The translations under genes and the position numbers were made by a program. From positions 5,973 to 69,972 of the forward strand of contig SMXQ01000148.1 in assembly GCA_004356985.1 (NCBI GenBank): a stretch of 64,000 nucleotides of DNA. Reading direction: 5' to 3'. Positions 1 to 64,000 of the stretch are shown one piece after another. The number at the start of each line of letters is the position of its first letter. The stretch's first letter is position 1. The stretch comes from Alphaproteobacteria bacterium. Lineage in GTDB: Bacteria > Pseudomonadota > Alphaproteobacteria > SMXQ01. Under the pieces are notes generated by a model, which was not told where the DNA came from, did not search any database, and saw only the letters and a list, made by a program, of their open reading frames with translations.

Positions 1-325
1 CATCTTTATTTCCCTGCCGCCATTGATGGGCACGTTCTGGCAGTTGATGTTCATTGCCGGATTGTGGGGCGCATCGGCGGGCTTGAGCATGCCCCTGATG
101 TTTTCGATCATGGCACGCGCGGCGGACGCCCGGTCCCAGGGCAAAAGCGTCGGCTTGCGCATCACCGCCAACCGCTTGGGCGCCACCATCCTGCCGGTCA
201 TCATGGGCGCCATCGCCGAAGTTTCCGGCATCGGCAACAGCTTCTTGATCGTCGGCGGGGCGATGCTTGTCACCCTGGGCGGAATCGCCCTTTATGCCCG
301 GCGCGTCACCGGCATGGCGCAATAA
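1..325 (+). CDS. MFS-type transporter, C-terminal fragment (5' end lies upstream of window)
   Basis: ORF 23..325 encodes hydrophobic TM-helix-rich C-terminus (…GLWGASAGLSMPLMFSIMARAA…LIVGGAMLVTLGGIALYA) typical of MFS permease last helices; no start within window. Confidence 0.45.
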   Translation, partial: IFISLPPLMGTFWQLMFIAGLWGASAGLSMPLMFSIMARAADARSQGKSVGLRITANRLGATILPVIMGAIAEVSGIGNSFLIVGGAMLVTLGGIALYARRVTGMAQ

Positions 326-395
326 TCAAACCGCGCGCCAGGGGAAATCCTTTGGTTCGGCGCCGATGACCGGCCGGCGCGCCGACGCCGAACGA

Positions 396-1021
396 TCAAG
401 GTCCAGGACATGAACGCGCGTGCCGGCGTCCGCCGCATGGGGCGCCATCATGGGGCTGCCCATCCCGCCGATGCCGGCCAAGCCGACGGACTTGGCGATC
501 ATGGCGGGCCCGCCCCCGATCGATGCGGAAAGCGTGATGGGTCCGCCACTGCGGCCGCGCCGCCCGACCCACGCGGATCAGCCTCCCATGCCGCGCAAGG
601 CCGCGGCGGCGGACCCGGTGGGTCAGCACGGAACCATCGCCCGCCGCGGCGCTCCGGGTGGCCGGCGGGGGCGCGGGGTCTTCGGGCTCGGGCCGTGGTT
701 GGGACCGTGCGGCCGTGGGCCGCGGCTCGGGCACCACCAGCGCGCCATGCACCCAACCCTCGGGCGCGAGCTTGCCCATCTGCTGCACCCGCAACCAACG
801 GCCCCGGCGTTCGAACTCCATGACGCGGTCGCCGCGTTTGAGACGGCCGATCACCCGTGCCTTGGTGCTGGGCCCGGCCCGCAGGTTGACGGTGGCGTGG
901 TCGACCACGTGAATCTGCCCGGGAGTGGCAAAAACCCTCCCGGCGGGCCCGGCAACCAGCACCAGCGCCAGTGCCACCGGCGCAAACCCCTTGAGCATGG
1001 CGAAACGGAATCTCGGCATCG
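396..1021 (-). CDS. secreted bacterial SH3-domain protein (signal peptide + SH3b-like domain); C-terminal ~90 aa Pro/Arg-rich low complexity
   Basis: Internal Met MPRFRFAMLKGFAPVALALVLVAG looks like a signal peptide; HVVDHATVNLRAGPSTKARVIGRLKRGDRVMEFERRGRWLRV resembles SH3b fold motif; true stop uncertain because the C-terminal part of the frame is compositionally odd. Confidence 0.4.
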
Positions 1022-1238
1022 GCGGCCAAATGCTCCCTTTGAACCCTTGATAAAGCTCGGACCTATTTAACCACCGCCGCACCGGGCCGCGCCAGGGGAG
1101 ATCGCGCGCGCCCAACCGGCACTGTCAGCGGGCCCACGGAGGAGACGGATTGCGACCGAGGCGGGTTTGCCGCTTCCCCTGGCGGGCGGCGGCCATTATG
1201 CTCCTCCGCCGAACCAACCGAAACGCCAGGATCGCCTC

Positions 1239-1664
1239 ATGGGCCAATGGATGGAAACCCACCGCACCGTCGTTTTTCCGGCGCTTTGCGATCATCTCGG
1301 GCACATGAACGTGCGCTACTATGCCCATGCCTTCGACGATGCCAGTTTCCACGCCTGGGCCCGAATCGGCATCACCTTCAAGGCCATGCACGCCGCGGGC
1401 GCGGTCACCGTGGTGGCCCATACCGAAACCGATTTCGTCCTCGAGATCACCGCCGGTAGCCTGATCAAGGTGGAAAGCGCCTTCGTCAAGCTGGGCACCA
1501 AGAGCACCACCTACCGCCAGCGCCTGGTCGACGCCGAGAACGGCGAGCTCTATGCCAACCAGCGGGTAGTGGAGGTTTTTTTCGACCTCGAGACACGGAA
1601 GTCGGTGGCCATGCCGGCGGGTTTCAGGGAAAAGATCGAAGCCGCCCTGATCGCCGAAGGCTAG
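1239..1664 (+). CDS. hotdog-fold acyl-CoA thioesterase (4HBT/YbgC-like)
   Basis: ~140 aa, motif HMNVRYYAHAFDDASFHAW…VVAHTETDFVLEI characteristic of 4HBT thioesterase superfamily; start chosen at MGQWMETH. Confidence 0.6.
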   Translation: MGQWMETHRTVVFPALCDHLGHMNVRYYAHAFDDASFHAWARIGITFKAMHAAGAVTVVAHTETDFVLEITAGSLIKVESAFVKLGTKSTTYRQRLVDAENGELYANQRVVEVFFDLETRKSVAMPAGFREKIEAALIAEG

Positions 1665-1670
1665 CGCGCC

Positions 1671-2132
1671 CTATCCTTTCGGGTCGTACATTTCGATTCC
1701 TTCGATTTCATCGGGGTTTTCCTCCCGCGCGCGCAACTCGATGACGTTGCCGTCGGGATCGCGGATGAAGACGGAAACATGGCCGTCTGCGCCGAACATG
1801 ACCGGGCCCTGGGTGATCCCTATGGCAAATTCATCGAGCGCGGCGATGGTCTCGCCCATGGAGGCGACGGCGAGCGCCACATGGGTGATGCCGGCATGCT
1901 TGGGCGCGATATCCATCAACACGTTTTCCCCGGCGCCGCCCTCCTCGGCATTGACCACCAGGTTGATCTCCACCCCGGCGGCGTTGCGGAGGATCACCAC
2001 GGCATCGAATTCGACCCGCTTGATCACCGAGAATCCCAGGCGCGCGTAAAAAGCGACGGCGCGCGCCTCATGGGCGACGCGGATGCCCAGATGATCGACC
2101 CGTAGGATGTGAATGGCGTTTTCGCTGCTCAT
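1671..2132 (-). CDS. VOC (glyoxalase/bleomycin resistance/extradiol dioxygenase) family protein
   Basis: 153 aa from internal Met [19 protein letters not shown]…; two βαβββ-like halves; convergent with thioesterase. Confidence 0.6.
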
Positions 2133-2161
2133 CGGCCCCCCCCTTTGGCCGTTGGCCGCCC

Positions 2162-4138
2162 TTAAAACCAGCCCTCGATGAAGGGCTCGAAGAGGAACGG
2201 CACCGGCCAGAACACCATGAGAAGCCAGTCGAACACGGTGATGACGAAGAGCTCGCCGAGGCCGGCGATGATCAGGGCCTCGCGCCAGCTGCCGCCATAG
2301 ACGCGGATGAAGACGATGGCATAGACGGCGACGGTGAGGTGAAAACCGACCAGATAGACCCCGGCCGAAAGCACGGTCAGCCACAATAGGGCGATCGCGG
2401 TCCGCCTGGTCGCCTCCGCCGCCTTGGCCCAATCAAGCGGTGGCGCCTGGTCCGGGGACCACCCCGCGATGGCCCGCAAATGGAGGACGATCTGGCCCAG
2501 GCTCAGGGGAATCCCGACCCCGGCCAGGCAGAAGATCATCAGCGAGGCACGCAGGGCCCAATCGTCGCTGACCATGGCCGCCGCGCCCAACAGACCCATC
2601 AGCAACACGAGGAAGCCGATATCGCCCCAACGATGGGCCCGGCTGAGCGGTTCCGCCGGCGCCCCGCGCGCGCCCTGGCCGCGGCGATAGCGCTTGTAGA
2701 TGGGCACCACCAAAGTGAAGATCACCAACGCCAGGATGGCCAGCACGCCGGGCTGGAGCAGCCAGGTCCAGCCGTAGCGCGCGTTGGAAAGCCAGAGATA
2801 GCCCTCCAGCTGCCCGCCGAGAACCACCGCCACCAAGAGCGGCGGGCGCGGCCAGTCGAACAGCTTCATGAAGTAGCCCAGCACCGAAAAAGAAAGGAAG
2901 GTCAGGACGTCCCACCACACGTAATGGGCCGCGTAGGAGGCCGAGACGCAAAGGATCAGGGTCATCGGCACGATGATGTAGAACGGCATCAGGGAAAGCT
3001 TGGCGAACTGGCCGGCGGCGGCGAGGGCAAGGCCGGCGGCGATGATGTTGGCCACCACCAGCACCACGATCATGGCCATGGTGTAGGGCAATTGCTCGGT
3101 CAACATGGCCGCGCCCGGGGTGATGCCGACGGATATGAAGGCCACCAGCATCAAGGCGAGCGACGTCGATCCCGGAATGCCGAAGGCGATGGTGGGGATC
3201 AGCGCCCCGCCCTCCTTGGCGTTGTTCGACGCTTCCGGAGCGATCACCCCGCGCACGTCGCCCTTGCCGAAATTCTCCGGGTTCTTCTCGGTCTGCACCG
3301 CATGGGCATAGGCGAACCAATCGGCGACGGAAGACCCCAGCCCGGGCAGCACGCCCACCCAGACGCCGATCAGCGAACAGCGGATCACCAGCCACCAGTT
3401 GTCGAACACGTCGCGCATGCCCTGCACCAGGCCATGGCCCAGGCCCTCGGTCTGGGCGATGGAAGTGCGGCGCACCGCCAGGGCGATCATCTCGGGCACG
3501 GCGAAGATGCCGAGGCCGACGAGGATCAGGCTGATGCCGTCCACCAGGTATTCGCCGCCGAAGGAAAAGCGCTCGATTCCGGTCTTGTTGTCCATGCCGA
3601 TGGTCGAGACCAGGACGCCGAAAATGGCCGCGATCAGCCCCTTGATGGGGGCCGTGCCGCTGAGCACGCCGACCGCCGACAGCCCCCAGATCACCAACAT
3701 CAGGAATTCCGGAGAGCCGAAGCTCAGCACCAGGGGCTTGAGGATGGGCAGGCTGAGCAGCAGCACCCCGGCGCCGAATATGCCGCCGAGCGGCGAGGCG
3801 ATGAAGGCGGCACCGAAGGCCCGATTGGCTTCGCCTTTCTGGGCCATGGGGAAACCGTCGACGATGGTCGCCTGGCTTCCGGCGCTGCCGGGCACCGCGA
3901 TCAGCACCGAGGGAAAGGTGTTGGCGGTGTTGGACACCGCCCCGATGCCCAACAGGAAGGCGATGGCCGGGTAGGGGTCGAGGGTTATGGCGAAGGGCAG
4001 GACGATGGTGATCAGCAGAAGCACGCCGATGCCCGGCAGGGCGGCGAAGAAGGAACTCCCCAGGATGCCGATCAGCATCAGGAACAACGGCCAGGGCCGG
4101 AAGATCTCGCTGATGGCGATCAGAAGGGCGTCAACCAT
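2162..4138 (-). CDS. tctA: tripartite tricarboxylate transporter permease TctA with fused C-terminal TctB-like 4-TM domain
   Basis: 658 aa polytopic membrane protein; N-terminal ~500 aa has TctA signatures ([33 protein letters not shown], duplicated halves); last ~150 aa form extra hydrophobic 4-helix module like TctB. Confidence 0.8.
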
Positions 4139-4211
4139 GGTTCCTACAAGCGAACGCCGGCGGGCCGGTGGGCCCGCCGGTCGTGGCTGGGTTCGGGATC
4201 AAACCCCGGCG

Positions 4212-5327
4212 TCAGCTGCCTTTGGCTTTCTTTTTCTTCTTCTTCTTGCGCTTCTTCTTGAAGGCGGCCAGGCCGTATTTTTTCCGCAAATTCTCGGCGT
4301 AATCCACCGCCGCGGCGGGCGCGCTGTTCACCTCGAGAACCATCTTGGCCACCGTCTGCCCATCGATATAGTTGATCTCCTTACTAAATTGCTTGCGGCC
4401 GACCTCGAGGAATTTGGGGTCGGTGACCGACTTCTTGTAGGCCGCGCGGTACATCCTCACAATTTCCTTGGGGGTGCCCGGCGGAAGCCCCATCCACTTG
4501 TCGACCTGGGACGGCGCCGTCATCGAAAGAAAGCCCTGAGCGGATAATTTGGAGATCTTCGCCTTTTTCAGCATGTCGGAAAAAACCGGCACGCTTTTGA
4601 AAGACGGCCGGGGGGAAAGCTTGCCATCGACCACCTGGCCATCCTGGACCACCAGGTCGATGACGCCGTCGGCCTGAAGCTGGGCGATGATATAGGCGTT
4701 GTTGGTGGCGAAAATGTCGATCTCGCCCTGGCGCAGCGCCTTGCTCATCTGCGCGACACCGCGGTAGCCGGGAATCCAACGTACGTTCCAGCCGAAGAAC
4801 TCGGCCCCCCACATGGGCATGGCCTGCCAAGAACGGGTGCCCGAAATGGCGGCGACGATCACCGGTCTCTTGGATTTATCCATGAGCCGCTTATGGGCGC
4901 TACGGCTCACGAACAGGATGGCGCCGCCCCGGTTGAGGGAGCCGATATATTCGAATTTCTTAGGGTCGTAGCGGGCCGAACGGCGCCGCAGCGTGCCCGG
5001 AGAGATGACCGTGCCGTCGCTCTGCATGAAGGTCAGGCCGTCGGGTTTGGCCTTGTTCATGAGATAGTTGGCGGCGCGAATCTTGCCGCCGCCGGACCCC
5101 ATGTTGCGGATCACGATGGTGGGATTGCCGGGCAGATATTTCTCCATGTATTGGGAGACGAGACGCCCCACCCGGTCGGTGCCGCCGCCGGCGCTGGACG
5201 CGATGATGAGCTGAACGCGTTTGCCCTTCAAGGAAACCTCGGCGGAAGCCGGGGCCAGGGACGCGGCCGCCCCCAGTGCCACCGTGGCGGCGAGGACTAA
5301 ACGCCAATTGATGAAATGAGTTCTCAT
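4212..5327 (-). CDS. tctC: TctC/Bug-family periplasmic tricarboxylate-binding protein with C-terminal poly-lysine tail
   Basis: Signal peptide (LVLAATVALGAAASLAPASA), Bug/TctC-like body, ends …AAFKKKRKKKKKKKAKGS. Confidence 0.75.
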   Translation of the reverse strand: MRTHFINWRLVLAATVALGAAASLAPASAEVSLKGKRVQLIIASSAGGGTDRVGRLVSQYMEKYLPGNPTIVIRNMGSGGGKIRAANYLMNKAKPDGLTFMQSDGTVISPGTLRRRSARYDPKKFEYIGSLNRGGAILFVSRSAHKRLMDKSKRPVIVAAISGTRSWQAMPMWGAEFFGWNVRWIPGYRGVAQMSKALRQGEIDIFATNNAYIIAQLQADGVIDLVVQDGQVVDGKLSPRPSFKSVPVFSDMLKKAKISKLSAQGFLSMTAPSQVDKWMGLPPGTPKEIVRMYRAAYKKSVTDPKFLEVGRKQFSKEINYIDGQTVAKMVLEVNSAPAAAVDYAENLRKKYGLAAFKKKRKKKKKKKAKGS

Positions 5328-5476
5328 GTCGGCCTCCCTGACCGTTTTGGGTTGAGGCTTTTCGCGCCGCGGTCGGCGGAGCGAAGCCTTTAGCGGTTAC
5401 TATAGACGGCTATAAGGGCGCGGTAAATCGCCGAACCAGCGCCCCGTCCTGGCGGCAAGCGAGAACCGCTAGCGAC

Positions 5477-6679
5477 CTAGACCGCGGGGCCGGTGGACTT
5501 GGGCATCTGGATGACGCCGGTCAAGGCCTCGGGCCCAAGCGCCCTGATCGCATCCTCGTCGAAAATGTCGCCCATTTCCGATTCCACGCCGTTGGCGGCG
5601 ATGGCCTCGAGCCACTTGCGGTGCACCCGGGGGTCCTGGTCCAAGTATTCGATCTGGCGCCCGCCGTCCTGGATCGAGATGGACCCGCCGCCTTCGGCGC
5701 TTTTCTTCCTCAGCGCGATGAACGGATAGCGGCGGCTGCCCATGCTGCAGGCGAGGTAGCGGGCGGGCTGGTTGCAGGTGTTGAAGTGCTGATGCATCAT
5801 CCAAAATGGCGGCGTGTACATGATCCCGTGGCGCCAGGGAATCTCCTTGAACTCGGAATCGCCCTCGTACCAGAGCAGGGAATAGCCCTCGCCGGTGACC
5901 GCGTGCACATGGGTGCCGGCGGCATGCCTGTGGGCCTTCTTGTAGCGGCCCTTGGGGATTTGCGAGGTATGGGCATGCATGGTGCCGTCGGCCAGGATGA
6001 ACGAGATGTTCAGCGACCCCTTGCCCCGGGCGTCCATCTCGAAAAGTTTGAAACCGGCGAGGTCGTGGACGAAGTTGGTTTCCCACAGGTTGATGGGCGC
6101 GACGCCGGCGCCGCGATCGACCGGCACGAGATCGCCCTCGCCGTCGAAATGGTTGCTCTCGCCCATGCGTTCGGGAAAGGTGTGCTCGTTGGCGAAGACG
6201 AAATCCACGTTGTGATAGAGGTTGAGGGTCAAGGGCGCGTCGTTGGTGCATGACAGGCGCGCCGGGTCCCGGCCCGAGCCGTTGAAGACCTGGTATTTGC
6301 AGTTGAGGGGAATGGCGAACACCGCCTTGGGGCCCCATTCGAAGGTGCGCGACGTGCCGTCGGCCATCCACACCGTGGTCGAACCGGTCCCCGCCAGGAC
6401 ATAGAAAAAGGCTTCATAGAGGTGCTTGATGGGCCGCGTCTTGCCGCCGGCGGGGACCTCGAGCACGTAATTGGCCATGAAATCGCCGCGCCCGTGGGTA
6501 TGGGCGAAACAGCCCTTGGCCTCGTAGCGGTCCCAGTCGCCGGTCTCGAGCGCCAAAAGGTCGTGGCCGAAATCGAGATGGATGGGAATGCCCTCCCCCT
6601 CGGCCCAATTGAGGTAGGGATCGACCAGGAATTTGTCGGTCAGGTCGATTTCGGGATTGATTTCGGCATCGGTTGGCAT
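5477..6679 (-). CDS. bicupin protein (two cupin barrels), putative ring-cleaving/other dioxygenase
   Basis: 400 aa; two His-rich cupin motifs (CFAHTHGRGDF…; HRHAAGTHVHAVTGEGY…MMHQHFN); first gene of tctC-tctA operon direction. Confidence 0.55.
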   Translation of the reverse strand: MPTDAEINPEIDLTDKFLVDPYLNWAEGEGIPIHLDFGHDLLALETGDWDRYEAKGCFAHTHGRGDFMANYVLEVPAGGKTRPIKHLYEAFFYVLAGTGSTTVWMADGTSRTFEWGPKAVFAIPLNCKYQVFNGSGRDPARLSCTNDAPLTLNLYHNVDFVFANEHTFPERMGESNHFDGEGDLVPVDRGAGVAPINLWETNFVHDLAGFKLFEMDARGKGSLNISFILADGTMHAHTSQIPKGRYKKAHRHAAGTHVHAVTGEGYSLLWYEGDSEFKEIPWRHGIMYTPPFWMMHQHFNTCNQPARYLACSMGSRRYPFIALRKKSAEGGGSISIQDGGRQIEYLDQDPRVHRKWLEAIAANGVESEMGDIFDEDAIRALGPEALTGVIQMPKSTGPAV

Positions 6680-6883
6680 GGAGAATCCCCTGTTTTCTTA
6701 GGTAACGGCGCAGCATAACCCCGTCGCCGGAGCGCCGCCATTAATAGCACGGGTTTTCGGATTTGCGGCCGCGCCGCGCCACCCTAAGGGTTCCGCATGA
6801 GATGCGGGGCGTGATAGCACCGTTCATACCGGCCGCTCGCCAGGGGGGGGCCGGGACAGGTGCCCGAATATAATCAGGGCCGC

Positions 6884-7294
6884 TCAGGCTTCCCCAGGGG
6901 CCTCGGCATCATCCCGGCGCCGCGCCAGTTGGGCCCTCACCGCCGCCGCCATGATGAGCACACCGGCAATCGCCACGTAGATACGGATGGGCTCGAAATA
7001 GGTCAGCAGAAGATCGCCCCCGAAGACAAGCAACAGGATCTTGTTGCAAACCGGACAGGCCACGCCGAGAAAGCCGAGGACTCCGCCGGTCCCGGCGGCC
7101 CGGATCGAACAATTGGGACGGTACAGGGCGACATAGCCACCGAACAACGCGGACAACGCGCCCAATAGGATGATTTCGAACTCGCCGGCCGGCACCATGC
7201 GGATGAAGAACGCGTTTTCCCACAGCGCCGACACGGTTCCGAGAACCAAGAACGACGCCACCGCCGCCGCCACGCCTTTTAGGATTTGCACCAT
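6884..7294 (-). CDS. small integral membrane protein with membrane-embedded CPVC motif
   Basis: 136 aa, 4 predicted TM helices, LGVACPVCNK motif; no family assigned. Confidence 0.4.
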   Translation of the reverse strand: MVQILKGVAAAVASFLVLGTVSALWENAFFIRMVPAGEFEIILLGALSALFGGYVALYRPNCSIRAAGTGGVLGFLGVACPVCNKILLLVFGGDLLLTYFEPIRIYVAIAGVLIMAAAVRAQLARRRDDAEAPGEA

Positions 7295-7490
7295 GGCCTT
7301 TCCCTCGTCACCGGCCCTCGTTCACCGGCCTAGCCGCGACAGATCGTCCGTCGCGACCGGCGATAGTCGTGAAAACTATGGCGAAACAATGGCGCCGGCG
7401 GGACGGCGGCGGCGGCGGCGGGACCCGGGACAGCCTTGGCGCGCGCGCATTGCCGGGCGGGCGGCGAAGACGCCGATGGGCATCGGCATG

Positions 7491-10292
7491 TCAAGCCTCC
7501 TCCGGGCCGGCGGGTGGAGACGTTTGCGCCGGCCGCCCAAAGACGAAGCGCTGGTACAAGTAACCGATGCCGACCAAGGAGAGGCCGAGGCCCAGGAACG
7601 ACGCGGCACGCAGCAGGCCTTCCAAATCGGCCATGTCGAACAGGAATACCTTGAGGATGGTAAGCCAAAGGACCGCAAGGGAGGCATAGCGCAGAAGGGC
7701 CTCTTTGCGAAAGATGCCCAAGGCCAGAAGCAGCGCGGCAAAGACCAGCCAAACCATGGAATAGGCGTAGAACTCGGTATTGGTGGTGGAATGGGTATTG
7801 AGGACCGGGCCTTGGAAGGCACGGGTCACCTCGAGGGAGACATAGGCGAACACCAGGCCGAAGCCGCCCACGGCAAGGGCACGCGGCAACCAAACGGGCG
7901 CCCAATCGTCGGCGGCGATGCGAAAGGCGATAGCCGCAGGCACGGCGTAGGCCAGCAGCAGTACATTGACCACGGGATAGGCGCCGACCGGCTCCTGGGT
8001 GAAAAGCGGATTGGACCATAGAACCTGGAGCAACACCACCTGGGCGGCGGCGAGCCCCAGCAGGATTCTCGAAGCGTAGAACGAGATGATGTGGGAACGC
8101 CGCCGGTGGTGGACGGCAAGAACGTAGGCCATGGAGAGCCAGGCGATGGACTGCAGGCTCTGCTCCTCAAGGCCGTAGTTGGTGCTGACAAGGGAACCTT
8201 CGATCAAAAGGCGGATAAGCAGGGAAACCATCAGCGCGGCAAAGACCATCGCGCCCGCCTCCAACAGGGTCACCAAAGAGCCCTCGCGGGAAGAGCGGAA
8301 CATCCGCGCCGCCCAAATGAACATCAGCGCCGGCAGGCCATAGCCATAAACCACCCAAGAGGTCAGCGGCGATCCGGTAAGGGAATAATCGAGGACGTTG
8401 TAGTTGAACACCAACCGCGTGAGGATGACACCCGCGATGATGGCGGCGACGGCCTCGACCGATTTTTCAGGCACCCGCCGGTGGATCCACGCCAAGGCCG
8501 GAAGCTGCACGGAAAAGGCGACCGTCAGCCAGGCCTGCTGCAAGGTCATGGTCAGGCCGAGGCTGAGGAAGGCAACCACCGCCGCGGCGTAAAATCCCAG
8601 CGATATGGCGAGGTTCTGCTCCCGGCGGTAATGCGCCACCCGGACGGATGCGCCCAAGGCGACCGCGGCGAGGGTGAATGCGACCGCCGCCCAGCGGATA
8701 TCGATCCCGAAATCCTTGAACCGCCAGTAGGCGATGACCAGAATCAGGACCGGCGTCGCGGCGGATACGGCGGCCCACACGGCGGGACGCTTGGCCCCCC
8801 AGAGGGCGACGAACGCGCCGATGCCGACCAGGCCGCCGAAGACCGCCCCGGCGGTGGCGAAGGTGAATATTTCCGGGGGGATCAGGGGGGCGCCGGGCTC
8901 GACGCCGATGGCCCGTCCCTGGAACTGAAACATCGGGCGCGGCAGGGTGACGGCGTCGGGCAGGCCCCAGACGGCCATCACCGCCAACACCGCCGCGCCG
9001 GCCAGCACCGCCAGCCCGTCGAAGATCGCGTCCCGCCGGCCCACCACGAAATAGAGCGCCACCATCAGCCCCACGAGCACCAGAGACATAACCGAGAAAT
9101 CGGCGAACCTGACCATGACGAAAATGAGCAACGCCACCGCCGAGGCCGCGATCCAGCCGATCGCCTCCGGCAGTTGAAGGTTGGTGATTTCCTGGCGCCA
9201 GCTTTGGCCGCCGGCGGGCCGTTGCCGGCCATAGCCGAAATGAAGAAATACCCCGGCCGTGGCCAAGAGGTAAATGCCTAGCGGCAGGGTGTCCGACGCG
9301 CGCCAATGGATCATGAGCCACAGCACCGGCCAGATCGCCGCGCAGCCCAGGGTCGCAAGCGCCAGCCACCACCATGCCTGGTAGCGCAGCACCGCCAGGC
9401 AGGCGACCTGGATGACCAATAGGTATGCGAACAGCGACCAGGCGGACGGCGCGGCGATGGAAATCAGCGCCGGCGTGGCAAATGCGCCCAGCAGCCCCAT
9501 CAGGGCGACGAACCAACCGTGTAACAGCGATAGCCCGACGGCGAGGCAGGCGACCCCCACCAGGGCCGCGAAGGCGACAATCGGCGGCACAAGGCCGTAA
9601 AGGGTATAGGCGGCTAAAATGCTCGCGAAGACGGTGAATAGGCCGGACGCGGCCAGCGCCGGGGGCACATAGTTCGCGCGCATCGCGGAGATCGCCCGTT
9701 GCAGGGGCCTGCGGCGGAGGAATTCACCGCCCGAGATCAGCGCCAGGCCCAACACCAAGCCCAGGGTCACCCGCGTTGCCGGGCCCAGCAGCCCTTGGTC
9801 GATGGCGTATTTGACGAGGAAGACGCCGCCCAAAGCAATGGCCAGCGCCCCCAACCACACCAGCCAGCGGCCCGCCAGCACTTCCTCGAATTTCTTGAGC
9901 CCGCCACCCGTGGGCGGCGGCGAGGGGGGCGCCGACTTGGCGGTCTGGGGGATCATCCCAAGCGCCGCCGGCCGCTCGCTTTCCGCCTTGCCTGGATCGG
10001 CGATCTCCTCCATTTGGACGGGTTGTTCCGGCGCGGCGTCTTCCTCGGGGGCTGGTGCGGCGATGTCTTCGCCTTGGTCCTCGGCCGGTGCCGCCGATTG
10101 CCCCACTTGCTCTTTCAGCGCGCGTATATCGGCGCGGATTTCTTGGACTTCCCTATTCCAACCCGCGACGGACAGATCGAGCTCACGCGTATGCCGTTGA
10201 CTTTTGGCGGCCTTGGTTATTGCCACCAAAGCAAGAATTAGGGGCCCAAAAAAAATTGCGAGCCCGAACAAAATCATCACTAAGGTGCCCAT
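7491..10292 (-). CDS. DUF2339-type large polytopic membrane protein
   Basis: 933 aa; N-terminal TM helix, ~120 aa acidic/coiled linker (EDQGEDIAAPAPEEDAAPEQPVQMEE), then >20 TM helices rich in Ala/Leu/Gly; architecture matches DUF2339. Confidence 0.55.
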   Translation of the reverse strand: MGTLVMILFGLAIFFGPLILALVAITKAAKSQRHTRELDLSVAGWNREVQEIRADIRALKEQVGQSAAPAEDQGEDIAAPAPEEDAAPEQPVQMEEIADPGKAESERPAALGMIPQTAKSAPPSPPPTGGGLKKFEEVLAGRWLVWLGALAIALGGVFLVKYAIDQGLLGPATRVTLGLVLGLALISGGEFLRRRPLQRAISAMRANYVPPALAASGLFTVFASILAAYTLYGLVPPIVAFAALVGVACLAVGLSLLHGWFVALMGLLGAFATPALISIAAPSAWSLFAYLLVIQVACLAVLRYQAWWWLALATLGCAAIWPVLWLMIHWRASDTLPLGIYLLATAGVFLHFGYGRQRPAGGQSWRQEITNLQLPEAIGWIAASAVALLIFVMVRFADFSVMSLVLVGLMVALYFVVGRRDAIFDGLAVLAGAAVLAVMAVWGLPDAVTLPRPMFQFQGRAIGVEPGAPLIPPEIFTFATAGAVFGGLVGIGAFVALWGAKRPAVWAAVSAATPVLILVIAYWRFKDFGIDIRWAAVAFTLAAVALGASVRVAHYRREQNLAISLGFYAAAVVAFLSLGLTMTLQQAWLTVAFSVQLPALAWIHRRVPEKSVEAVAAIIAGVILTRLVFNYNVLDYSLTGSPLTSWVVYGYGLPALMFIWAARMFRSSREGSLVTLLEAGAMVFAALMVSLLIRLLIEGSLVSTNYGLEEQSLQSIAWLSMAYVLAVHHRRRSHIISFYASRILLGLAAAQVVLLQVLWSNPLFTQEPVGAYPVVNVLLLAYAVPAAIAFRIAADDWAPVWLPRALAVGGFGLVFAYVSLEVTRAFQGPVLNTHSTTNTEFYAYSMVWLVFAALLLALGIFRKEALLRYASLAVLWLTILKVFLFDMADLEGLLRAASFLGLGLSLVGIGYLYQRFVFGRPAQTSPPAGPEEA

Positions 10293-10550
10293 GGCACACC
10301 CCCTTGGACAGTGCGGTGGTTACCTAAATGAGCGTTGTCGGCCGGCGTTCTCAGCTTCGGGAATTAAACACCCTTGGGGTTGTCCTTGCCAGTAAGAGTT
10401 ATGGTTGGCCGACCATGGGGCTTGGTGCGAGGGGGTGTTAACCGACCTCAAGGGTGGCGCTGAGATCGTTGGCGCGCCATTCGCCATGGAGAATTGGACC
10501 GCAGCGGCGTCCGGGAGAGCCCCGGGGCGCGCGTGGCCTGGCGGGCGGCC

Positions 10551-10583
10551 GGACAAATAAAAAGGCGCCCCCGAAGGGGCGCC
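10551..10583 (-). terminator. Rho-independent terminator (minus strand) downstream of hydrolase operon
   Basis: GGCGCCCC-CGAA-GGGGCGCC 8-bp GC stem, 4-nt loop, followed on minus strand by TTTTTATTTG. Confidence 0.55.
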
Positions 10584-10658
10584 GAGTTCGAAACCTTCTG
10601 GTGGCGCCGGGGCGTTCTCGGACCCCATGCGCATCTATTCGCTGCTCTCAGCGATCGA

Positions 10659-10745
10659 TCATGCTACGGGTGTGATCGAAGTCTTTGCGTTCAATCCACC
10701 CACGACCGCCGCGGCGGCAAATACTTTCACCAAGGGTTTAGACAT
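10659..10745 (-). CDS. possible 28-aa hydrophobic micro-ORF (MSKPLVKVFAAAAVVGGLNAKTSITPVA)
   Basis: Perfect SD AAAGGAGGTGATCGA-ATG; lies between hydrolase stop and terminator; no homology call possible. Confidence 0.2.
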   Translation of the reverse strand: MSKPLVKVFAAAAVVGGLNAKTSITPVA

Positions 10746-10839
10746 TCGATCACCTCCTTTCCGTTGTTGAAATGGCGGCGCAGCTTCGTCCCGGCCGGGG
10801 CCGTCTGTCAAGCCCCGATTGGGTCTCGGGCCGCAATGG

Positions 10840-12039
10840 TCAATCCTCGAAATAACCGTTTTCCAGCGCCCACAGCCAAAGGTAGACGAATTTCTCGCCG
10901 TATTGCTCCATGAAGCCGAAATGGCCGTAGCGCGGGATCAAAACCACGTGGCAGCGTTTCACCCCGGCGGCGCGGTATTTCTCGGCCATGAACATCTCGC
11001 GCTTATGGGCCAAGGCCTCGCCGGCGACCCAGTGGCCCTTGTCGTTGTCGCCCACCAGCAGCAGGACGGCGATGGATTTAAGCCAGTCCGGGTCGGGGTC
11101 GCCCAGGTGGTCGAAGAACTCTTCCCGGGGCAAGCCGGTGGCCCGGGGCCAGGCTTCAAGGGCATCGACCATGCCCCGGTGCTGGTTATCGCACAGCCCG
11201 GTCTTGATCTGCGAACGATGGGCCGATTGTGCCCATTGGAACAGTTCCTCGGGCCCGCCCCAGAGGCAGAGGTCGGCGGGGTCAACGTAGCCCGACGCCC
11301 GGTAGGTATCGGGCGACCGGCGCGAGACGTGGCCCACCGGATACTCGGTGGACCCTTCGGCTCCGGTGGCCTCGCGCCACTGCTTGCGCCAGCCGTCGGG
11401 CCCGCCGGAGCCCCACCCGGCGAGGCCGATCACCCGGTTGTCGGTGAAGCGGTGCAGATGGGCCGCCATGGGGCCGCCGGTGGAATGGCCCCAGGCGATG
11501 ATGTCGCGGCCGCCAAGGTTGTCCGCCACCAGCGCGCCGGCGCCTTGAAGAATGACGTTGAAGGTGCATTTCTCATTACGGTCCAACACCTCGTCTTCGG
11601 GCAGGGTGCGGTCCAAAAGATAGATCGGCTGGCGGGTCTCGATGGGCACGGCCCAGTGGTTGCCCGGCGGGTAATGTCCGGGATAGCTGATGGTGAGCAC
11701 GCAATGGCCCTGGGCCGCCAGCACCCGGGCCGGGCCGGGGCGGCGGTCGGGCGTCTGGTCGAACACCATTTCCGAATCCGCGCCGCCGTGAAAGAAGACG
11801 AAGGCGAGAGAGCGATCGGCGGCGTGCTCCGGCGTGTAAAGGCGGCCGTGAATATCCCAGTCGTAGCCGTTGCGCGAAAAGCGCGCCGTCACCTCGCGAA
11901 TTTCGAAGGGGACCTGGTCATGGGGCGGGCCGATGTCTAGCCACTGCTCCCAGGTCAGGCGAAGGGGAAGTTCATCGCCCCCGAGGCCGTCGAGATAGGC
12001 CCTGACGGCGGTGTTGGCCCCGATCATGGGCTTGGGCAC
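10840..12039 (-). CDS. alpha/beta-hydrolase fold protein (serine hydrolase, GHSTGG nucleophile elbow)
   Basis: 399 aa; GxSxG motif AWGHSTGGPMA; no signal peptide. Confidence 0.65.
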   Translation of the reverse strand: MPKPMIGANTAVRAYLDGLGGDELPLRLTWEQWLDIGPPHDQVPFEIREVTARFSRNGYDWDIHGRLYTPEHAADRSLAFVFFHGGADSEMVFDQTPDRRPGPARVLAAQGHCVLTISYPGHYPPGNHWAVPIETRQPIYLLDRTLPEDEVLDRNEKCTFNVILQGAGALVADNLGGRDIIAWGHSTGGPMAAHLHRFTDNRVIGLAGWGSGGPDGWRKQWREATGAEGSTEYPVGHVSRRSPDTYRASGYVDPADLCLWGGPEELFQWAQSAHRSQIKTGLCDNQHRGMVDALEAWPRATGLPREEFFDHLGDPDPDWLKSIAVLLLVGDNDKGHWVAGEALAHKREMFMAEKYRAAGVKRCHVVLIPRYGHFGFMEQYGEKFVYLWLWALENGYFED

Positions 12040-12047
12040 ACCCCGGA

Positions 12048-12251
12048 TCAGACGACGCCGCCGCAGGCGATGCAGCGCATGTTCTTCTTATCGAAGATCA
12101 GGTCGAGATCGCCATCCTGAAGGGCGTAGTCGGCGAGAACCCTGAGCGCCTTGGCTTCGTCCTTGATGCCGTATTTTTGGGCCATGTCCTTGAGGAAATT
12201 GATGTGATAGTCCCTTAACTCCCAATCGATCTTGACCTTGATACCCGCCAT
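12048..12251 (-). CDS. small hypothetical protein (67 aa) co-transcribed upstream of hydrolase
   Basis: ORF with 8-nt gap to hydrolase start; C-terminal CIACGG; no family recognised. Confidence 0.4.
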   Translation of the reverse strand: MAGIKVKIDWELRDYHINFLKDMAQKYGIKDEAKALRVLADYALQDGDLDLIFDKKNMRCIACGGVV

Positions 12252-12537
12252 GAATTTCTCCTGTTGGCATGTGACGGGAGGTTAAGCACCACCATGTCAC
12301 TGGTTCGAGTTCGGCCCAAAAAGCCACTAAAAATAAGGGGTTGAGCAAATCGGCCCAAGCCCTTTTTTATCACAGTTGCGCTTGAGGCGCGAATGCCGTC
12401 ACGCGGCCGCCCTATCCCACCAACGCGATGTTAAAGACCTGAATCGGCATCAGCAATGTCGCGGCGTGAATTGGTCGCCCCGGCGTCTTCGCGGGGACAC
12501 CCGAGATCCCCGAATCCTTGTCATCGGCTGCGGTGAT

Positions 12538-13038
12538 TCATCCTCCGTAGAACACGTTATCGCCGAGTTCGCGCATGTGGAGGATGGCGTCGTCGGCACG
12601 GCCTTCGGGCTGTTTGGCCACATGGGCATCGACCACCTCGCCGATGACGATGTGGTGGTCGCCGCGCTCGATGATCTCCAAGACCTTGCATTCGACGCTG
12701 GCCAGCGCGTTTTCCAGGATCGGCGCCCCGCTGCTTCCTGCCCGGTAGGGCTCGCCGGAGATGGTATCGCCATCATGTCGGACCGGCTTGAAGAAGGTGA
12801 AGGCCTGGCCTTGTTGGCCCTTGCCCAGCATGTTCAAGGCGTAGTGGCCGGCATCCTTGAGGGCGTGATAGGCGCCGGAATCGGCCTTGACCCCGACCAC
12901 CACCAGGGGCGGGTCGAACGAGGTTTGGGTCACCCAGTTGACCGTCGCCGCCGCCACGCCCTTGGACCCTTCGGCGGTCAACACGTAAATCCCATAAGGA
13001 ATCATTCTCAGCGCCGTCTTCTTGGCGTCGGCATCCAT
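12538..13038 (-). CDS. flavin reductase-like (NADH:FMN oxidoreductase, HpaC/RutF family)
   Basis: 166 aa; IPYGIYVLTAEG…AATVNWVTQTSFDPPLVVVGV…HHIVIGEVVDAHV typical flavin_reduct domain. Confidence 0.75.
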   Translation of the reverse strand: MDADAKKTALRMIPYGIYVLTAEGSKGVAAATVNWVTQTSFDPPLVVVGVKADSGAYHALKDAGHYALNMLGKGQQGQAFTFFKPVRHDGDTISGEPYRAGSSGAPILENALASVECKVLEIIERGDHHIVIGEVVDAHVAKQPEGRADDAILHMRELGDNVFYGG

Positions 13039-13300
13039 GGTTCTCTTCTTGCGTTCGGTATTGGTTGTGGGCGCGCCTGCTAGCGGATGGCAAGATTAAA
13101 CACCCATCTCGATAGTTCAGCCAGGAGAATGCCTTGACCTGATGCCTCGTTGTGCCGAAGCGGACGCCGGCCAATGCTCTCTTCCAAGCCAGAACGGCCA
13201 TTGGAATGGGTTCGATGGGACCAAATTCAAATCGTGGTCGGGGAGGATTAGATGAGGCGGAGGCGGATAATCACTGCTTGCGTATCCGGGTGCTGGCACC

Positions 13301-14953
13301 TTAAGCGGCGGAATCGCCAGCCGCCGCCTGGGCAGCGGGCCGCGGCTTCAATACGCGGCTGGGCGGCAGGGACACCGTGACCGTCGTGCCGATGTGCAGA
13401 TGACTCTTGATGGTCAGGTGCCCGCCATGGGCCTCGACCAGAGATCTCGCCAGCGGCAGGCCCAGCCCGGTGCCCTCGTACTTTCGGTTGAGGCCGCCGG
13501 CCACCTGACCGAAAGGCGCCAGGGCGATATCGATATCCTGGGACCGCATGCCAATTCCATTATCCGAGACCGATAGGGTGAAGCCGCCATCGGCCTTCGG
13601 CGCGGCCTCGACCTCCAACCCGCCGCCCGGCGGGGTGAATTTCACGGCGTTGGAAAGAAGATTGATCAGCACCTGCTTGAGTTTCCGCTCATCCACGTAC
13701 AAACGGTACGGTTCGGAAAGGGGCATGGTGCGCACCTCAACATCGGACTGTTCGGCCTTGTATTCGATCAGTTTGATGCATGACCTGATCAGTTCCGCGA
13801 CATCGACCTCTTCTTCCTGCAACTCCGCCTTGCCCGACTCCACCTTCGAGATATCGAGGATGTCATTGATGATCTTCAAAAGATGGTTGGCGGAACTGTT
13901 GATGTCGCGGACATATTCCCGCTGCTTTTCCGTCAAATCGCCGAACGAGGGGCTGTCCAGCAACTCGGAAAATCCCATGATGGCATTCAATGGCGTACGC
14001 AGTTCATGACTCATATTCGCCATGAACTCGCCCATGGAGCGGTTCGCCATGACCTGATCCTCGTAGTCGGGGCCGCGTGTGGACTCCAACCCACGACGAA
14101 TGGTGGCATCCCAAAAGTTACAGACATACAAGATTCTATCGCGCTTGCGCTTTTCCAAGGGACTGTCGGACCTTTTGAGCCGCACCGAGCCAACGGTCAG
14201 TTCGATGGCCCTGATGGTACCGTCGGTGCGTTGGATCGCCGTCGGATGTGGCCCGATCTGCGACTCCTCCCGCCTGGCCATGCGGAGGTAATGGGAAATC
14301 TTATGCGCGGCGCTGTCGGGTTCGAAGGTGGGGCAGAGTTCGTCCACCACGCATCCTACGATGGATTCAATTTCGCGGCCCAACAGGCCGCCCGCGGCGC
14401 TGTTGGCATAGACGATTTCATTGTCTTCGTTGACCACGAAGATTGAATCATAGGTGTTTTCGAAAACCGCCTTAAGCAAGGTATCCTTGTGAAGCAGGGC
14501 CATTTCACTGATGAACATGGCGCGGTCTTTGTTAAGGCCCTCCCTAATGGCCGCATAGGTCAGCACCAGGGCAGGCAAAATAATAGCGGGAGCGGTTTCA
14601 AGCACAATTCCGTGTTTCGCCTGTAGATAGGGGTTGGCCCAGATCGTGCCGACACACAGTAAGACCAGGCCAGCGGGCCCGGTCCATCGCGATCCCTTGC
14701 CGAAGCGCGCGCCGAAAACGGTCGCTATGGCGCCGATGGCGGCGACTGCCAGGAGTTGATAGTTCCAGTCGAGGGATTCGCGGACCAGTTGGAGACCCGC
14801 GACGCTCGGTAGGCGCTCGAGCATTTGTTCGCGCAACAGGAAATAAAGGAACGTGGCGACCAACACGACCAGGACACAGGACGTGTAGTCTCTACGCGCC
14901 GTGTTTGGGTTACGTTTGGTGATGTAGGCAGACAACTGGATACTCCACGCCAA
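13301..14953 (-). CDS. membrane-anchored PAS sensor histidine kinase (PleC/DivJ-like HisKA box), no receiver
   Basis: N-terminal TM helices, PAS (FENTYDSIFVVNEDNEIVYAN), H-box FMANMSHELRTPLNAIMGFSELL, HATPase_c N/G boxes (NLLSNAVKFT, DNGIGM, GTGLGL). Confidence 0.8.
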   Translation of the reverse strand: MAWSIQLSAYITKRNPNTARRDYTSCVLVVLVATFLYFLLREQMLERLPSVAGLQLVRESLDWNYQLLAVAAIGAIATVFGARFGKGSRWTGPAGLVLLCVGTIWANPYLQAKHGIVLETAPAIILPALVLTYAAIREGLNKDRAMFISEMALLHKDTLLKAVFENTYDSIFVVNEDNEIVYANSAAGGLLGREIESIVGCVVDELCPTFEPDSAAHKISHYLRMARREESQIGPHPTAIQRTDGTIRAIELTVGSVRLKRSDSPLEKRKRDRILYVCNFWDATIRRGLESTRGPDYEDQVMANRSMGEFMANMSHELRTPLNAIMGFSELLDSPSFGDLTEKQREYVRDINSSANHLLKIINDILDISKVESGKAELQEEEVDVAELIRSCIKLIEYKAEQSDVEVRTMPLSEPYRLYVDERKLKQVLINLLSNAVKFTPPGGGLEVEAAPKADGGFTLSVSDNGIGMRSQDIDIALAPFGQVAGGLNRKYEGTGLGLPLARSLVEAHGGHLTIKSHLHIGTTVTVSLPPSRVLKPRPAAQAAAGDSAA

Positions 14954-14955
14954 AT

Positions 14956-15255
14956 TCAGCAGCGTTCGCGCAGGGCTGCCCGGTAATCTTGAATTTTTGT
15001 GGTCCGGAGACCGCGGACGCCGTGACTATCGATCAAGCGCTGCCAGGACAGGAATTCCTCGATGGACAGGGCGTAACGCTCACACGCTTCCTCAATGGTG
15101 ATCAGGCCCGCGCGAACGCCAGCAACCACTTCCGCTTTCCGGCGGATGACCCAGCGTTTGGTGTCCGACGGTGGCAGGTCGTTGACGCTCATGGGGTTCC
15201 CATGAGGCGCGAAGATGCGGCTCGAAAAACTGTCACGCGGCTGCGATATGTACAT
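14956..15255 (-). CDS. DUF1153-family small HTH protein (SciP-like); true start may be internal Met at ~15192
   Basis: RWVIRRKAEVVAGVRAGLITIEEACERYALSIEEFLSWQRLIDSHGVRGLRTTKIQDYR matches DUF1153 pattern; stop 2 nt before kinase start. Confidence 0.5.
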   Translation of the reverse strand: MYISQPRDSFSSRIFAPHGNPMSVNDLPPSDTKRWVIRRKAEVVAGVRAGLITIEEACERYALSIEEFLSWQRLIDSHGVRGLRTTKIQDYRAALRERC

Positions 15256-15714
15256 TTTACTCCCCCTCAGGACTGGTCCTGTCCGGTGTCCAAGATGCGG
15301 GGGCCGCGGTACGATGGCGTGGGTTTGTGCGGGCAGTCCCCCCTAATGCGGAAACAACATGGCTCCTGGTGGTTTACGAAGTTTAAACGCGGCAATAAAC
15401 CGCATGCAATTTAAGGCGAATTTTAACTATATTTTGCTGCCCGGTTGGGGCATGGGAATGCCCAATCGGCGGAATTCAAAAGGATTTGTGTGATCTCAGT
15501 CGCCCCGCCCGCTCGACCTGGTCGACCGAATCGTCGTGTGTATTTTCCGCCTCGAGCAGACGGGCCTGCCGCCACGCCAAGCGGCGCGGCACACACCTGC
15601 CATGGCTTGCCGGCATCATCGCCCGCAAACCGGCCAAGGCCGCGGCGGTGGCGCTGGGTTCCCTGAAATTTTATTTGGTCTTTAAAGGTAGCTTCAGTCA
15701 GCTGGACGGGACGG

Positions 15715-16413
15715 CTATTTGGCGCCGGCGCGGCTGGCTTCCATCCGTGACCATAGATAGGTCCCGCGGCGCTCCAGGGCGCGTTCGAACTCGTCGGCGA
15801 AATTTGGGGCGGCCGCGCTGATCACGGCGTCGTTGGCCATCAGGGCGTCGGACCACGCCTGGACCAGGGGGAAGTCTTTCAAAAGCCCGGTCCCCAGCGC
15901 CGCCTCGGCCATGGCCAAGCGCCGCAGGAACGGCCCATAGGCCGCGTCCACCAGGCACAGCGTATCGCCGTTGAAGTAAGGGCCGTCATTGCCGCGTTCG
16001 CTCGCCAATGCTTCTTCCAGCCGCGACAGCACCTTTGGCGCCTTGGCCAGCCCGTCTTCCATGGCGTCCTTGGTCTTGGCGTAAATGATCTTGCTCAGCG
16101 CGCTCGAGAAATCGGCGACAAAATCCGTCCACGCCCGGTTGCGTGCCCGCTTTATGGCATCGGCGGGATGCAACCTGGGTTCGACCGTCTCGTCGAGGAA
16201 CTCGGCGATGGCGTTGGATTCGAAGAGGATGTCGTCATCGACCTTGAGCACCGGCACCTTGCCATGGGGAGAAATCTCCAGGAACCAATCGGGCTTGTCG
16301 CGGAGATCGATGTAGGTGACCTCGAAATCGACGTTTTTTGCGCGCATTAGGATCACGGCGCGCTGCACCCAGGGTCACGTGAAGGAGCTGATCAGGTGAT
16401 ATTTTTTCGCCAT
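15715..16413 (-). CDS. glutathione S-transferase (omega/thioredoxin-like N-domain) with in-frame TGA at predicted active-site position (codon 13); annotated ORF track starts at GTG after the TGA
   Basis: ATG at 16413 with GAGGA RBS gives MAKKYHLISSFT-TGA-PWVQRAVILMRAKNVDFEVTYIDLRDKPDWFLEISPHGKVPVL, colinear with GST N-terminal β1-α1 region; TGA at 16375-16377. Confidence 0.45.
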
Positions 16414-16640
16414 GTGGCGGTCCTCGAATCGACGATTGCTATTGTCACCCATCAACATATGCCGGTCACCGGAGCCCGTCAAAGCGCATCCTCCACGCTT
16501 ATCGCCCCCATGACTGCTGGCGGCTAAAAAACAGACTTTCTTGACCTAGGGCATGAAGGCGCGTCGGGCCTGTTCTCGCGATGACCCGAAGGCGACGATC
16601 CGCCTCCATAGACTCGCGCCCTTCCAATCCTTAGGATTTC

Positions 16641-16682
16641 CCCGAAACGTTTGGCCCGAAACGTTTGGCCCGAAAAGTTTGG
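16641..16682. repeat. 3x tandem 14-nt repeat CCCGAAACGTTTGG (third copy CCCGAAAAGTTTGG), each containing palindrome AAACGTTT, abutting RBS of downstream hydrolase
   Basis: Direct reading of sequence 16641-16682. Confidence 0.8.
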
Positions 16683-16693
16683 GAGGAAACATC

Positions 16694-17383
16694 GTGACCA
16701 ATTTCGTGCTCATCCATGGCTCGTACCAGGGCGGCTGGATCTGGAAACCGGTGGCAACGCGCCTACGCGATGGCGGACATTTGGTCTATGCGCCGACCCT
16801 CGACGGGTGCGGGGAACGGGCCGCCCAGTGCAGGCCAGGCATCACCACCGAAACCCAGGCTTCGGAGCTGGCGGGGTTCCTGCGGTCGGAAGATTTGCGC
16901 GACGTGGTGCTGGTTGGTGGGTCGTCGGGCGGCATGGTCATGGCGAAGACGGCGGAGCTGGCGCGCGAGCGGATCACCCGGCTGGTCTTTGCCGACGCCC
17001 TGGCGCTGATGCATGGCGAGAGCATCCGCGACATCGTATCGGGAACCGCGTCGGTGGAAACCGAGCACGCCAGTGGGCCGAGCCGCGAAGACCGGTTGAA
17101 GAGGTTTCTCCTCGACATGGATAAAGATCTCGCCGAATGGGCGGCCGACCGGTCCACCCTGCACCCCATCGGGGTCTCCACCCAGCCGGTGGTGCTGGAA
17201 AAATTCTGGAACCAGGACTGGAATGCTTTGGTGGTGTTCTGCCGCCAGGCCGGGAAGCCGGGCGAGGCCCACCAGCGACGCACGGCGGAGGCCCTTAATG
17301 CCCGCTGGCACGAGCTCGATACCGGCCACTATCCGATGCTGAGCATGCCCGACGCGCTGACACGACTTATCCTGGAGGGATAG
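16694..17383 (+). CDS. alpha/beta hydrolase (methylesterase/SABP2-MhpC-like)
   Basis: GTG start after GGGAGGAAAC RBS gives MTNFVLIHGSYQGGW…; nucleophile elbow GGSSGG; ORF-track upstream extension to 16553 reads through the repeats and is unlikely. Confidence 0.65.
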   Translation: MTNFVLIHGSYQGGWIWKPVATRLRDGGHLVYAPTLDGCGERAAQCRPGITTETQASELAGFLRSEDLRDVVLVGGSSGGMVMAKTAELARERITRLVFADALALMHGESIRDIVSGTASVETEHASGPSREDRLKRFLLDMDKDLAEWAADRSTLHPIGVSTQPVVLEKFWNQDWNALVVFCRQAGKPGEAHQRRTAEALNARWHELDTGHYPMLSMPDALTRLILEG

Positions 17384-17706
17384 CCGAAATTCACGCCACC
17401 CCGCTGCCAACCGAAAACAGGCCTGTCCTTAATGCCAGGATGTGGGCCGGGAGCGGTAAACCTGATGTCCGGTTTTGGCCCAAAGCGGCAGACATTTTGG
17501 GATGGAAGCCGCAACATCCCAACTCTACGTCATCAAGACTATCAAGCCGGGAAACCTTATGAGAAAGGCAAATGGCAGCGCTTTCCAATAGATTCAGGTG
17601 CATTTAGCTGCGCGGTGAACTAAATAATCGAAGGCCGAGGGTCCGGGCCGAACCTTTTGACGGGAAGCATCGGGTTCAAGGACTCGACCAGCGAACCGCC
17701 GTTTGT

Positions 17707-17841
17707 TTATTTGCGAAGGTTCTCACCAAGCAGACGAATTAAATCGATCGCCAAGTTTAACTGGTACATGTTGTACATATTCGAAATTACCAGAATCCCG
17801 ATAACGATAAAGAGCGCTAGTGTCACGGCTTTTTGATCCAT
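17707..17841 (-). CDS. possible 44-aa single-TM small protein (MDQKAVTLALFIVIGILVISNMYNMYQLNLAIDLIRLLGENLRK)
   Basis: ATG preceded by AAGGGGGG SD; AT-rich codon usage unlike host; not in ORF track (<60 aa). Confidence 0.3.
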   Translation of the reverse strand: MDQKAVTLALFIVIGILVISNMYNMYQLNLAIDLIRLLGENLRK

Positions 17842-18467
17842 TGCATCCCCCCTTACCAAAAATTGATCCACCGAAACAGACCACGTTCGGTTCTCGCCTG
17901 ATGGCCCTCATTGGCATCCCCGAGAGGCCACCCGCAACTGCCGACAACGGTAGCACAAAGGGCGTCGCAACCGCAAATTCCGTCCCGACCGCCGCGGGAT
18001 GGCAGGATTTCCGGTCCGCAGACCGACTCGAGTTGGCAGCCTGACCCGGTTTTAGCGGTTATTTGTAATGTCCTGTGTGGATGGCTCCCGGATTGCAAGG
18101 GTTGATTTGACGTTGATGCAAGTTGGCCGGGTACAGCACTGTGTCCGGGCCGGTTACCCTGGCGCAATCACAGCGCTGGAAAGACAACCATGACAAATCC
18201 GAAATCGACTTCTTCTTTGGAAACCAAACAACCAAACCCGTTGGGCTGGGATGCCAGGGCGCGCGCCTACCATAATTTCCAGGGCAAGGTATCGGCGCAG
18301 GCTGGGGGGCCGGAAGAAACGAAGTAAGATAAAGAATGCGGCGTTAACCCGATCTCCCCTTTCGCCCCAAAGATGCTATGAGGGTGAAGGAAGCGGCCCC
18401 TAGTCAGGCGGCGCCGATGGGGTTCTGATTTCACCCTTGTCTTGAAATGCGCCAGGGCGGTCATGGG

Positions 18468-18824
18468 ATGTCTGATTTGAAGCGCGAAGAATCGGCCTCG
18501 TCGCCATCCCGCGACAACGTGTTGTCACCGGAGGAATTGTGGGACCTGCGGCGGCATCACAATTTTATCATCGGATTATTTGTCGCCTTCTGGGTTTGTG
18601 CGATTCTCGTCATTGGGGCCATCCAATTTTTGGATCTCTCGGAAGCCATGGCACGCAATTCGATCGGCGTGCTGTTCGCTGGCGCTATCGTTATGTTGGC
18701 GTTGCAGTATTCCAAGCGATGCCCGAGATGCAGAGCCAATCTCGGCCGCCAGGCGAGGATGGGTATTCCCGAGAACTGCAAGAAGTGTGGCGTGCGGTTG
18801 AGCGACAAAAAAAAGCCGGCATAG
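18468..18824 (+). CDS. hypothetical 2-TM membrane protein with C-terminal zinc-ribbon (CPRC…CKKC)
   Basis: 118 aa from MSDLKREE; low GC (~53%) relative to surroundings. Confidence 0.4.
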   Translation: MSDLKREESASSPSRDNVLSPEELWDLRRHHNFIIGLFVAFWVCAILVIGAIQFLDLSEAMARNSIGVLFAGAIVMLALQYSKRCPRCRANLGRQARMGIPENCKKCGVRLSDKKKPA

Positions 18825-19301
18825 CCCGCGCCGACGCTCCCAGGAATATCTCGAGCATATCGACTTCGAGACCCGCGAAAATTTGCGCGCCCAAGGGCCC
18901 ATGGCCCGCCCCCGCGCGCGGGCCCAAGGAAACGTGACGGGCCCCGCCCATGCGCCATCGCCGACACGAAAACCCTTGCAACCGGGGACCATCCATACGG
19001 GACGATTCCTCAACACCGGGATGATGGCCCCATGGGCTTGTTAACCTGATATCTCCTTCCGGCCCAACGCAGCACCTTTGGGACTTGGCCTTGCGAACAA
19101 TCTTTTGGGCACCTCTACGGGTTTTCCTAACTATTTGTTTCTTTTATATTATTTGCGGTTCATGTGCTATGGTAAGGTGTCGAAATGAAATGGCTAGGCT
19201 CCTGTGAAGGATAATTTTAGTTTGAGAAACCCAAGGCTATTTTGTTAAATGGGGATTCCATGATTCAGCTTCTATTTTCACGGATCGGTATGTAGACAAA
19301 G

Positions 19302-19757
19302 ATGGCACCGCAAACCAATACGAAGACGGACGGAAAGACCAAAAAACCCGATAGCACAACTTCGAAGCCGGAAGCGGCGAAAGTCGAATCCTCAGCATCG
19401 ACGAGTGAAGCAGACGGAGCGAGCGGTTCCGGCGGCAAGAAATCTTCCGCCCCTGGTCGCCCGCCCAGCTTTTTCTCCTGCGTTTCCAACGACGATTATC
19501 GCGCGGGATGGGATAAAATTTTCAGTTCCGGCGGGAAGAATTTGAAGCGCAAGCCGGTGCAACCGGCGGCGGTGAAACGCACTAAAATGCTGCCGGCGCG
19601 CATCACCCTGGACGCCGATGATCTCGATCCCGCAACCCGCGAACAACTGGAAGCCGTGTTTCGCCGGCACGCCAAGAAAAAACGCCTGAACTACGACAAG
19701 CTGTCGGTCAACGGACAAGTCAGCTGGAGATTATCCTGCCATATTTCCAGCAGTTGA
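19302..19757 (+). CDS. hypothetical Lys/Ser-rich protein with conserved-looking C-terminal region
   Basis: 151 aa; N-terminal disordered K/T/S-rich; preceded by ~220 bp of ~38% GC DNA. Confidence 0.4.
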   Translation: MAPQTNTKTDGKTKKPDSTTSKPEAAKVESSASTSEADGASGSGGKKSSAPGRPPSFFSCVSNDDYRAGWDKIFSSGGKNLKRKPVQPAAVKRTKMLPARITLDADDLDPATREQLEAVFRRHAKKKRLNYDKLSVNGQVSWRLSCHISSS

Positions 19758-20086
19758 GTGCTGGATCCAAGGCTGAATTGGGTGGCCTGCGCCCATCCAT
19801 TGGCCCAGTTTCTCGGTAAGTCCAAAAAAGTTTTGGGGATAAGCCTGATCCGGGCGGAGCCCTCCCATAGCGAAGGCCCCGTGTGCCTTCCCCGGCGCGG
19901 CGCCGGGGCCCATGGCACCATTGCGTCCCAAGGGGGCTGCCTTAGGGGGTTGCGCCGGTGGTGGCCAAGTTCTATCACGACGCCATCATCCAGGGCTTCA
20001 TTTTGCCCCGGCCCGGCGCCGGGGTTGCGGCAAGGAACATGACGCCGCGGGAATCTCGGGAAGCGGGCTCAGGGGGCGCGACGTAA

Positions 20087-20514
20087 TGGAGAATTTCACG
20101 CCGTTGTCGGCGCTTGCGGGCGGCGCGCTCATGGGTCTCGGCGCGGTGGTTTTGCTGTGGCTCACCGGCCGCATCGCCGGGGTCAGCGGGATCATCGCCG
20201 GATTGTTGCCGCCGGGCCGGGGCGATGCTCTCTGGCGCTTGGCGTTTCTGGTGGGCCTGGTGGGCGGCGCGGCGATCTATCGCACCCTTGGCGGCCCCCT
20301 GCAGGTCCTGCAGTTCACCATGTCCACCTTCATGATAGTCATCGGCGGGCTGTTGGTGGGCCTCGGCGCGGGCCTGGCCGGCGGCTGCACCTCCGGCCAC
20401 GGGATATGCGGCGTGGCCCGCGCCTCCAAGCGGTCGCTCTTAGCGCTCTCCGTCTTCATCCTCGCCGCCGGGCTCACCATCTACCTGATCCGCCACGTCC
20501 TGAGGGGCGGATGA
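20087..20514 (+). CDS. YeeE/YedE-family (sulphur-compound transporter-like) membrane protein, half-size form 1
   Basis: 142 aa, 4 TM, Gly-rich helices and GGCTSGHGICG motif typical of YeeE/YedE. Confidence 0.65.
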
Positions 20515-20921
20515 TGGCCCGCGCCGCCGCGGCCCTCGTCTCGGGCCTCCTGTTCGGCCTTGGTTTGGCGGTCTCGCAAATGGCGAACCCGGCCAAGGTG
20601 CTGGGCTTCCTGGACATCGCCGGGCGCTGGGACCCGAGCCTGGCGTTGGTGCTGGCCGCCGCCGCCGGGGTCGCCACCATCGGCTATCGAAGGGTGCTTT
20701 CCCGGCCCAAACCGGCCCTCGCCCCGGCCTTCAACCTGCCCCGGAAGACCGGGATCGACGCCAAGGCGGTGATCGGCGCCGCCCTGTTCGGCATGGGCTG
20801 GGGGCTCGCCGGCCTGTGCCCGGGCCCGGCCTTCGCCGCCCTGGCCTTCGGCCAGCTGGAAATCCTGTTCTTCATCGGCACCATGGGCCTCGGCCTCCAC
20901 CTGGCCCGCCAGATGAACTGA
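20511..20921 (+). CDS. YeeE/YedE-family membrane protein, half-size form 2
   Basis: 136 aa; ATGATG overlaps stop of previous; MGWGLAGLCPGP motif. Confidence 0.65.
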   Translation: MMARAAAALVSGLLFGLGLAVSQMANPAKVLGFLDIAGRWDPSLALVLAAAAGVATIGYRRVLSRPKPALAPAFNLPRKTGIDAKAVIGAALFGMGWGLAGLCPGPAFAALAFGQLEILFFIGTMGLGLHLARQMN

Positions 20922-20925
20922 CCCC

Positions 20926-23022
20926 ATGGCCCGCACGGAACCCCGCTACCGGCTTGGGGTCGATGTCGGCGGCACCCACACCGATCTGGTCCTGTTGGAC
21001 ACCGAGACCGGCACCATCGCCGTCGAAAAAATCGCCTCGACTCCGGCCAACCCGGCCGATGGCGTGCTCTGCGGCATCCGGCGGTTCCTGGATGGCGGCG
21101 TCGATCCCGCCGCCATTGGCTTTTTCGCTCACGGCACCACCATCACCACCAATGCGCTGTTGGAAATGCGCGGGGCCAAGGTCGGGCTGATGATCTCGGC
21201 CGGCTACAACGCCATCCAGGAAACCCAGACCCAGGCGCGCGACGGCAATCCCTTCGATTATTTCTACGACAAGCCTGCCCCCATCGCGCCCCAAAGCCGC
21301 ACCGTCGAGATCCCCGAGCGCGTCAGCTACACCGGCGCCGTCCTGACCGCCCTCGACGAGGACGCCGTCGCCGCCGGAGCCAAGATGCTGGACGCCGCCG
21401 GGGTCGACGCCATCGCCGTCAATTACCTGTTTTCCTACATGTACCCGGCCCATGAGGGACGCACGGCCGAGATCATCGGCGACGTCGCGCCACGGGTCCA
21501 TGTCTCGCTGTCGTCCGACGTCCTGCCCCGCATCCGCGAATGGCCCAGGCTGTCGACGACCCTGGTGAACGCCTATCTGGCGCCGGTGCTGACCCGCTAC
21601 ATCGCCGACCTCGCCCGGGGACTGGACTCCCTCGGCATCACCACGCCCCAGCGCTTCTTGATGCAGTCCAACGGCGGCGTCATGCCCTTCGCCGCGGCCA
21701 TGGATGGGAAGAATACCGTCCATACCCTGCTCTCGGGCCCGGCCGCCGGGGCCCGGGCGGCGGCCTGGGTGGCGTCCGACGGCGGCGCGCGCGATTTGGT
21801 GACCCTCGACATGGGCGGCACCAGCGCCGACATCGCCTTCATCCAAGGCGGCGTGCCGCTGGAAGTCACCGAGGGCACCGTGGCGCGCCGCCAGGTGGAT
21901 GTGCCGGCGCTCGACATGACCACCATCTCGGCCGGCGGCGGTTCCATGGCCAAGGTCGAGGCCGGCGGTTTCCTCACGGTCGGGCCAGAGAGCGCCGGCG
22001 CCGACCCGGGGCCGGCCTGTTACGGCCAGGGCGGCACCGCCCCCACCATCACCGACGCCGATCTCGCCTGCGGCCTGCTCAACCCCGATTATTTCCTGGG
22101 CGGCAGCCAGCGCCTCGAGCCCGGCGCCGCCGAACGGGCGCTGGAGACCGCCATCGCCCAGCCGCTGAACCTCTCGGTCCGCGAGGCCGCCGCCGGAATA
22201 CGGCGCATCGTCGACGAGCGCATGGCCGACGAGGTGCGCGTTTTCGCCGCCAAGCGCGGGCTGGAGCCGCGCGATTTCACGCTGCTGCCGTTCGGCGGCG
22301 CCGGCGCGGTCCATGCCGCGGCGGTGGCGGGTGAGCTGGGCATCACCCGCATCCTGGTGCCGCCCCGGCCGGGCGCCTTTTCGGCGCTGGGCCTGCTGTG
22401 CGCCGACGTGGTCCATGATTTCATCCGCTCGGAACTGAAGCCCATGGCGACCCTCGACCCGGCCCATGGCGAGGCGCTGTTCGCCGAGCTGGAAGACCAC
22501 GCCCGGGCCGAGCTCGCGGCCGAGGGCCTGGGCCAGGCCATTGCCACCATCACCCGGGAGCTCGACATGCGCTACGCCGGCCAGGGCTACGAGCTCCGGG
22601 TGTCCCTCCAAGGGCTGGGGGCGCTGGACCCGGCGGTGCTGGGCGAAGCGCGGACGCGTTTCCATGCCCGCCACCTTGAGATCCACGGCCACGCGGCACC
22701 GGAAAAAGAGGTGGAGGTGGTGAGCTACCGCGTCCGCGCCCATGTCTCGGTACCCAAGTTCGAGCCCCGCCAACGCGCCCGGCCGACCGGTCCCACCGAC
22801 GCCAAGGCGGCGCTCAAGGGCCGGCGCATGGTCTGGTTCGACGGCTTGACCGGGGTGGAAGTGCCGATCTACGAGCGCGACCTTCTCGAGGTCGGCGCCA
22901 CCTTGGCCGGCCCCGCCATCGTCGAACAGATGGACGCCACCACGGTGATCCCAAAGGGCTGGGGCGCCGTGGTCGACACTTACGGCAACCTGATCCTCGA
23001 AGCCGAGGGGGCGGCGCCATGA
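20926..23022 (+). CDS. hyuA: hydantoinase/oxoprolinase family A subunit (HyuA-like)
   Basis: 698 aa; N-terminal LGVDVGGTHTDLVL…, hydantoinase_A domain throughout. Confidence 0.85.
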   Translation: MARTEPRYRLGVDVGGTHTDLVLLDTETGTIAVEKIASTPANPADGVLCGIRRFLDGGVDPAAIGFFAHGTTITTNALLEMRGAKVGLMISAGYNAIQETQTQARDGNPFDYFYDKPAPIAPQSRTVEIPERVSYTGAVLTALDEDAVAAGAKMLDAAGVDAIAVNYLFSYMYPAHEGRTAEIIGDVAPRVHVSLSSDVLPRIREWPRLSTTLVNAYLAPVLTRYIADLARGLDSLGITTPQRFLMQSNGGVMPFAAAMDGKNTVHTLLSGPAAGARAAAWVASDGGARDLVTLDMGGTSADIAFIQGGVPLEVTEGTVARRQVDVPALDMTTISAGGGSMAKVEAGGFLTVGPESAGADPGPACYGQGGTAPTITDADLACGLLNPDYFLGGSQRLEPGAAERALETAIAQPLNLSVREAAAGIRRIVDERMADEVRVFAAKRGLEPRDFTLLPFGGAGAVHAAAVAGELGITRILVPPRPGAFSALGLLCADVVHDFIRSELKPMATLDPAHGEALFAELEDHARAELAAEGLGQAIATITRELDMRYAGQGYELRVSLQGLGALDPAVLGEARTRFHARHLEIHGHAAPEKEVEVVSYRVRAHVSVPKFEPRQRARPTGPTDAKAALKGRRMVWFDGLTGVEVPIYERDLLEVGATLAGPAIVEQMDATTVIPKGWGAVVDTYGNLILEAEGAAP

Positions 23023-24680
23023 TCGATCCCGTCACCGTCGAGATCATCCGCAACAAGATCGCCGGGCTGGTCGATGAAATGCATTATCATTTCTACCGCT
23101 CGGGCTATTCCACCATCATCAGGGAAACCCGGGACTTTTCCTGCGTCATCCTGGATGCCAGCGGCCGCCTCATCACGGCGCCGCCGATGTTCTTTCACGG
23201 CACCGTCTACCGCCATTTCTGCGGCCGCGTGCTGGAGATATACGGCGCCGAGCACATGGCGCCGGGCGACGTTTTCGTTTCCAACCACCCCTACGAGGCG
23301 GGCCTGCCCCACGTGTCGGACATGGGCTTCGTCGCCCCCATCTTCGCCGCCGGGCGGCTGATCGGCTTTTCCGGGTCGATCGCCCACAAGGCCGACGTGG
23401 GCGGCGCGCAGCCCGGCTCGACCTCGGCCACGGCGACGGAGATTTTCCAGGAAGGGCTTTTGCTGCCGCCGGTCAGAATCGAGGCCGCGGGCATTGCCAA
23501 CGCCGACCTCCACCGCCTGATCGCCGCTAATTCGCGCCAGCCCGACCTGGTGGCGGGCGACATCGCGGCGCAGATCGCCGCCACCCGCCTAGGCGTTTCG
23601 CGCACCCAGGCGCTGGCCGACCGCTTCGGCGCCGATCGGATCAGCGGCGCCTTCGCCGCCATCCTGGACGGCGCCGCCCGCGACCTCGGGGCCGCCATCG
23701 GCGCCCTGCCCGACGGCGCGCATAGTGCCCGGGGGTTCATGGATTCCGACGGCGTCGAGCGCGACCGGCCGATCCTCATGGCGGTGACAGTGACGGTGGC
23801 GGGCGACCGCGTGGCGTTCGATTTCACCCAATCGGGCGCCCAGGCCAAGGGCCCCATCAACCTGCGCCCCTCCATGGTCGAGGCGTGTTGCTTCTATTCC
23901 CTGATCGGCTGCCTGGGGCCGGACTTGCATTTCAACGACGGCTGCCGCGACCAGGTGGATTTCATTTACGCGCCCGACACCATCACCAACGCGCGCCCTC
24001 CGGCGCCGGTCTCAAGCTACCAGATGGCCAACCTGAAACTGGTGGACGTGATCCTCGACGCCCTGGCCCGCTTCCGGCCTGGGCGCGCCATCGCCAACAG
24101 CGGCTCGTCGGGGGCGCTGGGCATCAATTGGGGGGCCGGCGCGCGGCCAGGCCAGGCCAGCCTGCAATACGAAATCCTCGGCTCGGCCTACGGCGCCGGG
24201 GCCGGCCACGACGGCGCCAGCTGCACCGCGACGCACTTATCCAACCTCCACGTCACGCCCATCGAGATCCTGGAATCCGAATTCCCCTGCCGGGTGACCA
24301 AATTTTCCCTGATCCCCGATTCCGGCGGCGCCGGCACATCGCGCGGCGGGCTTGCCTTCCGGCGCGGCTATGAATTGCTCGCCGACGGCACCGTCATGCG
24401 GCGCTACGACCGGGCCATTTTCCCGCCCGACGGGATTAACGGCGGGGCGCCCGGACGGGCCAGCCGCTTCGTCATCCGCGCCGGCACCGCGGCCGAAGAG
24501 GAAACCCCCGCCTCGGGCCGGTTCGAATTGAAGGCGGGGGAGCGATTCTATTTGGAATCCGCGGGCGGCGGCGGCTGCGGCGATCCCAAGTTGCGCCCGC
24601 CCGAGCTGATCGCCCGCGACATCGCCGAGGGCTACGTGACGCTGGAGGCCGCCAAGCGGGACTACGGGTACGAGGGCTGA
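23019..24680 (+). CDS. hyuB: hydantoinase B/oxoprolinase family subunit (HyuB-like)
   Basis: 553 aa; MIDPVTVEIIRNKIAGLVDEM…; ATGA overlap with hyuA. Confidence 0.85.
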   Translation: MIDPVTVEIIRNKIAGLVDEMHYHFYRSGYSTIIRETRDFSCVILDASGRLITAPPMFFHGTVYRHFCGRVLEIYGAEHMAPGDVFVSNHPYEAGLPHVSDMGFVAPIFAAGRLIGFSGSIAHKADVGGAQPGSTSATATEIFQEGLLLPPVRIEAAGIANADLHRLIAANSRQPDLVAGDIAAQIAATRLGVSRTQALADRFGADRISGAFAAILDGAARDLGAAIGALPDGAHSARGFMDSDGVERDRPILMAVTVTVAGDRVAFDFTQSGAQAKGPINLRPSMVEACCFYSLIGCLGPDLHFNDGCRDQVDFIYAPDTITNARPPAPVSSYQMANLKLVDVILDALARFRPGRAIANSGSSGALGINWGAGARPGQASLQYEILGSAYGAGAGHDGASCTATHLSNLHVTPIEILESEFPCRVTKFSLIPDSGGAGTSRGGLAFRRGYELLADGTVMRRYDRAIFPPDGINGGAPGRASRFVIRAGTAAEEETPASGRFELKAGERFYLESAGGGGCGDPKLRPPELIARDIAEGYVTLEAAKRDYGYEG

Positions 24681-24693
24681 ACCGCCCTCCCCC

Positions 24694-25389
24694 TCACTCG
24701 GCGGCGGTGTTCCTGCGCATGGCGTTGAGGTGTTCGACCACCTCTTCCACGTGCATCACGTCGGCGTATTTGTGGTGCAGGTCGAACAGGTTGACCTTGT
24801 GGGATAGGTCCGAGCGGTCGAAGGTGCATTCCTCGACGATGGTGGTGTGAAAGCCGTTGGAATAGCCGTCCACCACCGAGGCGCGCACGCAGCCCGAGGT
24901 CGATTCGCCCAGCGCGATCAGCGAGCGGATGCCGAGCTTGGTGAGATGGGCGATCAAGGGCGTGCCGAAGAAGGCCGAGGCGCGTTCCTTGTAGATCACC
25001 AACTCGCCTTCGGCGGGCGCCAGTTCGTCGATGATGTCGTAGGAGTCCTCAGCGGCGGGGTTGGCGTTGCGGTGGGTGGAGCGCACGGGCCCGGTATTGA
25101 CCCGCCTGGTGGTGTAGATCACCGGCACGCCGGCGGCGCGGGCGGCGGCCAGCACGCGCTGGGTCGGTTCCACCGCGGCCCAGGCTTTCTCGCCGCACGA
25201 GCCGGGGTGTTCGCGGTTGGCCTCGAGGACCGGCTTGGCGCCGCCGCGATAGGCGCTCTTGTAAAGGTCGATGGCGAGCACCGCGGGCTTTTCGCCGACG
25301 AAGGTCTCGCGCTCGTAGGACTTGTAAATTTCGCGAAGGTCGTCGTCGATGACGTCCCGCCAACAATGGTCTTCGAAGCCGCCGCTCAT
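24694..25389 (-). CDS. isochorismatase-family cysteine hydrolase (N-carbamoylsarcosine amidase-like)
   Basis: ~231 aa from MSGGFEDHCW; catalytic Cys in GESTSGCVRASVVDG, Lys and Asp positions typical of CSHase/isochorismatase fold. Confidence 0.7.
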   Translation of the reverse strand: MSGGFEDHCWRDVIDDDLREIYKSYERETFVGEKPAVLAIDLYKSAYRGGAKPVLEANREHPGSCGEKAWAAVEPTQRVLAAARAAGVPVIYTTRRVNTGPVRSTHRNANPAAEDSYDIIDELAPAEGELVIYKERASAFFGTPLIAHLTKLGIRSLIALGESTSGCVRASVVDGYSNGFHTTIVEECTFDRSDLSHKVNLFDLHHKYADVMHVEEVVEHLNAMRRNTAAE

Positions 25390-25579
25390 GGAATCCTCCC
25401 GTGTGCCGTAATCGCCTCCGATTAGACCCGAAGGCACGCAGCCAAGTCAACGCACGCCGGGAATTCCCCTAGCCGCCTCGGCCAAGCTCGTGTAGGTATT
25501 CGCCATCGGGAATTTCAAGGCCCGGGCCCAATACGCGCGGCGTCTCGGGGGCGCCGCCAACCACCCAGGGAGAGAACTC

Positions 25580-26461
25580 ATGGCAAAAAAGGCGGCATTG
25601 AACGTAGGATTCGTCGGCCTCGGCGAGATGGGCGGCCAGATGGCCCGCAACGTGGTCGAAAAAAGCGACGGGCGGTTCGAAGTGTTCGGCTTCGACCTCA
25701 TGAAGAAGGCCATGAACGCGGCCAAAAAAGACGGCATCCGCCCCACCCGCAGCCTCAATGAGCTGGCCAAGAAATGCGACGTCATCATCGTCATGGTCGG
25801 CTTCGACCACCAGGTCCGCCAGGTGGTCACCGACGTCTCCAAGGTGGGCAAGAAGGGCGCCGTCATCGTCATCACCGCCACCTCCCACCCCGACATGGTG
25901 CGCGAATGCGCGACCATCGCCAAGGTGCGCGGCATGGGCGTCATCGACGCGCCGGTCTGTTACGGGCTCGACGGGGCGCGCAACGGCACCCTGGTCTCCA
26001 CCGTCGGCGGCGCCAAGCGGGACTACAACTTGGCGCGCCCGGTGCTGGAATGCTATTCCCGCGCCGCCCCCCATCTCGGCGAATTGGGCGCCGGCGAGAT
26101 CGGCAAGACCTGCAACAACATGCTGCACTGGGCGGCCTGTGTCGCCAATTACGAGGTGATCCTGCTGGCCAAGGCCTACGGCATCGACGGCCAGGCCATG
26201 CGCGAGACCCTGATCAACTGCCCGGGCAACAACGGCACCCTGGAACGCTGGGACGGCACCCGGTTCACCTGGCAGGAGAAAGACCTGGACATTGCCCTCG
26301 ACCTCGCCCAGAAGCGCAAGGTGCTGCTGCCCCTGTTCGGCCAGATCGACCAGTTGATCAAGTTGTTCCATGCCGATGACGTGGCCGAGCTTCTCTACAA
26401 GAAGAAGTCCCATTACCTGGGCAGGGAATACGTCGGCAGGCCGATCTCGGCCAAGGATTAG
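25580..26461 (+). CDS. NAD(P)-dependent beta-hydroxyacid dehydrogenase (3-hydroxyisobutyrate dehydrogenase family)
   Basis: GFVGLGEMGGQMARN Rossmann motif; 6PGD-like NAD-binding and C-terminal helical domain. Confidence 0.75.
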   Translation: MAKKAALNVGFVGLGEMGGQMARNVVEKSDGRFEVFGFDLMKKAMNAAKKDGIRPTRSLNELAKKCDVIIVMVGFDHQVRQVVTDVSKVGKKGAVIVITATSHPDMVRECATIAKVRGMGVIDAPVCYGLDGARNGTLVSTVGGAKRDYNLARPVLECYSRAAPHLGELGAGEIGKTCNNMLHWAACVANYEVILLAKAYGIDGQAMRETLINCPGNNGTLERWDGTRFTWQEKDLDIALDLAQKRKVLLPLFGQIDQLIKLFHADDVAELLYKKKSHYLGREYVGRPISAKD

Positions 26462-26501
26462 GCCGCGCCGCGCCGGGTGGCGCCCGGTCGCCTGGGTGTC
26501 G

Positions 26502-26831
26502 TTATAATCGCTGCCGGCGCAGAATTTTCAGGGGGACCCGGCCGCACCGGCCGGTCTCCCTGAATTCACGGGCTTTTTTGAGGGCGATGCGTTCAAGGGT
26601 GGTGAACCAGACGATCTTGTATTTGTCGCGTTGGGCGGGCCGTTCGCCGACCACCGTGCACATTCCCGTCGCCTTCCATTTGATGATGTAATGGGTGGGT
26701 GCGTAAGCCTCCGGCGTCGCGGCACCCCAGAGGACGCCGCCGACCACCACGGTGCCCAGTGCCGCCAGTACCGCCAACCGATGCCGGGACCACCGGTAGG
26801 CGATGATAGACTTGATTGCCCGCCAATCCAT
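26502..26831 (-). CDS. hypothetical small membrane-anchored protein
   Basis: 109 aa from MDWRAIKS; single N-terminal TM (LAVLAALGTVVVGGVLWGAA). Confidence 0.3.
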   Translation of the reverse strand: MDWRAIKSIIAYRWSRHRLAVLAALGTVVVGGVLWGAATPEAYAPTHYIIKWKATGMCTVVGERPAQRDKYKIVWFTTLERIALKKAREFRETGRCGRVPLKILRRQRL

Positions 26832-26937
26832 TGTCACTCCCTTTGCGCGCAATATAGGGCCTTGGCCCGGCATGGCACCCCAAATCGATTCGCATTTGCG
26901 GCAAAACGCGAAGGTCGCGGACGGGGCCCCGCCCCTG

Positions 26938-27000
26938 GGCCAGTCAAACGGCCGGCCAGACGGGCAGCCAACCGGCCAGTCAAACGGCCAGTCAAACGGA
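26938..27000. repeat. degenerate tandem array of 13-nt unit GGCCAGTCAAACG (4 copies, outer ones exact) ending 38 nt upstream of pyrE ATG
   Basis: Direct reading of sequence. Confidence 0.7.
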
Positions 27001-27037
27001 TTGTGTCGCCGGCAAGAACGCTTTAAAAAATCAAGCC

Positions 27038-27733
27038 ATGACCATGACCCTGACCGGCCGCACCGCGGAACAAGAGGCCGCCGCCAAAGACACCGCCAAG
27101 ATTTTGGTCGATATCGGCGCCGTGAATTTCCGGCCCGAGGATCCCTATATCCTCACCTCGGGCCGGGCCAGCCCGGTCTATATCGATTGCCGCAAGCTGA
27201 TTTCCTTCCCCGAGCAACGCGCCCGGGTGATCGGCCATGCCGCCCGGGCCATTGCCGGCGCGGCGTCCGACAAGCCGGTCGAGGCCGTGGCCGGGGGCGA
27301 AACCGCGGGCATTCCCTATGCCGCTTGGATTTCCGACAAGATGGGCCTGCCCATGCTCTACGTGCGCAAGCAACCCAAGGGCTTCGCCCGCATGGGCCAG
27401 ATCGAGGGCGAGATGGCGGCAGGCTGCCATGTCCTGTTGGTGGAGGACATGGCCACCGACGGGGGCTCCAAGGTCAACTTCATCAACGCCATCCGCAAGG
27501 CCGGCGGCAGCATCGACCGGGTGTTCGTGGTGTTCTATTACGGCATCTTTCCCGAGGCCCTGACGACCATGGACGACCTCGGGGTGAAGCTGGTCTGGCT
27601 GGCCGTCTGGTCGGACATCATCGACCTCGCCGAGGAACGCCAAACCTACCCGCCCGAGCTGATCGCCGAAGTGCGGGCCTATCTCGACGATCCCCATGGC
27701 TGGTCCGCGGTCCACGGCGGCAAGGGTGCCTGA
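27038..27733 (+). CDS. pyrE: orotate phosphoribosyltransferase (long alphaproteobacterial form)
   Basis: 231 aa; PRPP-binding HVLLVEDMATDGGS motif. Confidence 0.85.
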   Translation: MTMTLTGRTAEQEAAAKDTAKILVDIGAVNFRPEDPYILTSGRASPVYIDCRKLISFPEQRARVIGHAARAIAGAASDKPVEAVAGGETAGIPYAAWISDKMGLPMLYVRKQPKGFARMGQIEGEMAAGCHVLLVEDMATDGGSKVNFINAIRKAGGSIDRVFVVFYYGIFPEALTTMDDLGVKLVWLAVWSDIIDLAEERQTYPPELIAEVRAYLDDPHGWSAVHGGKGA

Positions 27734-27772
27734 GTCCCGGGCGCGCCCGGAGCAGGGCGGCGGGAGGCAACG

Positions 27773-29461
27773 GTGATGACACCGCGCGCCTTGCGGCATT
27801 GGGCGATCCTCGCGGTGCTGGCCGGGGGCCTGGGGCTGGCCGCCTGCGGCGAACCGGAGCGCCGCCGCGACACCCTGGTCATCGGCATGACCCAGTACCC
27901 GTCGACCCTCAACCCCAATATCGATTCCATGCTGGCCAAGACCTATGTACTGGCCATGACGCGGCGGCCCTTCACCCACCACGACGCCGACTGGAACCTG
28001 GTCTGCGCTTTGTGCGAGACCTTGCCGACCCTGGAAAACGGGCTCGCGGTGCCGGAGCCGCTGGCCAACGGCAAGCAGGGCGTGGCGGTGACCTACACCA
28101 TCAAACAAGGCGCCACATGGGGCGACGGCACGCCGGTCACCACCAAGGACGTTCTGTTCACCTATGAGGTGGGCAAGCATCCCGCCAGCGGCGTCGCCGA
28201 TGGCGAGCTTTACCGCCGCATCCTCAGGATCGACGTCAAGGACGCGCGCACCTTCACCCTCCATCTCGACCGCCTCACCTTCGATTACAACGCCATCAAT
28301 AATTTCCAGTTGCTGCCCGCCCATATCGAGAGGGCCAATTTCAAGGACCCCAAGGAATACCGCAAGCGCACCGCCTACGATGCCGACAGCACCAACCCCG
28401 GCCTCTATTTCGGGCCCTATCGCATCACCGAAAAGAAAATCGGCTCGCGCATCGTCCTGGAGCGCAACCCCACCTGGTGGGGGAAAAAGCCCTATTTCAA
28501 AAAGATCGTCGTGCGGATCATCGAAAAAACGGCGGCCCTGGAAGCCAACCTCCTGTCGGGATCCATCGACTACATCGCCGGAGAGCTTGGGCTGCTGCTC
28601 GACCAGGGCCTGGCCTTCGAAAAGCGCCACGGCAAGGATTTCAACATCCAGTTCAAGCCGGGCTTGGTGTACGAGCATATCGACCTCAACCTGGAAAACC
28701 CGTTCCTCAAGGACCGGCGGGTCCGCGTCGCCCTGATCACCGCGCTGAACCGCGAAGAGCTGTCTTCGAAGCTCTTCGACGGGCGCCAGCCGGTCGCCGA
28801 TTCCTTCGTCCACCCGCTCGACTGGATTCATGCCAAGGGGACCCCGCGCTATCGTTATGACCCGGCGCGCGCCGATCGGCTTCTCGACGCCGCCGGTTGG
28901 GCCAAGCGCGACGCCGATGGGTTCCGCATCAACGCCAAGGGCCAACGGCTCAGGTTCGAACTGATGACCACGGCGGGCAGCCGCACCCGCGAACTGGTGC
29001 AGCAAATCCTGCAAAGCCAGTGGCGCAAGGCCGGCATCGACATCCGTATCCGCAACGAACCGGCGCGGGTTTATTTCGGCGAGACCGTGACCAAGCGCAA
29101 GTTCAAGGCCATGGCCATGTTCGCCTGGCTGTCGGCGCCCGAAAGCGTGCCGCGCCTGACCCTCCATTCGAGCCAGATCACCACCGCCGCCAATAACTGG
29201 TCGGGGCAAAACTACACCAGTTACAAAAACCCCGAGGTGGACAAGCTGCTGGATGCCATAGAGATCGAATTGGACCGCGCCAAAAGGCGCGTGCTTTGGG
29301 CCCGGCTGCAGATGCTCTACGCCCGGGATCTGCCCGTCCTGCCGCTTTTCTTCCGCGCCGATCCCTTCATCATTCCCAAATGGCTCAAGGGCATCCGGCC
29401 GACCGGGCATCAGGACCCCACCACCTTGTGGGTCGAGCACTGGCGGGCGGAGCAACCCTGA
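27773..29461 (+). CDS. ABC transporter substrate-binding lipoprotein, family 5 (DppA/OppA/NikA-like)
   Basis: 562 aa; lipobox LGLAAC; SBP_bac_5 body. Confidence 0.85.
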   Translation: MMTPRALRHWAILAVLAGGLGLAACGEPERRRDTLVIGMTQYPSTLNPNIDSMLAKTYVLAMTRRPFTHHDADWNLVCALCETLPTLENGLAVPEPLANGKQGVAVTYTIKQGATWGDGTPVTTKDVLFTYEVGKHPASGVADGELYRRILRIDVKDARTFTLHLDRLTFDYNAINNFQLLPAHIERANFKDPKEYRKRTAYDADSTNPGLYFGPYRITEKKIGSRIVLERNPTWWGKKPYFKKIVVRIIEKTAALEANLLSGSIDYIAGELGLLLDQGLAFEKRHGKDFNIQFKPGLVYEHIDLNLENPFLKDRRVRVALITALNREELSSKLFDGRQPVADSFVHPLDWIHAKGTPRYRYDPARADRLLDAAGWAKRDADGFRINAKGQRLRFELMTTAGSRTRELVQQILQSQWRKAGIDIRIRNEPARVYFGETVTKRKFKAMAMFAWLSAPESVPRLTLHSSQITTAANNWSGQNYTSYKNPEVDKLLDAIEIELDRAKRRVLWARLQMLYARDLPVLPLFFRADPFIIPKWLKGIRPTGHQDPTTLWVEHWRAEQP

Positions 29462-29550
29462 TGGCCCGGGGACGGCCAAAAGAACTGCTTGCGGCGGGCG
29501 GGTGGGCCGGTAAGCTGGCGTTCCAGGTTCAAAGAGGATAAGAGCAGGCG

Positions 29551-29766
29551 ATGGAACCAAGGCGACGGCTCAGCGATAAGATCATCGAGGCCCATGGCCA
29601 AGCATGCACGGAAGGCAAACTGGAGGTCGCCCAATGCCTCCTCCAGGCGCTTGAGGTCGACCTCACCGCCTTCGGCGGCGGGGTGAGCGACAAGCGCCAG
29701 AACACCGAAATGCTGGAGGCCGCCTATGGATGCCACCAGGCGGCCAAAGACGCCGCGAAGACCTAG
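29551..29766 (+). CDS. hypothetical 71-aa protein inserted between SBP and ATPase genes
   Basis: GC3-rich codon usage, AGAGGA RBS-like upstream; no family recognised. Confidence 0.35.
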   Translation: MEPRRRLSDKIIEAHGQACTEGKLEVAQCLLQALEVDLTAFGGGVSDKRQNTEMLEAAYGCHQAAKDAAKT

Positions 29767-29868
29767 CGGATCGCCGCCCTGCCGGTGCCCCATCGCCAAT
29801 TGCCAGCCGCCTAGAAAGCACGGGTTCTGCGCCTCTCGGCCGCGGCGTTTCCCCGCGCCCCGCCGATC

Positions 29869-30876
29869 ATGAGCAGCGCAAGCGCAGCCCCCAATAGCGC
29901 CTCCGCGCCGGTTCTCACGGTCCGCGATCTCGAGGTCACTTTTCCCACGCCCCAGGGGCCGCTGCGGGCGGTCGCGGGGATCAGCTATTCCATCGACCCG
30001 GGACGGACCTTGGGGGTGGTCGGCGAATCGGGCTGCGGCAAGTCGGTAAGCGCCCTTGCCGTGCTCGGCCTGGTGCCGCCCCCGGGACGGGTGACCGGCG
30101 GCACCATCTGGCTGGGCGCCCTGGAGGTGACGGCGATGGACGAGGACGCGCTTCCCGCGATCCGCGGCGAACGCGTGTCCATGATCTTCCAGGAACCGAT
30201 GACGGCGCTCAACCCGGTGCTATCGGTGGGCGAGCAGATCGCCGAGGCCTGGACCCTGCACCGCGCGGGCCCGGCGGCGGACGCCCGGGAGGCGGCGCTG
30301 ACCATGCTCGAGCGGGTGCGTATCCCCAACCCCGTCGAGCGCTACGCAAACTACCCGCACCAGATGTCGGGCGGCATGCGGCAGCGGGCGATCATCGCCA
30401 TGGCGCTCGCCTGCGGGCCCGAACTTCTGATCGCCGACGAGCCGACCACGGCGCTGGACGTCACCATCCAGGCCCAGATCATCGAGTTGATGATGGAAAT
30501 GCAGGCCGAGTTCGGCATGGCCATCCAGTTCATCAGCCATAACCTGGGGGTGGTGTCGGAGATCGCCGACGACGTCATGGTCATGTATGGGGGCCATATC
30601 GTCGAGATGGCGACCGCGGAACAGATCTTTTCCAACCCCCGCCATCCCTACACCCGGGCCTTGATGGAAACGGTGCCCCGCCTGGGCGCCCGGGCAAGAC
30701 GCCTGCCGACCATCCCGGGAACCGTGCCCGACATCCTCGATCTCCCGCCGGGCTGCGCTTTCTCGGATCGCTGTCCCTTGGCCGACGAGAATTGCCGGCA
30801 GGCCGCACCCGCCCTGGAAGACCTTGGCGGCGGGCATCTCGCCGCCTGTTTCAAGGCCCCCAAGGACAGCCCATGA
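29869..30876 (+). CDS. ABC transporter ATP-binding protein (DppD/OppD-like)
   Basis: Walker A GESGCGKS, signature LSGGMRQR, Walker [14 protein letters not shown]-terminal oligopeptide ATPase extension. Confidence 0.85.
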
Positions 30877-31937
30877 GCGCGCCGGAACACCGGGCGACGG
30901 AACCGCTTCTCGAGGTCCGGGATCTGGTCAAGCACTTCACCATCGGCGGCAAGGGGATGTTCGCCCGGGCATCGGGCCGGGTCCAGGCGCTCAACGGGGT
31001 GAGCTTCACTATCGGCCCCGGAGAGACCCTGGCCCTGGTCGGCGAATCGGGCTGCGGCAAGACCACCGCGGCCCGGGTCATCGCCCGGCTGTACCGCCCG
31101 GATTCGGGGGTTGTCCGGTTCAAGGGCATGGATATGGCGACGCTCAAGGGCGGGAAACTCAAATCCGCGCGCCGCGCCCTGCAGATGGTGTTCCAAGACC
31201 CGTACGGCTCGCTCAACCCACGCCTGCCGATCGGCGCCGTCATCGGCGAACCGCTCAAGATTCATGGGGTCGGCAGGGCAGCGGAGCGGCGCCAGCGGGT
31301 CGCCGACGTGATGGTCCAGGTGGGCCTCAACCCGGGCGACGCCGACCGCTACCCGCATCAGTTTTCGGGCGGCCAGCGCCAACGCATCGCCATCGCCCGG
31401 GCCCTGGTGCTGGAGCCCGAATTGATCATCGCCGACGAACCCTTGTCGGCCCTCGACGTCTCGATCCAGAGCCAGATCCTCAATCTCCTGAAGGACATCC
31501 AAGAAGATCGCGGCCTGGCCTTCTTGTTCATCACCCACGACCTCGCCGTGGTCAATTATTTCGCCGACCGGGTGGCGGTCATGTATCTCGGCCATATCGT
31601 CGAGATCGCCCCACGCGCCGCGCTGTTTGCCGCCCCGCGCCATCCCTACAGCCAGGCGCTGATCGACGCCATCCCGGTGCCGGGCGGGGGCAAGCGGCGG
31701 TTGGGCACGGCCACCGCCGGGGACGTTCCCAACCCGACATCGCCGCCCTCGGGATGCCCGTTCCATCCCCGCTGCGCCAGGGCCACCGGGACCTGCCGCG
31801 AGACCATGCCGGCGCTCGTCGATGTGCCGGGCCCTGGGCCGGGCCAGGGGGAGCACAAGGTCGCCTGCCATCATCCCCTGGAGGACGGGCCCCTGGAGGA
31901 CGGCGCCGGCCCGGCGGCGGGAGCGCCCCAACCATGA
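30873..31937 (+). CDS. ABC transporter ATP-binding protein (DppF/OppF-like)
   Basis: GESGCGKTT, FSGGQRQR, IIADEPLSALD; ATGA overlap with previous. Confidence 0.85.
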   Translation: MSAPEHRATEPLLEVRDLVKHFTIGGKGMFARASGRVQALNGVSFTIGPGETLALVGESGCGKTTAARVIARLYRPDSGVVRFKGMDMATLKGGKLKSARRALQMVFQDPYGSLNPRLPIGAVIGEPLKIHGVGRAAERRQRVADVMVQVGLNPGDADRYPHQFSGGQRQRIAIARALVLEPELIIADEPLSALDVSIQSQILNLLKDIQEDRGLAFLFITHDLAVVNYFADRVAVMYLGHIVEIAPRAALFAAPRHPYSQALIDAIPVPGGGKRRLGTATAGDVPNPTSPPSGCPFHPRCARATGTCRETMPALVDVPGPGPGQGEHKVACHHPLEDGPLEDGAGPAAGAPQP

Positions 31938-32908
31938 CCCGCTATGTGATGGGCCGGCTGGTGGAATCGGTGATCGTGCTGGTGATTATGTCCTTCGTGA
32001 TCTATGCCCTGATCGGGCTGATGCCGGGCGACCCCATCGATCTCATGATCCAGTCGGACCCCAGGCTGACCCCGGCCGACGCCGCCCGCCTGCGCGCCGT
32101 CTACGGTCTCGACAAGCCTTTGGTGGAACGCTACCTCCACTGGGCCACGGCGGCCCTTTCCGGGGATTTCGGCCATTCACGGCTCTACGTCCGCCCGGTG
32201 CTCGAAGTGATGCCGGACTTTCTGCTCAACACCTTCAATCTGATGGGCCTCACCTTCGTGATCTCGATCGTCATCGCCGTGCCCGTGGGGGTTTATGCGG
32301 CGTTGCGCCAGCATTCGGCGGGGGACTACGCCATCAACCTGGCCTGCTTCGCCGGCATCTCGGTTCCCATCTTCTGGCTAGCGCTGATGCTGATCATCCT
32401 CTTTGCGGTGCTGATACCGGTGCTGCCGGCCTCGGGCGTGTCGTCGATCGGCGGCGGCGGCTTCCTCGACCACGCGCGACACCTGGTGCTGCCGGTGGTC
32501 ACCTTGACGATCTTTTCCGTCGGCTCCTACACCCGCTTCATGCGTGCCTCGACCATCGAAGTGATGCGCCAGGATTACATCCGCACCGCCTTCGCCAAGG
32601 GCGCCAGCCGTAATCGGGTGGTGGTGCGCCACGCCCTCAGGAACGCGCTCCTTCCCGTGGTGACGATCATCGCGTTGTCCTTCGGCACGCTGTTTTCCGG
32701 GGCCTTGATCACCGAAACCATGTTCGCCTACCCCGGCATGGGCAAGCTGATCTACGATTCTATCATGGGCAACGATTTCAACATGGCCCTGGTGGCGTTG
32801 CTGTTCGCCACCCTTGTGACCCTGCTCGCCAACCTCGCCGCCGATATCGCCTATGCCTGGCTCGACCCCCGAATTTCCTACAAAAGCGGCGGAGGGTCGC
32901 CCCGATGA
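31934..32908 (+). CDS. ABC transporter permease (DppB/OppB-like)
   Basis: 325 aa, 6 TM, EAA-like loop; ATGA overlap. Confidence 0.85.
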   Translation: MTRYVMGRLVESVIVLVIMSFVIYALIGLMPGDPIDLMIQSDPRLTPADAARLRAVYGLDKPLVERYLHWATAALSGDFGHSRLYVRPVLEVMPDFLLNTFNLMGLTFVISIVIAVPVGVYAALRQHSAGDYAINLACFAGISVPIFWLALMLIILFAVLIPVLPASGVSSIGGGGFLDHARHLVLPVVTLTIFSVGSYTRFMRASTIEVMRQDYIRTAFAKGASRNRVVVRHALRNALLPVVTIIALSFGTLFSGALITETMFAYPGMGKLIYDSIMGNDFNMALVALLFATLVTLLANLAADIAYAWLDPRISYKSGGGSPR

Positions 32909-33843
32909 ACGCCGCCCACCACGCCATGACCAGGACGGGCGGCGCGGCGCGGGGCGTGTGGTCGCTGTTTTTCCACCGCCTTGGCGCCCATCGCCTGGCG
33001 GTCGGCTCGGCGGTGTTCCTGGCGGTTCTCGGGGTTTTGGCCTTCGCCACCCCCGCCATCGAGGCGGTTCTCGGCGTCGATGCCAATCTTGTCGATCTCT
33101 CCCAGCGCTTCCAGGGGCCGTCGCGCGCGCATCTCCTGGGCACCGACGAGTTGGGCCGGGACCTGGCTGCCCGCCTGCTTTACGGCGGCCAGGTGTCGTT
33201 GTTCGTCGGCCTGGTCGCGGCCCTGGCCTCGGCGGTGACCGGCACCGTGATCGGCTTGCTCGCGGGCTATTACGGGGGCAAGCTGGATGCGCTTCTGATG
33301 CGTCTCACCGATGGCGTCATCGCGCTGCCGCTGTTGCCGCTGCTGATCGTGCTGGCGGCGCTCGACCTCGAAAAACTGGGGCTGCCCGAAAGCGTGGTCC
33401 AGGATCCCAATATCAGCCTCTATCGCATCATCGTCATCATTTCCCTGGTGGGCTGGACCACGGTGGCGCGCCTGGTGCGGGCGGCGGCGTTGAGCGTGCG
33501 CGAAATGGATTACGTGCTCGCCGCCACCGCCGCCGGCGCCGGCGGGCCGCGCATCATGGCGGTGCATATCCTGCCCAACGTGATCTCGCCGATCATCGTC
33601 GCCTCCACCTTGTCGGTGGGCAACGTGATCCTTTTGGAATCGGTTCTGAGCTTCCTGGGCCTTGGCATCCAGCCGCCCATCGCCAGCTGGGGCAACATGC
33701 TGACCGGCGCCCAGGAGCTGATCTGGTCGAGCCCGGAACTGGCGTTCTATCCCGGCATGCTGATCTTCGTGACGGTGATCGCCTTCAATTTCCTCGGCGA
33801 CGGCCTTCAGGACGCCATGGACCCGCGCGCCATGGAAGGATAG
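32905..33843 (+). CDS. ABC transporter permease (DppC/OppC-like)
   Basis: 312 aa, BPD_transp_1 pattern; ATGA overlap. Confidence 0.85.
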   Translation: MNAAHHAMTRTGGAARGVWSLFFHRLGAHRLAVGSAVFLAVLGVLAFATPAIEAVLGVDANLVDLSQRFQGPSRAHLLGTDELGRDLAARLLYGGQVSLFVGLVAALASAVTGTVIGLLAGYYGGKLDALLMRLTDGVIALPLLPLLIVLAALDLEKLGLPESVVQDPNISLYRIIVIISLVGWTTVARLVRAAALSVREMDYVLAATAAGAGGPRIMAVHILPNVISPIIVASTLSVGNVILLESVLSFLGLGIQPPIASWGNMLTGAQELIWSSPELAFYPGMLIFVTVIAFNFLGDGLQDAMDPRAMEG

Positions 33844-33855
33844 CCGGAGCGTGCC

Positions 33856-34692
33856 CTAGCGGGACATGAAGACCGGCACCGTCATATTCGCCAGGATGTG
33901 CCGGGTGGTGCCGCCGAACACCAGCTCCCTCAAGCGGAAGCTGCCATAGGAGCCGATCACCATCATGTCGGCATTGAAGGCCTGGCATTGGGCGATCAAT
34001 TCGTCGCCCACCGTCTTGCGGTCGGCAGTCACCTCCACCACCTCGCCCTTGACGCCGTGGCGCGCGAGATGGGTGGCGATATCGGCGCCGGGCAACTCGC
34101 CGTGGCCCATGACCCCCTTCTTCGGATTGATCACCATGATGCGGACCTCGTCGGCGTCGGCCAGGATGGACAGGGCGTCGTTGGTGGCCCGTGCCGCCGC
34201 CCGGCTTGCGTTCCAGGCAAGAAGCACCCGGCGCGCGACGGTGTCCGGCGGGTCTTCATAGGGAACGACGATGGCCGGCCGGCCGACGTCGACGACCACA
34301 TGGTCGGGAAGCTCGGGCGCGGCGCCGGCGTCGAGCCGGCCCGGAATACGCTGGCCCAACACCGTCAGGTCGGCATAGCGCGCATGGAGCACGACCATTT
34401 CCGGCACCGCCCCCTCGACCTGGCGCCATTCGGCGGCGATGCCCGCGCGGGCGACCTTCTCATCGAACAGGCGTTTGGCTTCCTCGGCCGATTCGCGCAT
34501 GAAGCGGTCATGGGCCTCGATCAGCTCGGGGCCGAGGTCGGCCTCGGTATATTGGTGAATGGGCGCCACCGCCACCACGTAGATGGCGGCGAGATGGGCA
34601 TCATGGGTCTGGGCGAGACGGATGGCGTAGTCGAGCCGTCCCGCCGCAGAAGGCGAAGAATCGATGTGGACGAGGATGTCTTTCAGTGTCAT
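33856..34692 (-). CDS. universal stress protein, tandem UspA domains
   Basis: 278 aa from MTLKDILVHIDSS; two Usp domains (…LVGSYGSFRLRELVFGGTTRHIL). Confidence 0.75.
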   Translation of the reverse strand: MTLKDILVHIDSSPSAAGRLDYAIRLAQTHDAHLAAIYVVAVAPIHQYTEADLGPELIEAHDRFMRESAEEAKRLFDEKVARAGIAAEWRQVEGAVPEMVVLHARYADLTVLGQRIPGRLDAGAAPELPDHVVVDVGRPAIVVPYEDPPDTVARRVLLAWNASRAAARATNDALSILADADEVRIMVINPKKGVMGHGELPGADIATHLARHGVKGEVVEVTADRKTVGDELIAQCQAFNADMMVIGSYGSFRLRELVFGGTTRHILANMTVPVFMSR

Positions 34693-34752
34693 GACCCGAA
34701 CCTTATTTATTCTTGCGGTTGCCGCGAATGCGTTGTCCTCAGGGTTTCCTCT

Positions 34753-34824
34753 CCATCGCCCCCGAAGGGAGCATGCCCGTAGTCCCCGAAGGGAGCATGC
34801 CCATCGCCCCCGCAAGGTGCATGA
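34753..34824. repeat. 3x ~24-nt tandem repeat (CCATCGCCCCCGAAGGGAGCATGCC …; third copy degenerate) in usp/manC divergent intergenic region
   Basis: Direct reading; exact 19-nt core CCCCGAAGGGAGCATGCCC at 34760-34778 and 34784-34802. Confidence 0.7.
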
Positions 34825-34903
34825 TTTGGTGAAGCATAAGCCCAAGCACGGCATCAAGGCCAGCACCAGTTGCGGCCCACCCTTGTCGGGGCCGAGGTTT
34901 TAG

Positions 34904-34917
34904 GCTAGTGCACTAGC
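34904..34917. promoter_or_regulatory. perfect 14-bp palindrome GCTAGTGCACTAGC 29 nt upstream of manC start (candidate operator)
   Basis: Self-complementary by inspection. Confidence 0.4.
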
Positions 34918-34945
34918 TTGGCGTAAATCGATCGAAGGGGTTGCC

Positions 34946-36382
34946 ATGGCGGCGGACGGCGGCGCACCAACCATCTGGCCCGTTCTCATGGCGGGCGGCA
35001 CCGGAACCCGGCTCTGGCCCGCCTCCCGGGAGTTGTTCCCCAAGCAGTTCATGGCGCTCACCGGAGACGCCACCATGCTGGAGGATACCGCGCGGCGGCT
35101 CTCCGGCCCGCTGTTCGGGCCGCCGGTGGTGCTCTGCAATGACGAACACCGGTTCATCGCCGCCGAGCAGCTCCGTGCCGCCGCCATCGAACCGGCGGCC
35201 ATCATCTTAGAGCCGGTCGGCCGGAATACCGCGCCGGCGGCGGCGGTGGCGGCTCTCTACCTGGTGCAACGGGATGCCGAGGCGGTCATGCTGCTGGCCC
35301 CCGCCGATCACGTGATCGCCGATGGGCCGGGTTTGATCAAGGGGATCGGGATGGCGCTTCCCGCCGCCCTGGGCGGCTCCCTGGTCACCTTCGGAATACC
35401 TCCGGACCGGGCCGAGACCGGTTACGGCTATATCGAGCGAGACCAGCACGTGATGGTCACCGAAGACGTATCCGCGGTGGCGAGGTTCACCGAAAAACCC
35501 GATGCGGACAAGGCGCGCGAATTCCTGGCGTCAGGCCATCATTATTGGAACAGCGGGATTTTCCTGATGCGCGCCGCCACCTATCTTGCGGAATTGGAAC
35601 GCTTCGCGCCGGACATCCCCGCCGCCGCGAGAAGCGCGCTGGAAAATGCCCATGCCGACCTTGATTTCCTGCGCCTCGACCGCGCCGGTTTCGAGGCGGC
35701 GCCCAATATCTCCATCGATTACGCGGTGATGGAGCCCACCGACAAGGGCGCCGTGGTGCCCTTGGATATCGGCTGGTCGGATGTCGGCTCCTGGGCGGCG
35801 CTGTGGGAGTTGGGCGACAAGGACGACACCGGCAACGTGTTGCACGGCGATGTCGAGGCCCTTCGGGTCAGCGATTGCTATCTTCGGTCCGACAAGGGGC
35901 TGCTGGCCGTGGTGGGGCTCGACGACATGGTCGTGGTGGTCACCGACGACACCGTGCTGGTGACCCGAAAGAACGCATCCCAGGAGGTCAAGACCCTGGT
36001 CGAACGGCTGCGGGACGCGGGCCGCAGCGAGCCGGTGACCCACACCACCACCTATCGGCCCTGGGGCAGTTTCCGTAATATCGATGCCGGGGCGGGCTTT
36101 CAGGTCAAACGCATCACGGTCAAGCCCGGCGGGTGCCTCAGCCTGCAAAAGCACGCCCGGCGCGCCGAACACTGGGTGGTGGTGGTGGGAACGGCCACCG
36201 TCACCCGGGGCGAGGAAGTGGTCGAGCTTCACGCCAACCAATCCACCACTATCCCCATCGGCATGGCCCATCGGCTGGAAAACCGCACCCAAGAAGACCT
36301 GCACCTGATCGAGGTGCAGTCGGGCGACTACCTGGGCGAGGACGACATCGAGCGCATCGAGGACATCTATGGCCGATCCTGA
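34946..36382 (+). CDS. manC: mannose-1-phosphate guanylyltransferase / mannose-6-phosphate isomerase (bifunctional ManC/XanB family)
   Basis: 478 aa; N-terminal nucleotidyltransferase (LMAGGTGTRLWP) and C-terminal cupin PMI domain. Confidence 0.85.
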   Translation: MAADGGAPTIWPVLMAGGTGTRLWPASRELFPKQFMALTGDATMLEDTARRLSGPLFGPPVVLCNDEHRFIAAEQLRAAAIEPAAIILEPVGRNTAPAAAVAALYLVQRDAEAVMLLAPADHVIADGPGLIKGIGMALPAALGGSLVTFGIPPDRAETGYGYIERDQHVMVTEDVSAVARFTEKPDADKAREFLASGHHYWNSGIFLMRAATYLAELERFAPDIPAAARSALENAHADLDFLRLDRAGFEAAPNISIDYAVMEPTDKGAVVPLDIGWSDVGSWAALWELGDKDDTGNVLHGDVEALRVSDCYLRSDKGLLAVVGLDDMVVVVTDDTVLVTRKNASQEVKTLVERLRDAGRSEPVTHTTTYRPWGSFRNIDAGAGFQVKRITVKPGGCLSLQKHARRAEHWVVVVGTATVTRGEEVVELHANQSTTIPIGMAHRLENRTQEDLHLIEVQSGDYLGEDDIERIEDIYGRS

Positions 36383-37784
36383 TCCCGGCGCCGGCGGAGC
36401 GCCCAATAGCCTTGGCGCGCGGGACCGCGCCACCTTGTTGCACCCCTACACCGATCTCCGCGCCCATGAGCGCGCCGAACCCCTGGTGATCACCCGGGGC
36501 GAGGGGGTCTATGTCTTCGACGACCAGGGCCAGGGTTACCTCGAAGCCATGGCGGGGCTGTGGTGCGCCAGCCTGGGATTTTCCGAGCACCGGCTAGCCG
36601 CCGCGGCCGAGCGCCAATTCGCCACCCTGCCCTTCTATCATCTGTTTACCGGGAAATCCCATCCCCCGGCCATCGAGCTCGCCGAGCGCCTGCTCGACAT
36701 GGCGCCGGCACCCTTCGCCCGGGTGTTCTTCGCGAATTCCGGGTCCGAGGCGGTCGACAGCGCCATCAAGCTCACCTGGTACGCCAACAATGCCCTGGGC
36801 CGGCCCCATAAGAAGAAGATCATCGCCCGAAAGCGCGCCTATCACGGGGTGACCATCGCCGCGGCGTCGCTCACCCATCTGCCGGTCAATCAGGTCGGCT
36901 TCGACCTGCCCCTTGGCCCCATGCTGGCCACCGATTGCCCGCATTTCTACCGCGAGGGCAAACCGGGAGAGAGCGAAGAGGACTTTGCCCAACGCCTGGC
37001 CGACTCTCTCGATAAGCTGATCGAGGCGGAAGGACCGGACACCGTCGCCGCCTTCATCGCCGAACCGGTGATGGGCGCGGGCGGTGTCATCGTCCCGCCG
37101 GCGGGCTATTTCGACCGCATCCAGCCGGTGCTGAAGAAGCACGGCGTCTGGCTCATCGCCGATGAGGTGATCTGCGGCTTCGGGCGCACGGGCAAGATGT
37201 TCGGCTGCGAGACGTTTGCCATCAAGCCCGACATGATGGTGCTGGCCAAGGCGCTGTCGGCCGGCTATGCGCCGATCTCGGCATTGTTGATCAGCGCCGA
37301 GATTTACGACGCCATCGCCGATCAAAGCGCCCAGGTGGGAAGCTTCGGCCACGGCTTCACCACTTCGGCCCACCCCATATGCACGGCGGTGGCGCTGGAG
37401 ACGCTGAGGATTTACCAGGAGCGCGATATCCTGGCGCGGGTGCGGGAAACGGCGCCTCTCCTGCAAGCGGGCCTGCGCACCTTCGCCGATCACCCACTGG
37501 TCGGCGAGGTGCGCGGAATCGGCCTCATCGGCGCCGTGGAGTTAGTCGCCGACAAGGCCAGCCGCGCGCCTTTCGAGCCAACCGGCCGAATGGGGCCGGC
37601 GCTCGCCCGGGCGGCACAGGACCAAGGGTTGATGGTTCGCGCCATGGGGGATTCGATCGCCTTTTCGCCGCCGCTGACCATCACCGGGCGCGAGGTGCAA
37701 GAGCTTCTCGACCGGTTCGAGCGCGCGCTCAAGGCAATCTCGCGGCAATCTCATGGCCTGGGGGCGGCACCGCCCGCGCAGTAG
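36369..37784 (+). CDS. class III (omega-) aminotransferase, PLP-dependent
   Basis: 471 aa; FANSGSEAVDSAIKL…, PLP Lys region DEVICGFGRTGKMFG; overlaps manC by 14 nt. Confidence 0.8.
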   Translation: MADPDPGAGGAPNSLGARDRATLLHPYTDLRAHERAEPLVITRGEGVYVFDDQGQGYLEAMAGLWCASLGFSEHRLAAAAERQFATLPFYHLFTGKSHPPAIELAERLLDMAPAPFARVFFANSGSEAVDSAIKLTWYANNALGRPHKKKIIARKRAYHGVTIAAASLTHLPVNQVGFDLPLGPMLATDCPHFYREGKPGESEEDFAQRLADSLDKLIEAEGPDTVAAFIAEPVMGAGGVIVPPAGYFDRIQPVLKKHGVWLIADEVICGFGRTGKMFGCETFAIKPDMMVLAKALSAGYAPISALLISAEIYDAIADQSAQVGSFGHGFTTSAHPICTAVALETLRIYQERDILARVRETAPLLQAGLRTFADHPLVGEVRGIGLIGAVELVADKASRAPFEPTGRMGPALARAAQDQGLMVRAMGDSIAFSPPLTITGREVQELLDRFERALKAISRQSHGLGAAPPAQ

Positions 37785-37932
37785 GCCGATCAAGGGGTTG
37801 CGCCCGGAATTCAGCAATTGTTAAGCATAAGATGGGAGCATCGGACGATGGCGCGGTGTCACTAGCGAATCGCCGCCGCCTTATGTTAGTGTTCCCAACT
37901 TGATCGGGACCCATCGCCCCGTGGGAGCACCA

Positions 37933-39153
37933 ATGGACTACGATAGATATTTCGCGGATGCGCTCCGCAAACTCAAGACCGAAGGCAACTACCGAGTGTT
38001 TGCCGACCTCGAACGCACGGCTGGCGACTTTCCCAGGGCGGTGCTCCACATCGACGGAACCTGCCGGGACGCGGTGGTCTGGTGCTCCAACGACTACCTG
38101 GGCATGGGCCAGCACCCCGACGTGATCGATGCCATGACCAAGGCGTTGCAAAAATCGGGGGCCGGGGCCGGCGGGACGCGCAACATCTCGGGCACCAACC
38201 ACAACCACGTTTTGTTGGAAGCGGAGCTCGCCGACCTCCACGGCATGGAAGGCGCGCTGATTTTCACCTCTGGCTATATCTCCAACGACGCGACCCTGTC
38301 GACGGTGGCGCGCCTGCTGCCTGGTTGCATCATTTATTCCGATGCCCTCAATCATGCCTCCATGATCCAAGGCATCCGCCACTCCGGGGCGGCCAAGCGC
38401 ATCTTCCGGCACAACGACGTGGAACACTTGGCCCAGCTCGTCGCCAACGACGACCCCGACGCGCCCAAGCTGATCGCCTTTGAATCGGTCTATTCCATGG
38501 ACGGCGACATCGCGCCCATTGGCGAAATCTGCGACGTCGCGGATAAGGCGAAGGCGCTCACCTATCTCGACGAGGTTCACGCCGTCGGCATGTACGGGCC
38601 GCGCGGCGGCGGCATCGCCGAACGCGACGGCATCATGGACCGCCTCTCCATCATCGAAGGGACGCTGGCCAAGGCGTTCGGCGTGATGGGCGGCTATATC
38701 ACCTCCTCGGCGGCGGTGATCGACGCGGTGCGAAGTTTCGCGCCGGGATTCATCTTCACCACCGCGCTGCCGCCGGCGGTGGCGGCGGGCGCGCTTGCCA
38801 GCGTGCGCTACCTCAAGGGCTCCAACACCGAACGCCAACGCCACCAGGAACGGGCGGCGACCCTCAAGAGGCTGCTGCGCGAAGCCGACCTGCCGGTGAT
38901 GAATTCCCAAAGCCACATCGTGCCGGTGCTGGTGGGCGATCCCAGGATGTGCAAGCTGGCCTCCGACGAATTGATCGCCCGCCACGGCATTTATATCCAG
39001 CCCATCAACTATCCGACGGTGCCGCGCGGCACGGAACGGCTGCGCATCACGCCGACCCCGTTCCATGACGACGACCTGATGGGCGCGTTGGTGCACGCGC
39101 TTTCCGACGTCTGGTCCCGGCTGGAAATCTGCACCCGGCCGTCGGCCGCCTGA
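37933..39153 (+). CDS. hemA: 5-aminolevulinate synthase
   Basis: [23 protein letters not shown]… classic ALAS N-terminus; PLP site [10 protein letters not shown]. Confidence 0.9.
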
Positions 39154-39184
39154 GACCCGTCACCACCGGGAGAGAGCGACCCGC

Positions 39185-39745
39185 ATGTATCCAGACCATT
39201 CCCTGATGCCCAAGGAGGCCGTGCATCTGGCGGCTTTGGGAATCCTTGCGGAAGGTCCCAGGACCTATGCCGACCTCGCCGCCGTGGTCCGCGACTTCAC
39301 CTCCCACGTGGTGGGGCCCAATTTGGATTTGATGGGCACCTCCATCCAACTGCTGTCCTTCGAGGGCCTGATCGCCGCAAAGGAGGGCATGGGCCAGTCC
39401 CAGGTGCTGGCTCCCGACGCCATGCTTTCGATCACCGATGCCGGCCACACCCAGCTCAAGAACCTGTTGCTCGCCTCGGTGCGGACGCCGTTCAACGACC
39501 TCAACAAGCTCGTGGTCGCCCTCAAGATGAGGCTTTTCAACCTTCTCGACGATGCCGAGCGCCAAGCCCAAATCGAGGTCATCACCGCCGCGCTCCGCAG
39601 CGAGTCGGCGCGCCTCGCGCTGCTCCGCCAACGGCGCGCGGAGGAAACCGACGGCGCCGATACCCTGGTCCATTGGCTCGATCACGACCTGTCCCAGATC
39701 GAGGATTCCCTGGTCTGGTTCGAATCCTTGACCGCCGCATCCTAG
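39185..39745 (+). CDS. PadR-like winged-helix transcriptional regulator (putative)
   Basis: HLAALGILAEGPRTYADLAAVV…LLSFEGLIAAKEG resembles PadR wHTH; C-terminal coiled region. Confidence 0.4.
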   Translation: MYPDHSLMPKEAVHLAALGILAEGPRTYADLAAVVRDFTSHVVGPNLDLMGTSIQLLSFEGLIAAKEGMGQSQVLAPDAMLSITDAGHTQLKNLLLASVRTPFNDLNKLVVALKMRLFNLLDDAERQAQIEVITAALRSESARLALLRQRRAEETDGADTLVHWLDHDLSQIEDSLVWFESLTAAS

Positions 39746-39871
39746 GGCCCATTCCGGCAATTCCCCTGGACCGCTATTCCCCGCTCGCCTAAGGTTGCGC
39801 TCGGCCTCAGCCGGCGCGATCCCGCACCGGCCGCGGGGTCTGATGGCGACCCGGCACGACCGTCGCCGGCA

Positions 39872-40699
39872 TTGAGAAAGCGCCCGTCCATGGCAGACCC
39901 CGCGGCAGACCCCGCCAGCTTTGCCCAACCGCGCCGCCGGCGGACCCTGGCGGGCCGCACCTTGGCGGTACTGGCGGCGCTGCTGGTGGTGGCGGCCGCG
40001 GCGCCGCGCGCCGAGGCCCAGGAAAAGGTCGATCTCGAGTTGATCCTCATGGTCGACGGCTCGGGCAGCATCGACGACGACGAGTTCATCCTGCAAAGGC
40101 TGGGCTACGCCAAGGCGTTCCGCAACCCCCGCGTCGCCGCGGCCATCCGCAACGGGCCGCGCCGCAAGATCTCGGTGTCCTACGTGGAATGGACCGGACC
40201 ATTCCTGCAGGTGCCCATCATCGATTGGACCGTGCTTCACGACAAAGCCTCCATAGAAGCCTTCGCCACCCGGTTGGAGATCGGCCCGCGCGAACTCTAC
40301 ACCGGCGGCACGGCGGTGGGCAACGCCATCCTCTATGGGGCGCAGTCCATCAAATTCAACACCTTCGCGGGCAAGCGGCGGGTCATCGACGTGTCCGGCG
40401 ACGGCCCCACCAACCGCGGCTTTCCCGCCGCCCTGGCCCGCGACCAGGTGGTCGCCCAGGGCTACACCGTCAACGGGCTGCCGGTCCTCGGCAACTATCC
40501 CGGCCTCGACGTCTTCTTCCTGGACAATGTCATCGGCGGCCCCGGCGCCTTTTCGATCCCGGCCAGGACCTTCAAGGATTTCAACTCGGCGATCCTCAGC
40601 AAGCTGATCCGGGAGATCGCCGGCATGGGGGCGCCCCGGGGGGCGCAGACCGCGGCGCGGAAAGCCGGAGCATTATCCGGCCAAATCGACCATCAGTAG
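39872..40699 (+). CDS. DUF1194 (vWA-like) secreted protein
   Basis: Signal peptide; LILMVDGSGSIDDDEF MIDAS-like start of vWA fold typical for DUF1194. Confidence 0.55.
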   Translation: MRKRPSMADPAADPASFAQPRRRRTLAGRTLAVLAALLVVAAAAPRAEAQEKVDLELILMVDGSGSIDDDEFILQRLGYAKAFRNPRVAAAIRNGPRRKISVSYVEWTGPFLQVPIIDWTVLHDKASIEAFATRLEIGPRELYTGGTAVGNAILYGAQSIKFNTFAGKRRVIDVSGDGPTNRGFPAALARDQVVAQGYTVNGLPVLGNYPGLDVFFLDNVIGGPGAFSIPARTFKDFNSAILSKLIREIAGMGAPRGAQTAARKAGALSGQIDHQ

Positions 40700-41451
40700 A
40701 TGTGCTGGGCGCCGGTGACGAAGACTTCGGTCCCCGAGACGTAGGCCGATTGGGACGAACACAGGAAAAAGATCACCGCGGCGACCTCTTCGGGATCACC
40801 GAGGCGCTGCATGGGGATGCGCGGGATGAGAACATCGGTTTCCGGCGACAGCATGTCGGTGGCGATCTCACCGGGCGCGATGGCGTTGACGCGCACGCCG
40901 AGGCCCCCGAATTCGGCCGCCATTTCGCGCGTCAATGCACTGAGCGCCGCCTTGGAGACGCTATAGGCCGAGCCCGCGAAGGGATGGACGGCGTGGCCGG
41001 CGACCGAGGTGATGTTGACGACGCAGCCCTTGCCGCGGTGCAGGGCGGAGGCGAAGCCGCGGCTGAGCCGGAGCGGCGCGAAAAGGTTGAGTTCGAACAC
41101 GTCCGTCCACGCGTCCATATCGCCGTTGAGGCAGCCGAGCCGTTCCTTGTAGGGGGTCTTGGGCGACACCCCGGCGTTGTTGACCAAGGCGTGGAGCGGC
41201 GCGTCCCCCATCATCTCCTGGGCCTCGGCGATGAAACGGTCCTGCTCGCGCGGCTGGGCCAGGTCCACGGTGATATGGCCGGTCCAATTGGGATCGCGCT
41301 GGCAAGCGTCGGGCACCGGATCGCGCGAACAGGTGATGATGTGCCAGCCTTCGTCGGAGAACCGCTTGACGGTGGCATGTCCGATCCCCCGGCTGGCGCC
41401 GGTAAGAACGACGAACTTCACTTCGCCGGCATGGGTGTCGGGCGTGGGCAT
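40693..41451 (-). CDS. SDR-family oxidoreductase
   Basis: TGASRGIG cofactor motif, YSVSK active site. Confidence 0.8.
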   Translation of the reverse strand: MPTPDTHAGEVKFVVLTGASRGIGHATVKRFSDEGWHIITCSRDPVPDACQRDPNWTGHITVDLAQPREQDRFIAEAQEMMGDAPLHALVNNAGVSPKTPYKERLGCLNGDMDAWTDVFELNLFAPLRLSRGFASALHRGKGCVVNITSVAGHAVHPFAGSAYSVSKAALSALTREMAAEFGGLGVRVNAIAPGEIATDMLSPETDVLIPRIPMQRLGDPEEVAAVIFFLCSSQSAYVSGTEVFVTGAQHIY

Positions 41452-41504
41452 GGCAAGAGGTTAGAGAATTTCCCGCCCCTCGGCCAGCCCCCCGGCGCCC
41501 GCGG

Positions 41505-41864
41505 TCAACGGACGCTAACCACCTTGAACGGATGGATTGCCCCGTCGTGCCCGGTGAGGGAGACATACTCGCCCTCCCGGAAGGCATGGGATTCGAAACG
41601 GAAGAACGGTTCGTCGTCCTCCTCGCCGGCGGCGTAGGAAAACGCCCAGGTGCGGTGGCGGGTATGGATCAGGTAGCCCTCCTCGGCATCTTCGTCGCCC
41701 CAGAACCGCTTGACGGTGCTGGCTTTCTTGTCGGCACGCCAGGCTTCGACGTCGATATGGTCCTCGGCGTCCAGCGGGACGACGAACTCATACCCATGGG
41801 CGGCGCTGCCTTGGGGATACTCCGCGGTCCGGGCAAGTTCCAGGCGGATGAATTTCATGGCCAC
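41505..41864 (-). CDS. hypothetical acidic protein (119 aa)
   Basis: ORF with coding-like composition; no family recognised. Confidence 0.35.
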   Translation of the reverse strand: MAMKFIRLELARTAEYPQGSAAHGYEFVVPLDAEDHIDVEAWRADKKASTVKRFWGDEDAEEGYLIHTRHRTWAFSYAAGEEDDEPFFRFESHAFREGEYVSLTGHDGAIHPFKVVSVR

Positions 41865-41900
41865 GTTCTCGTCTCCTTCCAGTTCGAAGGGCGCCGGCCG

Positions 41901-42770
41901 CTAATGGGCGAGCAAAACTGCCGTCCTGCCCGAGCGCAGCACGTAGTCGGTCACCCCACCGAGAATCATTTCGCGTAAGCGGCTGTGGGTATAGGCGCCC
42001 ATGACCAACAAATCCGCCTTGGCCCGGGACGCCGCGGCCGCCACCGCCTTGCCGATATCGCCGCCGCGGTGCTTGACGGCATTGGCCTTGGCCCGCACCC
42101 CGTGCCACCGCAGGTATTGGACCAGCCCAGCCAGATTGTGGTCGCCGCCGCCATCCTCGACCACCGAAATCGCGGTAACGTTCTTCGCGCGCATCAGGAA
42201 GGGCATCGCCGCGGCCACCGCCTTCGACGCCTCGATGCTGCCGTTCCAGGCGATGGCCACGCTCACGCCCAGCCTGGGGGGCGCGGATTGCGGCGCCAAC
42301 AGCACCGGCCGGCCGGTCGCCATCAGGGCGGTTTCGGCGATGGAGCGGGCGATCACGTCGGTACTGTTGCGCGGTCTCTTGACGACGATGAGATCGCAGA
42401 CCCGCCCCCGGGTCTCGATCCAATAGTCGTTGAGGCCGGTTTCCTCTTGGTAGGCCGCGCTCGCTTTCCCCTGGACAGACGGGCGGGTGACCAAATCCAC
42501 CCGTGCCTTGGCCACCGCGTCGTCGAACGCCTTGCGGGTGCGCTTGGCGATTCCCGCAGACCGCCGTTCCGCGGCTTCCATGACTTCCTCCATGAGCGCC
42601 GGGGACACCGTTTCACCGACAAAATCAGAAATGGAATCGGTGGGATCGGACCGCAGATGAAGTGCGTCCACGTGGGCGTTGAAGGACTTGGCAAGGGCAA
42701 AAGCGGTGCCGAGGGTCGCCGCCGTGCCGGCGGCGTCGGAAAGTGGCACGAAAACCGTTCTGATGGGCAT
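41901..42770 (-). CDS. universal stress protein, tandem UspA domains
   Basis: 289 aa; C-terminal LLVMGAYTHSRLREMILGGVT Usp motif. Confidence 0.75.
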   Translation of the reverse strand: MPIRTVFVPLSDAAGTAATLGTAFALAKSFNAHVDALHLRSDPTDSISDFVGETVSPALMEEVMEAAERRSAGIAKRTRKAFDDAVAKARVDLVTRPSVQGKASAAYQEETGLNDYWIETRGRVCDLIVVKRPRNSTDVIARSIAETALMATGRPVLLAPQSAPPRLGVSVAIAWNGSIEASKAVAAAMPFLMRAKNVTAISVVEDGGGDHNLAGLVQYLRWHGVRAKANAVKHRGGDIGKAVAAAASRAKADLLVMGAYTHSRLREMILGGVTDYVLRSGRTAVLLAH

Positions 42771-42893
42771 TTTATGACCTCCTCCCCCCGGGCGAGGCCA
42801 TCCAACCGGCCCCCAATTCCGGGGGTTAATGTTTTAATCCATAGTTTATATGGGGGATTTTCATGCCCGGGACAAGGGCGCAAAGTGCAAAGC

Positions 42894-43919
42894 TCAAACC
42901 TCATCCTTATCTTCGCCGACGAAAGTGGCCCGGTGTTCCACGATGCCTTCGGGATCCTGGTGAATGATCACGCCCCCGCCGGGGAAGGCGGCACGGACCT
43001 CGGCTTCGACTTCATCGGAAATCTCGTGCGCGCGCAGCAAAGAGATGTCCTTGGGCAGTTCCAAATGAAACTGGATAAACGCCCGCTGTCCCGCCTGACG
43101 GGTGCGCAGGTCGTGGACATCGCAGACCTCGGGATGGGCCAGGGCGAGGCCGATGATGCGCGCGCGGTCCGCTTGATCGAGTTCCCGGTCCATCAGCGAG
43201 TCCAGCGAGGTGCGGACGATCTGCCAGACGTTCCAGAAGAGATAGGCGGCAATGCCGATCCCGATCAGCGGGTCGGCCAAACCAAAGCTCGGTTGGGTGC
43301 TCAGGAGCAGCGAAATGATAACGCTGCCGTGAATCAACACGTCGCCTTTGTAATGCAGAGAATCCGCCGAAATGGCGACCGAATTGGTGTGCCGCACGAC
43401 ATAGGTCTGGAGCGCCACCAGGGCCAAGGTCACGACGATGGAAAAGACCATGATGCCGACGCCCAGCATTTCGTTGGCGATGGTCTTTGGTTGGACGAAC
43501 CTACCGACCACTTCCACCACAAGATACAGCGACGAACCGGCGACGAAGGCCGCCTGGGCCAAGGCGGCAAGGGGTTCGGCCTTACCATGGCCGAACCGGT
43601 GCTGGGTGTCGGCGGGCTGTAGGGCACGGCGCACCGCGAACAGGCACACCACGGAAGCCGCCACGTCCATGATCGAATCGATCAGCGCCGACAGCACGCT
43701 GACCGACCCCGTCATGAACCACGCCACGCCTTTGATGGCGATCAGGACCAGCCCCGCGGAAACCGAGGCCGCGGTGGCGATCCGCAACAACCGTTGGGTG
43801 CGCGGTGAAATCTGATCATGGCGCGGGGCGGCCTCGGCGCCGGTCCGAGCGCCGCCGGCGCCCTGGCCCGCGTCGGGCGGCGGGTTCTCGGGCAGCGGCG
43901 GCATCGAAGGCGGGCTCAC
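42894..43919 (-). CDS. cation diffusion facilitator (CDF) family metal efflux transporter
   Basis: 6 TM + cytoplasmic C-terminal domain; [13 protein letters not shown] and [12 protein letters not shown] motifs. Confidence 0.8.
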
Positions 43920-44602
43920 GGGTAAAGCCTCACCATGGACCAGCCGTTGGAAGACCCGCGAAAGACGATCCGTTCATGGAGGCGGTAGGGGCGGTCCAGC
44001 CAGAATTCGATCATCTCGGGCCGCACCCGATAGCCCGACCAATGGGCGGGGCGCGGCACCGTGCGGCCCTGGAACTTGAGGTCGAAATGGGCAAAGCGGC
44101 GCTCCAATTCGAAGCGCTCGGGCAGGGTTTCCGATTGCCGCGACGCCCAGGCCGCGACCTGGCTGTCGCGCGGGCGAGAGGCGAAATACGCATCGGCGGC
44201 GGCGGTGCTGACGGGTTCCACCGGACCGTCGATGCGCACCTGGCGGCGCAGGCTTTTCCAATGAAACACCAGCGAGGCGCGGGGATTGGCGCCGATCTCC
44301 ACACCCTTGCGGCTTTCGAAATTGGTATAGAAAACGAACCCGTCCGCCTCGCGCCCCTGGAGCAACACCATGCGCACCGACGGGGCGCCGTCGGCGCCGG
44401 TGGTCGCGCAAGCCATGGCATTGGCGTCGCGTTCCGACGCCCAAGCCAGCCTGTACCACTCGTCAAACAAGGCTAGCGGGTCTGATTTTTCCAGTTGGGC
44501 CGTGCCTTCGTCCATCATGGCGACAATGATTTCTCGCAAATTGGAAATCTTGGACGTCCGGTCTCCACCGACGGTGCGGGCGCACGTTTCACTGTAGTGC
44601 AT
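43916..44602 (-). CDS. pdxH: pyridoxamine 5'-phosphate oxidase
   Basis: ISNLRE…[10 protein letters not shown]…[11 protein letters not shown]…RPRDSQ…[17 protein letters not shown] aligns with PdxH; start at MHYSETC chosen by N-terminal alignment. Confidence 0.85.
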
Positions 44603-44871
44603 TATCCGCCCAAATTGAACCATTTGACCGGCAAGCCCAAGGAAAAGACCGGCCCGCGGTTTTTCGCTGCCCGCAAGGGTCTTCACCGATTCAACCAGCG
44701 GCGGCGAAGCCGGGAAAAAAGGCCGGAGAGGGATCGTCCATCGACCGGGCAGAGCCAAAAACCATGCCCTTGTCGGGGGTCCCGTTTGAACCCGCAGGCC
44801 TTTGGTGTAGGATGCCGCGGCAATGACACCGGCAGGGGATTAGCTCTCCACCCGGCACCTTCGAGGAAGAA

Positions 44872-45684
44872 ATGAGCCAGAGTAACGGACTTCTTGCCGG
44901 CAAGAGGGGGCTGATCATGGGGGTCGCCAACGACCGCTCGATCGCCTGGGGTATCGCCAGCACGGCCGCGGACAACAGCGCGGAACTCGCTTTTACCTAT
45001 CAAGGAGACACCTTGAAAAAGCGCGTGGTGCCCCTTGCCCAGAAGGCCGGCTCAAACCTCGTCCTGCCCTGCGATGTGACCGACGAAGCCTCCATGGACC
45101 GGGTGTTCGAAACCATCGAAAAAACCTGGGGCGGGCTCGACTTCCTGGTCCACGCCATCGCCTTTTCCGACAAGAATGAACTGACCGGCGCCTACCTCAA
45201 GACCAGCGCGGCAAATTTCGCGCGCACCATGGATATTTCCTGTTATTCGTTCACGGCGCTAGCCGCGCGGGCGGCGGGGCTGATGCGCGACGGCGGCTCC
45301 CTTCTGACCCTGACCTATCTCGGGGCCGAACGCGTCATCCCCCATTACAACGTGATGGGCATCGCCAAGGCGGCATTGGAAGCGAGCGTCCGGGCATTGG
45401 CGGTGGACTTGGGCGGCCGGGGGGTGCGGGTCAACGCCATCTCCGCCGGGCCGATCAAAACCTTGGCGGCGTCGGGCATCGGCGATTTCCGTTATATCTT
45501 GAAATGGAACGAGCTCAATTCGCCCCTGCAACGCACCGTCACCATCGAAGAGGTCGGCAAGGCCGCGCTGTTCCTTCTCTCGGACCTCGGCAGCGGGGTC
45601 ACCGGCGAGATCCTGCACGTCGACGCGGGCTATCACGTGATCGGCATGAAGAACCCCAACGCCCCGGATATTTCCGTCGTCTAG
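44872..45684 (+). CDS. fabI: enoyl-[acyl-carrier-protein] reductase (NADH)
   Basis: [16 protein letters not shown]…, catalytic Y/K in [14 protein letters not shown]. Confidence 0.9.
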
Positions 45685-45701
45685 GTGGTCGGGAACGGAC
45701 C

Positions 45702-46781
45702 ATGTCGCACAATACCTTCGGGCACCTTTTCCGCGTCACCACTTGGGGCGAAAGCCACGGGCCGGCCATCGGCTGCGTGGTCGACGGCTGCCCGCCGGGG
45801 ATCGATTTGGCCGAGGACGACCTCCAGGTCTGGCTTAATAAGCGCCGGCCGGGGCAAAGCCGCTTCACCACCCAGCGCAAGGAATCCGACATTGTCAAGA
45901 TCATGTCGGGCACCTTCGGGGGCTTGACCACCGGCACGCCCATCAGCCTGATCATCGAGAACGAGGACGTCCGCTCCAAGGATTACGACGAGATCGCGGA
46001 CAAGTTCCGGCCGGGACACGGCGATTACACCTACTGGAAAAAATACGGCATCCGCGATACCCGGGGCGGCGGCCGCGCCTCGGCCCGGGAAACCGCCATG
46101 CGCGTCGCCGCCGGCGGCGTCGCCCGCAAGGTGCTCGGCGCCGGCGTGGTGATCCGCGGCGCGCTGATCCAGATGGGGCCCCACGTGATCGAGCGCGCCA
46201 ATTGGGACTGGCAGGAGGTCGACCGCAACCCGTTTTTCTGCCCCGATGCCAAGGCCGCCAAGGACTGGGAAGGCTATCTCGATTCCGTGCGCAAGGCGGG
46301 GTCAAGCACCGGTGCGGTGATCGAGGTGGTGGCCGAAGGCGTCCCCCCGGGGCTCGGCGCGCCGGTCTACGGCAAGCTGGATTCCGACCTCGCCGCCGCC
46401 ATGATGGGAATCAACGCCGTCAAGGGCGTGGAAATCGGTGCCGGAATGGGGGCCGCGGCGCTGTCGGGCGAGGAAAACGCCGATGAAATGCGGATGCGGG
46501 GAAACGACGTCGAATTCCTCTCCAACGCCGCCGGCGGGACCTTGGCCGGGATATCCTCGGGCCAGGATGTGGTGGTGCGTTTCGCGGTCAAGCCGACCAG
46601 CTCGATCCTCACCCCCCGGCGCACCGTGACCGTGACCGGCGAGGAAACCGAAATTTCCACCAAGGGACGCCACGACCCCTGCGTCGGCATCCGCGGCGTG
46701 CCCGTGGGCGAGGCGATGATGGCCTGCGTGCTGGCCGACCATCTGCTGCGCCACCGCGGCCAATGCGGCATCACCGGCTGA
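45702..46781 (+). CDS. aroC: chorismate synthase
   Basis: [31 protein letters not shown]… canonical AroC N-terminus. Confidence 0.9.
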
Positions 46782-47955
46782 AGCGCGCCACCAGTTCCAC
46801 GTGCCGGGTCCACACGAACTGGTCCACCGGCAGGACCAAACCGGGCGTGAAGCCGCCATCCATCAAGATTTTCGCATCGCGGGCGAAAGACGCGGGGTCG
46901 CAGGACACCATCACCGCCAGGGGCACGCCCGAGGCCGCCAGTTGGCGCGCCTGGGCCGGGGCACCGCCGCGCGGCGGGTCCATCACCACGGCATCGAAGC
47001 CATCGAGCTCATCGCTTCTCAGCGGCCGGCGGGCGAGATTCCTGACCGTGCCGGTGACCTGGACCCCCAGCCCGGCGCCCCGGGCGGCGGCGTCGAGCGC
47101 CGCGATCAACGCCTCGTCGCCGTCGAAAGCGGCGACCTTACGCCCCCGTGCCAAGGGAAAGGTGAAGGTCCCGGCGCCGGAATAGAGGTCCGCCACCCGG
47201 GTGCCCCGGGCGATCGCCGTGGTGACGGCATCGACGATTAGCGCTTCCCCGGCCGCCGAGGCCTGAACGAAGGCCATGGGCGGCAAGGCCACGGCGACCC
47301 CCCCGAAGCGGGCCGTGACCGGACGCAGTTCGGCCACCACCTCGGGGGGTTGCGGCGCGCCGCTTGGCCGCGGCCGGCCGCCCGAGCGCGCGCGCCGGCC
47401 GGGCCCGAGGCCTTGCCAAGAGATGCGGGCGATGCCGGCTCGGCGGGCGAAATCCACCAGGCCTTGGCAGCGCTCGAGGTCGAGCCGCCCGGTGGCGCGG
47501 ATCAGGATATCGAGGGCGCCGGAGACCATCTGGGCCTCCGCCTCGGCGCCTTGACCGGGATCGAGGGTTTGCCGAAAATACCGCTTGAGCGGGCGAGTCA
47601 ACGCGAAAAGGCCTGGTTCGAGAACCCGGCAGGCGGTCATGTCGACCACCTCGTGGCTGGCGCGGGCATGGAAGCCCAGGCTCAGCCCCGATGCGCTGCG
47701 TTCGGCAAAAAACCTTGCCCGGCGGCGCGAGGCGGGCGGCACCGAGACCAGCGCGGCGACCTCCGCCTCGACGCGCGCGCGCCGCAGCGCCGCTTCCACG
47801 AAGCCGCGCTTCCAGCGCCGGTAGGCGGCATCGCCCAAATCCTGGGCGGCGCATCCGCCGCAGGTGCCGAAATGGGGGCACAGGGGCGCCGGGCCGGGAC
47901 CGTCTTCCCCGGCGCCGTCAACGGCATGGCTGCCCAAGGCGCCGTCAACCGGCAC
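46771..47955 (-). CDS. class I SAM-dependent RNA (uracil-5)-methyltransferase, RlmD/RumA/TrmA family
   Basis: N-terminal Cys cluster [10 protein letters not shown] (Fe-S/TRAM region), C-terminal MTase with DLYSGAGTF and VSCDPASF motifs. Confidence 0.7.
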
Positions 47956-48712
47956 GGCTGCCTCCGCCGTCGCCGTTACGGGCGCAAATCAGGAATTCGC
48001 GGTTGCCTTCGGCGCCGCGAATGGGGCTTTCGGTGACGCCCAGCACCGACCAGCCCATGTCCGACTCCAGCCAGGCGCTGAGCCGCGCCACGACCTCCTC
48101 ATGGAGGGCCGGCGCGCGCACCACGCCGCCCTTGCCGACGCGTCCCTTGCCGACCTCGAACTGGGGCTTGATGAGGGCCATCAGATAGCCGCCCCGGCGG
48201 GCCAGGGCGAGGGCAGCGGGCAACACCAGCTCAAGGCCGATGAAGCTGGCATCGCAGACCACTATATCGACCGGCTCGGGCACCTGGGCGCGGGTCAGGT
48301 GCCGGGCATTGACGCCTTCAAGGACAACCACCCGCGGGTCCTGGCGGAGCTTCCAGGCGAGCTGCCCGCGGCCCACGTCCACCGCATAAACCCGGGCCGC
48401 GCCGCGGGCCAGAAGCACGTCGGTGAATCCGCCCGTGGAAGCGCCGATATCCAGCGCGACGGCGTCCTCGATGGGGACCGAGAAATGGCTGAACCCATGG
48501 TCCGCCTTGAGCCCACCGCGCGACACCCAAGGATGGGGCGCGCCGCGCACCTCGATGGGCTGGTCCGCGGCGATGCGGTGGCCCGCCTTTTCCAGGCGCC
48601 GTTCGCCGGAAAAAACCTTGCCTGCCATCACCAGGGCCTGGGCCTGGGCCCGGCTCGAAGCCAATCCACGCGCGACCAGGGCCTGATCCAGGCGCGGGCG
48701 GGGTGGGCTCAT
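47945..48712 (-). CDS. tlyA: TlyA-family rRNA 2'-O-methyltransferase (haemolysin A-like)
   Basis: S4 domain RLDQALVARGLASSRAQAQALVMAGKV + FtsJ MTase DIGASTGGFTD. Confidence 0.8.
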   Translation of the reverse strand: MSPPRPRLDQALVARGLASSRAQAQALVMAGKVFSGERRLEKAGHRIAADQPIEVRGAPHPWVSRGGLKADHGFSHFSVPIEDAVALDIGASTGGFTDVLLARGAARVYAVDVGRGQLAWKLRQDPRVVVLEGVNARHLTRAQVPEPVDIVVCDASFIGLELVLPAALALARRGGYLMALIKPQFEVGKGRVGKGGVVRAPALHEEVVARLSAWLESDMGWSVLGVTESPIRGAEGNREFLICARNGDGGGSRAG

Positions 48713-49626
48713 TGGGTGCGGGCCACCACGTAATAGGCGACCTCGCGCAATAGGCGCGCGCCTTGGCCGAAGGGCTCCAGGTGGCGGGCCGCCTGTTCGG
48801 CCAAAAGACAGGCCTGGCCGCGCGCCTTGGCGGGGCCGAGGATGGTCACGAAGGTCGCCTTGCCGCGGGCCGCGTCCTTGCCTACGGCCTTGCCCACCCG
48901 CCGCGCCTCGCCTTCCACGTCCAAGAGGTCGTCGGCGATCTGGAAGGCCAGGCCGAGATCGTGGGCGAAGGCGTTAAGGGTCCGAAACTCCTTGGCGTCG
49001 GCGTGGCCGAGAATACCGCCGGCCTCGCAACAGAATTCGATCAGGGCGCCGGTTTTGAGGCGTTCCAGCCGCGTGACCTCGCCGATGTTGAAATCGAGCT
49101 TTTCCGCGGCGAGGTCGATCATCTGCCCCCCGACCATGCCGCCGGCGCCCGCCGCATGGGCGAGCCGGGCGACCAGTTGGCCCCGGACCGCGGCGTCGGG
49201 ATGGGTCTTGGTGTCACAAAGCACCTCGAAAGCCAGCGGCACCATGGCGTCGCCGGCCAGCACCGCGGTCGATTCCCCGAATTTGACGTGACACGACGGC
49301 TTGCCCCGGCGCACCGGGTCGTCGTCCATGCACGGCAGGTCGTCATGGACCAGGGAATAAGAGTGGATCAACTCCACCGCGGCGCCAACCCGCAGGGACA
49401 CCTCTTCGGGCACGTCGAACAGGCCCGCCGTCGCCACCACCAGGAACGGGCGCAGCCGCTTGCCGCCGCCCAGCGTGGCGTAGCGCATGGCCTTGAAAAG
49501 CGTGGCTTCCGGGCCGTCGCCTTCGGCCGTCGGCAGAATCGCCGCGAGCGTTTCCTCGACCGCTTCGGCGACGTTCGCAATGGCCTTGATCAGGCTCTGG
49601 TCATCGCTGTGGTGGATCATGGCCAT
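48709..49626 (-). CDS. ispA: polyprenyl (farnesyl/geranylgeranyl) diphosphate synthase
   Basis: FARM LVHDDLPCMDDD and SARM FQIADDLLD motifs. Confidence 0.85.
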   Translation of the reverse strand: MAMIHHSDDQSLIKAIANVAEAVEETLAAILPTAEGDGPEATLFKAMRYATLGGGKRLRPFLVVATAGLFDVPEEVSLRVGAAVELIHSYSLVHDDLPCMDDDPVRRGKPSCHVKFGESTAVLAGDAMVPLAFEVLCDTKTHPDAAVRGQLVARLAHAAGAGGMVGGQMIDLAAEKLDFNIGEVTRLERLKTGALIEFCCEAGGILGHADAKEFRTLNAFAHDLGLAFQIADDLLDVEGEARRVGKAVGKDAARGKATFVTILGPAKARGQACLLAEQAARHLEPFGQGARLLREVAYYVVARTQ

Positions 49627-49651
49627 CTAAGTGCACGGGGGGTTCGGCCCC

Positions 49652-49912
49652 TCAACCGGTTTCGACGGGCTTCGTCCCTTCGGGTCCCGCCGGTCCAAGG
49701 GAAATCTTTTCGACCTTGGCTTTGGCCTCGCTCAGTTTCTTCTCGCAATGGGCCTTGAGTTTGGCGCCGCGTTCATAGGCGCCAATCGCCTGATCGAGCT
49801 TGATGTTGCCGTCCTCAAGCCGTTTCACGATGTCCCCCAGTTCATCGAGGGCATCTTCAAAGCTCATTTTTCCGACATCGCTGTCGGTCTTGGAATCCGC
49901 CGCTTTCGCCAT
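49652..49912 (-). CDS. xseB: exodeoxyribonuclease VII small subunit
   Basis: SFEDALDELGDIVKRLEDGNIKLDQAIGAYERGAKL typical XseB. Confidence 0.8.
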   Translation of the reverse strand: MAKAADSKTDSDVGKMSFEDALDELGDIVKRLEDGNIKLDQAIGAYERGAKLKAHCEKKLSEAKAKVEKISLGPAGPEGTKPVETG

Positions 49913-50008
49913 TCCGGCCTCGTTGCTCGATGTCGCTGACCCGGCGTGCCCTCGCCCAAGGCTAGTGTAGGTGCGCCAAACGGGAAGGGCAAGCGGCCAA
50001 CGCGCCGA

Positions 50009-50944
50009 TCATTGCCGGGCCAAGGCCTCGACATGGGCGACCGCCGAGGCGGCCAGTGCGTCAAGGTCATAGCCCCCTTCCAGGGTGGAGACCAGGCGGC
50101 CGGCGCAGCGGCTCTCGGCGATGGCGCGGATTTCCCCGGTCACCCAGGCGAAATCGGCCTCCACGAGATTGATATCGGCCAGGGGGTCCTTGCGGTGGGC
50201 ATCGAAGCCGGCCGAGATCAAGATCAGTTCGGGCGCGAATTGTTCCAGGGCCGGCAGCAGACGCTCGCCCCAGGCGGCGCGGAATTCGGCGCTTCCCGAC
50301 CCCGGCGCCAAGGGCGCGTTCAATATGTGATCGCTGTCGTGCCGGCCCGAGCCGGTTCCCGGGTAATGGGGAAACTGATGGGAGGAGGCGAAGAAAAGGC
50401 CGTCGTCGTCGCGGAATGCCGCTTCGGTTCCATTGCCGTGGTGGACATCGAAATCGACCACCGCGATGCGCCCAAGGCCGTGCTTCTTGCGCGCGTGCAG
50501 GGCGCCGATGGCGACGTTGTTGAACAGGCAGAACCCCATGGCGCGGTTGGGCTCGGCATGATGGCCGGGCGGGCGGACGGCGGCGAAGGCGTTTCGCGCG
50601 GCGCCGCCGAGAACCGCATCGACCGCCGCCGTGACCGCGCCCGCGGCGCGCCTGGCCGCGTTGCCCGTCGCCGGGCTGAGACCGGTATCGGGATCGAGAT
50701 AGGCGGTTCCCGATTGGGGCACCGCCTGCAAAACGCGATCCACGTGTTCCGCGCCGTGCACCAGAATCAAGGTGTCGCGTTCAGCCTTTGGGGCCTCGAC
50801 CCAGGTGATGGCGCCGGGCACGGCGGTCTCCGCCTCCCAGCGTTCAAGGCCGCCAAGCACCGCCTTAAGCCGGGCGGGCGCCTCGGGATGCCCGCTTCCG
50901 GGGTCGTGATCGATGCAAGCCGGGTGGGTAATAATCAGCGTGGT
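50009..50944 (-). CDS. histone deacetylase-family (arginase/deacetylase fold) protein; GTG start assumed (track lists TTG at 51004)
   Basis: MTTLIITHPACIDH…, zinc ligands in VVDFDVHHGNGT and SAGFDAH. Confidence 0.7.
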   Translation of the reverse strand, partial: TTLIITHPACIDHDPGSGHPEAPARLKAVLGGLERWEAETAVPGAITWVEAPKAERDTLILVHGAEHVDRVLQAVPQSGTAYLDPDTGLSPATGNAARRAAGAVTAAVDAVLGGAARNAFAAVRPPGHHAEPNRAMGFCLFNNVAIGALHARKKHGLGRIAVVDFDVHHGNGTEAAFRDDDGLFFASSHQFPHYPGTGSGRHDSDHILNAPLAPGSGSAEFRAAWGERLLPALEQFAPELILISAGFDAHRKDPLADINLVEADFAWVTGEIRAIAESRCAGRLVSTLEGGYDLDALAASAVAHVEALARQ

Positions 50945-51222
50945 CACGTCGGCATTCCCTAGATAACCACGGTCTCGGCCCGTGGCTCCTTCATTTAGCC
51001 TCAATTGAATGGCACAAGTTTAGAGAGGACAAGGGCAAACTGGCCGGGGGAGCATAAAATCCATGGAATTCTGCGCCGGACCCGCGGCGCCGGCCCAGGT
51101 TAAGCATTGCGATTGACTTACGCCCAAATGTACCGCAAAAAGCCGGGAGACAGCGCGAAAGCGACGGGAATCACGGCATCCGTCCGTGAAATGATAACCT
51201 TGGCCCCGCGTGCCATAGAGTC

Positions 51223-52470
51223 GTGGATAGCCGGGACACCGCCTTCCTGGGAGGCAACGAGGAACCCGTGTTGAAAAAATGGCTGTTTATTTCCGGGGTT
51301 TTGGCCGCGGGCCTATTGGTGGTGGGCCTGATCGGCGTAATGGCGCCCGGCGTGCTGGAAGGCGTCTACGCCCAGGACAAGAAACCCGCGGCATCCAGCG
51401 GCGGTGGTGAAACCAAGAAGAAAAAAAGGCGCCGCGGGCGGCGGATTTTGGTTCACGTCGACACGGTCCGGATCGAGCCGATGCTGCAGACCATGCCGGT
51501 CATCGGCCGCATGGTGGCGGTCCGTGCCGGCGCCGTTGCCGCGCGCATCAACGCACCGGTCGCCGAAATGAAGGTCGATGTCGGCGATCGGGTGCAAAAG
51601 GGCGATATCCTGGCCATCCTGGTCAACGAAATATTCAAGTGGGACCGGCAAGAAAAGGCCGCCCAGGTCACCGAGTCCCAGGCCAAGATCGCCACCGCCA
51701 AGGCGCGCCTGGCCCTCTCGCGCCAGGGGCTTAAGCGGATTTCCGACCTCAGGACTTCGGCGGCCTATTCCAAGGCCCGGTTCGAGGACAAGCGCCTCGA
51801 GGTGACGCGCTACCGGGCCGAGTTGGCCGAAACCAGGGCCCAATTGCTGCGCGCCCGGGCCAGTCTCCGTTTGGCCGAGACCGAACTGCGTTATACCTTG
51901 ATCCGCGCGCCCTATAGCGGCGCCATCACCAGGCGGCACACCGAAGCCGGCGCCTTCGTCAAGGAAGGCCAGACCGTTTACACCATGATATCCGACCGCG
52001 ACATGGAGGTCGAAGCCGACGTCCCGGCGCGGCGCATCGCCGGCCTTACGGCGGGAAAGAAAGTGACCTTCGAACTGGTCCGGGGACAGAGGATCGAGGC
52101 GTCGGTCCGCGCCGTGGTGCCCGAGGAAAATGTTCGCACCCACACCCGCATGGTGCGCTTCAAGCCCAACTTCAAAATTCGCCCGGAGAATCTCGCGGCC
52201 AACCAATCGGCGACCGTCTACCTGCCCATCGGCAAGAGCCGCACGGTGCTGTCCATGCATAAAGACGCACTGGTCAGTTCGCGCGGGGTGCCCACCGTGT
52301 TCGTGATCCGGAACCGGCGCGCCTACGCCCGGCAGATCGAGATCGGTGACGGCATCGGCGGGCGCTTCGTGGTGCTCTCGGGGCTCAAGGAGGGCGAACA
52401 GGTGGTGGTCCTGGGCAATGAACGCTTGAAGGACGGGAAACGGGTCCGGATCAGCGGGGTCTCCGATTGA
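51223..52470 (+). CDS. RND efflux periplasmic adaptor (membrane fusion protein); precise start uncertain
   Basis: N-terminal TM anchor, coiled-coil hairpin, β-barrel domains; ATGA-coupled to RND pump. Confidence 0.75.
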   Translation: MDSRDTAFLGGNEEPVLKKWLFISGVLAAGLLVVGLIGVMAPGVLEGVYAQDKKPAASSGGGETKKKKRRRGRRILVHVDTVRIEPMLQTMPVIGRMVAVRAGAVAARINAPVAEMKVDVGDRVQKGDILAILVNEIFKWDRQEKAAQVTESQAKIATAKARLALSRQGLKRISDLRTSAAYSKARFEDKRLEVTRYRAELAETRAQLLRARASLRLAETELRYTLIRAPYSGAITRRHTEAGAFVKEGQTVYTMISDRDMEVEADVPARRIAGLTAGKKVTFELVRGQRIEASVRAVVPEENVRTHTRMVRFKPNFKIRPENLAANQSATVYLPIGKSRTVLSMHKDALVSSRGVPTVFVIRNRRAYARQIEIGDGIGGRFVVLSGLKEGEQVVVLGNERLKDGKRVRISGVSD

Positions 52471-55400
52471 ATGCGCTGATCGAGATTTCCCTCAAGCGGC
52501 CCATGGCGGTCATGGCCGGGGTGCTGATGATCGTCGCCTTCGGGCTGGTATCGCTGCAAACCATACCGATCCAGTTGACGCCCGATGTCCGCCGGCCGGT
52601 GATCGATATCCGCACCAATTGGCGCGGCGAGGCGCCGGTCGACGTTGAACGCGAGGTGACCAACCGTCTCGAGGAAGAGCTGGGCGGGATCGAGGGCGTG
52701 GTGGAACTCACCAGCCGGTCTCGGTTCGGGCAATCGCGTATCCGGCTCGAATTCGAAGTCGGCTACGACCTCGACAAGGGGATGCTACTGATCAACAACC
52801 GGCTTTCGGGGGTCGACGATCTTCCTCGGGAAGCCGACGAGCCGCGCATGGATTCCCGGGGCTCCGAGGACATCCCCATCGCCTATTTCGCGCTCCGGCG
52901 CAAACCCGGCAACACCCGCGAAATGGAAACCTATGGCGATCTCATCGAGGATGTCATCGTCGACCGCATCGAGCGCGTCTCCGGGGTGTCCGGCGCCGGC
53001 TTCCGGGGCGGATCACGGCGCGAGTTGCGCATCGTGGTGGACCCCGAGAAGATGGCGTATTACCGGCTGACCATCCCCGATATCCTCAAGAAGATGCGCG
53101 ACGCCAGCGCCTCGCTGTCGGCGGGCGAGGTCGAGGAGGGGAAACGCCGCTACCTGGTCCGCACCGAAGGCGAGATCCGCACCGTCCGCCAGGCCAAGGC
53201 CGTGGTTCTGATCCGCGAACAGGACAACAATTCGGGCCGGGTCGGGCGGGTCACCGTCGGCGACATCGCCGACGTCGTGTACGGCTATAAGGATCGCACC
53301 AGTTACCGGCGCTATCTGGGTGAAGACGTGATCACCCTTCAGGCGTTCCGCGACAGCGGCGCCAACGTGATCAAGACCATGGACGCCATCCGCGCCGTGA
53401 TCGACGACCTCAATGAAAACGCCCTTGCCCGCGAGAATCTCTACATCACCTGGATCTATGACGAGACCGTCTATATTAAATCGGCGCTCGCCCTGGTGAC
53501 CCAGAACATTTGGTTGGGCGGCATCCTCGCGGCATTGATCCTGATGCTCTTCCTGCGCTCATGGCGGCCGACACTGGTGGTGATGTTGGCCATCCCCGTG
53601 TCGATCATCGGCGCCTTCGTCGCCATGGCGATGCTGGGACGGTCCATCAACGTGATCTCCCTGGCCGGCATTGCCTTCGCCGTCGGCATGGTGGTGGATG
53701 CCGCCATCGTCGTGCTGGAAAACATCTACCGCCACCGGGAGCTCGGCAAATCGCCCCTGGCCGCCGCCCTGGAAGGGACCAAGGAAGTTTGGCCGGCGGT
53801 GTTCGCCTCGGCGCTCACCACCGTCGTGGTGTTCGCGCCGATCCTGATGCTGAAGCTTCAAGTGGGCCAGTTGTTCCGCGATATCGCCGTGGCGCTGTCG
53901 GTCGCCGTGATGCTGTCGTTGATCGTCTCGGTGACGGTGATCCCGACCTTGTCGAGGAAACTGCTGACCAAGGTCGGCAAAGGCGGCGCGGGCCGTTTTG
54001 CAATCCCCGGGGTCGACCATTTCGCCCGATGGTTCGTCCGGGTGATCATGGGCTTCACCGGGATCGTCGTGCGTTCCAAACTCGCCGCCTTCGCGGTGGT
54101 CTGTACCGTGGTCGGCGGGACCGCCCTGTTCACGGCCTTCGCCATGCCGCCCTTGGATTTCCTGCCCGACGGCAACAAGAATTTCGTCTGGGGCCACATC
54201 ACGCCGCCTCCAGGCTACAACCTGAAGACCATGAAACGGGTCGCCGAGGAGATCGAAAAGGGCGTCAAGCCGTATTGGGCGAGCCTTACCGGCCCCGAAT
54301 CGAAGCCCGGCGAGCCCCCCAAGATCAAGCATTTCTTCTTCGTGGCCCGTTCCGACCGGGCCTATGTCGGGGCCAGTGCCGTGGACCCCGCCCGGGCCGG
54401 CGAATTGGAGGACTTGATCGAAAAGCCGGTCCTCAAGGAGCCCGGCACCCGCGCCTCCATCCGCCAGTCCTCGATTTTTTCCCGGGGCATCGGCGGTTCA
54501 CGTTCCATCCGTTTCGATATCTCGGGCCCCGATCTTGAAGTCAATATCGACGTCGCCCGGCGCGCCGATGAGATCATCCGAGAGGTGCTGCCGCGGAGCG
54601 AAGGCCACCGCGTGCGCCCACGCCCGGGCCTGGAGATGGGCGCGCCGGAGATCAGAATCATTCCCGATCAATCGCGGCTGGCCGATGCCGGGCTCTCGGC
54701 ACGCGACTTCGCCCAGACCATCGACGCCTTCAACGACGGCATCCGCATCGCCGAGATCACCATCGGCAACCGCCGCATCGACTTGTCGCTGGCGGGTCCT
54801 AAGAATATGGTGACCGAGACCCAGGGCATCGGCAACCTGCCGGTGGTGACGCGCGACGGGCGCATCGTTCCCGCCTCCTCCCTGGCCGAAATCAAGATCA
54901 CGGCGGGGCCGACCCAGGTCTGGCATCTCGAGCGGATCCGCTACGTGACCTTGCAGATCCGGCCCTCCAAGCTGATCCCGCTGGAAACCACCATTGAGCG
55001 CCTGCGTAAAGAGGTGCTCGAACCGATGCGGGCCGAAGGCCTCCCCGATGGCGTGAAAATCCGCCTGTCGGGCGCCGCCGACAACCTGACCAAGACGTGG
55101 AATGCCCTGAAGTTCGACATGTTGGTCGCTCTCGCCATCGTCTTTTTGGTGATGGCGGTGATCCTCGAAAGCTTCCTCTACCCCTTGATCATCATGTTGT
55201 CGGTGCCCCTGGCGACCGCCGGCGGCATGCTTGGGTTATGGGTCCTGAACACCGTGGTGCTGCCCGCCACCGACCGCCAGCCCTTGGACATGCTGACCAT
55301 CCTCGGTTTCATCATTCTCATCGGCACGGTGGTGAACAACGCCATCCTTTTGGTCACCTACACCGTGCAGAATGTTCGCGCCCGCGGCATGACGCCGGAA

Positions 55401-55676
55401 CAGGCGATCCTGAATTCGACCAAGACCCGCATCCGGCCGGTCTTCATGTCGACGCTGACCACGGTGTTCGGCATGCTGCCCCTGGTGGTGGCGCCGGGCG
55501 CCGGGTCGGAGCTCTACCGCGGCCTGGGCGCCGTGGTGATCGGCGGGCTGGCGCTCTCGGCCTTGCTGACCCTGATGATCATTCCACCCCTGCTTTCGCT
55601 TCTGTCCTGGAAACTCAGGACCGAAGGCAAGCGATCCGAAGAGGCCGGGGAAACCGCCGTGCAACCGGCGCAATAA
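52467..55676 (+). CDS. RND efflux permease (AcrB/HAE1 family)
   Basis: 1069 aa, 12 TM with two large periplasmic loops. Confidence 0.9.
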   Translation: MNALIEISLKRPMAVMAGVLMIVAFGLVSLQTIPIQLTPDVRRPVIDIRTNWRGEAPVDVEREVTNRLEEELGGIEGVVELTSRSRFGQSRIRLEFEVGYDLDKGMLLINNRLSGVDDLPREADEPRMDSRGSEDIPIAYFALRRKPGNTREMETYGDLIEDVIVDRIERVSGVSGAGFRGGSRRELRIVVDPEKMAYYRLTIPDILKKMRDASASLSAGEVEEGKRRYLVRTEGEIRTVRQAKAVVLIREQDNNSGRVGRVTVGDIADVVYGYKDRTSYRRYLGEDVITLQAFRDSGANVIKTMDAIRAVIDDLNENALARENLYITWIYDETVYIKSALALVTQNIWLGGILAALILMLFLRSWRPTLVVMLAIPVSIIGAFVAMAMLGRSINVISLAGIAFAVGMVVDAAIVVLENIYRHRELGKSPLAAALEGTKEVWPAVFASALTTVVVFAPILMLKLQVGQLFRDIAVALSVAVMLSLIVSVTVIPTLSRKLLTKVGKGGAGRFAIPGVDHFARWFVRVIMGFTGIVVRSKLAAFAVVCTVVGGTALFTAFAMPPLDFLPDGNKNFVWGHITPPPGYNLKTMKRVAEEIEKGVKPYWASLTGPESKPGEPPKIKHFFFVARSDRAYVGASAVDPARAGELEDLIEKPVLKEPGTRASIRQSSIFSRGIGGSRSIRFDISGPDLEVNIDVARRADEIIREVLPRSEGHRVRPRPGLEMGAPEIRIIPDQSRLADAGLSARDFAQTIDAFNDGIRIAEITIGNRRIDLSLAGPKNMVTETQGIGNLPVVTRDGRIVPASSLAEIKITAGPTQVWHLERIRYVTLQIRPSKLIPLETTIERLRKEVLEPMRAEGLPDGVKIRLSGAADNLTKTWNALKFDMLVALAIVFLVMAVILESFLYPLIIMLSVPLATAGGMLGLWVLNTVVLPATDRQPLDMLTILGFIILIGTVVNNAILLVTYTVQNVRARGMTPEQAILNSTKTRIRPVFMSTLTTVFGMLPLVVAPGAGSELYRGLGAVVIGGLALSALLTLMIIPPLLSLLSWKLRTEGKRSEEAGETAVQPAQ

Positions 55677-55738
55677 CGCTCCGGTCCATAGGCCCCGGCC
55701 CGCCTTGCGCCGGCGGCCGGTTGCTATAAACTTGGGCC

Positions 55739-56527
55739 ATGCCGAAAAGCACTTCCAACGGCGTCGATATCTGGTACGAGGTCACGGGGGACGGCCCGGC
55801 CCTGGTGCTGATCCACGCCAATCCCTTCGATCACGATCTTTGGCTCTACCAGGCCGCCCATTTCTCCACTTGGTTCAAGGTGGTCAGCGTGGATATCCGG
55901 GGCTACGGGCGCTCGGCCAAGATCACCACGGCGTATACCGAACGGGACATGTGCGACGACGTCATGGGGGTGCTGGGCGACCTCGGCATCGAACGCGCCG
56001 TGCTGGGCGGCTGTTCGGTGGGCTCGGGCATGGCCATTCACCTCGGCCTCGACCATCCCGAAGCGTTCACCGCCCTGGTGCTGGTGGGCGGAAATTCCGG
56101 GGTGTCGGAGCGCTACATGCAGCGCGTGGAGGGCTACACCTCGGACCTCGAGAACTACCACATCAAGCACCTGAAATTACTGGTGGCCGAAGACTTCCCC
56201 GGGACCAAGCTCGGCGCCTATATCCTCAACCTATGGGTGGAGCGCGAGCCGCGCCTCGACGGCGAGGCCATCGCCCAGGTCTTCCATGCCGGCAACGGCA
56301 CCGACACCACCGGGCGGCTCGGCGACATGAAAATGCCGGTTCTGGTGATCAACGGCGAATTCGATCATTCCCTGCCGGCCGGACGGAAAACCGCGGAACT
56401 GGTGCCCGACGGGACCCACAAGATCCTGCCCGGCACCGGCCACGCGTGCTGCATCGAGGACCCGGCCGGGTTCGATGCCCTGATGATGGACTTCCTCACC
56501 CGGAAAGGCCTGATGCCGAACCTCTGA
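55739..56527 (+). CDS. alpha/beta hydrolase
   Basis: LVLIHANPFDHDLW…, nucleophile GGCSVGSGMA, His in GTGHACCIEDP. Confidence 0.7.
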   Translation: MPKSTSNGVDIWYEVTGDGPALVLIHANPFDHDLWLYQAAHFSTWFKVVSVDIRGYGRSAKITTAYTERDMCDDVMGVLGDLGIERAVLGGCSVGSGMAIHLGLDHPEAFTALVLVGGNSGVSERYMQRVEGYTSDLENYHIKHLKLLVAEDFPGTKLGAYILNLWVEREPRLDGEAIAQVFHAGNGTDTTGRLGDMKMPVLVINGEFDHSLPAGRKTAELVPDGTHKILPGTGHACCIEDPAGFDALMMDFLTRKGLMPNL

Positions 56528-56542
56528 GGCGCGCCAGGGCGC

Positions 56543-57079
56543 CTATTCGAAGTATTCGCCTTCCTTGAAGACTAATTCCATTTGATTGTTGTCGGGATGT
56601 TCACCCGGCATGGTGCCGCCGTCGATGTTGAGGCGCTCGGAGCGATCGCCATTGTCGCCGGTGATGCAACCGATCCTGAGCAGGACCAACGGCTCGTCGG
56701 AAGTGGCGTTGAATTTGTAATAGCACCCGGCGGGCAACAGGATGCCGCCATGGGTGCCGACATCGGTTTCTTCGCCATTGGGACCGTAGAACCGGGCCGA
56801 GCCCTGCAGGACCACGAACATGTGGTCCTCGTAAGTATGGGCGTGCAGGCCGTTTTCGCCGCCCGACGCATAGACCTTGAGAACCGTCCACATATTGTCG
56901 GTCTTGCACACCGGAAGATTGGTGCGGCCATTTTTCAACATCTGCGCCTTGAGCTTGAAGGCCACGGGCTTTGTCGCCGTGCCGGTAAGCTCGGGAAAGG
57001 TCCCCTTGAGCTTGAATGGGCCCAATTTGTCGGTGATCTCGGGAATGATTTCAGCTACGGACATGGCATTTTCCTCCAT
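56543..57079 (-). CDS. cupin-domain protein
   Basis: HAHTYEDHMFVVLQGSARFYG…GGILLPAGCYYKF cupin motifs. Confidence 0.6.
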   Translation of the reverse strand: MEENAMSVAEIIPEITDKLGPFKLKGTFPELTGTATKPVAFKLKAQMLKNGRTNLPVCKTDNMWTVLKVYASGGENGLHAHTYEDHMFVVLQGSARFYGPNGEETDVGTHGGILLPAGCYYKFNATSDEPLVLLRIGCITGDNGDRSERLNIDGGTMPGEHPDNNQMELVFKEGEYFE

Positions 57080-57178
57080 GGGTATTCAGGGCTTGATTTA
57101 TTCCTACCATACCACGAACGCGGCCGAAACAACCCGGCCCGGGGGCGGACGCGGCGGGGCCGCCATTGGCAACCGGGC

Positions 57179-58177
57179 TCAACGCTCCACTGCGGCGTCC
57201 ATTTGATCCAATAATTGGAGCACGTCGGCTATTTCCGCCGTCGCCTCCCTACCCTCCATCAAGTATTCGAATACTTCGGCGATGTCGTAGACGCCGAACT
57301 CGGCCTCCACGGCCGCGGCGTAGGTGCGGTTCATGGTGTCGAGCAGCGGATAGTTGCCGCCCAGCGCCGCCGCCAGTTTGGCCATCCGGCCGATCTGGCG
57401 CGACCGGTTGGCCATGCCCCGGTTGGGGACCTCGCCGGCCGCCGCCCGCGCCTTGGATTCCCGGCGCTTGTCGGAATCATAGCCCTCGTAGTCGCGGTCC
57501 ACCATCAACGCGCCGCGGCTTTCGAACATCGCCGAGCTGGCATTGGAGCCGGCGATGGCCTGGAACATGGCGGCGCGGTCGAGGCCGGCGCGGGTGGCCA
57601 ATTCCAAGGCTTCCGCCGCGGCCAGGGTGTGGGTCGCCACCAGGTAGAGGGCCACGAACTTGGCGATCCGCCCGGCGCCAAAGGGCCCCATCCAAGTCAC
57701 CTTGTCGGTGATGTCGCGGAGCACGGTTGCCCAGCGCTCGAACGCGCCGCGGTCGCCGCCGACGAATATGGCGGCGTTGCGGGCCGCGATATAGACCGGA
57801 TTGCCGCTGATGGTGCAATCCACCATGGTGACCCCGGCCGCCTCGGCGGCGTCGCGGACGACCAATTTTTCCTTGAGCGACACGGTCGAAAGCTCGAACA
57901 CGTCAAGCCCGTCGCGCCCCGCGCTGAGGATTCCCTCGGGCCCGGAAAAGACCTCGTGCAGCGCCTCGCGCGACGGGAGGGAGGTCAATACCATGTCGGC
58001 CTTCTCGGTGACGTCCCGGGGCGAGGCGCCCGCCTCACCGCCGGCGGCGATGAATTTTTCCATCATGGTGCGCCGGTAGCCGACCACCCGATAGCCCGTC
58101 CCGAGCAAATTCTGGGCGATGGCGAAACCGAGGTTGCCAATGCCGATCAGGCCGATGGTGGCGGTCATGTTGGCCAT
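57179..58177 (-). CDS. NAD(P)-dependent 3-hydroxyisobutyrate dehydrogenase-family oxidoreductase with ~40-aa C-terminal extension
   Basis: IGLIGIGNLGFAIAQNL Rossmann start; start at MANMTAT. Confidence 0.7.
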   Translation of the reverse strand: MANMTATIGLIGIGNLGFAIAQNLLGTGYRVVGYRRTMMEKFIAAGGEAGASPRDVTEKADMVLTSLPSREALHEVFSGPEGILSAGRDGLDVFELSTVSLKEKLVVRDAAEAAGVTMVDCTISGNPVYIAARNAAIFVGGDRGAFERWATVLRDITDKVTWMGPFGAGRIAKFVALYLVATHTLAAAEALELATRAGLDRAAMFQAIAGSNASSAMFESRGALMVDRDYEGYDSDKRRESKARAAAGEVPNRGMANRSRQIGRMAKLAAALGGNYPLLDTMNRTYAAAVEAEFGVYDIAEVFEYLMEGREATAEIADVLQLLDQMDAAVER

Positions 58178-58324
58178 CCTCTCTGCCGCGCCTTCAAGGA
58201 AGCGCTTTGAAGTCTTCAAGGGCCGGCCGGCCCACCGCCGAAATGGCGCGCCCGGCACCAGATCAGGGGGCCGGGCGGCCAAGTGCCGCGGGACGGCGGG
58301 GGCGCCGGCGCCCCCGCCGTCCGG

Positions 58325-59209
58325 CTATTTCTTCTTACGGTTATATTCGCCGAGCCCCGGACGGTAGGACTTGTCGTCGAGGAACTGAACCATGCCCTTT
58401 TGGCGGCCATTTTCCGGATCCGACCATTTCAGGGCATCGGACTTGGCGTTGAGGTAATCGGCCGCCTGATTCTCGCTCATCTCCCTGACGGCGCGGACCG
58501 CTTCCTTGGTGTAGCGCACCGCCACCGGGTTCTTCCTCATCATCTTCTTGGCGAGCTTGATGGTTTCGGCCTTGAGCCTGGCCTTGGGCACCGATTTGTT
58601 GACGAAGCGCATATTGGCCGCTTCCTTGCCGGTGAAGGTATCGCCGGTGATGGCGTAATACATGGCGTCGCGGAAGCTCAGGGTATTGACCACGTTCCAG
58701 CTGACGATGCCGCCCGGCAGGATGCCCCAGTTGATCTCCGACAAGCCGAAGATCGCGTCATCGGCGGCGATGGCGAGATCGCACGCCGTAACCTGGGTAA
58801 AGGCGCCGCCGAAGCAATACCCGTTGACCATGGCGATGGTCAGCTTGGGAAATCGCGACAGGGTCGTCCAACGCCAGTGATGGGAGGCTTTCTTGGACTT
58901 GTAGCGCAGGGCCGGGTCGCCGGTGGTGCCGCGGAAATAGAGCCGGATGTCCTGGCCCGCGCTGAACGCCTTGCCGGCCCCGGTCAGCACCACCACGTCG
59001 ATGGAATCGTCGATCGCCAGTTCTTCGAGCGCCTCGTTCATGTCCAGGTGCATTTGCGGGCTCATGGCGTTGCGTTTTTCGGGCCGGTTCATGATGACCC
59101 AGGCGATGCGGTCCTTCTTCTCGACCAGGACGGTCTCGAATTTCTTCACCACCGCCTTCGACGATTTGCGGGCGGCGGGCCTCTTTTTGGTAGCGGCGCG
59201 TGTAGCCAT
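58325..59209 (-). CDS. crotonase-fold enoyl-CoA hydratase, hydroxycinnamoyl-CoA hydratase-lyase (HCHL/FerB)-like; Lys-rich N- and C-terminal tails
   Basis: VIMNRPEKRNAMSP, TIAMVNGYCFGG, FGLSEINWGILPG, QKGMVQFLDDKSYRPGL recall HCHL family signatures. Confidence 0.65.
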   Translation of the reverse strand: MATRAATKKRPAARKSSKAVVKKFETVLVEKKDRIAWVIMNRPEKRNAMSPQMHLDMNEALEELAIDDSIDVVVLTGAGKAFSAGQDIRLYFRGTTGDPALRYKSKKASHHWRWTTLSRFPKLTIAMVNGYCFGGAFTQVTACDLAIAADDAIFGLSEINWGILPGGIVSWNVVNTLSFRDAMYYAITGDTFTGKEAANMRFVNKSVPKARLKAETIKLAKKMMRKNPVAVRYTKEAVRAVREMSENQAADYLNAKSDALKWSDPENGRQKGMVQFLDDKSYRPGLGEYNRKKK

Positions 59210-59287
59210 GGTTCAATCCTCCCTTTTCATGCCGTTGTCAGTTTGCACCGAAAATTTCGTGCCTTTCCTGGCACGCAGAATAAAGCA

Positions 59288-60442
59288 TTATCCATAAGTC
59301 CTCAAAATGTTCCGCGCGATCACCATCTTCATGACTTCGCTCGGCCCTTCGGTGATGCGGTTGGAACGCGCCTGGCGCCAGAACCGCTCGATGGGCAAAT
59401 CCGTGGTCAAGCCGATGCCGCCGTGGACCTGCATGCACCGGTCGGCGACCCGAAACACCATTTCGTCGGAATAATACTTGGTGATATAGGATTCCTGGCG
59501 GATGTCCTCGCCGGTGTCGGCCTTGGTTGCGGCATGGTAGACCATCAGCCGCGCGGCATGCAGTTCGACGAAGGAATCGGCGATCATCCACTGGATCGCC
59601 TGGCGGTCGGACAGGGGCTGGCCGAAGGTGACCCGCTGCTTGGCGTAGGACACCATCATCTCGATGCAGCGTTCGGCGACGCCTAAGGCGCGCGCGCCGT
59701 GGCGCAGCCGGCCCGCGCCCAGCCAGCGCTGGCCCAGCTTGAAGCCCTCTCCCTCGGCGCCGACCCGGTGGCTGGCGGGAACCCGAACATTTTCGAAGAC
59801 GATCTCCCACGGCTTGTCGCCCATCATGGTCTGGTACTGGGTGGTCAGGGCGACCCCCGGGGTATCCATATCGACGATGAAACACGATATCCCGCCATGG
59901 GACCCCTTCTCGCGATCGGTCGCCACCATCAACTGGATGAAATCCGCTTCGCCGGCGCCGGTGATGAAACGCTTGACCCCGTTGATTACGTAGTCGTCGC
60001 CCTCGCGCACCGCCGTGGTGCGCATGGAGCCGGGGTCGGAACCGGCATCGGGTTCGGTCTGGGCGAAGCAGGCATGCTTTTCGCCGCGGATCACCGGATA
60101 GAGGTAGCGCTCCTTCATGTCGTCGGAAAGTTCATAGAGGATGGCGCGCACGCTGGGCCCCGTGAAATAGCCGCCGCGGGACGGCAGGGCGGTGGTACGG
60201 GCGATCTGTTCGGTCACCACCACGGTGGCCAGGATACCCATGCCCTGGCCGCCGAACTCCTCGGGCACGTCCATCAGCCAGAGACCAAGTTTCTTGGAAT
60301 CCGTGTCGAATTTCTCCCTGAATTCCGGCTTCAGGGTCACCCCGTCGCAGGTCGTGAGTTCCACGGGGATCATCTCGGCGTCCACGTAGCGCCTGAGCGT
60401 TTCCTTGAGGAGCTGCATTTCTTCCGGCAGTTCGAAACTCAT
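59288..60442 (-). CDS. acyl-CoA dehydrogenase
   Basis: 384 aa; ACAD N/M/C domains, catalytic-base region …ARSNRITEGPSEVM. Confidence 0.85.
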   Translation of the reverse strand: MSFELPEEMQLLKETLRRYVDAEMIPVELTTCDGVTLKPEFREKFDTDSKKLGLWLMDVPEEFGGQGMGILATVVVTEQIARTTALPSRGGYFTGPSVRAILYELSDDMKERYLYPVIRGEKHACFAQTEPDAGSDPGSMRTTAVREGDDYVINGVKRFITGAGEADFIQLMVATDREKGSHGGISCFIVDMDTPGVALTTQYQTMMGDKPWEIVFENVRVPASHRVGAEGEGFKLGQRWLGAGRLRHGARALGVAERCIEMMVSYAKQRVTFGQPLSDRQAIQWMIADSFVELHAARLMVYHAATKADTGEDIRQESYITKYYSDEMVFRVADRCMQVHGGIGLTTDLPIERFWRQARSNRITEGPSEVMKMVIARNILRTYG

Positions 60443-60482
60443 GACGCCTTGTCCCCTGTGAAACTGATTTTATTCGCGCCCC

Positions 60483-62555
60483 TTAATCGGAGCGCCTGAC
60501 CGGGCGCACGTCCACGGCGGCGACCCCGGCGCCGCGTTGGCGCACGATCAACGGGTTGACCTCCAGGTCCGCGAGCAGGTGCCGATGGTCGAGATAGACC
60601 CGGCCCAAGCCTACCACGGCGGCCACCAGCGCATCGGTATCCGCCGCCGGCGCGCCCCGGAAGCCGGCCAGCAGTTCCCTGCCCTTGAGCTCGGCGATCA
60701 TGGCCCGCACGTCGTCTTCGTCCACCGGCAGCAGCCGCATAGCGGCATCCCCCATGAGCTCGACCATGATACCGCCGGTGCCCACCAGGATCACCGGGCC
60801 ATAGAGCGCGTCGTCGCGGGCGCCGACGATCATCTCCACGCCAGAGACCATCTCCTGGACCAAAAAGCCGGTGATCTCCGCGTTTGCATCGGCGGCGGCG
60901 ATGCGCCCGGCCAGGGTCGCGGCCCCGGCGCAGACCTCATCGGCGCTCGACAACCCCAGCAGAACGCCGCCCACCTCGGTCTTGTGGGAAAACGCCGGCG
61001 CGACCACCTTGAGCACCACGGGGAAGCCGATCGCCGCCGCCGCCTCGGCGGCGGCGGCGCCATCCTCGGCCAGGACGCTGTTGGGCAAAGTGACGCCGTT
61101 GGCGGCCAAGAGGTCCGCGAACGCGTCGCCTTCCAGGTTTTCAGGCGTGCCCGCCGGCGCCGGCAGGGGGGCAATTGTGCGCCCGGCGCGGGCGCCGTAG
61201 AAGACCAGCCCAGCCAAGGCGCGCAGGGTTTCCGGCAGGCCCTGCAGGTAGGGAATGCCGATGGCGTCCTGGTAGGCGATGCCGTCCTCGCCAAGGTGAT
61301 AGCGCATGCGGCCGAAGCCGATCACCGGCTTGGTGGTGCGGTCCACCAGCGCCCCCATGGGCGCCCCGGCGGCGATGTCGGCGCGGCCAGTGGAAATCTG
61401 CCCCGCCACCGCCAGGATATCGGTGGCGGGATCGTCCAGCGCCACGGCGCACAGTTCCGCCAGCAAGTCGTTGCCGGCGGGAATCCCCGAATCGAGCGGA
61501 TTCTTGGGCGTCATCTCCTTGGGCAGCAAGGGCCGCATGCGGGCCACGGTCTCGGGCTGGAAGTCGGGCATGGAGACCCCCTCGGCCTCGGCGTAGTCGT
61601 AGAGAAGGTCGACGGTCCCGCCCGAGGTGGTGACGAAGCCGATCCCGCCGCCCTCGGGCAACCGCCCCTGGCTGAAGGCCAGCGCGGTTTCCGTCATGTC
61701 GTCGAGGCTGGGACAACTGACGATGCCGTAGCGTTCGCACAGCGCCTCGAACGCCTGCCAGTCGCCGCCGATGGCCCCGGTGTGGGAAAGGGCCGCCTCC
61801 CGCGCACGTTGAGTGCGGCCGGTCTTGATGGCGATGATCGGTTTCGAAGCCGCCAGCGCGCGGGTGCAGGCGGCCTTGAATATTTCCGGCCGGCGGATGC
61901 CCTCGATGAACAGCACAATGATGCGGGTCTCGGGGTCATCGACGAAGAAATTGATGTAATCGGCGAGATCCAGGCCGATCTCGTTGCCCGACGACATGGC
62001 ATAGGAAAAACGCAGACCCCGGGACTGGGCGGTCTGGACCCAGAACTGCAAGGTGCCGCCCGACTGGAACACGGCGGCCACGGACCCCGGGGAGGGCTTG
62101 CAGATGCCGCCATTGGGATAGGCGAACAGCTTTTCCCTGAAGGCGATGCCGCCCATGCAATTGGGCCCGGCCAGGGCGATGCCCGCCTCCTCGCAAAGCG
62201 CCTTGAGGGCGGCGCCGCGGCCGACGATTTCCGGGTCCGTTCCCTCGCCGAGGTGCCCGGCATAGACCGTCGCCGCCTTGAGCCCGTGCCGGGCGCCGTC
62301 CTCGATCACCCCTTGGACCGCCGCCGCCGGCACGATCACCAGCGCCAAGTCGGCCGGTTCGGGCAAGGAGCCGAAATCATGGTAGCAGGGCACGCCATAG
62401 ACCTCGTCCCGGCGCGGATTGATGGGATAGACCTTGCCGGCGTAGCCGTTGGCCTTGAGATTCTGCCAGATGGTCTGCGGCCATCTGGCGCGTTCCGACG
62501 CCCCGACGATGGCGATGGTGGAGGCACTAAAAATGGGCTTGGGCGACCGGAACAC
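60483..62555 (-). CDS. ADP-forming (NDP-forming) acyl-CoA synthetase, fused CoA-binding/ligase-CoA + ATP-grasp domains (FerA/Fcs-like)
   Basis: 690 aa; N-terminal CoA_binding (IAIVGASERARWP), ATP-grasp C-terminal; same architecture as ADP-forming feruloyl-CoA/acetyl-CoA synthetases. Confidence 0.75.
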   Translation of the reverse strand: MFRSPKPIFSASTIAIVGASERARWPQTIWQNLKANGYAGKVYPINPRRDEVYGVPCYHDFGSLPEPADLALVIVPAAAVQGVIEDGARHGLKAATVYAGHLGEGTDPEIVGRGAALKALCEEAGIALAGPNCMGGIAFREKLFAYPNGGICKPSPGSVAAVFQSGGTLQFWVQTAQSRGLRFSYAMSSGNEIGLDLADYINFFVDDPETRIIVLFIEGIRRPEIFKAACTRALAASKPIIAIKTGRTQRAREAALSHTGAIGGDWQAFEALCERYGIVSCPSLDDMTETALAFSQGRLPEGGGIGFVTTSGGTVDLLYDYAEAEGVSMPDFQPETVARMRPLLPKEMTPKNPLDSGIPAGNDLLAELCAVALDDPATDILAVAGQISTGRADIAAGAPMGALVDRTTKPVIGFGRMRYHLGEDGIAYQDAIGIPYLQGLPETLRALAGLVFYGARAGRTIAPLPAPAGTPENLEGDAFADLLAANGVTLPNSVLAEDGAAAAEAAAAIGFPVVLKVVAPAFSHKTEVGGVLLGLSSADEVCAGAATLAGRIAAADANAEITGFLVQEMVSGVEMIVGARDDALYGPVILVGTGGIMVELMGDAAMRLLPVDEDDVRAMIAELKGRELLAGFRGAPAADTDALVAAVVGLGRVYLDHRHLLADLEVNPLIVRQRGAGVAAVDVRPVRRSD

Positions 62556-62739
62556 GGGTTTCTCCCTGATTTTTTTATGCGGCGATATTCGTTGCTTCCC
62601 CTACCCCTGTCAACCGGACGCCAGGGGCATGACCCGGCCCAATCGAACCCTTCGGCCGCAGGGTCCCCAGGGGCCGGGCTTGCCCGGGGACGACCCCTTG
62701 AGATACTCTTGCCCCCACCGGTCATCAGGGAGAAGTTCC

Positions 62740-63090
62740 ATGCGCGGACCCCATGACGTCGGCGGCCTCGAGGCGGGCCCCGTGGACACCACCACCCATG
62801 ACATGAGTTTCTGGGAAAAGCAGATCGACGCCCTGCACGCCCTGGTGGGCGACGAAAAGCGCGGCATCGTGCCCAAGGGCCAGAACCGCCGCTATGTCGA
62901 GGCGCTGGGCGAAGACGTATACAACACGCTCAATTATTACGAACGCTGGACGGCGACCATGAGCCAGCAACTGCTCGAAAAAGGCATCCTCACGCGCGAC
63001 GAGATCGACGCCAAGGTCAAAGAGATCCGCGACCGCCTGGAAGCCACCGGCGAATTGGAGCTTGGCCAGGGCGAAGCGGAAAAGATCTGA
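62740..63090 (+). CDS. nitrile hydratase-family beta subunit, N-terminal half (separate ORF)
   Basis: MRGPHDVGGLEAGPVDT… classic NHase β N-terminus (MxGxHDxGG); AGGGAGAAG RBS; stop TGA overlaps next ATG (TGATG). Confidence 0.7.
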   Translation: MRGPHDVGGLEAGPVDTTTHDMSFWEKQIDALHALVGDEKRGIVPKGQNRRYVEALGEDVYNTLNYYERWTATMSQQLLEKGILTRDEIDAKVKEIRDRLEATGELELGQGEAEKI

Positions 63091-63371
63091 TGGCGCGTTC
63101 CTTCGAGGCCGGGCAAGCCGTGCGGGTCCGCGATGACTACCCCCCCGGGCATATTCGCACGCCGGTGTTCATCCGCGGCAAGCGCGGCGTGATCACCCGC
63201 GATTTCGGTGAACACGATAACCCCGAGATCACCACCTACGAGCTCGAGGGGCCGCAAAAGACGCTCTATGTCGTGCGCTTTCGCCAGATCGACGTGTGGC
63301 CCGATTACGCGGGATCCAAGGGCGACACGCTGGATATCGACATCTTTGAACACTGGCTGGAGCCGGCCTGA
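63090..63371 (+). CDS. nitrile hydratase-family beta subunit, C-terminal SH3-like half (separate ORF)
   Basis: GQAVRVRDDYPPGHIRTPVFIRGKRGVI…FEHWLEPA matches NHase β C-terminal barrel. Confidence 0.7.
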   Translation: MARSFEAGQAVRVRDDYPPGHIRTPVFIRGKRGVITRDFGEHDNPEITTYELEGPQKTLYVVRFRQIDVWPDYAGSKGDTLDIDIFEHWLEPA

Positions 63372-63381
63372 GGAGCAACCC

Positions 63382-64000
63382 ATGACCGATGCGACAAGTT
63401 CTGGCGGCCACGGCCATATCCACCGTGAAAGCGGCCCGCCCCAGCCCGACGACAAGGTCCACAGCTATTACCAAATCCTAGGCATCGCCCTGCAGGAACT
63501 GCTGATCGAAAAGGGCATCGTCAGCGCCGACGAAGTGCGCCAAATGATCGAGCGGCGCGATGCCATCACCCCCGCCCGGGGCGCCAAAATCGTCGCCCGC
63601 GCCTGGACCGATGGCGATTTCAAGGCGCGGCTTCTGGCCGACGGCAACGCCGGCGCGGCGGAACTGGACTGCCCCATGACCTACACCGAATTGGTGGCCG
63701 TCGAAAATACGCCTAAGGCCCACAACGTCATCGTCTGCACGCTGTGTTCATGCTATCCGCGCGAACTGCTGGGCCTGCCGCCGAGCTGGTACAAGAGCCG
63801 CGAATACCGCGCCCGGGTGGTGCGTGATCCCCGCGCCGTGCTGAAGGAATTCGGCACCGAGATCGGCGACCATGTGGAAATCCGCGTCCATGATTCCACC
63901 GCCGATATTCGCTACCTGGTGATCCCCCGCCGGCCGGCGGGCACCGAAGGCATGACGGAATCGGAACTCGAAGACTTGGTCACCCGTGACTCGATGATTG
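63382..64000 (+). CDS. cobalt-type nitrile hydratase-family alpha subunit (3' end beyond window)
   Basis: VCTLCSCYPRELLGLPPSWYKSREYRARVV metal-binding claw-setting motif (CTLCSCY = Co-type). Confidence 0.85.
   Translation, partial: MTDATSSGGHGHIHRESGPPQPDDKVHSYYQILGIALQELLIEKGIVSADEVRQMIERRDAITPARGAKIVARAWTDGDFKARLLADGNAGAAELDCPMTYTELVAVENTPKAHNVIVCTLCSCYPRELLGLPPSWYKSREYRARVVRDPRAVLKEFGTEIGDHVEIRVHDSTADIRYLVIPRRPAGTEGMTESELEDLVTRDSMI

What the first reader, a model, noticed from the sequence alone, without database searches (positions are those of the whole stretch)
15715..16440. GST with in-frame TGA exactly at the catalytic-Cys position: selenocysteine-GST candidate or nonsense pseudogene
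The ORF track starts this glutathione S-transferase at a GTG (16368) with no Shine-Dalgarno. 45 nt upstream there is an ATG (16413) preceded by GAGGA at optimal spacing. Read from that ATG, the N-terminus is MAKKYHLISSFT-[TGA]-PWVQRAVILMRAKNVDFEVTYIDLRDKPDWFLEISPHGKVPVL. This is colinear with the omega-class GST N-domain (human GSTO1 …[49 protein letters not shown]). The TGA (16375-16377, minus strand) falls on the active-site Cys of the C-P-[FWY] motif. TGA differs from TGC/TGT by one base, so a nonsense mutation is possible. The downstream reading frame and the motif are intact, however, and the GTG-started product would lack β1 and the catalytic residue. Immediately 3' of the UGA the mRNA can form a GC hairpin (GCGCGC…12 nt…GCGCGC, beginning ~12 nt after UGA, loop containing GU), i.e. 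in the place where bacterial SECIS elements sit. A Sec-for-Cys swap at a redox-active thioredoxin-fold site is the classic selenoprotein signature. I cannot say from memory whether a bacterial Sec-containing omega-like GST has been described.
Basis: partly seen in the sequence, partly recalled or inferred. Interest (0 to 1): 0.7.

Follow-up and report, generated by a model that had tools for sequence, protein, structure and literature searches.

The report
Selenocysteine GST gene, known family
The in-frame TGA in this glutathione S-transferase gene is almost certainly a genuine selenocysteine codon, not a broken gene, but it belongs to a bacterial selenoprotein family first described from Sargasso Sea metagenomes in 2005, so the only news is that databases annotate it as a truncated protein.

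Summary
On the minus strand there is GAGGA (16425-16421), ATG 16413, TGA 16377-16375 at codon 13, and a GCGCGC/12 nt/GCGCGC hairpin starting 11 nt after the TGA.

The TGA is not a nonsense mutation or a sequencing error:
- The same TGA recurs in four independent assemblies.
- It sits at the same codon in 64 of 80 species-level relatives; 12 others have TGT/TGC.
- The 12-codon N-terminal extension is conserved at the amino-acid level while its synonymous sites vary.
- In 67 distinct Sec forms, codons +4 to +7 (CAG CGC GCC GTG) are fixed in 66-67 sequences. Neighbouring four-fold sites, and the same codons in Cys forms, vary freely. This is the signature of a SECIS element.

The residue aligns with catalytic Cys32 of human GSTO1 and lies just before helix α1 in a confident model.

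The family is already published. The supplement of Zhang, Fomenko and Gladyshev (2005) lists Sargasso Sea "Glutathione S-transferase" selenoproteins with the same ...T-U-PWVQRAVI... motif at codon 13, 75% identical to this protein.

Two things remain untested: Sec machinery in this genome (none in the 64 kb) and selenium incorporation. GenBank holds this gene as a truncated 210-aa protein (TDI63752.1).

The parts
16421..16425 (-). Shine-Dalgarno-like GAGGA, 7 nt upstream of the true ATG start
   Evidence: Read directly from the sequence.
15715..16413 (-). Full-length GST-like selenoprotein gene. It has 232 codons plus the TAG stop, with Sec at codon 13. Domains: GST_N_2/GST_N_3 at residues 7-79 and GST_C_2/GST_C at 112-194.
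   Evidence: Translation. Pfam hits. Full-length Cys homologues of 231-233 aa. The same ATG-to-TGA distance in relatives.
16375..16377 (-). In-frame TGA, the predicted selenocysteine codon. It is homologous to the catalytic Cys of the C-P-[FWY] motif of Cys-type GSTs.
   Evidence: TGA in 64 and TGT/TGC in 12 of 80 species-level loci. Aligns with Cys32 of human GSTO1. Identical TGA in four independent assemblies. Same codon in the published Sargasso Sec-GSTs.
16340..16363 (-). Predicted SECIS stem-loop: GCGCGC (16363-16358), a 12-nt loop CGUGAUCCUAAU (16357-16346) with GU at loop positions 2-3, and GCGCGC (16345-16340). The stem starts 11 nt after the UGA.
   Evidence: RNAalifold consensus on 37 Sec forms; 99.5% of cells paired. 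Codons +4 to +7 are invariant at synonymous sites in 66-67 of 67 Sec forms but variable in Cys forms. Covariance model score 74.6 bits for the window against 37-58 bits for 11 of the 12 Cys forms searched.
16366..16368 (-). GTG (Val codon +3), the start picked by a mechanical ORF finder. It is an artefactual start giving a 217-aa product.
   Evidence: The product would lack strand β1 (residues 5-10) and the active-site residue.
16345..16347 (-). Internal ATG (Met codon +10), used as the start in public annotation. It gives the 210-aa 'glutathione S-transferase family protein' TDI63752.1.
   Evidence: P0122 is an exact match to the window product from this ATG.

Best explanation
The gene at 16413-15715 (minus strand) encodes a 232-residue cytosolic-type GST whose active-site residue is selenocysteine (U13, motif T-U-P-W).

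Inferred decoding. Translation starts at ATG 16413 behind a GAGGA ribosome-binding site. At UGA 16377-16375 the ribosome is served by SelB·GTP·Sec-tRNA(Sec), recruited by the SECIS hairpin that begins 11 nt downstream (GCGCGC / CGUGAUCCUAAU / GCGCGC). Sec is inserted and translation continues to TAG 15717.

Inferred chemistry. The protein works like Cys-type GSTs (omega, DHAR, lambda, Grx2-like). The selenolate at the N-terminus of helix α1 attacks a glutathionylated or oxidised substrate and forms a mixed selenenyl-sulfide with glutathione, which a second GSH then resolves. That makes it a thiol-transferase or reductase rather than a conjugating enzyme. Sec would give higher nucleophilicity than Cys.

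Shown here:
- the gene anatomy;
- conservation of the TGA and of the upstream peptide;
- RNA-level constraint on the hairpin;
- homology of U13 to the catalytic Cys;
- the GST fold;
- identity with a published selenoprotein family.

Inferred, not shown: actual Sec insertion in this organism, the presence of selA/selB/selC/selD in its genome, the catalytic chemistry and the physiological substrate.
For: 1. Conservation of the TGA. In 80 species-level genome loci, 64 have TGA and 12 have TGT/TGC at exactly this codon. All share ...[ST]xT-[U/C]-PWVQR. Of the 120 best protein hits, 65 are gene calls truncated just after this position and 55 are full-length Cys forms. DNA upstream of two truncated calls that were examined shows the same TGA and N-terminal extension.

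2. The upstream 12 codons are translated. Y-8, H-7, S-4 and T-1 are conserved in 64-67 of 67 sequences, while their third positions vary (0.9-1.7 bits).

3. SECIS.
- Codons +4 to +7 are CAG CGC GCC GTG in 66-67 of 67 Sec forms (third-position entropy 0-0.11 bits).
- Flanking four-fold codons show 1.5-1.9 bits, and codons +5 to +7 in the Cys forms show 0.65-1.89 bits.
- Arg +11 is only CGC or CGU in Sec forms, the two bases that pair with G. Cys forms also use CGG.
- The consensus is a 6-bp stem with a 12-nt loop, 99.5% paired.

4. Not an error. The identical TGA and hairpin occur in four independent assemblies, two of them with other nucleotide differences.

5. Active site. U13 aligns with Cys32 of GSTO1. 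The AlphaFold model of a Cys homologue 83% identical to the window protein (pLDDT 93.5) puts residue 13 between β1 (5-10) and α1 (14-25). The G-site residues K-V-P-V-L and F-E-S are invariant.

6. Published family. Sargasso Sea sequences AACY01726075 (MAKNIHLISSVTuPWVQRAVIVLRTKEV...) and AACY01041448 carry TGA at codon 13. They are 75% and 74% identical to the window protein.
Against: - No selA, selB, selD or tRNA-Sec was found in the 64-kb window, nor any tRNA-Sec in the flanks of 33 related loci. The Sec trait of this genome is therefore unverified.
- No Rfam family matched.
- The hairpin alone is not more stable than shuffled sequence (z = -0.81).
- The stem shows no compensatory double changes, only G-C/G-U and C-G/U-G. 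Because the stem is a (GC)n repeat, registers slid by 2 also pair (83% and 68%). The structural claim therefore rests on conservation, not covariation.
- No selenium incorporation data exist for any member; the 2026 review says functions are largely uncharacterised.
Confidence: 0.9

Rival explanations
1. Nonsense pseudogene or N-terminally truncated GST. TGC/TGT mutated to TGA, translation stops after 12 residues, and at most a 210-217-aa fragment is made from the downstream ATG or GTG.
For: TGA is one substitution away from TGC/TGT. Gene callers and GenBank annotate exactly such a truncated product. Sec machinery was not found in the window.
Against: - The same 'mutation' is present in 64 of 80 species-level relatives spanning Alpha- and Gammaproteobacteria.
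- The 12 codons upstream stay conserved at the protein level, with a start codon and an SD.
- The truncated product would lack β1, the active-site residue and part or all of α1.
- The downstream RNA is under extra constraint only in the TGA forms.
Confidence: 0.05
2. UGA is read through or recoded as something other than Sec (for example Trp, Cys or Gly by near-cognate or reassigned decoding), without SelB or a SECIS.
For: No Sec machinery could be shown for this genome. Stem covariation is absent.
Against: - TGA is used as an ordinary stop elsewhere in the window; for example the ORFs ending at 27733, 29461, 57179 and 40693 end in TGA.
- The homologous residue in relatives is always Cys, the classic Sec partner.
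- The invariant CAGCGCGCCGUGAU...GCGYGC element at the canonical distance from the UGA is unexplained by simple read-through.
- The family has been classed as a selenoprotein family by the field since 2005.
Confidence: 0.03
3. Sequencing or assembly error at 16375-16377.
For: The window appears to derive from a metagenome-assembled genome; the identical protein TDI63752.1 is labelled MAG.
Against: Four independent assemblies from different samples (JGI 3300009030, JGI 3300024431, ENA ERZ27251149, NCBI GCA_004566115.1) carry the same TGA. Two of them differ elsewhere in the gene at the DNA level.
Confidence: 0.01

Closest known systems
GST-like selenoprotein family of marine bacteria (Zhang, Fomenko & Gladyshev 2005, Genome Biol 6:R37; 'Glutathione S-transferase', COG0625; listed again in the GOS survey of 2008 and the reviews of 2022 and 2026)
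   Same: Same protein family: 75% identity over 157 aa to AACY01726075 and 74% over 87 aa to AACY01041448. Same TGA at codon 13, same T-U-P-W-V-Q-R-A-V-I motif, and the same downstream sequence CAGCG[C/T]GCCGTGAT....TGCGCGC.
   Different: Nothing of substance. This copy is from a higher-GC (65%) alphaproteobacterial MAG and is full length, whereas the Sargasso entries are fragments. Public annotation of this copy (TDI63752.1) does not recognise the Sec codon.
Omega-class GST (human GSTO1-1, Cys32) and Leishmania thiol-dependent reductase TDR1
   Same: GST fold. The active-site residue lies in a C-P-[FWY] motif at the start of α1, and the cis-Pro (VPVL) and Glu-Ser glutathione-binding residues are conserved. 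These are the best PDB sequence matches (4ags E = 9e-28; 8qll 3e-22; 1eem 3e-18). TM-score is 0.72-0.79.
   Different: Sec replaces Cys. Identity is only 22-26%. There is no omega-type N-terminal extension: β1 begins at residue 5. Tau-class (Ser-type) GSTs are equally close structurally (TM 0.80, 30% identity), so class assignment to omega is not justified.
Escherichia coli fdhF-type bacterial SECIS
   Same: A hairpin inside the coding region immediately 3' of the UGA. The stem starts 11 nt after the UGA, which from my own knowledge is the spacing reported as critical for the minimal E. coli SECIS (Liu et al. 1998). G and U sit in the 5' part of the apical loop.
   Different: The stem is short (6 bp) and the nominal loop is large (12 nt). 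No conserved bulged U is evident. No Rfam model matched. SelB binding is untested.
Other Trx-fold selenoproteins with Sec/Cys homologue pairs (Grx-like, DsbA-like, Prx-like, ArsC selenoproteins)
   Same: Sec replaces the N-terminal nucleophilic Cys at the start of α1 of a thioredoxin fold. Sec and Cys forms coexist in close relatives.
   Different: There is no UxxC or CxxU pair here. It is a single-nucleophile site (U-P-W-V) that would use glutathione as the resolving thiol.

Membership tests
GST-like selenoprotein family (Zhang et al. 2005) | In-frame TGA aligned with a conserved Cys in homologues (a Sec/Cys pair) | tested here: met
   64 TGA and 12 TGT/TGC at the same codon in 80 species-level loci. 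55 full-length Cys forms are among the top 120 proteins.
GST-like selenoprotein family (Zhang et al. 2005) | Sequence homology to published members, with Sec at the same position and motif | tested here: met
   AACY01726075 and AACY01041448 in the paper's supplement: TGA at nt 37-39 (codon 13), motif TuPWVQRAVI, 75% and 74% identity.
GST-like selenoprotein family (Zhang et al. 2005) | Conservation of the regions flanking the TGA on both sides (the ORF continues upstream) | tested here: met
   The upstream 12 codons are conserved as amino acids with variable third positions. ATG and SD are present.
GST-like selenoprotein family (Zhang et al. 2005) | Bacterial SECIS-like stem-loop downstream of the TGA, with a G in the apical loop | tested here: met
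   A 6-bp stem starting 11 nt after the UGA and a loop CGUGAU.... Synonymous sites are fixed in 66-67 of 67 Sec forms but not in Cys forms. There is no compensatory covariation.
GST-like selenoprotein family (Zhang et al. 2005) | Host genome has the Sec-decoding trait (selA, selB, selC, selD) | not testable with these tools
   Only 64 kb is available. It holds no tRNA and no SelA/SelB/SelD among 38 ORFs scanned. No tRNA-Sec in the flanks of 33 related loci.
GST-like selenoprotein family (Zhang et al. 2005) | Selenium actually incorporated | not testable with these tools
   This needs 75Se labelling or mass spectrometry. The 2026 review states that such families are bioinformatic predictions.
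Omega-class GST | Canonical GST fold (Trx-like N domain plus helical C domain) | tested here: met
   Pfam GST_N_2/GST_N_3/GST_C_2. AlphaFold model with pLDDT 93.5. Foldseek TM 0.72-0.80 to GST structures.
Omega-class GST | Catalytic Cys in the C-P-[FWY] motif at the start of α1 | tested here: met
   U13 aligns with Cys32 of human GSTO1, with Sec in place of Cys. Residue 13 directly precedes α1.
Omega-class GST | Within-class sequence identity (conventionally above about 40%; the rule is recalled from the GST literature) | tested here: not met
   22-26% identity to GSTO1/GSTO2. Tau-class GSTs are as close or closer at 26-30%. All NCBIfam GST models score far below their cut-offs.
Omega-class GST | Proline-rich N-terminal extension of about 19 residues preceding β1 (recalled from the GSTO1 structure paper) | tested here: not met
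   β1 starts at residue 5; only 4 residues precede it.
Bacterial SECIS (E. coli fdhF type) | Hairpin at a fixed short distance 3' of the UGA, with a conserved G/U in the apical loop | tested here: met
   11-nt spacer. Loop positions 2-3 are GU in 66 of 67 Sec forms.
Bacterial SECIS (E. coli fdhF type) | Bulged U in the upper stem; SelB binding | tested here: inconclusive
   No conserved bulge appears in the consensus structure. SelB binding cannot be tested. There is no Rfam match.

The most novel reading that the evidence does not exclude
Within this particular GST clade, selenocysteine rather than cysteine is the prevailing and possibly ancestral state: 64 of 76 species-level representatives, and Fitch root state U on a rough NJ tree. 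A 14-nt SECIS core (CAGCGCGCCGUGAU) is essentially invariant across Alpha- and Gammaproteobacteria. Sec and Cys forms have interchanged repeatedly (at least 8 switches). At least one very recent Sec-to-Cys convert still carries an intact 'fossil' SECIS (L092: TGT, 86% nt identity to the window gene). If correct, the clade is far more abundant than the 4-12 sequences reported in 2005 and 2008, is systematically mis-annotated as truncated proteins, and would be a convenient natural system for studying Sec/Cys exchange.
Probability: 0.6. Interest if true: 0.35.

Novelty: already known. Interest (0 to 1): 0.25.

Why it matters
For annotation, this gene is deposited as a 210-aa fragment (TDI63752.1). 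At least 65 of the 120 closest database entries appear to be truncated in the same way, some under misleading names such as 'Stringent starvation protein A'. Recognising the Sec codon restores β1 and the catalytic residue.

For biology, it adds nothing categorically new. A Sec-containing GST-like family with exactly this motif has been known since 2005.

Modest value lies in three points:
- Sec is the majority state in this clade.
- The SECIS core is extraordinarily conserved.
- Recent Sec-to-Cys converts exist.

No member has been characterised biochemically, so the enzymatic role of a selenolate in a GST active site remains open.

Tried and rejected
- **Rfam scan of the whole window:** no hit, so no curated SECIS model applies.
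- **Single-sequence folding of the region 3' of the UGA:** not distinguishable from shuffles (z = -0.81). Mean fold energy of the first 50 nt is actually lower in Cys forms (-20.4) than in Sec forms (-13.8 kcal/mol), because of higher GC and alternative long-range pairs. Energy is therefore not a useful discriminator.
- **Covariation test of the stem:** no double compensatory changes. Shuffles are uninformative because the pairs hardly vary.
- **tRNA-Sec search:** nothing in the window or in the flanks of 33 related loci.
- **Search for SelA/SelB/SelD:** none among 38 window ORFs by Pfam or NCBIfam.
- **Scan for other TGA-interrupted high-GC3 reading frames in the window:** only adjacent genes or antisense frames, no second candidate selenoprotein. 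The SECIS covariance model found no second convincing site; the next best hit is 18 bits and antisense to an aminotransferase gene.
- **Link to the examples cited in the reviews:** looking up the L048 product gave PPR22555.1/PPR71061.1, not the PPR62222.1 cited in the 2022 review, so that direct link was not made. The 2005 supplement then settled family identity.
- **Possible selenium link of the YeeE/YedE-like pair at 19912-20921:** it matches Pfam DUF6691/Sulf_transp but no NCBIfam model, so no link is claimed.
- **Finding sel genes of relatives through another large protein search:** considered and not run. The 120-hit listing could not be tied to the specific genomes.

Full report
**1. The observation**

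All coordinates below are on the minus strand.

- The ORF finder reports 15715..16368, starting at GTG, 217 aa.
- Upstream, in the same frame, lie GAGGA (16425-16421), a 7-nt spacer and ATG 16413.
- Twelve sense codons follow (MAKKYHLISSFT), then TGA at 16377-16375, then PWVQRAVILMRAK... through to TAG 15717-15715.
GCGCGC (16363-16358) starts 11 nt after the TGA. The 12-nt loop is CGUGAUCCUAAU, and the second GCGCGC arm is at 16345-16340.
- Taken alone the hairpin is unremarkable. The fold has a z-score of -0.81 against dinucleotide shuffles, and no Rfam family matches anywhere in the window.

**2. Is the TGA real?**

The product read from the internal ATG 16347 (210 aa) is identical to GenBank TDI63752.1, 'MAG: glutathione S-transferase family protein [Alphaproteobacteria bacterium]'. 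That protein is encoded on contigs from four independent samples. All four carry the same TGA, N-terminal extension and hairpin, and two differ from the window elsewhere in the gene. A sequencing error is excluded.

**3. Is it a nonsense mutation?**

A protein search with Cys substituted at position 13 returned two kinds of close relatives:
- 55 full-length proteins of about 232 aa carrying ...T-C-PWVQR...;
- 65 proteins of 209-217 aa that begin at MRAK, MILMRAK or [MV]QRAVI. This is the pattern expected when gene callers restart after an in-frame stop.

DNA upstream of two such truncated calls (75-76% identical proteins, one on a 6.16-Mb contig) shows the same in-frame TGA after MAKKYHLISSFT or MTKKYHLTSSYT.

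A scan of one genome per GTDB species gave 80 loci:
- 64 have TGA, 12 have TGT/TGC, and 4 distant ones (42-44% identity) lack the motif.
- They are mostly uncultured marine Alphaproteobacteria (labelled Rhodospirillales and similar) and Gammaproteobacteria (Pseudomonadales, Azotimanducaceae).

In 67 distinct TGA sequences the upstream codons are conserved as amino acids (Y-8 in 64/67, H-7 in 65/67, S-4 in 67/67, T-1 in 67/67). Their third positions vary by 0.9-1.7 bits. The extension is therefore translated in this frame. A pseudogene cannot explain this.

**4. The SECIS**

Because the hairpin lies in a conserved coding region, I compared synonymous sites.

| Site | Sec forms (67) | Cys forms (12) |
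|---|---|---|
| Codons +4 to +7 | CAG CGC GCC GUG in 66-67 of 67; third-position entropy 0-0.11 bits | codons +5 to +7: 0.65-1.89 bits |
| Flanking four-fold codons (Pro +1, Val +3, Ala +12) | 1.5-1.9 bits | not the comparison of interest |
| Arg +11 | only CGC (27) or CGU (40), the two choices that pair with G | CGC and CGG |

RNAalifold on 37 Sec forms gives the 6-bp stem and 12-nt loop. 99.5% of cells are paired. There are no compensatory double changes, only G-C/G-U and C-G/U-G, so the support is RNA-level conservation rather than covariation.

A covariance model built from these sequences gave the following scores:
- the window: 74.6 bits;
- other Sec forms: 64-75 bits;
- Cys forms: 37-58 bits, with one exception.

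The exception is L092. It is a Cys form (TGT) 83% identical in protein and 86% in DNA to the window gene, and it keeps the hairpin intact at 68.3 bits. It is apparently a recent Sec-to-Cys convert.

The 11-nt spacing and the GU in the loop match what I recall of the minimal E. coli fdhF SECIS. That comparison rests on my own knowledge and was not tested here.

**5. What the protein is**

- Pfam gives GST_N_2, GST_N_3 and GST_C_2. All NCBIfam GST models score far below their cut-offs, so there is no dedicated model.
- The best PDB sequence matches are Leishmania TDR1, omega-class GSTs, SspA and DHARs. Position 13 aligns with Cys32 of human GSTO1.
- An AlphaFold model of the Cys relative P0002 (pLDDT 93.5) shows β1 at residues 5-10, residue 13 at the turn, and α1 at 14-25. 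The annotated truncated products would therefore lack β1, the nucleophile and part or all of α1.
- Foldseek finds tau, omega, SspA and DHAR GSTs at TM 0.72-0.80 and 22-31% identity.
- The glutathione-site residues K-V-P-V-L and F-E-S are invariant.

The protein therefore works like a Cys-type (omega-like) GST. It fails the identity and N-terminal-extension criteria for the omega class itself.

**6. Comparison with what is known**

Zhang, Fomenko and Gladyshev (2005) list 'Glutathione S-transferase' among the new Sargasso Sea selenoprotein families, with 4 sequences. Their supplement gives two relevant sequences, both with TGA at codon 13:
- AACY01041448: MTSKYHLISFVTuPWVQRAVIVLRAKNVEFEV...
- AACY01726075: MAKNIHLISSVTuPWVQRAVIVLRTKEVEFDVTYINLREKPDWFLKISPHGKVPVL...NDGPYFNGDTLCLVDA

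They are 74% and 75% identical to the window protein. The DNA of the former contains CAGCGTGCCGTGATAGTTTTGCGCGC, the same element.

The GOS survey lists GST with 12 Sec and 1,036 Cys sequences. Reviews of 2022 and 2026 list the 'GST-like protein' selenoprotein family and note that functions are uncharacterised. The finding is thus a correct rediscovery of a known family.

**7. What remains open**

The window has no tRNA genes at all. No SelA, SelB or SelD turned up among 38 ORFs, and there is no second TGA-interrupted candidate. The Sec trait of this genome could not be checked.

The gene stands alone between a divergent α/β-hydrolase gene (16553-17383) and, downstream, SciP (14956-15255) and a PAS histidine kinase (13301-14953). 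Neighbours differ in relatives, so context gives no functional clue.

**8. Verdict**

The pseudogene and sequencing-error readings are rejected. Novelty: already known. The practical outcome is an annotation correction.

Minor added points:
- Sec predominates in this clade.
- The SECIS core is invariant.
- There have been several Sec/Cys switches, at least 8 by Fitch parsimony on a rough NJ tree.

Noticed in passing
L092:269-967 (ENA ERZ23495383 scaffold_19894; protein P0002): A Cys form (TGT) 83% identical in protein and 86% in DNA to the window gene. It still carries the complete SECIS-like element (CAGCGCGCCGTGATCCTGATGCGCGC) and scores 68.3 bits with the SECIS model, like true Sec forms. 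It looks like a very recent Sec-to-Cys conversion with a fossil SECIS.
   Followed up: partly
L008-L087 and P0001-P0120 (family-wide): On a rough NJ tree of 195 distinct sequences, Sec and Cys states need at least 8 changes (Fitch), with root state Sec. The tree is a midpoint-rooted distance tree only. Sec forms outnumber Cys forms 64 to 12 among species-level genomes, unlike the 12 to 1,036 ratio reported for GSTs at large in the GOS survey.
   Followed up: partly
window 16345-16347 (internal ATG); L048:3037: Systematic mis-annotation. The window gene is in GenBank as a 210-aa truncated 'GST family protein' (TDI63752.1). The MarineAlpha10_Bin3 orthologue is named 'Stringent starvation protein A' (PPR22555.1/PPR71061.1). 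65 of the top 120 database relatives are truncated calls.
   Followed up: yes
Supplement of PMC1088965 (AACY01575427, AACY01615117): The other two Sargasso 'GST' selenoproteins begin MEYPILYSFRR-U-PYAIRARLA... and clearly belong to a different GST subfamily. The published 'GST selenoprotein family' is therefore at least two unrelated Sec acquisitions.
   Followed up: no
window 19912-20514 and 20157-20921 (+ strand, overlapping ORF calls): A pair of half-size YeeE/YedE-like membrane proteins (Pfam DUF6691/Sulf_transp; a 'GGCTSGHGICG' motif in the first) about 3.5 kb from the GST gene. YedE relatives have been linked to selenium transport in the literature (my recollection), but no NCBIfam model matched either ORF, so no link is claimed.
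   Followed up: partly
window 14956-15255 (-): A 99-aa DUF1153 protein matches NCBIfam 'CtrA inhibitor SciP' above its cut-off (130 bits against 100). This confirms an alphaproteobacterial origin. It is followed by a PAS-HisKA histidine kinase (13301-14953), the same arrangement as in L088-L091.
   Followed up: no
window 17400-19300: A stretch of about 2 kb with only short, low-GC3 ORFs and no Pfam-recognisable gene, lying between the α/β-hydrolase gene and the 125-aa ORF at 18447. Composition there looks different from the rest of the 65% GC window.
   Followed up: no

Follow-up and report, generated by a model that had tools for sequence, protein, structure and literature searches.

The nitrile hydratase-family locus and its neighbourhood

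The window, a stretch of 64,000 nucleotides from an alphaproteobacterial contig (SMXQ01000148.1), ends in three co-directional genes on the forward strand. They encode, in order, the N-terminal half of a nitrile hydratase (NHase) beta subunit (betaN), its SH3-like C-terminal half (betaC) and an alpha subunit carrying the motif VCTLCSCY (Table 1). Open reading frames and Pfam matches agree on this layout, confirming the three genes described in the initial annotation of this DNA, and the E-values of the matches are such that chance similarity is not an issue. The TGA stop codon of betaN and the ATG start codon of betaC share their A (cTGATGg), and betaC is translationally coupled to betaN. Ribosome-binding sites precede betaN (GGGAGAAG, at about 62728-62735) and alpha (GAGGAG). 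The window holds 206 of the 216 alpha codons. On a fuller contig carrying the same locus (L002:10293-10943) the gene ends about 32 nt past the window and encodes a complete protein of 216 aa and 23.8 kDa. The locus had been given as 62556-64000; the genes do lie within that span, but position 62556 is the start of a 184-bp intergenic region and not of a gene.

Table 1. Features of the NHase-family locus and of the divergent operon, in window coordinates
Feature	Position	Strand	Size and evidence
NHase beta N-terminal half (betaN, ORF1)	62740..63090	+	116 aa, 13.1 kDa; begins MRGPHDVGG; PF21006 NHase_beta_N, 1.6e-17
NHase beta C-terminal SH3-like half (betaC, ORF2)	63090..63371	+	93 aa, 10.8 kDa; PF02211 NHase_beta_C, 2.9e-20
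Co-type NHase alpha (ORF3)	63382..64000, runs off window end	+	PF02979 NHase_alpha, 1.1e-78
Intergenic region, NHase operon to divergent CoA-ligase operon	62556..62739		184 bp
Putative promoter toward NHase	TTGCCC 62680-62685, 16 nt, GATACT 62702-62707	+	by eye
Putative promoter toward CoA-ligase operon	TTGACA 62613-62608, 17 nt, GAATAT 62590-62585	-	by eye
Divergent operon, possibly functionally linked	58325..62555	-	Pfam domains
ADP-forming acyl-CoA ligase	60483-62555	-	690 aa; NCBIfam match at family level only
Acyl-CoA dehydrogenase	59288-60442	-	384 aa; NCBIfam match at family level only
Enoyl-CoA hydratase/lyase, p-hydroxycinnamoyl-CoA hydratase/lyase type	58325-59209	-	294 aa; NF006588, 382.5 (cut-off 276)

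Four blocks of the intergenic region (GCGGCGATATTCG, CCTGTCAAC, CCGGGCTTGCCC and GATACTCT) are kept in the orthologous intergenic regions of three related loci (L014, L015 and L016). By eye, these conserved blocks can be read as back-to-back promoters, one putatively facing each operon. A consensus scan of the locus called no promoter and no terminator, and an Rfam search of the locus gave no match. In 13 species-level loci, namely that of the window and 12 relatives, the trio of ligase, dehydrogenase and hydratase/lyase genes lies divergently beside the NHase genes; for this count, L015 and L025 stop short of the hydratase/lyase gene and L017 has no match to it.

We also searched the surroundings for genes that accompany known members of the family. 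Cross-hits of betaN itself aside, neither the window nor about 80 related loci yielded a homologue of P15K or of any of four accessory proteins, and CbtA/B, CbiM and cyanate lyase (CynS) were likewise not found. The initial annotation had seen no activator gene before the window ended, and this holds for the full contig and for the whole family. Classical NHase loci fetched as controls did contain the accessory gene. In this respect the locus departs from classical Co-type NHases and agrees with the split-beta kind, which has no accessory gene. An amidase, proposed earlier as a possible downstream gene, was found neither downstream, nor elsewhere in the window, nor in any related locus. Coupled to alpha is a gene for a 265-aa membrane protein. 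The idea that this protein is a cobalt transporter was rejected, as it has no family match and occurs in the three closest relatives only.

The beta subunit is encoded as two separate proteins across the family

A scan of a species-representative genome collection identified 80 close relatives of the locus, all in MAGs. Because the scan used an alignment of the close betaN family only, these 80 loci represent close relatives and have no bearing on distant taxa. Both beta halves are present in 77 species-level related loci (45-89% identity), and a fused beta gene occurs in none of them. The betaN/betaC junction takes several forms in these loci, -4 nt being the most frequent (43 loci), followed by -1 nt (11) and -10 nt (8), with small gaps in others, and the frame offset varies. 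A search for fused orthologues had been set beforehand as the test of whether the two halves are one frameshifted gene; run on the 77 loci, it left the split reading standing.

At least six independent assemblies (NCBI, ENA, JGI and Logan) contain a near-identical three-gene sequence, with 3 substitutions in 1445 nt, and the betaN/betaC junction is identical across those six. The betaC protein was listed by the sequence index in 53 blocks. Stand-alone betaN homologues comprise 813 representatives at E<=1e-3, and the best 120 of 529 matches are nearly all 103-123 aa long with PF21006 alone. On TIGR03888 (cut-off 152.2 bits), the model for an undivided beta of about 220-230 aa, betaN scored 57 bits over positions 1-100 and betaC 73.7 bits over positions 137-226, both far under the cut-off. 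Judging by this coverage, the two halves together lack about 35 residues from the middle of a classical beta. In place of the single beta of Co-type NHases, the locus has two separate proteins.

These data bear directly on the alternative of an ordinary NHase with two subunits and a frameshifted beta gene, the frameshift being either an assembly error or the mark of a pseudogene. Changing one nucleotide at TGATG would indeed join the frames, and a Sulfitobacter plasmid locus (L107) appears to have a broken nthB beside an accessory gene. However, neither the shared junction of the six assemblies nor the uniformly unfused orthologues with their differing kinds of junction fit such an event. Each half keeps its conserved residues, its own start and its ribosome-binding site, the classical beta middle is absent rather than merely out of frame, and, unlike the Sulfitobacter locus, the window locus has no accessory gene. 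We attach next to no probability to a frameshift or pseudogene, which the comparison of 77 junctions rules out. The split beta is a genuine, evolutionarily conserved arrangement and not a sequencing error. Deep branches of a betaN domain tree lacked resolution, and the tree thus permits no conclusion on the ancestral state of beta, split or fused.

The split-beta, activator-free clade is large and is found in freshwater, soil and marine Alphaproteobacteria. Cultured carriers include Roseovarius sp. THAF27, Rhizobium (on plasmids) and Planktothrix agardhii PCC7805. RefSeq annotates such three-subunit loci in cultured bacteria, and the architecture is common in databases. These cultured carriers would ease experiments on the clade. 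One protein (P0154), considered as an actinobacterial relative of the Toy/Anh type, proved to be a Roseovarius protein.

Active-site residues and alternative substrates

The metal site of alpha reads C119-T-L-C122-S123-C124-Y125, followed by P126-R127, and every one of 73 family alphas carries VCTLCSCY (residues 118-125 here) unchanged. The Thr and Tyr of this motif are the mark of Co-type enzymes. The full 216-aa alpha passed the NHase alpha model TIGR01323 (259.5, cut-off 249.85), on which the 206-codon window copy scored 249.3, and failed the gamma-subunit model of thiocyanate hydrolase (SCNase), TIGR03887 (207.7, cut-off 291.45). A true SCNase gamma from Thiobacillus, run as a control, behaved in the reverse manner (398.8 on TIGR03887, 201.3 on TIGR01323). 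In line with this, the best PDB matches of alpha were Co-type NHase alphas (206-228 bits, versus 164 for SCNase gamma). Over the core, alpha is 61-64% identical to other split types, 53-57% to classical alphas and 45-46% to SCNase gamma. Its N-terminus contains a short, weakly His-rich stretch (HGHIH; 3 His versus a family median of about 8-9), which was considered as a built-in metallochaperone. Such stretches are frequent in the family, but they are also seen in certain classical alphas with activators; as the one here is weak besides, the feature does not discriminate and the idea was dropped.

The beta halves retain the expected pocket residues. BetaN has an N-terminal HDVGG motif, a pocket triad N49-R50-R51 and an acidic C-terminal tail (TGELEL...) specific to the window's family. 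All of 41 diverse stand-alone homologues keep R50 and Y66, and nearly all keep W70; we take these three to be the equivalents of beta Arg52, Tyr68 and Trp72 of PtNHase. BetaC holds a GHIRTPVFIRGKRG motif that includes the second conserved beta arginine, presumably corresponding to beta Arg157 in PtNHase. Its best PDB match was residues 130-219 of the Pseudomonas putida Co-NHase beta (3qyh_B, 49.8 bits), with GHIR...RGK of betaC aligned to GHTR...RGK (GH.R.P.Y.RGK). The beta arginines, together with the Tyr and Trp predicted to contact the oxidised cysteines and the substrate, are by alignment all present.

Several observations nevertheless point towards SCNase, a three-subunit Co enzyme that converts thiocyanate to carbonyl sulphide and ammonia. 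The gene order is that of scnB-scnA-scnC, as in two SCNase loci included for comparison (L093 and L094), and the top PDB match of betaN was SCNase beta (2dd4_B, 37 bits, versus 30.5 for an NHase beta). In an unrooted alpha tree, split-type alphas and SCNase gamma fall on the same side of a 93%-supported branch that bounds the fused-beta NHases. Alpha Arg127 (CSCYPR) occupies a position at which fused-beta NHases carry Trp or Phe, and aligns with SCNase gamma Arg136; the corresponding stretch of true SCNase gammas is CTLCSCYPRPILGQ (CSCYPR). Work by Yamanaka and colleagues in 2013 reportedly found that gamma Arg136 helps select thiocyanate, and is also said to give a functional role to SCNase beta Arg90, which opens the RRR triad. 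Match scores of PDB entries 3vyg and 3vyh shift as expected for mutants at the gamma Arg136-type position and so lend these roles indirect support. On this alignment, Arg127 may signal a non-nitrile substrate. However, CSCYP-Arg is common to every split-type enzyme examined, including those of Roseovarius, Rhizobium and Planktothrix, and is thus no SCNase-specific mark. Alpha fails the SCNase gamma model and passes the NHase one, the opposite of a true SCNase gamma, and is less similar to SCNase gamma than to classical or other split-type alphas. ERRR is present in all 120 SCNase betas, and the Arg90 position is Asn49 here. The N-terminal extensions of SCNase (about 45 aa in beta and about 30 aa in alpha) are missing, the two halves being shorter than their SCNase counterparts as noted originally (betaN 116 versus 157 aa; betaC 93 versus 123 aa). 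SCNase loci have a P15K-like gene, cyanate lyase or CbiM nearby, and none is present here. The thiocyanate option raised by the initial annotation is therefore improbable.

A ToyJKL-type enzyme hydrating toyocamycin or preQ0-like 7-cyano-7-deazapurines appears more improbable still. It would share the three-subunit, activator-free architecture, and some relatives of the locus are flanked by genes for IMP dehydrogenase and GMP synthase. That guaB/guaA neighbourhood looks like housekeeping synteny, though, and is confined to one subclade, and no queC, queD, queE or toy-like gene was found at the window locus or at any family locus. A Toy-like cluster does exist on a Rhizobium plasmid (L105: queC, NHase alpha, an IMPDH-like gene and queE), but its alpha reads CSCYPT, is 47.7% identical to that of the window and sits on a long branch of its own outside the window's family cluster. 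The toy genes themselves have alpha first (toyJ-toyK-toyL).

Proposed function and relation to known systems

Taken together, our results make it likely that the locus encodes a functional three-subunit member of the Co-type NHase family in an uncultured alphaproteobacterium; the enzyme is probably an active split-beta Co-NHase. Its alpha subunit would bind Co(III) via Cys119, Cys122, Ser123 and Cys124, and, as in every family member studied so far, Cys122 would be oxidised to the sulfinate and Cys124 to the sulfenate. The role of the single beta would be shared by two small, translationally coupled proteins, with betaN placing Arg50, Tyr66 and Trp70 in the active site and the SH3-like betaC adding the second conserved arginine. 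By analogy with ToyJKL, alpha/betaN/betaC trimers most likely dimerise. Maturation would most likely proceed without a dedicated activator, and the reaction is most likely hydration of an organic nitrile to an amide. The absence of an amidase nearby leaves the fate of the amide product without explanation, and weighs against this account. So do the low TIGR03888 scores of both beta halves and the gap in the middle of beta, the SCNase-like position of Arg127, the weakly His-rich N-terminus of alpha and the fact that all 80 close relatives come from MAGs.

The initial annotation held that the substrate cannot be assigned from sequence, a caution that we uphold. With alpha Arg127 in place of Trp and betaN Arg51 added, the predicted pocket is more cationic than the classical one, making a polar or anionic nitrile plausible. 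A wider reading joins these points. Enzymes with a split beta and a pocket arginine would form a distinct and very widespread NHase subfamily, with SCNase as a specialised offshoot and physiological substrates other than ordinary neutral nitriles. The window lineage would then hydrate an anionic or polar nitrile, such as a cyano-carboxylate, and pass the resulting amide-acid straight to the divergent ligase, dehydrogenase and hydratase/lyase operon. We regard this combination as unlikely; if true, it would represent a nitrile catabolic route with no need of an amidase.

NHases are industrial biocatalysts and detoxify natural and synthetic nitriles. To our knowledge, nearly all that is understood of them comes from two-subunit enzymes that require an activator. 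A split beta and a pocket arginine consistently occur together, which offers a straightforward way to classify these enzymes from sequence and an experimentally accessible entry point to substrate selectivity.

Such an architecture is already known from SCNase, ToyJKL and Streptomyces canus AnhD/AnhE/AnhA. The likeness to the first two had been recognised at the outset and stands; the precedent is wider, as it includes the S. canus enzyme (PMC13243292). Ensifer adhaerens PnhA/CnhA, also considered as a three-subunit precedent, was set aside, the published genes being an ordinary alpha, beta and activator.

Among classical Co-NHases, those of Pseudonocardia thermophila (1IRE), Bacillus spp. (2DPP/1V29) and Pseudomonas putida (3QXE) gave the best alpha matches. 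They have the same metal ligands, and equivalents of their beta Arg52, Tyr68, Trp72 and second beta Arg are kept here. By contrast, their beta is one polypeptide of about 220-230 aa, their CSCYP is followed by Trp or Phe, and they come with a dedicated accessory protein, often with an adjacent amidase and cobalt transporter. The SCNase of Thiobacillus thioparus (scnB-scnA-scnC; 2DD4/2DD5) resembles the window locus in its gene order, its CTLCSCY Co site and the Arg three residues after the last Cys. It differs in its P15K-like, cynS and CbiM neighbours, its N-terminal extensions and its beta Arg90, all absent here. ToyJKL of Streptomyces rimosus is described as an activator-free (alpha-beta-gamma)2 heterohexamer with subunits of 21.2, 10 and 11.4 kDa (PMC8574189). 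Its subunits are similar in size to those here (23.8, 13.1 and 10.8 kDa) and its beta is likewise in two small proteins. The toy genes lie inside a deazapurine biosynthetic cluster, whereas the window locus has no such genes. The S. canus enzyme, from a 2019 study, is a three-subunit NHase without an accessory protein, and a proven nitrile hydratase with neonicotinoid-type nitriles as substrates (as summarised in PMC13243292). As described there, it shares with the window locus an N half, a C half and a Co-type alpha in the listed order of subunits and an accessory-free state, although its host is an actinomycete and the window locus is alphaproteobacterial.

The split beta subunit

All three ORFs of the cassette were found with their expected domains (table below), confirming the initial annotation, and the ATG of betaC (the C-terminal SH3-like half) shares one base with the TGA of betaN (the N-terminal half). 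Longer contigs from this organism give the full alpha, 216 aa. The two beta halves correspond to positions 1-100 and 137-226 of the NCBI single-beta model, and about 35 residues of the classical beta middle region are absent from both.

Coordinates of the cassette, its neighbours and related loci
Feature	Location	Strand	Description
betaN (ORF1)	62740..63090	+	116 aa, start MRGPHDVGG; Pfam NHase_beta_N 1.6e-17
betaC (ORF2)	63090..63371	+	93 aa; Pfam NHase_beta_C 2.9e-20
alpha (ORF3)	from 63382, cut by window end	+	VCTLCSCY; Pfam NHase_alpha 1.1e-78
alpha N-terminus	63382-63450		HGHIH only
alpha Y125-P126-R127	63751-63759		Y-P-R after last cysteine
divergent trio	58325-62555	-	ADP-forming acyl-CoA ligase, acyl-CoA dehydrogenase, enoyl-CoA hydratase; upstream of cassette
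multi-pass membrane protein	L002 (longer contig of same organism) 10940-11737, just past window end		265 aa, about six hydrophobic segments
loci with insertion between betaC and alpha	L007-L009/L020 8001-13137; L028, L035, L040, L064, L091		alpha about 3 kb downstream of beta halves
betaC-alpha-betaN loci	L095 3570-4926; L097 3573-4911; L101 2062-3459		Rhizobium and Azospirillum plasmids
toyocamycin-like gene set	L105 1-4453 (Rhizobium leguminosarum plasmid pRL23b2)		phosphoribosyltransferase, HAD hydrolase, queC, NHase alpha (CSCYPT), IMP-dehydrogenase-like gene, queE
classical locus	L107 1932-3539 (Sulfitobacter pontiacus plasmid)		nthA (CSCYPW), accessory gene, two short 'hypothetical' ORFs at nthB place

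Whether the split is genuine was checked against other assemblies and orthologues. The 1445-nt region, with three substitutions, keeps an identical junction in six independent assemblies (NCBI, ENA, two JGI, Logan and another ENA), ruling out an assembly error, and 53 blocks in the assembly index contain the betaC protein. This agreement carries no evolutionary weight. A search with betaN returned 529 relatives, the best 120 of which are nearly all stand-alone NHase_beta_N proteins of 103-123 aa with 58-99% identity. Scanning one genome per species gave 80 loci, and none of the 77 holding both halves has a fused beta, the finding that would have reduced the locus to an ordinary nitrile hydratase (NHase) with a local frameshift. 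Junctions in these 77 comprise a 4-nt overlap (43 loci), the 1-nt overlap of the window (11), a 10-nt overlap (8) and otherwise small gaps, with a frame offset that varies between lineages. The lack of fusion and the varied junctions and offsets show that the split is old and kept by selection.

Some betaN relatives have unusual domain layouts (P0121, P0132, P0183): certain proteins of about 200 aa carry two tandem NHase beta N-terminal domains, and others of 320-365 aa fuse this domain to extra sequence. In the L107 plasmid locus beta is apparently truly broken, in contrast to the conserved split. Two contigs of the metagenome-assembled genome (MAG) CAZOBN01 (L068, L082) also depart from the usual order, for one holds both halves and lacks an alpha within 5 kb, and on the other alpha directly follows betaN and betaC is missing. 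A dispersed or degenerate system may explain this, as may a binning effect.

Alpha assignment and active site

The initial annotation had left the choice between nitrile and thiocyanate open. With a score of 259.5, the full alpha cleared the 249.85 cut-off of the NHase alpha equivalog model, and it failed the thiocyanate hydrolase gamma model (207.7; cut-off 291.45). Two real thiocyanate hydrolase (SCNase) loci, from Thiobacillus and Thioalkalivibrio, were found with the solved SCNase beta sequence as query. The control gamma scored oppositely, 398.8 on the gamma model and 201.3 on the NHase alpha model, and the two-model test is thus discriminating. The best solved-structure matches are Co-type NHases (206-228 bits, against 164 for SCNase gamma). 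Across a core of 153 residues, identity of the window alpha is 61-64% with other split-type alphas, 53-57% with alphas that have fused beta partners and 45-46% with SCNase gammas. In a neighbour-joining tree the five fused-type alphas sampled group together (93% bootstrap), apart from SCNase and every split-type alpha; the tree resolves this separation and not the deeper branches or the root. The earlier assignment to a split-beta, Co-type NHase family therefore stands, and thiocyanate use is now unlikely.

None of the 73 family alphas departs from the four metal ligands or from the Thr and Tyr of the Co type. BetaN has an invariant Arg50 and Tyr66 and an almost invariant Trp70, even across 41 distant stand-alone homologues; these align with beta residues Arg52, Tyr68 and Trp72 in the enzyme from Pseudonocardia. 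The GH.R.P...RGK segment, with a second beta arginine, is retained in betaC. With the metal ligands and beta residues conserved, the enzyme looks catalytically competent.

Arg127 of the window alpha aligns with SCNase gamma Arg136. Arg follows CSCYP in every split-type alpha examined (L013-L092, L095-L097, L101, L104), true SCNase gammas included: the 73 family members, Planktothrix agardhii PCC7805, Roseovarius sp. THAF27 and the three betaC-alpha-betaN plasmid loci. All fused-type enzymes examined, from solved structures and eleven plasmid loci (L098-L100, L102, L103, L106-L110), have Y-P-W or Y-P-F. Being common to all these split-type alphas, the arginine tracks the split architecture and does not mark thiocyanate use. 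Beta Arg90 is said to have been described by Yamanaka et al. in 2013 as a second position governing SCNase selectivity. The triad that begins there is R-R-R in 120/120 SCNases, N-R-R in the window's family and x-R-x in fused enzymes. The pairing of split beta and pocket arginine is one of two leads worth a bench test.

In the related loci (L010-L089), most alphas open with an extended stretch rich in His and Asp, with a median of about 8-9 His per 26 residues and frequent HDHDHD repeats. The stretch might serve as a metal-capture tail; some classical alphas also have one.

Gene neighbourhood

Searches of the window, and of the sequence up to 5 kb from the cassette in about 80 relatives, found no accessory or activator protein, homologue of P15K, signature amidase, CbtA/CbtB, CbiM or cyanate lyase. 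The absence of a visible activator thus extends to the relatives, and the amidase hoped for nearby did not appear. Pfam tests of ten large window ORFs gave no link to nitrile metabolism. Most classical control loci carry the accessory gene, and several an amidase or cobalt transporter.

The enoyl-CoA hydratase of the divergent trio passed the p-hydroxycinnamoyl-CoA hydratase/lyase model (382.5; cut-off 276). Counting that of the window, 13 species-level loci have the trio divergently beside the cassette, 12 of them in relatives (among them L014-L017, L024, L025, L048, L051, L055, L058 and L068), with ligase identity down to about 55%. The contig ends before the hydratase/lyase in two relatives and one has no match. 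This recurrence hints at a functional link, and the conserved operon is the second lead. It resembles ferA/ferB-type hydroxycinnamate catabolism, plus an acyl-CoA dehydrogenase.

Most relatives have other neighbours, such as IMP dehydrogenase, a small iron-permease-like protein, TctC or MAPEG. In 16 loci (L011/L023, L020, L029 and others) a low-affinity iron permease family protein (PF04120, 145-155 aa) lies between IMP dehydrogenase and the cassette, on the opposite strand and some 450-600 nt upstream of betaN. Its presence may reflect metal import or mere local synteny. One subclade has genes for a TctC binding protein and a two-subunit molybdenum hydroxylase (Fer2 and MoCoBD) separating betaC from alpha. 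CbtA/CbtB cobalt transporter genes adjoin two annotated Rhizobium loci of the second split architecture, betaC-alpha-betaN.

Downstream, the 265-aa membrane protein has its start overlapping the alpha stop (ATGA). It has no Pfam or NCBIfam match, occurs only in the three closest of the related loci (L013 and L014 among the carriers) and is broken by a frameshift in assembly L001. A small cysteine-rich secreted protein, matching no family, follows.

Comparison with known three-subunit enzymes

The locus is best explained as an activator-free, three-subunit Co-type nitrile hydratase. Alpha would hold the metal centre while the two small proteins jointly act as beta, and by analogy with toyocamycin nitrile hydratase ToyJKL, a dimer of heterotrimers (PMC8574189), the same assembly is probably formed. 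Given the extra arginines, a polar or anionic nitrile is a candidate substrate.

The close family was seen in MAGs only in the one-genome-per-species scan, mostly in Hyphomicrobiales, Beijerinckiaceae, Micropepsaceae, Devosia and Rhodospirillales, with a few Gammaproteobacteria. Such loci also carry RefSeq annotation in cultured bacteria, where the halves are called 'SH3-like domain-containing protein' or 'ScnB-like protein'.

Both SCNase loci fetched have a P15K-like gene and cynS, and one CbiM; none of the three was found in the window. The alpha-only gene of the Toy-like queC/queE cluster (L105, with no beta halves in the 4453-nt stretch fetched) has Thr after CSCYP where the window has Arg, and 47.7% identity over the 153-residue core. 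Three-subunit members are already described: thiocyanate hydrolase, ToyJKL and Streptomyces canus AnhD/AnhE/AnhA. The last has two small subunits, homologues of the N-terminal and C-terminal parts of beta, and works without an accessory protein (PMC13243292). The window locus is a further member of this described type, and its architecture is itself not new.
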